32,000 nt of DNA from Candidatus Saccharimonadota bacterium (GCA_003516025.1 CP023991.1:210001-242000); one strand, 5' to 3'. Counted from the first letter of the stretch, positions 1 to 32,000 are shown. The notes: generated by a model not told the origin, from the sequence alone. Translations and numbers: made by a program.

Positions 1-8
1 AAGACCGT

Positions 9-1202
9 ATGAAAGCAGTTACCTGGCAAGCCAAACGAACAGTAAGCGTTGAGGAAGTGCCTGACCCGCAGCTTCTGGAGTCCACTGACGCTATTATTAA
101 GATTACCTCGACGGCAATTTGCGGCTCGGATCTCCATCTGTACGAAGTTATGACGCCGTTTATGGAAAAAGGCGACATTATGGGCCACGAACCGATGGGC
201 ATCGTACAGGAAGTGGGCAGTGCTGTTACGAATGTAAAACCGGGTGACCGGGTGGTCATTCCATTCAACATCGCCTGCGGCGAATGCGCTATGTGCCTCA
301 GGGGTTTGACGACACAATGCGAAACGACCCAGGTCCGCGAGCATGATCGTGGCGCCGCGCTTTTTGGTTATACCAAGCTCTACGGGCACGTTCCCGGCGG
401 CCAGGCGGAATACCTGCGGGTACCGCACGCTAACTTTATGGCAAAAAAGGTTCCTGATGGTCCTTCGGATGACCGTTTCCTCTACCTGTCCGATGTATTG
501 CCTACAGCATGGCAAGCTGTGAAATACGCCAACATTCCCGAAAATGGAACTGTGGTAGTGATCGGCCTCGGCCCAATTGGTGAAATGGCTACCCGCATTG
601 CCCAGCAGCAGGGCGCTGAAACGGTTATCGGTATTGATCTGGTGCCGGAACGTTTGGCGCGAACAGCCGCCCATGGTGTCATTCCGGTTGATATTCGCGA
701 GTTTGAAGGCGACCAGCAAAAACTGGCCCAGTTTATTCGTGAAAAACTTGGTGGTAACGGGCCTGCAGCGGTCATTGAAGCCGTCGGCATGGAAGCGCAT
801 GGTTCCCCGAACGTTAAGCTGGTACAACAGCTAACGGGAATGTTGCCTGATGCGGCAGCTCAAAAAGTATTCACTACAGCCGGTATGGACCGCCTCTTCG
901 CGCTGCATAGCGCCATCGAACTGGTTGGCCGTGGCGGAACGCTGTCAATTTCCGGCGTCTATGCCGGGCAGGCTGATCCGATTTCTCTGGACGCTTTGTT
1001 CGACAAGCAAGTCACTGTACGCATGGGCCAGGCTAACGCGCCGTTTTGGACTCAGGAAATCCTGCCGTTACTAACTGACGACAACTTGTTCGACGTGGAT
1101 AACTTTGCTACCCACCACCTGTCTCTCGATGAGGCGCCTCATGCTTATGAGATCTTCCAGAAGAAAGAAGACAACGCCTTCAAGATTATATTAAAGCCGT
1201 AA
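9..1202 (+). CDS. Zn-dependent alcohol/formaldehyde dehydrogenase family protein (MDR superfamily)
   Basis: 397-aa ORF. Catalytic-Zn motifs CGSDLH and GHEPMG, structural-Zn Cys cluster CGECAMC, Rossmann GLGPIG. Confidence 0.9.
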   Translation: MKAVTWQAKRTVSVEEVPDPQLLESTDAIIKITSTAICGSDLHLYEVMTPFMEKGDIMGHEPMGIVQEVGSAVTNVKPGDRVVIPFNIACGECAMCLRGLTTQCETTQVREHDRGAALFGYTKLYGHVPGGQAEYLRVPHANFMAKKVPDGPSDDRFLYLSDVLPTAWQAVKYANIPENGTVVVIGLGPIGEMATRIAQQQGAETVIGIDLVPERLARTAAHGVIPVDIREFEGDQQKLAQFIREKLGGNGPAAVIEAVGMEAHGSPNVKLVQQLTGMLPDAAAQKVFTTAGMDRLFALHSAIELVGRGGTLSISGVYAGQADPISLDALFDKQVTVRMGQANAPFWTQEILPLLTDDNLFDVDNFATHHLSLDEAPHAYEIFQKKEDNAFKIILKP

Positions 1203-1212
1203 ATCTGATTGA

Positions 1213-1578
1213 TTAGGGCTTAAGCATACGTCCGGAGCGGCTTCCCAGCCAAAGGGAGCCGGCTCCAACGGCAAAATGGTAAACAATATCATAGTTGGTG
1301 AGTCCTGAAGGTAGCAGGCCGCCAACTTTTTTATCTACCAGTCCCGCTGAACCCATGGCGACATAAAATATGCCAACGCCCGTCAGTATTTTGCGGGTTG
1401 TTTTGAGGTCGGCTTGTGTCCCGGCGTATAAAAGCGCGGCGGTTAACGGCATGCGTAAAACGCTATGGTTAGTATCGACATTCAATAACTTGAGGAGATG
1501 TTTATTACGCGCTGTAAATCCCGCAAAAGTTAAAACAGATAAAAATCCACCCAGAAATACTGACGTTTGTTTTTCCAT
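1213..1578 (-). CDS. small integral membrane protein, function unknown
   Basis: 121-aa ORF with several hydrophobic segments. Strong SD (AAGGAG) 7 nt upstream of the ATG at 1578. Confidence 0.6.
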   Translation of the reverse strand: MEKQTSVFLGGFLSVLTFAGFTARNKHLLKLLNVDTNHSVLRMPLTAALLYAGTQADLKTTRKILTGVGIFYVAMGSAGLVDKKVGGLLPSGLTNYDIVYHFAVGAGSLWLGSRSGRMLKP

Positions 1579-1661
1579 GAAGTGCTCCTTGTTACTGTCA
1601 CTAGCTTACGGATTGTCTCATATATATTCAGTAAGATAATGCGCACGCCTAAAATAACAAA

Positions 1662-1683
1662 AGACACCGCAAGGGTGTCTTTT
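1662..1683 (-). terminator. hairpin terminator downstream of tRNA-His (potentially bidirectional)
   Basis: agacacc-gcaag-ggtgtct stem-loop flanked by an A-run on one side and a T-run on the other. Confidence 0.55.
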
Positions 1684-1696
1684 ACGTAAACGTTAC

Positions 1697-1774
1697 TGGG
1701 GCGAATAATGGGACTTGAACCCACGGCCTCCTGTGCCACAAACAGGCGCTCTAACCAACTGAGCTATATCCGCC
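1697..1774 (-). tRNA. tRNA-His (anticodon GTG)
   Basis: Hand-folded cloverleaf. Anticodon loop TTGTGGC, encoded G(-1) pairing with C73 (a His identity feature), T-loop TTCAAGT, encoded CCA. Confidence 0.9.
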
Positions 1775-1905
1775 ATACTGATTTGGAATCAATAAAACAG
1801 AGGTGATTATAGCGGAAAAACCGGCCATTTACAAGGCGGGACGAACTGTCTCATGACATCACGCGGGTTGTGGCGTATTATAGGCTTACATTCGAGGAGG
1901 AACCT

Positions 1906-2565
1906 ATGGCAGCAAGTGATAAATTTCCGATACCACTGAGAACGGCATTGCAGCGGCGCACTACATCCCACAAAGAGTATGATGTCATGCCTTCGCCCCT
2001 TGATGGAGTCAGCATACGAACAGAGCGCGGTGTACAGCCGGAAATGTCGGTCCGCGAAATGGCGCGTTATGCCCGTACGGCCGCCACCTGGCGCGCCCGG
2101 AAAAAATTTGTTGATTTCCTGAGCGGTTATCAGGCCAGGCGTGAAGTATATCTTAAGCAAACAAGCCGTGAGAAAAACGGCCTGCGCGGTATCGTCGCCG
2201 ATGACGGCAATACGGTGGTCAGCGTACATCCCCAGACTAAAATCGAATGGAACGATAAAGGGTTGCAGGATGTCCTCGGGCCGGCGGCGTATCCGGAAGT
2301 CGTCAGCCGCGACCTGGAGCTGACATTTACTATCCCTATGGGCCGCGAAACCACATTAGGCCCGATGAATGTGGAGCTGGCTGATACGTTGGCCCGCCTA
2401 GCGTTCCGCGGGGTCGGATTCTCCGAAGAGGAGCTCGAAACACTGGTAAAATCCAAGACAATCGTTCGCGTTGACGAAGACAAACTGCAGGATATGGTAG
2501 CGTCTGGCCAGGTTACTGACGTTGAACCTGCCGGCGAGGCCACCGAGACCTGGGTGATTAAGTAA
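1906..2565 (+). CDS. hypothetical protein
   Basis: ORF in frame with the track ORF 1870-2565. The ATG at 1906 follows GAGGAGG (1894-1900), so it is preferred over the GTG at 1870. No family recognised. Confidence 0.6.
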   Translation: MAASDKFPIPLRTALQRRTTSHKEYDVMPSPLDGVSIRTERGVQPEMSVREMARYARTAATWRARKKFVDFLSGYQARREVYLKQTSREKNGLRGIVADDGNTVVSVHPQTKIEWNDKGLQDVLGPAAYPEVVSRDLELTFTIPMGRETTLGPMNVELADTLARLAFRGVGFSEEELETLVKSKTIVRVDEDKLQDMVASGQVTDVEPAGEATETWVIK

Positions 2566-3091
2566 GCAGGGTGGCCAGAGCTTGAGCCGCTTTGGCCCGG
2601 TGGCTGATACTGTTTTTGACCTTTAGGCCGAGCTCCGACATAGTTTTATCGTAACCATCGGGAATAATAACAAAATCGAAGCCGAAACCTTCGCCTTCGC
2701 GCGGGGCGACGACGGTTCCTTCCAATACGCCATCTACAGTATGTTCGGTCGTACCGTCGTAATAACCCATCGTACAAACAACCCGTACGCGGCCCTCTCC
2801 GGCTAACTTGTAGAGAGCGCCCGTGCCAAGCTTTTGTTCGAAGAACTTCACGAACGGGCCGGGCAGGCCGTTAAGCTTTTCGAGTTCGGCGGATACGTCT
2901 TCGACAATAACCGGGCCGTGTACTTGGGCGTATGCCTGTTGCAATTTATGTCTGACTATCTCATGCACATCCAGGCTTTGGATCTCGTCCATATCAAGTT
3001 TTTGGGACGTTAAACGAAGCGAAGCAGGAAAGACTTTCTCAAGCTCGGCGAGTTTATGAGGATTTCCGGTAACGAGGGTGATAGTTTGCAT
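2558..3091 (-). CDS. rdgB: non-canonical purine NTP pyrophosphatase (RdgB/HAM1 family)
   Basis: 177 aa. N-terminal TGNPHK motif and C-terminal FGFDFVIIP...SHR motifs typical of ITPase/RdgB. Confidence 0.9.
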   Translation of the reverse strand: MQTITLVTGNPHKLAELEKVFPASLRLTSQKLDMDEIQSLDVHEIVRHKLQQAYAQVHGPVIVEDVSAELEKLNGLPGPFVKFFEQKLGTGALYKLAGEGRVRVVCTMGYYDGTTEHTVDGVLEGTVVAPREGEGFGFDFVIIPDGYDKTMSELGLKVKNSISHRAKAAQALATLLT

Positions 3092-3108
3092 GTCACCAAT
3101 ATAACAGA

Positions 3109-3579
3109 CTACTTATCTAGTCGCTTCAACAAGAGGTATATGAAATATCCAACCAAGGCACCGGATGTGTTGGCGACCAGATCCCAACTGGTATCGCTGA
3201 GGGCAATGCGCGTTAAGCCGAGCTTCGTCACCGCGAATTCAGCTAACTCATTGAGCACGCCAAGCGCCGACGCCCAGGCAAACAGGCCGAACAAGGCAAC
3301 TGGCCACTTCGGCCGCCAGCCGAACAATTGGACGAGATAGACGTAGAGTGTAGCGGTATATAAGCCGCCACCGACAAAATGTTCCTGGAACGTCTTAGTT
3401 TCGGTCGTTAGGTGAATATCGGGCAGATACAGGGCAGATACGTATAAAACAGCCGCTAAAACCGGTAGCCAGGCCGGTGCGGACTGCAAGTGCCAACCGT
3501 AGCGTCCGGCCAGCTTGCGCATAATAAAAGGCAGTAGGGCGGTGACGAGCGTGATGGTGCCGGCAATGACGAAGAACAT
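3109..3579 (-). CDS. VanZ-like membrane protein
   Basis: 156 aa with 4-5 TM segments. C-terminal D-x3-N-x2-G-x3-G pattern (DLVANTSGALVG) as in the VanZ family. Lies 17 bp upstream of rdgB on the same strand. Confidence 0.55.
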   Translation of the reverse strand: MFFVIAGTITLVTALLPFIMRKLAGRYGWHLQSAPAWLPVLAAVLYVSALYLPDIHLTTETKTFQEHFVGGGLYTATLYVYLVQLFGWRPKWPVALFGLFAWASALGVLNELAEFAVTKLGLTRIALSDTSWDLVANTSGALVGYFIYLLLKRLDK

Positions 3580-3693
3580 ATAGTAATTATAGGGTAATCT
3601 TTGCCAGTATCCTTGTCATGGCATCCTCGGCGTTATAAGGCTATGCTTAAATATCAAATAAAGAAGACACAACCAGAGTAACCATTAACGTTG

Positions 3694-3770
3694 TGGTGCC
3701 CCGGGCTGGATTCGAACCAGCGACCTTAGGCTTAGAAGTCCTCTGCTCTATCCGGCTGAGCTACCAGGGC
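3694..3770 (-). tRNA. tRNA-Arg (anticodon TCT)
   Basis: 77-nt cloverleaf folded by hand. Loop CTTCTAA, T-loop TTCGAAT, encoded CCA. The anticodon stem has only three Watson-Crick pairs (G27/A43 and A31/G39 are mismatched). Confidence 0.8.
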
Positions 3771-3783
3771 AAAAAGTACAAAA

Positions 3784-3858
3784 TGGTGCGGGATACCAGA
3801 GTCGAACTGGTCTCTCGAGTTTGGAAAACTCACATATTAACCGATATACGAATCCCGC
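3784..3858 (-). tRNA. tRNA-Gly (anticodon TCC)
   Basis: 75-nt cloverleaf. Loop TTTCCAA, T-loop TTCGACT, encoded CCA. Confidence 0.9.
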
Positions 3859-3881
3859 GTATGTATGCTGGAACAGAGGCG

Positions 3882-3890
3882 ATTATAGCA
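3882..3890 (-). promoter_or_regulatory. extended -10 element (TGCTATAAT) upstream of the tRNA-Gly/tRNA-Arg pair
   Basis: TGnTATAAT read on the minus strand, about 24 nt upstream of the tRNA-Gly 5' end. Confidence 0.5.
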
Positions 3891-3950
3891 GTAATTACGT
3901 CTAAATCCTAGTGCGGCCCAGTCCCCATGAAGAGGACCGGGTGTGGGAGT

Positions 3951-6704
3951 TTAGCGCTGTGCCTGAACGTCAGCCAGGGCATCTTTATAGGTTTTGACTG
4001 TCAAGCCGCTGGCTTTGAGGGCGGCCATCTGCTGCTTAAAGTCGTTGGTAAAGCTGCCATAGGGAGATGGATCCGTGTTTACGACGTCATGGTAGACAAG
4101 TATCAGCCAGGTATTGTCGGCTTTGGCCTGATTCAACCAGCCCTGAAATTCAGCCAGAGTGGTGGCTGGCGTCATATTTTGGACACGCAGGCGGTAGGGG
4201 TCAAGGTTGTCCTTGCTGTTGTAGCCTTCATCGGTGGTGCGGTGTGACTGGTAGTATTTCTTAATCTCCGTGTTAACGCTTTCGCTGTAGTCTCCATATG
4301 GAGAAGCGAAGTCTACGATTGGCATGCCGGTCAGTTGTTCCAGATAAGCTTTTGAATTGGCAAGTTCCTGGTCAACTTGAGCAGTGGTTAACTGGCTCAG
4401 GAAAGGATGGCTGACGGTATGGGAGCAAATTTCGTGGCCGGTACTGATGAAGGCATTCAGGCTCTTTTTGGCAGTAGCTGGATCATTCTTAAGGTCAACA
4501 GTTTCGTAGCATTGAGTGGTCTTGAATCCGTACTGGTTTAAGACAGGCAAAGCATTAGTCACGTTGGCTTCATAGCCATCATCGAAGGTAAGACTCACCA
4601 AAGGCTGGTTCCAGCCGGTCGGCTGATAGCCGGTGAGGTTCTGATCGTCAACCTGCAACCAACCATTTCCAGCAATGAACAGGAATACTGTTACGCTGGC
4701 CGCGTCACTTGGCACTATAAAGGTGTCGGAGTAGTAGGTCCAGTTAGTAGCGCTGTTAGCAGCAGGAAAGGGTTGCGGCATACCAAAGAATGCTTCAGTG
4801 CCATCCGCGCGAGTGAACATAGCGACCGCCTGTACGTGAGCGTTAGTCTTATACCAGGTGCTCCAGCGGTACTGCTTGCCATGCTCGAGGGAAGTGATTG
4901 GGTTGAAGAACCACTTGGCGTCACCATCGGTGTAGTTTGATACTGTCAGCTTCGCGCTCTTAGTACCAGTATGACCTTCGTTAACGTACTGGAAATTAGT
5001 CGTGTTAGTGCCCCATTTGCTGGACGTCCAGTTAGCGGGTTGGGTACCGCTGGCAGTCTCCAGAGAGGCGTTAACAATAGGGTTACTGGTAGTCGGTGCC
5101 GTAAACAGGGCTACATTGGCATCATCAATTTCCAGCCAGCCTACTGAGTTTACCAGGTGGTAAACGGTCATGGAGGCGGTATTCGCTTTAGTTGTGATAG
5201 CGAATTCAGCAGGCGTCCAGGTCGCTGCGGCTGGCAGCGTACCAAGATCAACATAGCTGAGCGCGCCAGCAGTGTCTTTCATTTCAACTACCACATTGGT
5301 AGTAACGCTGGAACGATAACTATTAGTAAATGTATACTGCGTGTTTGCCTTGACGGTAACCGGGTTGAAGAACCACTTGGCGTCACCATCGGTGTAAGCG
5401 GTTATCTCTGTGCGTACAGCACGGCTGCTCATGTTACCGGCTACTGGATAGGTAAATTTACTCGTGTTAGTGCCCCAGGCGTTGTTTTGCCATTGATCCG
5501 GCTTAGCTGTCGTGGTTGGGTCGGCAGTTTCAACCGAAGAGTTACTGACAAGTCCAGGATTTGTTTCCGGAGCGGTAACTGGGTTGACTACGTTTACGGT
5601 AACAGTACTGCTGGCAGTAACATTAGCCGTGTTGCGTACGACCGCGGAAATCGTGTATTGGCCATCACCAATTTGAGTCGTATCCCAATTAATGCTGTAA
5701 GGCGCGGTCGTATCTTCAGCGCCCATAGTGACGTTGTTGAGCTTGAAAGTTACGCCGGCAACTCCCTTTACGTCTGTGGCGTTAGCAGTTATGACGGTGG
5801 TCTTATTAACGGTGGTATCGTTGGCAGGGGAGGTAATAGCGATCGTTGGTGGCGTAGCGGCGACAGCATTGGCGACTTTAAAAGTGATACCCGTGCTGGT
5901 TGCCGAAGCGTTCAAGGAGTTACGGACAGTTGCCGTAACGGCATGGTTGCCGTCGGTGACTTTAGTGGAATCCCAGGTGGTGGTATAGGGTGCGTTAGTA
6001 ATTTCAGGGCCAACGTTAGCGCCGTCAATCTTAAACTGTACGCCGCTGACCGTACCGGAACCGCCGTCGACAGTCGCGCTTAAGGTAGCTGTTTTGCTGA
6101 CTGTAGCATTAGCAGCTGGCGCGGCGATACTAACAGTAGGAGCTTTTACTACGGGAGCATTATCGGTCAGGCTGAAATCATCAGTTTGCAGCCAGCCGAC
6201 TTTATTGATCAGGTGGAATACTGTCATGGCTTTTACATTGGCAGGCGTCGTAAAGGTGACCGACTTCTGTTGCCATTTAGTAGCGCTGGCTGATACGGTT
6301 GCCAGGTCGGCGTAACTTAACGCGCCGGTTGTGCTGACGTACTGCGCGGTCATCTTGGTCTGTACGTTAGATTTAGACCAGGCAGAAAAGGTGTACTTGG
6401 TATTTGGCTTAACTGCCACATCATCGAACGCCCACTTGGCGTCACCGTTTTTGTGGGAAGTAGTTTTAACGTACACGCTGGTCTTATCGTCGTGTCCATC
6501 GTTAGTCTTGTAGGTGAGGGTAGTGGTATTGTTACCCCATTTGTCCTTTGACCAGTTAGCTGGCAGCGCTTTATTGCTTGCGCTGGCACTCGCCACCGTT
6601 GGGTTAATAATAAGGTTAGTAGCGTCGGCCTGAACTGGCGTGAACCCACTAATGAGCGAACCTACGAGGGCGACAATTGCTGATATGGCGGCAATAAGTT
6701 TCAT
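3951..6704 (-). CDS. secreted multidomain polysaccharide deacetylase (CBM-like x3, Ig-like x2, C-terminal NodB/CE4 domain)
   Basis: 917 aa. N-terminal signal peptide (…VQA). Three repeats with the GDAKW(F/A)F pattern, two Ig-like repeats (…TAPYxxxWDT…DG…), and a C-terminal TFDDG plus HTVSHP NodB motif pair. Confidence 0.85.
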   Translation of the reverse strand: MKLIAAISAIVALVGSLISGFTPVQADATNLIINPTVASASASNKALPANWSKDKWGNNTTTLTYKTNDGHDDKTSVYVKTTSHKNGDAKWAFDDVAVKPNTKYTFSAWSKSNVQTKMTAQYVSTTGALSYADLATVSASATKWQQKSVTFTTPANVKAMTVFHLINKVGWLQTDDFSLTDNAPVVKAPTVSIAAPAANATVSKTATLSATVDGGSGTVSGVQFKIDGANVGPEITNAPYTTTWDSTKVTDGNHAVTATVRNSLNASATSTGITFKVANAVAATPPTIAITSPANDTTVNKTTVITANATDVKGVAGVTFKLNNVTMGAEDTTAPYSINWDTTQIGDGQYTISAVVRNTANVTASSTVTVNVVNPVTAPETNPGLVSNSSVETADPTTTAKPDQWQNNAWGTNTSKFTYPVAGNMSSRAVRTEITAYTDGDAKWFFNPVTVKANTQYTFTNSYRSSVTTNVVVEMKDTAGALSYVDLGTLPAAATWTPAEFAITTKANTASMTVYHLVNSVGWLEIDDANVALFTAPTTSNPIVNASLETASGTQPANWTSSKWGTNTTNFQYVNEGHTGTKSAKLTVSNYTDGDAKWFFNPITSLEHGKQYRWSTWYKTNAHVQAVAMFTRADGTEAFFGMPQPFPAANSATNWTYYSDTFIVPSDAASVTVFLFIAGNGWLQVDDQNLTGYQPTGWNQPLVSLTFDDGYEANVTNALPVLNQYGFKTTQCYETVDLKNDPATAKKSLNAFISTGHEICSHTVSHPFLSQLTTAQVDQELANSKAYLEQLTGMPIVDFASPYGDYSESVNTEIKKYYQSHRTTDEGYNSKDNLDPYRLRVQNMTPATTLAEFQGWLNQAKADNTWLILVYHDVVNTDPSPYGSFTNDFKQQMAALKASGLTVKTYKDALADVQAQR

Positions 6705-6734
6705 ATAACACCTTGCATCATTTAAATTGTTGCA

Positions 6735-6763
6735 ATTATACTAATAAATGGACAATTTGTCAA
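6735..6763 (-). promoter_or_regulatory. consensus sigma70-type promoter of the deacetylase gene
   Basis: TTGACA-17 nt-TATAAT read on the minus strand (-35 at 6763-6758, -10 at 6740-6735). An AAGGTG SD precedes the ATG at 6704. Confidence 0.75.
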
Positions 6764-6826
6764 CATGTGATTGTGTATGAGTTTTTTGAGTATATGTGCT
6801 TATGTATAAAACAATCTATAATATAC

Positions 6827-6855
6827 TTTACAAAATAGCATAAATAGTATACAAT
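6827..6855 (+). promoter_or_regulatory. sigma70-type promoter directed toward the LPSTG mini-gene and sortase
   Basis: TTTACA (6827-6832), 17-nt spacer, TACAAT (6850-6855). Confidence 0.6.
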
Positions 6856-6933
6856 GAATATGAATTTGGATGTGAGCCGATCCATAGACGCCATGTCTTA
6901 TGTGTGAGGTGGGAGCCAGATTTGTAAATGAGG

Positions 6934-6965
6934 GTGCGCTTGCTGTTATGCAAGGGCACTTTTTT
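6934..6965 (+). terminator. intrinsic-terminator-like hairpin in the leader (candidate attenuator)
   Basis: gtgcgcttgc / gcaagggcac: 10-bp stem with one mismatch, 6-nt loop, followed by TTTTTT. Ends 6 nt before the RBS of the 6984 gene. Confidence 0.55.
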
Positions 6966-6983
6966 AATACAAAGGAGAGGCAT

Positions 6984-7154
6984 ATGTACGGAAAAGGTCT
7001 TGGTACTGTTAACGCAGCTACCGGCATTTCTCTACTGCCAAGCACTGGTGATAATCACCTGTTGTTTGCTCTCGCTGCCGGTCTCTTGGTAAGTGGTCTG
7101 GTCATTCTGACCGTATCAATTGTCATGGGCCGCAAGGGCACTCAAACAAACTAG
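6984..7154 (+). CDS. 56-aa protein consisting essentially of a cell-wall sorting signal (LPSTG, TM helix, basic tail)
   Basis: AAAGGAGAGG RBS 3-4 nt upstream of the ATG at 6984. Sequence MYGKGLGTVNAATGISL-LPSTG-DNHLLFALAAGLLVSGLVILTVSIVMG-RKGTQTN. A sortase gene lies immediately downstream. Confidence 0.65.
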   Translation: MYGKGLGTVNAATGISLLPSTGDNHLLFALAAGLLVSGLVILTVSIVMGRKGTQTN

Positions 7155-7242
7155 GTAACACACCTGGTAGCTATCAGTAGCTGTGTGCGGCGGTAACCGA
7201 TATGGTTGCCGCCGCTCGCACTTCAGTCGCCTCTTATGCTTT

Positions 7243-7818
7243 ATGAATCGTAAACTTCGCTTTTTTGCTTTTGCTCTTATTATAGCTGGCCTTTGTGGCT
7301 TAGCGCCGCTTGGCTATTTCTGGATGCACAGCCGCCAGGCCCTGGCCGCTCCTACCGTACAAGTTCCCGTTACGGTCCTGCCAGTAGCGCCTGAAGTTAT
7401 CTCCGGACACCCAATGCATCTGTCTATTCCAAGCGTTGGCGTTGACCTGGAAATCATTGACGGTACGTACAACGCTCAAACCGGCGCCTGGACCCTGACG
7501 ACGGATAAGGCGCAGTTCGCTACGCCTACCGTCGAGCCAAACAATTTTACCGGCAACACACTAGTCTATGGGCACTATCGCAAAAACGTTTTCTCATCGT
7601 TGCATACTATTCAGCCTGGCGCACAGGCTGTCATAACGACCGATAACGGCTATACGTTTACCTATACCTACACCAGCAATGAAACCGTCGACCCGGCCGA
7701 CACCAGCGTATTTTTGTACAAAGGCGCTCCACGGTTAACCGTACAGACCTGCACCGGCGCATTCTTCCAGAACCGCCAGATGTTTTACTTCGAGTTTACA
7801 AGCTACCAGAAGCAGTAG
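7243..7818 (+). CDS. sortase family transpeptidase (class E/F-like)
   Basis: N-terminal membrane anchor. His (LVYGH), Cys (LTVQTCTG) and Arg (FQNRQ) catalytic triad. The ATG at 7243 is preferred over the Cys/Arg-rich extension from 7183. Confidence 0.85.
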   Translation: MNRKLRFFAFALIIAGLCGLAPLGYFWMHSRQALAAPTVQVPVTVLPVAPEVISGHPMHLSIPSVGVDLEIIDGTYNAQTGAWTLTTDKAQFATPTVEPNNFTGNTLVYGHYRKNVFSSLHTIQPGAQAVITTDNGYTFTYTYTSNETVDPADTSVFLYKGAPRLTVQTCTGAFFQNRQMFYFEFTSYQKQ

Positions 7819-7861
7819 TGTTTATTTATTCCGCAAGCTTAACTTAATTAGTACATTAAGC

Positions 7862-7869
7862 TATATAAT
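7862..7869 (+). promoter_or_regulatory. -10 box (TATATAAT) 7 nt upstream of the ATG at 7877, implying a leaderless or near-leaderless mRNA
   Basis: TATAAT at 7864-7869. TTAACT at 7839-7844 is a possible -35. No SD is present. Confidence 0.5.
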
Positions 7870-7876
7870 AGGCGCC

Positions 7877-9262
7877 ATGAGAGTTATTAATGAAACATAC
7901 GCCGTATTTTTTGATACCAATACTATCAAAGGTAAATATTGGCTCGATTATTCTGTAAAAAAGGGAGTAATCTCTATCGGCCAAGAAACCATGATACCTG
8001 TTGAATTATACATACCAGAAGTAGTTCAGAAAGAATGGACTCGATATTATTCTCGATATGTAAAAGAGCAATTCGACAAAATAACTGAGGCGGCCAGTAA
8101 ACTAGCTGAAATGAATTTTAACGATGTAGCCCCTCATGTCTTCGACGAAAAAATAACCCACGATACAGCTGAAAAATTATTAGCCAGTCTAGGTTTCACG
8201 ATTATACCGACTCCTCATGAAAACATTAACTACCCGGCAATTTTAGATTTAGCAGTGAAAAAGCAGCCTCCTTTCGAGCCGTTAGATGGCACTGACAAAG
8301 GTCTGAAAGATGCAATCATCGCAGAAACAATAAAACAATATTCGATTGAGCATCCTGAGCAAAAGATCGTTTTTGTTGGTAGAGACGGGTTGATGACCGA
8401 ATATTTGAAATCCGTAATATCGGCTAAGACAGAAATGTTAGTTTATGAATCTCTTGAAGAATTTTCTGAAGAATTAAAACTCCAGAACAACAATTTGAGC
8501 AAAGAGTTGGCGAAAGGTGCTAGCGATGCATTTTTCGTTCAAGATGTTAAAAGCACTTTTTATTATTTACTCAATATAAAAGATTTATTAATAGGAAAGT
8601 ATAGGTCTAAATTAGTGGATGCTGAGTCTGCAAGAAAACATCTTAGATTAGTGAAAACAACACCTCGTAGTTTGCCTTATTCGACTGTTGCTGGAGGAAA
8701 ATGGAATTTAGATATTAATAAAGTATATGTATCTGACCCAAGCTTCATCGAAAAAAATGCCCAAAATTTATTCTGGAGTGTCACTTTAGACTTTGTGCAA
8801 AATTATAATGTTGAAGTAGTGACGAGTATCGCTGATGCGCCTGCGTCCAAATATGTCGATAAGCATACCGTCGTATACGAACTTACCTGGACAGCAGAAT
8901 TGTCCGCAGATGGCGATTTAATCCATCCATCTATAAAGGACATTGTAGAAGTTACGGAAATTCAATCTATATCGGATACTTCACCCACTACTGCTTTAAG
9001 TAGGCTACTCGACATTCAATATTTAGTGAATCCTACCACAGCATTAACTCAAAATTCGTTAACGGAGACGTTAGATAAATTAAGCGGGGCAACTAAGGTC
9101 TTACCGGACATGTCATGGATTGAAAAAAGCTTAGGATCGCAAAAGATTGCTGATACGTTGGCCGGCATTGCCAAGACAAATATGGTTGAATGGAATACTA
9201 TTCCAATAAAAGATAGAAGCAAAAGGATTTTGGAAGATAAAAAGGATAACGATCTTAATTAA
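7877..9262 (+). CDS. PIN-like (DUF4935-type) domain protein with an unknown C-terminal domain
   Basis: 461 aa. N-terminal FFDTN acidic motif, IPEVVxKEW and GTDKGLKDAIIAET motifs resemble the PIN-like DUF4935 family. Markedly AT-rich (20/60 G+C in the sampled line 7921-7980). Confidence 0.6.
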   Translation: MRVINETYAVFFDTNTIKGKYWLDYSVKKGVISIGQETMIPVELYIPEVVQKEWTRYYSRYVKEQFDKITEAASKLAEMNFNDVAPHVFDEKITHDTAEKLLASLGFTIIPTPHENINYPAILDLAVKKQPPFEPLDGTDKGLKDAIIAETIKQYSIEHPEQKIVFVGRDGLMTEYLKSVISAKTEMLVYESLEEFSEELKLQNNNLSKELAKGASDAFFVQDVKSTFYYLLNIKDLLIGKYRSKLVDAESARKHLRLVKTTPRSLPYSTVAGGKWNLDINKVYVSDPSFIEKNAQNLFWSVTLDFVQNYNVEVVTSIADAPASKYVDKHTVVYELTWTAELSADGDLIHPSIKDIVEVTEIQSISDTSPTTALSRLLDIQYLVNPTTALTQNSLTETLDKLSGATKVLPDMSWIEKSLGSQKIADTLAGIAKTNMVEWNTIPIKDRSKRILEDKKDNDLN

Positions 9263-9332
9263 CAAAAATTAGAATAAAGCAAGGCATTAATAGGCTATTA
9301 CAAGAAATCATAAATACTTATGCATCATATTA

Positions 9333-10712
9333 CTAGGCGCTGGCGGCTTCTTGTAAAGCGGCGCCACTGATCTCGTAGCGGCGGCCTTCCGTGCCCCAAC
9401 CCTTAACTTCATCTTTGAATTTGCCCATGACCATAACTTCGAAGAAAGCTATGAAGTAAATGCCGATTTCCAGCCAGCGCAGGAAGTAGAAGTAAGGAAT
9501 CGAACCAAGCATGTTCCAGCGGCGAATAGCAACTGACGCCCATACGGCGATAAGGCTGTTAATAATGTAATCAGCGGCAATAGCAACCGGAATGATCATC
9601 CAGTTACCGGTAACGTAAATGATGTAAGGCAGTAGGATAGAAATTTGCAGCACAAACAGCAGGGCTTGGCCCATCTGGAAGCCGAGGCTGGCGTCAATTT
9701 TCTGGCCATGCAGACCAATTTTATACTTTTTGACACCTTGGAAGAAACCGCGTTGCCAACGCATATTTTGTTTGCAAAAATCTTTGAGTGTTTGCGGGTC
9801 CTGAGTGTAGTTGACGGCTTTTGGAATAAACACGATTTTACCGAGCTTTTTGCGGTGAACCTGTAGTGTGATGTCGAAGTCTTCGGTTAAGCTGGCGCCG
9901 TCTAGTTCAAGCTCCTTCCAGATATCCATCCGGAAACAAGTGATTGGGCCGGGAAATACTGAAATCATGCCCAGTTTAGCCTGGATGCGGCGGTTTACGT
10001 GCTGGCTATAGGAATACGTCAGGGCGCGGTAGGTGCTGATCCAGTTGCCCTTAAGGCTTTGTACGAAGCCAACGGCCACCGCGTACTTGCTGGCATCGAG
10101 CTTTTTATAGTATTCACGGAAATAGTTTGGTGAGAATACGCTGTCGGCATCGGCAATGTGCAACCACACGTAGCGGTTTTCCATGTCGAAGTGCTGTACG
10201 GCCTTCTGTACGGCCAAGGCTTTACCGCTGCGACTCACGGTTAGTACATTTGCGTCTCCGAGTAATTCGCGGGCAATTTCTTCGGTGCGGTCGGTCGAGG
10301 CGTCATTAACTACGTAAATTGATTCGATTGGCTGACCGGCCGCTACGGCAGACTGAATAGTATAGGCGACAATTAGTTCTTCGTTGTGTCCTGGTAGAAG
10401 TAAGGCCAGCTCTCTTTTTGCCGGAGCAAGGACTGGTGTCGTCGTCCACGGGTCAATGGGGGCTTCGACAACCGGCAGCGCAGTAATAACAGGGACAATG
10501 GGCGGCAACTTTGGGAGCGCGGCGGCTGGCTCGGTATGGGCAACGGGCCGAGCGGTAACTGTGGTTCGCTGGCTAGGCTGCACCGGACGGGGCGTATAGC
10601 CAGGGGTACGTCCGGTCGGCGCGGTAGCAAAGCTACGGCGAGTATACACGGCAACAATAGGCTGTCGTTCTACAAATTGCGGACTGGACCGATGGTCCCT
10701 AACCTCAGACAT
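9333..10712 (-). CDS. processive family-2 glycosyltransferase (NodC/IcaA/PgaC/chitin-synthase-like) with a Pro-rich N-terminal extension
   Basis: DASTD and DADS acidic motifs, QNMRWQRG (QxxRW), C-terminal TM helices. The start is ambiguous. The ATG at 10712 lies 9 nt downstream of TGCTATAAT (10730-10722), and the ATG at 10739 would contain that box. Confidence 0.8.
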   Translation of the reverse strand: MSEVRDHRSSPQFVERQPIVAVYTRRSFATAPTGRTPGYTPRPVQPSQRTTVTARPVAHTEPAAALPKLPPIVPVITALPVVEAPIDPWTTTPVLAPAKRELALLLPGHNEELIVAYTIQSAVAAGQPIESIYVVNDASTDRTEEIARELLGDANVLTVSRSGKALAVQKAVQHFDMENRYVWLHIADADSVFSPNYFREYYKKLDASKYAVAVGFVQSLKGNWISTYRALTYSYSQHVNRRIQAKLGMISVFPGPITCFRMDIWKELELDGASLTEDFDITLQVHRKKLGKIVFIPKAVNYTQDPQTLKDFCKQNMRWQRGFFQGVKKYKIGLHGQKIDASLGFQMGQALLFVLQISILLPYIIYVTGNWMIIPVAIAADYIINSLIAVWASVAIRRWNMLGSIPYFYFLRWLEIGIYFIAFFEVMVMGKFKDEVKGWGTEGRRYEISGAALQEAASA

Positions 10713-10764
10713 AATACTTGCATTATAGCATAAATACAATAAAAATGCAAGTATGGCAAATATG

Positions 10765-12294
10765 TTACATTTCGTGCATCACGGTAATGTGCGCGCCAAG
10801 CGAGTTCAAGCGTTCTGCTAAGTCTTCATAACCCCGGTTAATAGTATAGACATTGCGCAGAATACTGTTGCCATTAGCCGCAAGCATACCGATGAGCAGT
10901 AACGAAGCGGGGCGCAAGGCAGGCGGGCACACCACATCGGCCGCGCTGAACTTAGTTGGACCAGTGACGTATACGCGGTGCGGATCAGCTAATTCGACAT
11001 TGGCGCCGACTTTTGTCATCTCGGTGTAGTAAATGGCGCGGTTTTCATAGGTCCAGTCATGGATGAGCGTCCGGCCGCGGGTTACGGACGCGATTGGCAC
11101 GAAGTAGGGTAGGTTGTCCTGGTTGAGGCCGGGGTAAACGTTAGCGTGGATCTTCTCTGTTAGGGCATGCAGTTTGCCATCATGTTTATGGATGGTGAGG
11201 TCGACCAGGTCGGTTTTACCATTGGTGGCCTTGTAGCGCTCGCTTTCGGTGTAGGAAAGCCCCATTTTCTTCAGTTTGAGCATTTCAAGCGCCATAAAGT
11301 CGACGGGAACACGCTTAATGGTAATTTCTGAGTTGGTTGTTACGGCTGCCGAGGTAAAGAACATGGCTTCGATTGGGTCTTCACTTGGGGCGAAGGTAAC
11401 ATTTTTCCGAATTTCCGAAACGCCTTTGATGCGTAGTGTGCTGGTGCCTATACCTTCGATCTGGACGCCAAGCTTCTGCAGGAAGAAACAGATATCCTGC
11501 ACCATGTAGTTGGCGCTGGCAAATTGCAGTACCGACTCTTCCGGTGAGCGGGCGGCCGCTAACAGGGCGTTTTCGGTTACGGTATCACCTGATTCGTAGA
11601 GGACAATGCGCCCGGCTGGTTTTTTATCGACCGTCACATTGTAGTGGCCATTGGTAGCCACGATGTCGACGCCAAACTCTTCAAGCGCGTACAAATGCGG
11701 CGTAACGGTGCGGGTGCCAAGCTTACAGCCGCCGGCGTAGGGAATCTTGAACGCCTGGTAGTCGTGTAGCAGCGAGCCGATCATCATCAGTACGGAACGG
11801 GTCTTACGGGCCGCCTGAATGTTGATTTTCTCCAATTTCAGCTCTTCAGGCCGGCGGATTTCGATATCGTTGCCGGGCAGCCACTTAACCTGCACGCCCA
11901 TGCTTTCCAGGACTTCGATAATACGGTACACCTCTTCGATGCGCGGGAACGACGTAAACTTAGTGACGCCCTTGTTCAGCAGGCTGGCGCACAGCAGGGC
12001 GACGGCGGCATTTTTACTGGTCTTAAGGGTAATTTCTCCATGCAGTTCGTGGCCGCCTTCGATGCGCAGGTTCATGGCGGTGCCGTTTAAAGAGATAAGC
12101 TGCTTGTTGAGGACGTCGCTGATACGGCCTAATGTCTCCATGGTCAGGTTTTGCTTGCCCTGTTCGATGCGGTTGACGGCTGACTGGCTGGTGGCCAGCT
12201 TTTTAGCGAATTCCGCCTGGGTAAGGCCGCGTTCCTGGCGGATGCGGGCAATTAAAGTGCCAATCTTATTACTGTTTGGGTCAGCTGTTTCCAT
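10765..12294 (-). CDS. murA: XRE-type HTH domain fused to UDP-N-acetylglucosamine 1-carboxyvinyltransferase
   Basis: 509 aa. Residues ~10-65 are a Cro/C1-type HTH (LTQAEFAKKL..SQSAVNRIEQGKQN). The remainder is full-length MurA (KTSKNAAVALL, catalytic Cys in YAGGCKLGTR). Confidence 0.85.
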   Translation of the reverse strand: METADPNSNKIGTLIARIRQERGLTQAEFAKKLATSQSAVNRIEQGKQNLTMETLGRISDVLNKQLISLNGTAMNLRIEGGHELHGEITLKTSKNAAVALLCASLLNKGVTKFTSFPRIEEVYRIIEVLESMGVQVKWLPGNDIEIRRPEELKLEKINIQAARKTRSVLMMIGSLLHDYQAFKIPYAGGCKLGTRTVTPHLYALEEFGVDIVATNGHYNVTVDKKPAGRIVLYESGDTVTENALLAAARSPEESVLQFASANYMVQDICFFLQKLGVQIEGIGTSTLRIKGVSEIRKNVTFAPSEDPIEAMFFTSAAVTTNSEITIKRVPVDFMALEMLKLKKMGLSYTESERYKATNGKTDLVDLTIHKHDGKLHALTEKIHANVYPGLNQDNLPYFVPIASVTRGRTLIHDWTYENRAIYYTEMTKVGANVELADPHRVYVTGPTKFSAADVVCPPALRPASLLLIGMLAANGNSILRNVYTINRGYEDLAERLNSLGAHITVMHEM

Positions 12295-12319
12295 GGTTGG
12301 TTCTCGTTTAATAAATGTA

Positions 12320-12339
12320 TTATATCATATATGATATAA
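12320..12339. promoter_or_regulatory. perfect 20-bp palindrome TTATATCATATATGATATAA (candidate operator)
   Basis: Exact self-complementarity checked base by base. It lies 26 bp upstream of the HTH::murA start and overlaps a minus-strand TATAAT. Confidence 0.6.
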
Positions 12340-12413
12340 AGTGTAGCAGTATATTTTTATGTTGGTTTACTGTTCATAACTGTATACCATAGGCCGTTAC
12401 TGTCAACGGGGAA

Positions 12414-12442
12414 TTGCACTTATGGTAACTATTACATAAAAT
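12414..12442 (+). promoter_or_regulatory. sigma70-type promoter of glyA
   Basis: TTGCAC, 17-nt spacer, TAAAAT. Confidence 0.55.
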
Positions 12443-12515
12443 ACGCTTATGATTTAGCTAATTGCCCCTATGCCATATACTAGAATCAACGGACTTGAAA
12501 AAGGGGACTAAAGCC

Positions 12516-13796
12516 ATGCAGGATACTGAAATTCAAAAACTGATCGAAGCCGAGGAAAAACGTCAGCGTGAGGGCCTGGAGCTGATTCCAAGCGAAAACT
12601 ATGTTTCCCGCGATGTTTTGACGGCCATGGGTAGTATTTTTACGAATAAATATTCCGAGGGCTACCCCGGCAGGCGTTATTACGGTGGCCAGGAAAACAC
12701 CGACAAACTGGAAACTATAGCCATCGAGCGGGCTAAGAAATTATTTAACGCCGACCATGCCAACGTGCAACCGCACTCGGGAGCACCGGCCAACGAAGCC
12801 GTCTACAGCGCCTGGCTCGAACCAGGTGATACCGTTTTAGCCATGGATTTAGGCCACGGCGGCCACTTAACGCACGGCGCGCCGGTTACCCGCAGCGCCA
12901 AACTGTACAACTTCATACGCTATAAGATGAAAGACCCGGCCACCGGCGAGATCGATTACGAAGAACTGGCTGAGTTAGCGCGCAAACACCAGCCGAAAAT
13001 TATTCTGGCAGGTTTTAGCGCCTATCCACGTGAGCTGGACTATGCTAAATTCGCTGAAATCGGCAAGTCCGTACCTGGTTGCTTGCTGATGGCTGATATG
13101 GCCCATATCGCCGGTTTAATTGCTGCCGGTGTCGCTAAAAATCCGTTTGATTACGGTTTCCATGTTATCACCACGACTACTCATAAGACGCTGCGCGGTC
13201 CACGCGGCGGCTTGATTTTGTCCAAAGGCGTCGTTGGCAATCCGCTCCGCGCACCCGAAAAGACGCTGGAAAATATCCCGACCCTTATCGACCGTGCGGT
13301 CTTCCCGGGCATGCAGGGCGGGCCGCATATGCATATTATTGCCGCTAAAGCCGTAGCTTTCGGCGAGGCCTTGAAGCCTGAATTTAAACAGTATGCTGAG
13401 CAGATCGTCAAGAATGCCGCTACGTTGGCTGACGCGCTCAAAAACCGCGGCTTTTACCTCATGACCGGCGGCACCAGTAACCACCTGATTCTAGCCGATG
13501 TTCATAAAAGTTTTGGCCTGGACGGTAATGTCGTGGAAGTGGCGCTTGATAAAATCGGCCTGACCCTCAATAAAAACTCCGTAGCCGACGATCCGCTGCC
13601 ACCGTTCCGCCCCAGCGGTATTCGCCTCGGTACGCCGGCCATTACGACCCGCGGCCTGGTTGAAAAAGACATGGAGCAGATTGCCGAATGGATGAAGCAG
13701 GCAGTTGATAACTACGAAGATGATGCCAAGCTGGTAGAAATTCATGAAGAAGTAAAAGCTTTCGCTTTGCGGTTCCCATTACCAAGCGATACGTAA
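12516..13796 (+). CDS. glyA: serine hydroxymethyltransferase
   Basis: LIPSENY motif and PLP-lysine motif TTTTHKTLRGPRGG. The ATG at 12516 follows AAAGGGGA, so it is preferred over the upstream TTG-type start at 12462. Confidence 0.93.
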   Translation: MQDTEIQKLIEAEEKRQREGLELIPSENYVSRDVLTAMGSIFTNKYSEGYPGRRYYGGQENTDKLETIAIERAKKLFNADHANVQPHSGAPANEAVYSAWLEPGDTVLAMDLGHGGHLTHGAPVTRSAKLYNFIRYKMKDPATGEIDYEELAELARKHQPKIILAGFSAYPRELDYAKFAEIGKSVPGCLLMADMAHIAGLIAAGVAKNPFDYGFHVITTTTHKTLRGPRGGLILSKGVVGNPLRAPEKTLENIPTLIDRAVFPGMQGGPHMHIIAAKAVAFGEALKPEFKQYAEQIVKNAATLADALKNRGFYLMTGGTSNHLILADVHKSFGLDGNVVEVALDKIGLTLNKNSVADDPLPPFRPSGIRLGTPAITTRGLVEKDMEQIAEWMKQAVDNYEDDAKLVEIHEEVKAFALRFPLPSDT

Positions 13797-13805
13797 GGAG
13801 GCTTT

Positions 13806-14289
13806 ATGGCTGACAAAAGGTTCATGACGAGACAAGCGGTTTTTGTTGTGCTGCGTAATGGTAATGGCGAGGTATTGTTGCAACAACGGGCGAATACCGG
13901 TTACCTAGACGGTTACTGGGATTTGCCAAGCGGTCACGTGGAATATGTATGGCGAATCTTTTCGTAAAACGGCGGCACGTGAGCTTAACGAGGAAGTTGG
14001 CGTAGAGGTTGCGATAGACGACTTACGGCTTATTCATGTGGATCAGTCTTTTCTTGATAGAGATTATGTGAACTTGACCTTCGTGGCCGATGCATGGAGC
14101 GGTCAGCCACGAATCTGTGAACCGGAAAAGTGCAGCGCTATCGGTTGGTTCGCAACCGATGATTTACCAGAAAAGAGTGTCAATGTAGTACGCGTTAACG
14201 AACGGGCGGGTTTTACTGACGCGCTGACGTATTCGACGACCGATCAAAAGGCATATGAAAGTTTCATGGGCGGGCCACTTGAGCCGTAG
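13806..14289 (+). pseudogene. NUDIX hydrolase interrupted by a +1 frameshift
   Basis: A GGAGG RBS precedes the ATG at 13806. Frame 1 encodes ...GYWDLPSGHVEY and stops at 13965. The rest of the NUDIX box (GESFRKTAARELNEEVG) continues in the +1 frame from 13945. The junction is the tandem TATGTATG at 13944-13951. Confidence 0.75.
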
Positions 14290-15319
14290 TAGGTAATAAT
14301 TCCGGTTCCTGTTCCAGTGTAATTTGAAATTTTGTGAAAACCGCATCCACGATTTTTGTTTTAAACTTCACGAGATCAGCGGTACTGGCAGCGTGTTCAT
14401 TCACTAATACCAGAGGTTGGGTTTTCCAGGTCGCCATGCCAGTTTCCGTATCGTGGTAATCTTTAAAGCCGGCCTGTTCGATGAGCCAGGCGGCTGGTAT
14501 CTTACGTTTATCGGGTTCGTCAGTCAGCCATAGGGGCATTTCCGTAAATGTCGCACTAAGTTTCTCTGCTAATGATGTATCTATTATCGGGTTGGCAAAA
14601 AACGACCCATTATTGGCTACCCGCGCCGGGTCCGGCAGCTTATGCGACCGGATGTCTATAACCGCCTCACGTACCGACTGGGGCGTAAAGCTGGTAATGC
14701 CATGGCTACCAAAATAGTCTTCGACGGCCCGGTAAAATGGCGGCTGAGGATTATCACACGCTAGCCGCAATGTGATATGTGTAATAAGGAAGCGGCCACG
14801 ATCAACAGTTTTGAAACGACTGGAACGATAGGCAAACTGGCAATCTTGTGCGGCTATGGTCACAAATTGCTTTGTTTGTAGGTCGTAAGCTTCTAGGTCA
14901 AGGAGTGTCTCCGATATATCCTGGCCGTAAGCGCCAACGTTTTGAATCGGGGTAGCACCTGTTGTGCCAGGGATGAGCGAAAGGGCTTCGATACCGCTCA
15001 AGCCACTAGCTACGGTTCGGGCCACCATACTGTCCCAGCCCTCACCGGCACCGATTGTAACGTCAACGAGACGGTCGGAGACTGGGGTTTCGGCGTAACC
15101 ACCTATTTTGTTTACCAGTAGTAAACCGTCGAAGCCGGAATCCTGCCAAACAATATTACTGCCGCCGCCGATCATCAGAATAGGAAGGTTTTTGCCCGCG
15201 GCCCAGGACGCCGCTTCAACAAGATTATGCTTATTTGTGATTTCCATCACATAACGGGCGTTGCCACCCAGCCGCATAGTGGAGTACAGGGCAAGGTTTA
15301 CATTTTCAAGTGGCTTCAT
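14264..15319 (-). CDS. murB: UDP-N-acetylenolpyruvoylglucosamine reductase
   Basis: 351 aa. FAD-binding N-terminal region (RLGGNA...GGGSN) and MurB C-terminal domain. The 3' end overlaps the NUDIX remnant by 26 bp. Confidence 0.88.
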   Translation of the reverse strand: MKPLENVNLALYSTMRLGGNARYVMEITNKHNLVEAASWAAGKNLPILMIGGGSNIVWQDSGFDGLLLVNKIGGYAETPVSDRLVDVTIGAGEGWDSMVARTVASGLSGIEALSLIPGTTGATPIQNVGAYGQDISETLLDLEAYDLQTKQFVTIAAQDCQFAYRSSRFKTVDRGRFLITHITLRLACDNPQPPFYRAVEDYFGSHGITSFTPQSVREAVIDIRSHKLPDPARVANNGSFFANPIIDTSLAEKLSATFTEMPLWLTDEPDKRKIPAAWLIEQAGFKDYHDTETGMATWKTQPLVLVNEHAASTADLVKFKTKIVDAVFTKFQITLEQEPELLPTTAQVARP

Positions 15320-15355
15320 GACGCTTATTATACCCTATGATGACTGCGCTCGTGC

Positions 15356-15955
15356 TTGCCAGCGGGCGGGCAGAAGTTTACTATAAAAGGAGTGCAGGAT
15401 TCGAATCAGAATACACCATTTAGGACTCTTGGCAACCGACTGAAGTATTTGCGTGAGCGTTCTAAGGAAACGCTTGCCGAAGTGTCAGGTGCTGTTGAAA
15501 TTGACGAAGAAAGCTTGCTTCGTATGGAAAACGGAACGGAACGGCCAAGCGAAGAAATTCTCATGCTTCTCATGAGCCACTTTAATATGCAGGATAGTGA
15601 GGCGGTACAGGTCTGGGAACTGGCCGGATATGACCGTAAGAATGGTCCTGAACTGCTCAATTCTGAGGACTTAATGGGGAATAACAAACCCGTGGTTATG
15701 CTGCTGGCTGTTGATGTCCGTACCCAGTACACGGACGGCGTCGACATTAACGGCGACAACGCCGGTATTACTATGACATTTACGCAGCAGGGCAGTAACA
15801 ATACCCGCCAGCCGGTGGCCCGGGTTGGCATGAGTGTAGAGCAAGCTAAAGCTGTTTCCATAGCTTTACAGCGCACACTGCTGCACTTGGCTTATCAGCG
15901 CCGTAAGGGGCTGCCATCGCCGGACAACTCCAGTAATTCAGGTGAAAAGTCCTAA
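15356..15955 (+). CDS. XRE-family HTH protein with an uncharacterised C-terminal domain
   Basis: HTH region LGNRLKYLRERSKETLAEVSGAVEIDEESLLRMENG. The start codon is uncertain (TTG at 15356 or GTG at 15392). Confidence 0.7.
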   Translation: MPAGGQKFTIKGVQDSNQNTPFRTLGNRLKYLRERSKETLAEVSGAVEIDEESLLRMENGTERPSEEILMLLMSHFNMQDSEAVQVWELAGYDRKNGPELLNSEDLMGNNKPVVMLLAVDVRTQYTDGVDINGDNAGITMTFTQQGSNNTRQPVARVGMSVEQAKAVSIALQRTLLHLAYQRRKGLPSPDNSSNSGEKS

Positions 15956-16059
15956 ATTTCTCTTTTTGTAAAAAAAGTTTGCGCTTAAGTTAAATCCTTC
16001 ACTGTGCTCACGCTTACTGTGGCCTATAGTGTAATGAGTACTTAAGGAGAACATCACGA

Positions 16060-16170
16060 ATGTCACGCAAAAATTGGGATAAAGAAGCAGAAAAGCAGTT
16101 TATGTCACTGGATAAAGACATTCAAGAAGACTGGGGTGACCTGTTTGAACTGACCCACAATGCCCGCTAA
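16060..16170 (+). CDS. 36-aa hypothetical small protein (not in the ORF track)
   Basis: AAGGAGAA RBS 8 nt upstream of the ATG. Sequence MSRKNWDKEAEKQFMSLDKDIQEDWGDLFELTHNAR. A strong terminator lies 22 nt downstream. Confidence 0.5.
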   Translation: MSRKNWDKEAEKQFMSLDKDIQEDWGDLFELTHNAR

Positions 16171-16192
16171 GCCATCATTTTCTTAATTTTCA

Positions 16193-16222
16193 CCGCCCTT
16201 GCCGCAAAGCAGGGCGGTTTTT
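16193..16222 (+). terminator. rho-independent terminator
   Basis: ccgccct(t)gc / gcagggcgg stem followed by TTTTT. Confidence 0.75.
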
Positions 16223-16235
16223 CTATGTACACAAT

Positions 16236-16272
16236 AATAAAAAAACTGCACAGAACGCAAAGTTCTGTGCAG
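16236..16272 (-). terminator. rho-independent terminator of the 16293-17039 gene
   Basis: 11-bp perfect stem ctgcacagaac / gttctgtgcag with a 5-nt loop and a T-run on the minus strand. Confidence 0.8.
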
Positions 16273-16292
16273 TCAAAGTTAAGTAACAAGTT

Positions 16293-17039
16293 CTAAGAAG
16301 AGCGGTTCTTCAGGTCCTGAGCTTTATCTTTAGCACGGTTAGCGCCAGTTTTCATGTCGCCGGCAACCTGGCCTTTAGCTGCCTGACCCTTATCGTACAG
16401 GTCACCAAGCATACGGGCGGCTACATCGCGGCCACCTAGACCGAATGCCAGCGCCATACCAAGGGCAATGCTGCCAAGGATGGCGGCATAGGTAATGGTA
16501 ACGATGGCCGGAGCGATCTTAAGCTGGTTCAGGATCATGAATGAGGCGATGCTCATAATGATGGTTGGGGCAGCGGTAGCGATTATTTTGCCAGTCGGGG
16601 TGTCACCCATAGCGTTAGCGACTAAGGTAGCGATACCACCGGAAATGGCACCGGCAACGAGGAAGATTACGAAGGCCGCCAGTACGTTAGGCAGGTAGCC
16701 GTAAATTGCCTTCAGAAAATCAGTAAAGGCAGGTACGCCAAGGATAGAAATGGCAATCGATACGCCAAACAGGAAAATGACCCAGTAAATAATGCTGGCA
16801 ATAAGTCCCATTGGATTTGGCAGGGCACGCTGGATGAAATTACCACCGGCACCGGCATGGAGACGCTGGTTGAGCTGCGCCCGGCCGAGCAGGTTATGGA
16901 CGGCAGCCGCTACGGCTTTAGCGACTAAGTAGCCGATTAAAATAATTACAAGTGCTTCCAGGAAGCGGGGCAGACCGTTGACGATATGTGTCAGAAAATC
17001 GCTGACATAATCACCAACGGATTTTGTTGTGTCACCCAT
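16293..17039 (-). CDS. membrane protein with conserved-TM-helix repeats (PF05552-like)
   Basis: 248 aa. Two or more repeats of the LP-x-(F/V)L-x-A-(L/F)VI(I/F)L(I/V) pattern. Basic, Ala/Lys-rich C-terminal tail. Confidence 0.6.
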   Translation of the reverse strand: MGDTTKSVGDYVSDFLTHIVNGLPRFLEALVIILIGYLVAKAVAAAVHNLLGRAQLNQRLHAGAGGNFIQRALPNPMGLIASIIYWVIFLFGVSIAISILGVPAFTDFLKAIYGYLPNVLAAFVIFLVAGAISGGIATLVANAMGDTPTGKIIATAAPTIIMSIASFMILNQLKIAPAIVTITYAAILGSIALGMALAFGLGGRDVAARMLGDLYDKGQAAKGQVAGDMKTGANRAKDKAQDLKNRSS

Positions 17040-17150
17040 GTGGTCTCCTTCAAATTAATAGTTAATACGTTTAATATACGTGGCTTGGAAGCCGCCAACT
17101 ATAAAATTTATTACTTAAAGAACTGAAGCGTTAGCGTAAACTTGCAAGTA

Positions 17151-17840
17151 ATGCACGTTCGAGACTACTTTGATTTTTTAAATGATGACAAACTACGTAG
17201 TATCCGTGACGTGGAACAGGCGCTGGCGCGGCTTAACAGCGTACTGCTGCGGACAAATTTGGAGCCGCTGGTTAATTTCAACCATACCTACTTGGTTATT
17301 ACGCGAAATGTCCGTCAGGCGGTAGTAGCCGACAAATTCGAGCATCCGACATTTTTGCATAATTTTGATACCAGGTTCGCGCATTATTATTTCGTGGCAC
17401 TCCGCAGCTACGTGGAGAGTAAACCTGCAGCGCCGGCGTGGCAGTCAGCGTTTGATGCCGCGCGTGGCAACGAAGTATCTCCGCTCATCGCGATGTCGCT
17501 CGGCGTTAACGCCCATGTTAACAATGACATTCCGCAAGTGTTGGTTGACACTAAGGCGTCGGGCATCCATTTGGCAGACTATAATCTGGTTAATGACATT
17601 ATTAAAGACAGTATCTACGAAGTTATAGAAGCCAGCTTGCGGAGGCATAACGGATTGGTTAACCCGAAGAACGCATTGCTTAAACCGGTTTTCAAAAAAT
17701 CGATGGATATTATTGTGCCACGCTGGCGCGACAAAGCATGGCAGCACTTTCAGGCACTACAAAGTGGTAAAACGACAGTCGCGGAAATTGAGGATTACGC
17801 CATGCTCATGAAGGGTGAGCTGACTAAGCTGCCTGTTTAA
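17151..17840 (+). CDS. hypothetical protein (DUF5995-like)
   Basis: 229 aa from the ATG at 17151. The pattern F..Y..IT..V...F.HP.F...FD..FA.YYF.A and GVNAHVNNDIP resembles DUF5995. The family assignment is from memory only. Confidence 0.5.
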   Translation: MHVRDYFDFLNDDKLRSIRDVEQALARLNSVLLRTNLEPLVNFNHTYLVITRNVRQAVVADKFEHPTFLHNFDTRFAHYYFVALRSYVESKPAAPAWQSAFDAARGNEVSPLIAMSLGVNAHVNNDIPQVLVDTKASGIHLADYNLVNDIIKDSIYEVIEASLRRHNGLVNPKNALLKPVFKKSMDIIVPRWRDKAWQHFQALQSGKTTVAEIEDYAMLMKGELTKLPV

Positions 17841-17853
17841 ATCATCAGACCAG

Positions 17854-18471
17854 TTAGATAGCGGGGTACTGGTCGGCTTTAAGTAAGCGAGCCAGATGAG
17901 TGGCGTTCGCTGCCAGGCTTTTAGTAGTTTTGGTGACACTTTCCGGTGTTTCCTGCAGATCTTTATAATCGGTGCTGCCCATGGCTTCGCCGACCCAGTA
18001 GGTAACGCCAATCGATGGGATGGTGAAGCCGACATCGTTGAGTGCCTGGAATAATTCCGCGCTCACGTGATGCGCTCCATCTTCATTGCCAACGACTGCC
18101 ACTACGGCAACTTTGCCATAGGTAAGCAAACGTCCCTGGTCGTCGGTCTCGCTGAGTTCGGCATCAAGCCGTTCGAGTACACGCTTGACGACGCTGCTAG
18201 GCTGGCCCATCCAGATAGGCGTGGCTAATAATAATATGTCGGCGTTCATGACCTGTTCGCGGATGGCTGGCCAAGCGTCGCCGGCGCCCATGTCTAGCTC
18301 CACGCCGGGTTTAATATCGTGGTCGACGGCCCGAATGAGGCTGGAAGTGATGTTGTACTGCTTCATTTCGTCCAGCACTTGCTGGGCAAGCAGTTCGCTG
18401 GATGAGGCGTCTTTGGATGACCGTAAGCTACAGGTTATGGCAAAAACGTTAAGTGGGGTAGTGTCGGGCAT
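17854..18471 (-). CDS. flavodoxin-like NAD(P)H-dependent FMN reductase family protein
   Basis: 205 aa. The CSLR(S)S...LLLATPIWMGQPSS pattern is typical of the FMN_red/flavodoxin_2 fold. An AGGAG RBS is present. Confidence 0.75.
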   Translation of the reverse strand: MPDTTPLNVFAITCSLRSSKDASSSELLAQQVLDEMKQYNITSSLIRAVDHDIKPGVELDMGAGDAWPAIREQVMNADILLLATPIWMGQPSSVVKRVLERLDAELSETDDQGRLLTYGKVAVVAVVGNEDGAHHVSAELFQALNDVGFTIPSIGVTYWVGEAMGSTDYKDLQETPESVTKTTKSLAANATHLARLLKADQYPAI

Positions 18472-18482
18472 GTGAGTCTCCT

Positions 18483-18599
18483 TTAGGAATGTAATGAATC
18501 TGGGGAAGTCGGGTGGGTGATCTTGCGGGTAACGCTACCGCTGGTTTTACTCTGCGGGGTATTCCAGCTGACGTGATCGCCTTTATGTGGTGTACTCAC
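18483..18599 (-). CDS. 38-aa DUF2945 (HVA-TUDOR)-like small protein, apparently truncated (not in the ORF track)
   Basis: AAGGAG is followed by 5 nt and then a GTG start. The peptide MSTPHKGDHVSWNTPQSKTSGSVTRKITH... matches the KGDxVxWN...G.V..KIT signature. The stop lies 11 nt before the reductase ATG. Confidence 0.5.
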   Translation of the reverse strand: MSTPHKGDHVSWNTPQSKTSGSVTRKITHPTSPDSLHS

Positions 18600-18661
18600 A
18601 CGGACTCCTTAGATAACGGAGCCAGTGTAACAACGTGTAGCGCGGGCGGCAGTAAAATAAG

Positions 18662-19048
18662 CTATTTTGCCGGCCGGAAACCGTAGGCGCGCATAGCGAC
18701 CAGGAGCGCCAACGCGAAAACAACTCCGGCTATACCGTAAAGGGCATCGATGATGTCAGGCGTATTTAAAATACTTACGACTGTCTCGACTAACAGATTA
18801 ATCAGTATCAACAGAGCGGCATTTGCCAAAATATACTTCCATGAAAATTTGGTCAGCATCGTTACTGAACCGATGCAGAACAGGTAGGTGACGACCAGGG
18901 AAAAGTTAGAAATATGGCTGCCCATATGTAGTGGCAATGTATTGTCACCGCGAACCAGTATCAGCGCCAGCATGGCAACCAGCACCACGTAGTAAACCAC
19001 GAATCCGAAAGTTGTAAATGTATACGGTGTTTTGACGTTTAGTTTCAT
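18662..19048 (-). CDS. integral membrane protein, function unknown
   Basis: 128 aa with four predicted TM segments. Confidence 0.6.
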   Translation of the reverse strand: MKLNVKTPYTFTTFGFVVYYVVLVAMLALILVRGDNTLPLHMGSHISNFSLVVTYLFCIGSVTMLTKFSWKYILANAALLILINLLVETVVSILNTPDIIDALYGIAGVVFALALLVAMRAYGFRPAK

Positions 19049-19095
19049 AAGATTTATCCAGTATTATGCAGGATTAGGCACCGCGTAGTAAACGC

Positions 19096-19632
19096 TTAAA
19101 TACCGGTAAGATATGTTTGCAGAGTTACGACCGTATCGCGTAAGTTGCTTTTAGCCGGATGTCCTGAATCGATGCCGGCAATCAGGTCGGCGGGTTCCAG
19201 CCACTGGGCGCTGACAAAATCGTCTGGGTTAAAATGAGGTGTTTTGTCGCTGCGCAGCAGGTAAATAGTGCGGATATAGCGCACTGAAACAGACTTCAGC
19301 TTCGCCACGAACTCGATATCATCGGGCGTAATGTCCATGTTTATTTCCTCTTTTGTCTCGCGGATTATTGTCTCCAGGTAATTTTCACCGGCTCCCACAT
19401 GCCCGGCGGCACTATAGTCGTAGCCGTTAGGGGCGATGGTTTTATTGGCTGTGCGAACAGGGATCCAAAGCTGACCTTGACTGTTTATTATAAATAATTC
19501 GGCAGCCCGTATATAGCCTGTGCCATCCTGCAGGAACTGCTTATAATCTTTACGGTTTACTGTGCTGATTACTTCGTCGTGCCCGTTTACTACATCTAAA
19601 ATTTCGTCATCCATGCTCGTATAGTACGGCAC
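19096..19632 (-). CDS. NUDIX hydrolase
   Basis: NUDIX box GHVGAGENYLETIIRETKEEINM. Start is the GTG at 19632 or the ATG at 19614. Confidence 0.8.
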   Translation of the reverse strand: MPYYTSMDDEILDVVNGHDEVISTVNRKDYKQFLQDGTGYIRAAELFIINSQGQLWIPVRTANKTIAPNGYDYSAAGHVGAGENYLETIIRETKEEINMDITPDDIEFVAKLKSVSVRYIRTIYLLRSDKTPHFNPDDFVSAQWLEPADLIAGIDSGHPAKSNLRDTVVTLQTYLTGI

Positions 19633-19717
19633 AGCTGGCAGTTAACCAATAGCGCAGTTGGGAGCCTTGTTTTCAGTTTCCTAACCCCACTACTTATGTA
19701 ATGAAATTGGGGGACTG

Positions 19718-19808
19718 CCAGACGGGAAGGAAAATGAAATAGTGAAGATGGTGGATGCGAAAATCGCATACCGACACATCGACGCTACGTCACATCCTCC
19801 CCGTCTGG
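19718..19808. repeat. 14-bp imperfect inverted repeat (13/14) enclosing a 63-nt partly self-complementary spacer
   Basis: ccagacgggaagga (19718-19731) versus tcctccccgtctgg (19795-19808). There is an inner atgcga-aaa-tcgcat hairpin. It lies at the left edge of the high-GC cassette. Confidence 0.6.
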
Positions 19809-19837
19809 AAGTTCTCTGTATCACACTGCCGTGACCG

Positions 19838-20329
19838 CTAGATGAAGTCACCCGGGTAGAGTGAGGCGGCCTCACGAGCCTGTTCGGTGTTGCCGAGCAG
19901 GAAGCGGGCGCGCGCCATCACGGTGCTGGTCGAGACGGGCTCTTCCTCTTCCTCGTCGTACGAGTCGTCGAACTGGCCGTAGCCGTCGGCTTCTTCGCCG
20001 GACCCGGTGTAGTCCAGGCCGTGGTTGAGGGGTTCGGAAGCGGCGTCGAGCTGCTTGACGATCATCCAGATGTCGGACACCCTGACGAGCAGCCAGTAGG
20101 CGTAGTCGTCCAGGTGGGGCTCCAGTTGGGTGTCGCGGTCGCAGTCCCAGAAGTAGATGTCCTCAGAGGTCCAGGCGTGGACGTCGAAGATGCTGCCGGG
20201 GCTGACGCCGCGCATGATGTCCTGGGTGCAGACGTAGACCTTGTCGGTGAACGTGGTGCCCATCAGGACGACGCGCCACTCGAGAGTGGGGATGCCTTGG
20301 CTGATGGGGACGAGCGCGGTGCTGGTCAT
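19838..20329 (-). CDS. 163-aa acidic hypothetical protein encoded in high-GC foreign-looking DNA
   Basis: GGAGGAAGC directly precedes the ATG at 20329. Nearly every codon ends in G/C. Poly-acidic tract DDSYDEEEEEP. No family recognised. Confidence 0.75.
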   Translation of the reverse strand: MTSTALVPISQGIPTLEWRVVLMGTTFTDKVYVCTQDIMRGVSPGSIFDVHAWTSEDIYFWDCDRDTQLEPHLDDYAYWLLVRVSDIWMIVKQLDAASEPLNHGLDYTGSGEEADGYGQFDDSYDEEEEEPVSTSTVMARARFLLGNTEQAREAASLYPGDFI

Positions 20330-20398
20330 GCTTCCTCCGGTAAAGTCAGGCGGATGGTGATCGGTTGTATGCGAGCGGAATGTGCTGGGCTGATTGGG

Positions 20399-20650
20399 CT
20401 AGTAGCTGCGCTCCTCGATCGTCCAGGCGAATGAAACTGTCGTGTCGCTGCACCGCACGTAGATGGTGTTGCCGTCGTGTTGGATGCGGTAGACGGTGTG
20501 GTTGTTCATCACGCCATGCGCTGCGACGGCGAGCTCACCTTCGAAGTCGCGCATCTCCTGCAGGTTGCGGGGGAGTTCCAGGAAGACATCGCGGACGAGC
20601 GCGGTGCGGTATGGGTACAGCTTGACCTCGCCGGTGATGGTAAAGTACAT
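20399..20650 (-). CDS. 83-aa hypothetical protein encoded in high-GC foreign-looking DNA
   Basis: GAAAGGA is followed by 6 nt and then the ATG at 20650. GC3 is 26/30 in the first 30 codons after that ATG, against 17/30 in the 30 codons of the upstream extension to 20740. Confidence 0.7.
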   Translation of the reverse strand: MYFTITGEVKLYPYRTALVRDVFLELPRNLQEMRDFEGELAVAAHGVMNNHTVYRIQHDGNTIYVRCSDTTVSFAWTIEERSY

Positions 20651-20837
20651 GTCGTGTCCTTTCGCAGAGCGGTGGGATAGCGGCTGATGCGGCTTAACGC
20701 GGGTCCTCGGTTGAGGAGCAATAGGCACGACAGTAGTCATGCGGGTTGTTCCTCAACTGAGTGGTGTAAAACAGAAAACTTGTTAAGGTACTTCGGAGCC
20801 AATAGCTAATAAGCCTTCGGTTCAACGAAGTAGCACT

Positions 20838-20866
20838 ATTTTAGCATAATAAGTATAAAAAGTCAA
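20838..20866 (-). promoter_or_regulatory. sigma70-type promoter upstream of the high-GC cassette
   Basis: TTGACT (20866-20861), 17-nt spacer, TAAAAT (20843-20838), read on the minus strand in AT-rich DNA. Confidence 0.65.
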
Positions 20867-20998
20867 TGCAAGACGCCGGTTTAGAAGAGTTAGATCAAAA
20901 TTCGGTGACCACGAGATGTGGTAATAGTAAAGGACACGTAGCGGGTCATTGGTGCGTATCACCGGTTCGTAAGTCATAGAATTGGTGTATGCCATAGC

Positions 20999-21877
20999 TT
21001 AAAGATTCTGCAAAAATCTACCCAAATCGTCAGGCGTATCGACGTAAGTCAACAACTCTGGTGCATATGTATATCCTAGAATAGTTTCGCGTTCCTTGCT
21101 ATCTGGACCAACAAGTATGCGGTATTGTGTTTCCATATTCAGCATATCGACATCATTCATTGCATTACCCGCAACAAGTATATTGTGTTCGTATATTCCA
21201 AAATATTTACACATATAGGATATAGCGCGAGCTTTAGTTACCTTACTCTTCATGTACTCCAGTGCTCCGTCTTGAAACACTGCTTTAATCGATCCGCCCG
21301 TAAATTCTAACTTTAAATTCTCAACATGAATAAAACTTTTCAGCTTAATCGAAACACTACTAATCAACTGTTTATTTAGATGCTCTTTAACATCAATCAG
21401 CGAGCCTGAGTAAACATCGGCGTAGTGCCCTCTTTGTTCTCGTGTACTCTCCACGTCGCTTGGTTCGGGGCACCAAATCTGAGCCTTACGAGACAAATCC
21501 GCAGGGTAAAAAACAAGGAATTGCACCATATCAATATTTAAACCCGTAAACTCCGTAAGCTTGTCGATATCTTTCGGGTTAAATTCGGATTCAACTATGA
21601 CTCTGCCCCACTTATCGACAATTTTGGCACCGTGCTCAACAGAGATTAAGGCTTTGTTATCAATAATACTTTCGAAATGCTCGCCGAGTGTTTCTTTCAT
21701 TCTCACGTACGGACGGCCCGTAGAGATCGTAGTGATAACACCGTGCTTACGCAAGTGCTCGAAGCCACGTATCACCTCATCAGGAATACTGCTGCTGTGA
21801 GGTGCAGTAATAGTACCGTCAATATCGAATACTGCCATTTGAGGTAATTTGTAGATAGGTTGTTCACCATCATCCAT
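20999..21877 (-). CDS. HAD-superfamily Cof-type (IIB) phosphatase
   Basis: Motif I FDIDGT, motif IV GNAMNDVDML. AT-rich gene. An alternative start is the ATG at 21838. Confidence 0.8.
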   Translation of the reverse strand: MDDGEQPIYKLPQMAVFDIDGTITAPHSSSIPDEVIRGFEHLRKHGVITTISTGRPYVRMKETLGEHFESIIDNKALISVEHGAKIVDKWGRVIVESEFNPKDIDKLTEFTGLNIDMVQFLVFYPADLSRKAQIWCPEPSDVESTREQRGHYADVYSGSLIDVKEHLNKQLISSVSIKLKSFIHVENLKLEFTGGSIKAVFQDGALEYMKSKVTKARAISYMCKYFGIYEHNILVAGNAMNDVDMLNMETQYRILVGPDSKERETILGYTYAPELLTYVDTPDDLGRFLQNL

Positions 21878-21976
21878 ATGTATTAAAGCATAACAGCTTC
21901 GGGTGATAATTTCTATGTATAAACGAAATTAGGACACCCGTATATGAAAATAAGACCGCAATCATGGGACAGGAAA

Positions 21977-22005
21977 TTGACATATAAAACTATAACTTAT
22001 ATAAT
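21977..22005 (+). promoter_or_regulatory. perfect consensus promoter TTGACA-17-TATAAT ending 8 nt before the ATG at 22014 (leaderless transcript likely)
   Basis: Positions were checked base by base. No SD lies between the -10 box and the start codon. Confidence 0.7.
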
Positions 22006-22013
22006 ATTAGATT

Positions 22014-22652
22014 ATGACATCATATGAACTGCCTGATTATGTAACTCCACATGATGGCAGCCAACCGATTGTTCCAGAACACGAGCAGGCATTAGTATCG
22101 CAGAAGTTAGAGTCACTCATCGATGATTTAATGCTTCAGCATACTGAGAATGTCTGGCATAACGGTTTTGCCAATGAAGACACATTATCTCTTAAAGTTC
22201 CTGACGGCTCAACGGCGCAAAACAGTTATTGGGCAGGTATTGTCATGAAAAAGACGGAAGGGTACCAGCCTAGTGGTTATTTTTCGCCCTCTGAGTATTC
22301 AGTTAAGGAAGTCTACTTTCAAAAAATAGTAGATGATGATGGACACGACCAATTTGCCTACCGTTTATATGGAGACGGGATAGTCCGCCGCTGGGATGGT
22401 AGTGATGTAATCGCTAAGATACGGGAACAACGTGAACTAGGGATTGAGGACGGAAATGGGGATGATGCCGACAGCATGTCCTGGGATGAGAGAGCCGATG
22501 CTGCCTGGGATTTATTCAGCACCATAGCATTTGAAGCGCCGAATGATCGGCTTGAGCGTCAGATGGGCCTGAACGAACAACCTGTTTCGCTAGCCGAAAT
22601 CGATGGACTTATAGACATGGTTACCCAGCCCGGTGTTGTTCCTCGTTATTAG
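22014..22652 (+). CDS. 212-aa acidic hypothetical protein
   Basis: Long ORF immediately downstream of the consensus promoter. No family recognised. Confidence 0.65.
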   Translation: MTSYELPDYVTPHDGSQPIVPEHEQALVSQKLESLIDDLMLQHTENVWHNGFANEDTLSLKVPDGSTAQNSYWAGIVMKKTEGYQPSGYFSPSEYSVKEVYFQKIVDDDGHDQFAYRLYGDGIVRRWDGSDVIAKIREQRELGIEDGNGDDADSMSWDERADAAWDLFSTIAFEAPNDRLERQMGLNEQPVSLAEIDGLIDMVTQPGVVPRY

Positions 22653-22727
22653 CGTTTATACTTTATCGTTAATTTGAACAGGTTTGAATCTTTTTACGGA
22701 TCAAACAATACTAACAGTAGCAAAATG

Positions 22728-22804
22728 TGGTACACCCGATAGGATTCGAACCTACGACCTTTGGTACCGGAAACCAACGCTCTATCCAGCTGAGCTACGG
22801 GTGC
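22728..22804 (-). tRNA. tRNA-Arg (anticodon CCG)
   Basis: 77-nt cloverleaf. Loop TTCCGGT, T-loop TTCGAAT, encoded CCA. Confidence 0.9.
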
Positions 22805-22847
22805 GTACAATTGGCTATTTTACCCTGTTTACTGGACGGAGTACAGC

Positions 22848-23246
22848 TTAGGCGTCTTCCTGCTCTTCTTCTGCTGGGTTATATGTATCGCCGCTATAGC
22901 CAATAATGGCGTAACCGACACTACCGAATAGCCCGCAAATTACCGCCCCAAAGAAGGTACTGCGGTCGAAGCGCTTGGCAATGGCAATACCCAGGACAAC
23001 GCTAAAGTAAATATTGACGATAGGTATGATTAAAAGGATCAGCCACCAACCCGGCTTGCTACCGACTTTGAGGGTCGTATACGTGTTATAAAATGGAATG
23101 ATAGCGGCCCAGCCAGGACGGCCGGCTTTAGTGAACATCTTCCATAAGCCAATAATGACAAACACTGCAAAAACAAGAGTGAGGGCGTTTAGGACGGGGT
23201 TGTCCTGGGTATTGGTTGAGGCTTGGGCAAACAGCTGGTGAAACAT
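22848..23246 (-). CDS. small membrane protein (DUF5684-like)
   Basis: 132 aa. The GRPGWAAIIPFYN...KPGWWLILLIIP pattern and an acidic C-terminal tail. Confidence 0.55.
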   Translation of the reverse strand: MFHQLFAQASTNTQDNPVLNALTLVFAVFVIIGLWKMFTKAGRPGWAAIIPFYNTYTTLKVGSKPGWWLILLIIPIVNIYFSVVLGIAIAKRFDRSTFFGAVICGLFGSVGYAIIGYSGDTYNPAEEEQEDA

Positions 23247-23284
23247 GCGGTAATCCTTACGTTATGAGCACAGTATAGCAAACG

Positions 23285-23647
23285 TTAGTTCCTGTGCAGG
23301 TATACGGCCTGCTGGTAGGCGGCATGAGCATCCAGCTGATCGACAAGCGCTACAGCGACTGCCCGGGAAGCGGCCGCCTGTTGCCCGTGCTGCATGCCGC
23401 TCGTGAGGATGTCTTTGGCGGGAGTGCCCCAACTGCCCAGAGTACTGATAACCGCGTCCGAGCCGGCAACGGCTGCCTGAACCGCGGTCTTGTCATGGAC
23501 GTCACCCTGGCGTACTGAAATACCGTCCTTAAGGGCAAACTGAGGCTGACTATGTACGAATACGGTTACGGTATGTCCTTGCTCAAGTGCGTACGTAAGA
23601 ACTAATTGGCCGACTTTGCCGTTCGCGCCAAAAAGAGTGATATGCAT
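23285..23647 (-). CDS. NAD(P)H-binding (NmrA/atypical SDR-like) protein, internally shortened
   Basis: N-terminal Rossmann FGANGKVG and ...AVISTLG. Only 120 aa, whereas I recall about 200 aa for this family. The C-terminal RAVAVALVDQL resembles the family C-terminus. Confidence 0.6.
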   Translation of the reverse strand: MHITLFGANGKVGQLVLTYALEQGHTVTVFVHSQPQFALKDGISVRQGDVHDKTAVQAAVAGSDAVISTLGSWGTPAKDILTSGMQHGQQAAASRAVAVALVDQLDAHAAYQQAVYLHRN

Positions 23648-23651
23648 ATGA

Positions 23652-24974
23652 TTACAATAGCACTGGCCGGCGACCCACGCTGTAGTAGCTTATTCCGGCT
23701 TTTTGCATTGTTTCCGGCCGGTATATATTCCGGCCGTCAAACACGAGTGGTTGCTGCAGGCCTTCTGCGATAAGGTGTAAGTCTGCTTTTGTGAACTCAG
23801 CCCATTCGGTCGTAACTATAAGAGCGTCGGCATTGTTTAAGGCGGCGTACTTTTCACCAGAAATGGAGACTTTTTCCTGGCTTTTATATAACCGGCGTAC
23901 ATTATCGGCGGCTTCAGGGTCGTACGCCACCACGCCCGCGCCAGCCGCTATAAGCGCGTCAATGATGATCAGTGCCGGGGCTTCCCGGATATCATCGGTG
24001 TTGGGCTTGAAAGCCAGTCCCCATACGGCAAAAGTTTTACCAACTATGTCTCCACTAAAGTGATCGATAATACGGCTAACCATCATGTTTTGTTGTTGGC
24101 GGTTAACGTCCATGGCGGCTTTAAGCAACTTAAAATCGTAGCCTTCGTGGTCGGACATGTGTATTAGTGCCCGGACGTCTTTAGGGAAGCAGCTGCCGCC
24201 GTACCCGATGCCGGGATACAGGAACTTGTGGCCGATGCGGCTATCATAACCAATGGCCTGCCTGAGCATGTCGACATCGGCGCCAACCCGCTCGCACATC
24301 TGAGCAATCTCGTTCATAAAGCTTATTTTGGTAACCAGAAAACTGTTGGCGGCGTATTTTGCCAGTTCCGCGGTAGCCGTATCCATGACCAGCAGGGGGC
24401 GGTCATCGCTTACGAACGCGGCATATAGCTCACGCATCACAGCTTCGGCCCGCTTGCTGGTTACGCCTATAACAACGCGCTCCGGCCGCATGAAGTCCTG
24501 TACCGCGAGGCCTTCGCGCAAAAATTCAGGATTGGAAACGACATCAAAATCCGTGGTGGCATGCTCCGCGACGGCAGCGCGCACTTTTTCAGCAGTACCA
24601 ACGGGAACGGTACTTTTATCAATAATGACGCAGTAATTGTCTGGTAGGTGTTCGCCAAGCTGAGAGGCCACCGAAAGCACTGCGCTGAGATCGGCCGACC
24701 CGTCTTCCTGTGGCGGCGTCGGCAGTGCTAAAAATACCGCTTCCGCTTGGTGAACTCCGGCCGCCGTGTCGGTCGTGAAGGTCAACCGTCCGTTACTGAT
24801 GTTGTTGGTTAGATAGTCGGCAAGACCTGGCTCGTAAATAGGGACTATGCCGTTCTGTAAGTCGGTTACTTTCTGCTCGTTATTATCGACGCAAACCACA
24901 GTGTGTCCGGCTTCCGCTAAACAACAGCCGGTAACGAGACCAACATACCCGGTGCCAATAACTGTTACACGCAT
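23652..24974 (-). CDS. ugd: UDP-glucose 6-dehydrogenase
   Basis: 440 aa. VIGTGYVGL Rossmann motif and catalytic GGSCFPKD motif. Confidence 0.92.
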   Translation of the reverse strand: MRVTVIGTGYVGLVTGCCLAEAGHTVVCVDNNEQKVTDLQNGIVPIYEPGLADYLTNNISNGRLTFTTDTAAGVHQAEAVFLALPTPPQEDGSADLSAVLSVASQLGEHLPDNYCVIIDKSTVPVGTAEKVRAAVAEHATTDFDVVSNPEFLREGLAVQDFMRPERVVIGVTSKRAEAVMRELYAAFVSDDRPLLVMDTATAELAKYAANSFLVTKISFMNEIAQMCERVGADVDMLRQAIGYDSRIGHKFLYPGIGYGGSCFPKDVRALIHMSDHEGYDFKLLKAAMDVNRQQQNMMVSRIIDHFSGDIVGKTFAVWGLAFKPNTDDIREAPALIIIDALIAAGAGVVAYDPEAADNVRRLYKSQEKVSISGEKYAALNNADALIVTTEWAEFTKADLHLIAEGLQQPLVFDGRNIYRPETMQKAGISYYSVGRRPVLL

Positions 24975-25004
24975 AGAAGTATATTATACCGCCAACCCTA
25001 AACT

Positions 25005-25814
25005 TTACTGAGATTTACGCGCAAATAACCACACGGCAGTAGGCATGGCGACTGCCAAAATACCGAGCGACCAGATGACGGCCATCCAACCATGGTTGCC
25101 GATTGGCGTGCCCAGGATTAGAGCTCGGACAGCGTCAATGACTTGCGTGATGGGCTGATTAACCGCGAAGGAGCGTAACCCGGCCGGCATAGTGACAGGA
25201 TCTACGAAGGCGCTACTGGCGAAAGTCAGCGGGAAAATAATGATGAATGTCAGCCACTGGACGGCTTCGACGCTTTTAGCGATAACGCCTACGATAGCGG
25301 CGAGCCAGGAAAACGCCACGGTAAAGAGGGCAATGATGCCGATAATCGCCAGCCAGTCAAAAAAGCTGGTGCCATGGGTGCGAAATCCAATAATAAAACC
25401 GGCGATCAACATAACTACAGTTGAAATACCGTTCCTGAACAAATCAGAGATGACGTGGCCGTTTAATACGGCCAAATTGCTCATAGGCAGCGAGCGGAAG
25501 CGGTCAATGATGCCTTTTTGTAGGTCATTGCAGATAGCAATGGCAGTTGTGGTCGATCCGAAGGCAACCGTCTGGATAATAATGCCCGCCATCAGGTAGT
25601 CGAGATATTTGACCCCGGGAGGCAGTGACATCCCTATAGCGCCACCAAAAACGGCCGCAAACAGTACCAGGAACATGATCGGCTGAAAGAAGGTGCCAAG
25701 CAGCTGGTCGGTGTTCCGGATAATGTGAGTCGTACTGCGCCGGATCATAATTAACGAATCAGTTACGGCGCTCATTAACTTAGAACGCTTTTGAAATACT
25801 AATTCTACAGCCAT
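25005..25814 (-). CDS. ABC-2 type transporter permease
   Basis: 269 aa with six TM segments. The start lies 2 nt after the ATPase stop codon. Confidence 0.8.
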   Translation of the reverse strand: MAVELVFQKRSKLMSAVTDSLIMIRRSTTHIIRNTDQLLGTFFQPIMFLVLFAAVFGGAIGMSLPPGVKYLDYLMAGIIIQTVAFGSTTTAIAICNDLQKGIIDRFRSLPMSNLAVLNGHVISDLFRNGISTVVMLIAGFIIGFRTHGTSFFDWLAIIGIIALFTVAFSWLAAIVGVIAKSVEAVQWLTFIIIFPLTFASSAFVDPVTMPAGLRSFAVNQPITQVIDAVRALILGTPIGNHGWMAVIWSLGILAVAMPTAVWLFARKSQ

Positions 25815-25816
25815 GG

Positions 25817-26788
25817 TTACGCTTCCTCGCTTTCTTCTGTTTCATCGGACTGTTTTTGTTTGCCGGTTAAAGACAGGAACACGTCGTCGAGCGTTGGTTT
25901 ATGTACGGCCATTGACTGTAAATCGACCTTCTTGTCGGCCAGGGCGTCGAGTACCCGCCGCACATCTTTATTTGTATCGTTAATAACGAGCGACAGGGAT
26001 TGGTCTTTGTCGCTGGTTTCCACGACGTCTTTACTGAGGACTTTTACGGCGGCCTTTTGGTCTTTGCCGGATCCAAATACCAGTTCCAAACGGTCTTTGC
26101 CGACTTTCGCCTTAAGTTCCTTGGCTGTGCCTTTGGCGATAACCTTGCCGCCATCAATGACCACGATCTGGTCCGCTAACTGGTCAGCCTCTTCGAGGTA
26201 TTGGGTAGTCAGCAGTATGGTCGTACCGCTTCGCATCAGTTTTTTAATAATTTCCCACATGCCGAGGCGCGAGCGCGGATCAAGTCCGGTGGTTGGTTCG
26301 TCGAGGAAAATGATAGGCGGGGCGGCGATAAGGCTTACGGCCAGGTCAAGCCGCCGGCGCATACCGCCGGAGTAGGTTTTTACTGGACGGCCAGCTGCTT
26401 TCACCAGATCGAATTCTTCCAAAAGTTCCTGGGCGCGGGCTGTAGCACTTTCTTTTGTTAAGCGGTACAGGCGGCCCATCATAATGAGGTTTTCGCGGCC
26501 GGTTAGCAGCTCATCGACGGCTGCCGACTGCCCGGTGAGGCCGATTACAGAGCGGACTTTGTCGGCGTCTTTAGCGACGTCGTAACCATTGACTGTAACT
26601 TGGCCGTCATCAAACTTCAAAAGCGTACTCAGAATGCGGACCGTAGTGGTTTTGCCAGCGCCATTCGGGCCTAACAGGGCGAGCATACTGCCTTTTTTAA
26701 CATCGAGATCAATACCGGTTAAAACTTCGGTCTTGCCGTATGATTTTGTAAGTCCGCGAACTTTAATGGCGATGTCTGCTGCTGGCAC
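25817..26788 (-). CDS. ABC transporter ATP-binding protein (DrrA-like)
   Basis: Walker A GPNGAGKTT, signature YSGGMRRRL, Walker B IIFLDEPTTGLD. GTG start preceded by AAGGAAA. Confidence 0.9.
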   Translation of the reverse strand: MPAADIAIKVRGLTKSYGKTEVLTGIDLDVKKGSMLALLGPNGAGKTTTVRILSTLLKFDDGQVTVNGYDVAKDADKVRSVIGLTGQSAAVDELLTGRENLIMMGRLYRLTKESATARAQELLEEFDLVKAAGRPVKTYSGGMRRRLDLAVSLIAAPPIIFLDEPTTGLDPRSRLGMWEIIKKLMRSGTTILLTTQYLEEADQLADQIVVIDGGKVIAKGTAKELKAKVGKDRLELVFGSGKDQKAAVKVLSKDVVETSDKDQSLSLVINDTNKDVRRVLDALADKKVDLQSMAVHKPTLDDVFLSLTGKQKQSDETEESEEA

Positions 26789-26851
26789 AATTATTTCCTT
26801 GACTTGTTAGTTAGGTTGATTATACAACACTACCGTGCCGCTATATAACAA

Positions 26852-26870
26852 GAAGGCCATAACGGCCTTC
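26852..26870 (-). terminator. hairpin downstream of tRNA-Arg(TCG)
   Basis: gaaggcc-ataac-ggccttc. The T-tract on the minus strand is weak (ttgtt). Confidence 0.45.
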
Positions 26871-26887
26871 AGGAATATTCGTATATG

Positions 26888-26964
26888 TGGTGCGCCCGGC
26901 AGGATTCGAACCTACGACCCCTTGGTTCGAAGCCAAGTACTCTATCCAGCTGAGCTACGGGCGC
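26888..26964 (-). tRNA. tRNA-Arg (anticodon TCG)
   Basis: 77-nt cloverleaf. Loop CTTCGAA, T-loop TTCGAAT, encoded CCA. Confidence 0.9.
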
Positions 26965-27078
26965 GTCGTTTAATCAGTCTTTCAGGGACTTATCATAACA
27001 GATGAGTTAAGTTTTTGACAGCTCGCCTGAGCCGTGTTGATTATCATAATTGCATAACAAATTTTATAAGGAGCACCT

Positions 27079-27414
27079 ATGGCCGACACTACCGCACCCG
27101 ATGATGACATTTACGACGATCCCGATACTATTGGCAATACGGATGATACTGTCAGCGGCCAACCCGACAATCTGCCTCCAGCCGAAGCCGGCGACCAGAG
27201 CCAGTCAATATACAATCCGGAAAAGAACACGACCGAACTTGATGATCGTGGCGCTATCGATGAACTAGAAGTCACCGACCGCCATGATACCAGTGACGCC
27301 GACAGTACGGTCGACGAAGCGCTGCTGGATGACGGTCCTTCCAGTTTTGACGGCGACAGCTACCATGTGAACGATGAAGAAACCAAAGACGAGCAGGACG
27401 GTACCGAAGAATAA
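27079..27414 (+). CDS. 111-aa highly acidic, low-complexity (D/E/T-rich) protein
   Basis: AAGGAG RBS 5 nt upstream of the ATG. A strong terminator follows immediately. Confidence 0.65.
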   Translation: MADTTAPDDDIYDDPDTIGNTDDTVSGQPDNLPPAEAGDQSQSIYNPEKNTTELDDRGAIDELEVTDRHDTSDADSTVDEALLDDGPSSFDGDSYHVNDEETKDEQDGTEE

Positions 27415-27417
27415 AAA

Positions 27418-27440
27418 AGAGAGCTTCGGCTCTCTTTTTT
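27418..27440. terminator. bidirectional rho-independent terminator
   Basis: agagagc-ttcg-gctctct flanked by an A-run and a T-run, between convergent genes. Confidence 0.8.
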
Positions 27441-27453
27441 GACTCTCGCAATG

Positions 27454-28086
27454 CTACATTAGCTCTGACAATTTGTCGGTATGTACCACGAATTGCCACT
27501 TATCGTAGTAGACGTAGCCTTTGTCTTTGAGTTTTTTGAGTTCGGTAGCGACCGTTTCGCGGGTAAGACCGAGCAAATTAGCAATATCCTGCTGGGTGAG
27601 CGGCACGGTAATCTGTGACTTGTCGCCCTCGGCGTTTTCATTACCGAAGCGTTTGGCGAGAATGTTTAACATATATATAATTTTTTCGCTGGCTTTCGGC
27701 TTTTCGGTGGCTGTTAGCTTTTCGGTGAGTTCAGAAAGTTTCGAAGCGATGTCTTTGGCGACGTGCAGTAATACGTCCGGGTTAGTCGTAAAAAATTCGA
27801 TCAGTTCTTGGCGGTTGACTACGTACACTTCAAGTTCAGTGAAAGCGCTATAAAACAGCAGTGTACTGTCCACGACGTCAAACAGCCATTCGTAGGGGAT
27901 AATGTCGCCCTTGGCGCCGAGCCAAATGTGCTGCTCGATGCCGTCGATATTGATGTCGTAACCCTTAATAAAACCTTTTTTAACATAGAAAATATCGCGT
28001 GGACGTTCGTCCTGCACGAGAAGTAACTGGTCTTTATCAAATTTGCGGAGGGGGTAGCGTTCTATGAACTCGTCAAGTTTCTGCAT
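27454..28086 (-). CDS. Crp/Fnr family transcriptional regulator
   Basis: 210 aa. N-terminal cNMP-binding-like beta-barrel and C-terminal HTH (LTQQDIANLLGLTRETVATELKKL). TACAAT lies 9 nt upstream of the ATG. Confidence 0.85.
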   Translation of the reverse strand: MQKLDEFIERYPLRKFDKDQLLLVQDERPRDIFYVKKGFIKGYDINIDGIEQHIWLGAKGDIIPYEWLFDVVDSTLLFYSAFTELEVYVVNRQELIEFFTTNPDVLLHVAKDIASKLSELTEKLTATEKPKASEKIIYMLNILAKRFGNENAEGDKSQITVPLTQQDIANLLGLTRETVATELKKLKDKGYVYYDKWQFVVHTDKLSELM

Positions 28087-28151
28087 ATGCTGCTTATTGT
28101 ACCCCTGTTGTGTTCCAAAAGAAAGCTTATATTGTATAACAAGTTAAGAAA

Positions 28152-28174
28152 AAGGAGCCTGCTATAGGCTCCTT
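28152..28174 (-). terminator. rho-independent terminator of the 49-aa ORF
   Basis: aaggagcc / ggctcctt stem with a 7-nt loop, followed by tttttctt on the minus strand. Confidence 0.65.
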
Positions 28175-28194
28175 GAGAGAAAAACAGTCAAAGG

Positions 28195-28344
28195 TTAAGA
28201 TTCCTGGTGTCGAAGTCTGCGATACGAACGGATCCGGGATTTTTCGGTGCGTTCCTGCCACCGGGTATCGATACCATCGTCAAGATCATCAAAATTGATG
28301 TCCTGTACTCGTGTTGGTTTCGTGAGTAGATGCGTCTTCTTCAC
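28195..28344 (-). CDS. 49-aa basic hypothetical small protein (not in the ORF track)
   Basis: AAAGGAGAA is followed by 4 nt and then a GTG start. Sequence MKKTHLLTKPTRVQDINFDDLDDGIDTRWQERTEKSRIRSYRRLRHQES. It has its own terminator. Confidence 0.5.
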   Translation of the reverse strand: MKKTHLLTKPTRVQDINFDDLDDGIDTRWQERTEKSRIRSYRRLRHQES

Positions 28345-28657
28345 GGAATTCTCCTTTTGCTTATGTTTTTGGTATTCCTATATTCCCACGACCAGCTAGC
28401 GCGCTGTGTGAAAATTTGTACATTATGCTTGTGATTAATGTCTCATTTGACATGTTTTACGGCGCTAAGCTGGCTATTACACACAATATGTGGTACAGTT
28501 AAAGAGCTAGAAAAAGCTGCTAAGTGTATTCGCGATAAACGAAGAGTTCTAGGTCACATTAATATTATCGTTTCCCGTATTGAGAGCAGCTAACTGTGTG
28601 TACGTCTATTTAGAGGGTTGCCAGGTTACTCAAGAGAGAACAGAAGAAGGAAGTAAA

Positions 28658-29017
28658 ATGGCAACTAAATTATTTGTAGGCTCATTACCTTATTCAATGA
28701 CAGACGACGATCTCGCCGATCTGTTTAAAGAATTTGGTGAAGTCGCAAGCGCAAAGGTTATCTTTGATCGCGAAACTAACCGCTCTAAGGGCTTTGGCTT
28801 TGTTGAGTTCGAAGATGACGCTGCTGCAAAGAGCGCTATCGACAAGCTGAACAACAGCGACATCCAGGGCCGCAGCATCGTTGTTAACGAAGCTCGTCCA
28901 CAAGAAGCTCGTCCTCGCCGTGAATTCGGTGGTGGTGATCGTGGCGGTAATGGCGGCGGTTACCGTGGTGGTAACGGCGGCGGCAACGGTGGCGGTTACA
29001 ACCGCAACCAGTTCTAA
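28658..29017 (+). CDS. glycine-rich RNA-binding protein (single RRM)
   Basis: RNP2 LFVGSL, RNP1 KGFGFVEF, C-terminal GGN/GGY repeats. The ATG at 28658 follows GAAGGAAG. Confidence 0.9.
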   Translation: MATKLFVGSLPYSMTDDDLADLFKEFGEVASAKVIFDRETNRSKGFGFVEFEDDAAAKSAIDKLNNSDIQGRSIVVNEARPQEARPRREFGGGDRGGNGGGYRGGNGGGNGGGYNRNQF

Positions 29018-29038
29018 TTAGAACAAGCCAAATTAAAA

Positions 29039-29068
29039 GAACCCCTCATTGCGAGGGGTTCTTTTTTT
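29039..29068 (+). terminator. rho-independent terminator
   Basis: gaacccctc-attgc-gaggggttc followed by TTTTTTT. Confidence 0.85.
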
Positions 29069-29082
29069 ATATATGAATTTGA

Positions 29083-29556
29083 CTAACAGCCTTTTTCGGA
29101 CATGAGATAGTCTAAACGACGCTGGGCCTTTGATCGGCGAATCTGATAGGGCAAATTTACTATAGCCCGCTCTATTTCGTCGGCCCGGTCAGGCGTAAAT
29201 CGCATACCTAAATAAGCAATCTCTCCAAGACGTTGTCCGCTAATCTTTTGAGCGTGGAATAACTCGCCGGTAGATAACCCGCTTACTAGCCCATCGACAG
29301 ATATAAGTGAGTAATCACCTAGCGTACGAACAGTGTAGCGCCCGCCTCTATGCACGGAGTCCACCTGTCCATGCTGGTCTAAGTGTACTCCCCGGTTTCT
29401 TATTAGCGAGCTCCACAAACCGGCTATAGCCATAGCCGGGACATGCTGGTTTTCAAGCGCATCAGACATAGTTTCGCGGCTGATGAAAACCTCTGTTTCG
29501 CTAGCCGGAGGTAGTAACGGCAATACGAGCTCTCTATTGGGAAAATGCGGAATCAT
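29083..29556 (-). CDS. hypothetical protein
   Basis: 157-aa ORF lying 36 bp downstream of the helicase gene on the same strand. No family recognised. Confidence 0.55.
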   Translation of the reverse strand: MIPHFPNRELVLPLLPPASETEVFISRETMSDALENQHVPAMAIAGLWSSLIRNRGVHLDQHGQVDSVHRGGRYTVRTLGDYSLISVDGLVSGLSTGELFHAQKISGQRLGEIAYLGMRFTPDRADEIERAIVNLPYQIRRSKAQRRLDYLMSEKGC

Positions 29557-29592
29557 GATGGAGTAGCGTCTTGAATTATTAGAATCGCAGTA

Positions 29593-30846
29593 TTAGTCGA
29601 CAAACGTCAGTGCGAAACCGGTGCGTCCAGCACGTCCAGCGCGGCCGATGCGGTGTACGTAGTCGTCGTACGTCTGTGGCGTGGTGTAGTTAATGACATG
29701 GGTGATGTCGGCTACATCGATACCACGAGCGGCAACATCGGTTGCGACCAAAACGTTCAATTTGCTTTCTTTGAACTGTTTCAGGGCGCGGGTGCGCTGG
29801 CCTTGAGTCTTACCGCCGTGGATTGAATCAACTTTAAAGCCGCGTTCTTGCAGCTCTTTCGCTAAGCGTTCAACGCTGCGCTGCGTTTCATCGAAAACCA
29901 GTGTTTTGCCGGTAGCTTCGTGGTTAAGAATCTCATGCAGTTTCTCAATTTTTTCAGCAGAACCGCTGGCGCGTACAATGTTTTGCTCGACGTTTTCACT
30001 GGTTTCGCCAGTTTTGACAGAAACAACTACAGGTTCACTGAGGAACGTATTGATGAGCTCGCGGATACTTGGTTCCAGAGTTGCCGAGAAGAAGAACGAC
30101 TGGCGTTCCGCCGCCAGATTATCCAGAATGAAACGGATATCGTTGATGAAACCCATGTCCAACATGCGGTCAACCTCGTCGAGGGTAATCATGTTGAATG
30201 TAGAGAGGTCCAAAGAACCGCGTTCAATGTGATCTTTAATACGTCCTGGCGTACCAATAACGATAGAAGGAAGATCTTTGAGGTCGCGGAGCTGATCACG
30301 CATGTTCGAGCCACCGATGAGGACGGCACGGAATAAACCGGAACCCTTGGCAATAGAACGAAGTTCTTCTTCGATTTGCTGGGCGAGTTCGCGGGTTGGC
30401 GCGATGATTAAGGCGCGAGCAAACGGTTCATTGAGCAAGCGGTGCAGGATCGGCAGTGAAAATGCCGCGGTTTTACCGGTACCGGTATTGGCGATACCAA
30501 CGACGTCTTTACCGATGAGCGCATGAGGAATCGCCTGGTCCTGAATTGGTGAAGGATTTATGTAACCCTTCTCGATAATGTTCTGCTTGAGAAGTGGATG
30601 AATGTCGAAATCCGCAAAAGTATGAACTGGAACGTATTCCGGGACTTCAGTTGTTACCACGGCTCGCTTAATGAAGCGCGAAGGGTCAATGTACTGCTTG
30701 CTGAACTTAGGCTTGCGGCTACCGCCGCGTCCTGAGCTGAATCCGCGGCTACCGCTACGGTCGAATTGACCGCCACCACGGCTTGAAGAACCACCTGAAC
30801 GGCTGTAATTATTACCGCTACTGCGGCGTTGAGATGAATATGGCAT
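29593..30846 (-). CDS. DEAD-box ATP-dependent RNA helicase with an N-terminal RGG/Ser-rich tail
   Basis: Q-motif region, motif I ANTGTGKT, motif II DEVD, SAT, motif VI HRIGRAGRAG. The ATG at 30846 is preferred over the TTG at 30891. Confidence 0.9.
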   Translation of the reverse strand: MPYSSQRRSSGNNYSRSGGSSSRGGGQFDRSGSRGFSSGRGGSRKPKFSKQYIDPSRFIKRAVVTTEVPEYVPVHTFADFDIHPLLKQNIIEKGYINPSPIQDQAIPHALIGKDVVGIANTGTGKTAAFSLPILHRLLNEPFARALIIAPTRELAQQIEEELRSIAKGSGLFRAVLIGGSNMRDQLRDLKDLPSIVIGTPGRIKDHIERGSLDLSTFNMITLDEVDRMLDMGFINDIRFILDNLAAERQSFFFSATLEPSIRELINTFLSEPVVVSVKTGETSENVEQNIVRASGSAEKIEKLHEILNHEATGKTLVFDETQRSVERLAKELQERGFKVDSIHGGKTQGQRTRALKQFKESKLNVLVATDVAARGIDVADITHVINYTTPQTYDDYVHRIGRAGRAGRTGFALTFVD

Positions 30847-30910
30847 AAAAATAGAATCCTTATGTGTATTAAAGGCGTTTTCGCGCAGCAAGAGCCGGCT
30901 TTTTGCCCAA

Positions 30911-30949
30911 TTTGATTAATCGATTGCTGGACAAAATCGAGTAATCAAA
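30911..30949. repeat. 15-bp inverted repeat (14/15) with a 9-nt spacer in the helicase leader
   Basis: tttgattaatcgatt (30911-30925) versus aatcgagtaatcaaa (30935-30949). Confidence 0.6.
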
Positions 30950-30985
30950 CTTACGTACACCCGGATTCGTCAAAACAATACTTTT

Positions 30986-31014
30986 ATTGTAGCACAAAAT
31001 ACATTATATGCCAA
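30986..31014 (-). promoter_or_regulatory. sigma70-type promoter of the DEAD-box helicase gene
   Basis: TTGGCA (31014-31009), 17-nt spacer, TACAAT (30991-30986) on the minus strand. This implies a leader of about 135 nt. Confidence 0.6.
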
Positions 31015-31049
31015 TCCCCTTGTTACAGAGTCCCTGCTATAGTGCTTAT

Positions 31050-32000
31050 ATGCACCATATACCCATTATGGAATCTGAGTCCCTAGATGAGATGTGGTAT
31101 GGCCAGCTTCAGCCAATTATCAAGGGAATTCCGGAAACTTTTACGTTGCTGGAACCAGAACAGGATTATGTACGGCGCGAGCAAACAAAATTTTTTGCCA
31201 GTGACTGTACGCGAAACCCTGATTTATGTCCGCAGCGCCTCGACGAAGCATTCTTAGGCCAGACGCGCGAGCGTCTACAAATGCTGCTAAGCGACATACA
31301 AACACAGGAAACTAACATATTTATCAGGGAAGCGTATGAAAGACATATAACCGAACGTCTGTTGAATATTGACATGGTATTAGCGGCGGCAAAAAATGAC
31401 CATCCGCAGTTCGTTGACGCGAACATCGCGCTCTATGGTTTGCCCTCCAGGGAGATTTTTGGCGCCGCTTGCGACTGGATCCGGCAAGATGTAACAGAGG
31501 CTATGGCGGCGAACTCACGTTTGTTGGAGGCCGGTAATAACGTGCTGGAATTAGTGCCGTCAACGGCAGGTAACGCCGCAGTGCTTATGCCTGACAAGAC
31601 AGTTTTTAACAAAGTGCGCGAGCTGCACGGCCTTCCGGGCGGATATATCGATCAACTGTTTCAAGATGTAATATGGCCGAACACATCAGTCATCACGCCC
31701 GAGACCGGCGCTGCCATAACGCGGCAAGTTATCAAGAATGTGGGTTCACGTTTTCCGGTTTACGAGGCGCCCAACGGATTGTGGTCGGTGTCGCAAAGCC
31801 GAGCTACTGTTACTGCTCCATCCAGCTACAATCTCAGTGTGCCGGCATTCCGTGGTATTCTCGCTCACGAAATTGGCAGCCATCTGCTGGAGTCGGTAAA
31901 CGGTGCGCGCTCGCCTTTGCGGCTGCTGGAAATCGGACTCGACCGCTATGAGTATGGCAATGAAGGCCGCGCGGTATTACGTGAGCAGATAATGTTCGAG
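31050..32000 (+). CDS. HExxH metallopeptidase-like protein (DUF1704 / tyrosine-carboxypeptidase-like), 3'-truncated by the window edge
   Basis: I translated 317 uninterrupted codons by hand from the ATG at 31050 to the window end. It contains HEIGSH and ...YEYGNEGRAVLREQ. It is absent from the ORF track because it has no stop codon in the window. Confidence 0.7.
   Translation, partial: MHHIPIMESESLDEMWYGQLQPIIKGIPETFTLLEPEQDYVRREQTKFFASDCTRNPDLCPQRLDEAFLGQTRERLQMLLSDIQTQETNIFIREAYERHITERLLNIDMVLAAAKNDHPQFVDANIALYGLPSREIFGAACDWIRQDVTEAMAANSRLLEAGNNVLELVPSTAGNAAVLMPDKTVFNKVRELHGLPGGYIDQLFQDVIWPNTSVITPETGAAITRQVIKNVGSRFPVYEAPNGLWSVSQSRATVTAPSSYNLSVPAFRGILAHEIGSHLLESVNGARSPLRLLEIGLDRYEYGNEGRAVLREQIMFE

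Follow-up and report, generated by a model that had tools for sequence, protein, structure and literature searches.

The sole MurA of a small soil Saccharibacteria genome carries an XRE-type helix-turn-helix (HTH) domain at its N terminus, and over the promoter of its gene lies a palindrome that is a candidate operator for that domain. We consider it probable that HTH-MurA is a dimeric enzyme that represses its own gene, and we infer DNA binding, repression and the dimer from sequence patterns and structural models. According to this model, the C-terminal 435 residues would be the cell's only MurA (UDP-GlcNAc enolpyruvyl transferase), and the N-terminal HTH would bind ATATCA-N4-TGATAT over an extended −10 box of the gene's own promoter. 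Pairing through the MurA body would seat two HTH heads on half-sites whose centres are 10 bp apart, and the bound dimer would block RNA polymerase, such that the amount of MurA would hold down MurA synthesis by negative autoregulation, the target in this genome being the single murA promoter. The features concerned are listed in Table 1 by their position in the window, by which we mean the whole 32,000-nucleotide stretch of DNA that was analyzed.

Table 1. Features of the fused murA gene, its upstream region and its neighbours (positions counted from the first letter of the window)
Feature	Position	Strand	Remarks
HTH::murA coding sequence	10765..12294	-	ATG start; 509 aa plus stop; sole PF00275 match of the genome
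XRE/HTH_3 domain, residues 15-66	12097..12252	-	Pfam HTH_3, E 1e-13
Presumed recognition helix, T35-E44	12163-12192	-	Within XRE/HTH_3 domain
Short linker, residues 67-74 (about 8 residues)	12073..12096	-	Low pLDDT; variable among aligned orthologs
MurA enzyme domain, residues 75-509	10768..12072	-	E 1e-52 to solved MurA 5ujs
Cys190 codon of MurA domain	11725-11727	-	
Perfect 20-bp palindrome, proposed operator	12320..12339	.	26 bp upstream of ATG
Dyad core ATATCA-N4-TGATAT	12322-12337	.	Sole perfect core in genome
Extended −10 box TGATATAAT	12319..12327	-	Formed by right half of dyad; read from sequence
Hexamer TATAAT of extended −10 box	12319-12324	-	24 nt before ATG
Two further promoter-like sites, TTGACA-16-TACAGT and TGAACA-17-TATACT	12348..12406	-	Upstream of dyad; consensus matches only
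glyA (serine hydroxymethyltransferase)	12516..13796	+	Divergent; Pfam SHMT E 1e-155
GT2 glycosyltransferase	9333..10739	-	25 nt downstream of fused gene
murB	14264-15319	-	Same strand as fused murA
Second HTH gene (HTH_31 protein, 199 aa)	15356-15955		Divergent from murB

The initial annotation had described a complete Cro/C1-type HTH at about residues 10-65, followed by a full-length MurA that retains the Cys loop YAGGCKLGTR, and profile searches bore out both descriptions. The HTH_3 match scored 51.6 bits against a Pfam gathering cut-off of 23, and the EPSP_synthase match (PF00275, E 1e-41) covered residues 79-496 and model positions 2-417 of 417, with Cys190 present in its loop. The nearest solved structures are MurA enzymes, 5ujs among them. 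The protein passes the NCBIfam MurA subfamily model NF006873 (314, cut-off 297) and falls below the murA equivalog model TIGR01072 (304, cut-off 392.7). An AlphaFold monomer model (mean pLDDT 87.9) gave a confident MurA body, mostly above 90, and an HTH head of four helices (6-21, 26-33, 37-44 and 52-62) at pLDDT 70-85, joined by a linker whose residues 67-71 fell below 50. Public databases call the protein plain MurA and assign its close relatives to Candidatus Saccharibacteria/Saccharimonadales.

Both the enzyme body and the head are strongly conserved. Among 26 orthologs 53-86% identical to this protein, K94, N95, R166, C190, R195, D306, D393 and R419 were invariant, positions that we take to be E. 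coli K22, N23, R91, C115, R120, D305, D369 and R397 from the alignment with 5ujs and the known MurA motifs. Equally invariant were T35, S36, Q37, S38, A39, R42, E44, G46, Q48 and N49, which make up the third HTH helix and the turn after it. Like canonical MurA (EC 2.5.1.7; C. jejuni 5ujs, E. coli 1uae), the fused protein has the two-lobed fold and the catalytic Lys, Cys-loop, Arg and Asp residues, but it differs in about 74 extra N-terminal residues containing the HTH and in belonging to a separate family clade. The full two-lobed EPSP-synthase fold, the retained catalytic residues and the presence of the Mur pathway place it among MurA enzymes, with enolpyruvyl transfer as its predicted activity. 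The genome, a single contig of 1,005,782 bp that is 98.5% complete, also encodes MurB, MraY and five genes of the Mur-ligase family, and because the fused gene is its only EPSP-synthase-family member, the fused protein must supply the first step of the pathway. A glmS gene was not found in the genome (best match 16.7 bits). In a genome of the same family, a second and very divergent MurA-like frame (G013:C1:317054-318418; 489-aa open frame, 24% identical) sits beside the fused gene.

The proposed operator is tied to this one gene. The perfect core occurs once in 1,005,782 bp, and the genome has three sites with one mismatch, the same number as shuffled sequence. The motif of the presumed recognition helix likewise appears in no other reading frame or protein of the genome. 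The second HTH gene of the window, which the initial annotation had correctly noted at 15356, encodes an XRE protein with no similarity to the HTH of the fused protein, and we dropped it as a candidate binder of the dyad on that ground and because the helix motif is found nowhere else in the genome. In the window, the two promoter-like sites upstream of the dyad have stronger hexamers than the dyad's own −10 box, and a consensus scan places the dyad at about +4 to +19 of the nearer one, TGAACA-17-TATACT. Judged from these matches, the putative operator is in a repressing position whichever promoter is used.

Comparison with related genes showed that the dyad is retained and varies symmetrically. 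Upstream of 32 orthologs (54-87% identical), the dyad was perfect in 17, had one mismatch in 4 and two mismatches in 6, ended 9-29 nt before the start codon in most, and overlapped the −10 box in the orthologs as well. Half-site variants in which both halves are changed also occur: ATACCA..TGGTAA at two loci (L008 and L011), with the same form seen by eye at L032; ATACCA..TGGTAT and ATAGCA..TGCTAT in MAGs of Uhrbacteria and Parcubacteria, respectively; and ATCTCA..TGAGAT in Streptomyces, Actinacidiphila and Lapillicoccus, all near 70% G+C. In other classes of the phylum, a site with at least 11 of the 12 core bases preceded 10 of 15 fused genes; for unfused MurA genes belonging to that clade the figure was 0 of 16. 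These figures are counts rather than a test and overstate the support since related genomes are not independent. The dyad was also absent upstream of the unfused gene P0124. We therefore regard a unique, conserved and symmetrically varying sequence pattern as the predicted cognate site of the HTH. These observations lend strong support to the suggestion of the initial annotation that the protein may be an enzyme and a transcription factor in one: a dyad suited to an HTH dimer lies over the promoter of the fused gene, here as in nearly all fused relatives, the halves change symmetrically between lineages, and unfused relatives have none.

Several further features of these upstream regions were recorded. 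At two Brachybacterium loci and one uncultured Actinomycetota locus (L115, L117 and L110), no dyad was found within two mismatches of the searched core; there the site may have diverged further or be missing. In most orthologs only 6-10 nt separate the −10 box from the ATG, which suggests that their mRNA is leaderless, whereas the leader of the gene in the window is longer, about 17 nt, with a weak ribosome-binding site, and its product has three additional residues at the N terminus. In one genus, a second perfect dyad, ATATCATGTGTGATAT, is present in two genomes (G170 and G090; L034:2044-2059 and L035:648-663), about 65 nt upstream of a gene for a 91-aa Lys/Gly-rich small protein that may be stress-protein-like. 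Its conservation in two species points to a possible second regulon member in this genus.

Whether the HTH can dimerize had been raised in the initial annotation, and structure prediction supplied part of an answer: pairing is predicted through the MurA body, but the HTH heads were not confidently placed. A homodimer model of residues 8-507 scored 0.72, compared with 0.01 for the best of three controls. Among proteins of known structure, 20 of the 30 solved as one-chain pairs and 1 of the 23 single-chain ones scored as high, counts that hold only roughly for a run that used its own alignment. At least 89% of contacts were common to the runs, with a partner pLDDT of at least 86, and all confident contacts fell in the MurA body (195-202, 231-235, 257-261, 283-286, 332-343, 379-389, 412-414 and 437-439). 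These segments presumably draw on both MurA lobes, given the domain boundaries of MurA, a hint that ligand-driven lobe closure could affect pairing. W414, D437 and H439 were considered as interface residues specific to the clade and dropped, because W-D-H is found in many unfused MurA proteins too. E. coli MurA has been described as a monomer, and the model could echo crystal packing remembered from solved MurA entries.

A search of 50%-identity cluster representatives also revealed fused proteins only 33-41% identical to this one, which keep the helix TSQSAxxRxExGxQNL and have lost the Cys loop and the residues matching R91 and R120 and, in some, K22. For one of these catalytically dead forms, P0183, a perfect site lies 19 nt before the ATG and murB is nearby. 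Two others, P0130 and P0143, each lie opposite a divergent pair, an unfused murA-like gene and then murB, and have Mur ligase and Ddl genes downstream of themselves; the 60-bp gap at the P0130 locus contains ATATCATATATGATAT, which has the same core as the dyad in the window, and the P0143 locus has ATAACATATATGCTAT at the equivalent place. The unfused enzymes beside P0130 and P0143 keep residues matching K22, R91, C115, R120, D305 and D369 and have Gly at the position aligned to R397. P0142 sits after NUDIX and nucleotidyl-transferase genes, each preceded by a one-mismatch site. Loci with dead HTH-fused MurA-like genes include L041:4624-7503, L040:3768-6740, L039:9966-11467 and L038:8686-11554. 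Because head and site persist where catalysis is gone, which would otherwise be hard to explain, a regulatory role of the head is indicated, and these relatives are probably dedicated regulators of wall-precursor genes.

Three other explanations of the fused gene were weighed. An artefact of annotation or assembly, either two merged genes or a true start downstream of the HTH, was the concern raised by the initial annotation, and we give it practically no credence. It could draw on a methionine, M74, that lies at the HTH/MurA junction and is kept within the genus, but M74 is not kept outside the genus and was on that account rejected as a conserved internal start. The HTH-MurA frame is unbroken in more than 100 genomes, closed ones among them, and close relatives have a stop codon shortly 5′ of the same first methionine, at a distance of a few codons. 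Of the codons that differ from those of ten relatives, 74% in the HTH region and 71% in the MurA region are synonymous, and by this measure both domains of the protein are under purifying selection. With the full-length form also present in nearly all sampled relatives of the order (see below), the fusion is real and translated. A second alternative is that the protein works chiefly as a regulator with an inactive, sensing MurA-like body, and that wall synthesis begins otherwise, for example from host-derived precursors. Saccharibacteria are host-dependent, fused relatives with dead catalytic sites exist, and the score below the murA equivalog cut-off would fit such a role. This alternative nevertheless seems very improbable to us, given that the eight catalytic-domain residues listed above are invariant throughout the catalytic clade and that this is the sole MurA-family gene in a genome where MurB, MraY and Mur ligases are retained. 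Moreover, two of the dead forms with readable loci (L040 and L041) adjoin a separate murA-like/murB pair, whereas this genome has no such pair.

The remaining alternative concerns the head, which might bind no DNA and act instead as a protein-binding or localizing module, in which case the palindrome would simply belong to the promoter or be bound by some other factor. XRE-type HTH domains have been re-used for protein contacts, as in RodZ, where the domain contacts MreB rather than DNA. RodZ resembles HTH-MurA in being a cell-wall-related protein with an XRE-type HTH, but it sits in the membrane, has no enzyme activity and is not known to be accompanied by a conserved dyad. The right half-site equals the extended −10 box, and part of its conservation is therefore expected without any repressor. 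In addition, the recognition helix is nearly unchanged where the half-site differs (ATATCA versus ATCTCA), so helix and site have no visible joint change and the variable half-site positions may not be read directly. Against these points, the left half-site has no promoter role yet mirrors the right one and changes with it across phyla, and within the clade the site accompanies fused genes but not unfused ones. The genome's one perfect site and its one matching helix motif are found at the same gene, and the other XRE protein of the window is dissimilar to the fused HTH. We consequently judge a head that binds no DNA to be unlikely and retain autorepression as the preferred reading.

The phylogenetic spread of the fusion, which the initial annotation had proposed to establish, proved to be near-universal in the sampled genomes of the order, scattered in other Patescibacteria and extended to Actinomycetota. 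Of 40 relatives sampled in the order, 38 had the full-length fusion (query residues about 5-509), a tally that takes in the unpublished genomes G010 and G023, on which nothing else reported here depends; of the remaining two, G036 has as its sole match an HTH piece truncated at a contig end, and G040, which is 81% complete, gave no match. G036 and a genome of the class sample, G078, were considered as carriers of stand-alone HTH genes and ruled out, both matches being cut by contig ends. In other orders of the class, MurA is a stand-alone protein of about 420-450 aa with 26-31% identity to the fused one, and of about 285 genomes sampled from the phylum's other classes, 15 had a fused form. The catalytic fused form also occurs, at 56-58% identity, in cultured Actinomycetota, namely Streptomyces sp. 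SPB162, S. rimosus, Actinacidiphila polyblastidii, Brachybacterium vulturis and Actinopolymorpha rutila, and a protein atlas includes a fused cluster whose members are mostly from Actinomycetota. Actinomycetota loci with the fused form include L106, L109, L114, L117, L118 and L120.

In trees, catalytic fused forms, dead fused forms and a small number of unfused ones grouped into a single clade separate from ordinary MurA. In a quick IQ-TREE search, run on sequences of unequal amino-acid composition and without a secure root, the Actinomycetota forms made up one group (SH-aLRT 100) that was nested among Patescibacteria as sister to one family of the order, f18, to which a Nanosynbacter record belongs (SH-aLRT 99). 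This placement hints at gene transfer between the epibionts and the phylum of their hosts.

The neighbouring genes are conserved to different degrees. Divergent glyA, whose start was inferred from the onset of homology and an AAGGGGA ribosome-binding site, adjoins the fused gene in 64 of 91 related loci across a gap of about 200 bp. The fused gene had been described as heading a cluster with a GT2 synthase; a GT2 gene does follow closely, no terminator-like site was found on the minus strand between the two, and they are possibly co-transcribed, but a GT2 neighbour occurs in just 7 of 91 related loci, which excluded it as part of a conserved unit. Likewise, the reported divergence from glyA and murB holds for glyA and not for murB, which is on the minus strand as murA is. 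The pairing of an HTH_31 gene with murB recurs at the distant locus L039 (6703-8413), suggesting that a second, separate small regulator acts at murB.

Among known systems, the closest parallel is with enzymes that carry their own DNA-binding domain. BirA is both a biotin protein ligase and the repressor of the biotin operon, with biotinyl-AMP as the corepressor that drives its pairing. HTH-MurA resembles BirA in combining an N-terminal HTH and an enzyme in one chain and, by prediction, in that pairing of the bodies seats the heads on a palindromic operator of the pathway's own promoter; it differs in that BirA has a winged HTH, another enzyme fold and a known corepressor, whereas any ligand effect on HTH-MurA is hypothetical. 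PutA, NadR and archaeal RbkR are similarly metabolic enzymes fused to a DNA-binding domain that controls genes of their own pathway, but their folds, pathways and DNA-binding domains are different (ribbon-helix-helix in PutA) and none is known to act in peptidoglycan synthesis; RbkR is described as a bifunctional enzyme and regulator (PMC5397151). Small XRE/Cro-C1 autorepressors such as phage 434 Cro/cI and HipB, the latter also among the matches to solved structures, share with HTH-MurA the HTH_3 fold and a short dyad over the −10 region of their own promoter. They pair through the HTH or a small C-terminal domain, whereas the predicted pairing surface of HTH-MurA is a 435-residue enzyme. As in trigger enzymes, an enzyme and a DNA-binding domain are found here in one polypeptide, with a putative operator at a gene of the same pathway, and HTH-MurA is most likely a bifunctional enzyme-repressor. 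In its strict sense the term, which the initial annotation applied to the fusion, also implies that occupancy by substrate or product tunes DNA binding, and for this the predicted pairing surface on both lobes is an indirect hint.

MurA has been recognized as a control point of wall-precursor flux in other bacteria. Published work describes control of MurA by CwlM in mycobacteria (PMC4946905), by the PASTA-kinase and IreB or ReoM in Firmicutes (PMC12077105; 10.1101/2024.04.02.587704), and by LpxC-MurA coupling (PMC9995270). In each of these systems, partner proteins activate, inhibit or degrade the MurA protein, and none involves a MurA that binds DNA. The murA2 gene of Streptomyces papers is a BldM-WhiI target (PMC4125116) and is not equated here with the fused gene. 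We found no published description of an HTH-MurA fusion in the literature on MurA with HTH, XRE, Saccharibacteria, Patescibacteria or MurA2.

A fuller version of the autorepression model, which we put forward tentatively and hold to be rather doubtful as a whole, makes the enzyme a ligand-gated autorepressor. More speculatively than the rest of the model, UDP-GlcNAc, PEP or UDP-MurNAc would open or close the MurA lobes, with altered pairing and hence altered DNA binding; lobe closure might occur on UDP-GlcNAc/PEP or on the end product UDP-MurNAc. The dead descendants would then be wall-precursor sensors controlling murA-murB in other Patescibacteria, and the catalytic form would have moved between Saccharibacteria and their Actinomycetota hosts. 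If true, ultra-small bacteria would possess a one-protein feedback loop for wall-precursor flux, and the catalytic form would be an extra MurA in the Actinomycetota hosts.

The MurA controls described in the sources cited above all act on the protein through partners; a MurA acting at its own promoter would set wall-precursor flux in a new and minimal manner. Inside one family, the dead fused proteins that adjoin murA-like/murB pairs show a path from enzyme to regulator, and the presence of the fused form in cultured Streptomyces and other Actinomycetota makes the idea testable by ordinary genetics and biochemistry. If it is true, a self-reading MurA would be standard throughout a large, host-dependent bacterial group that has very few regulators.
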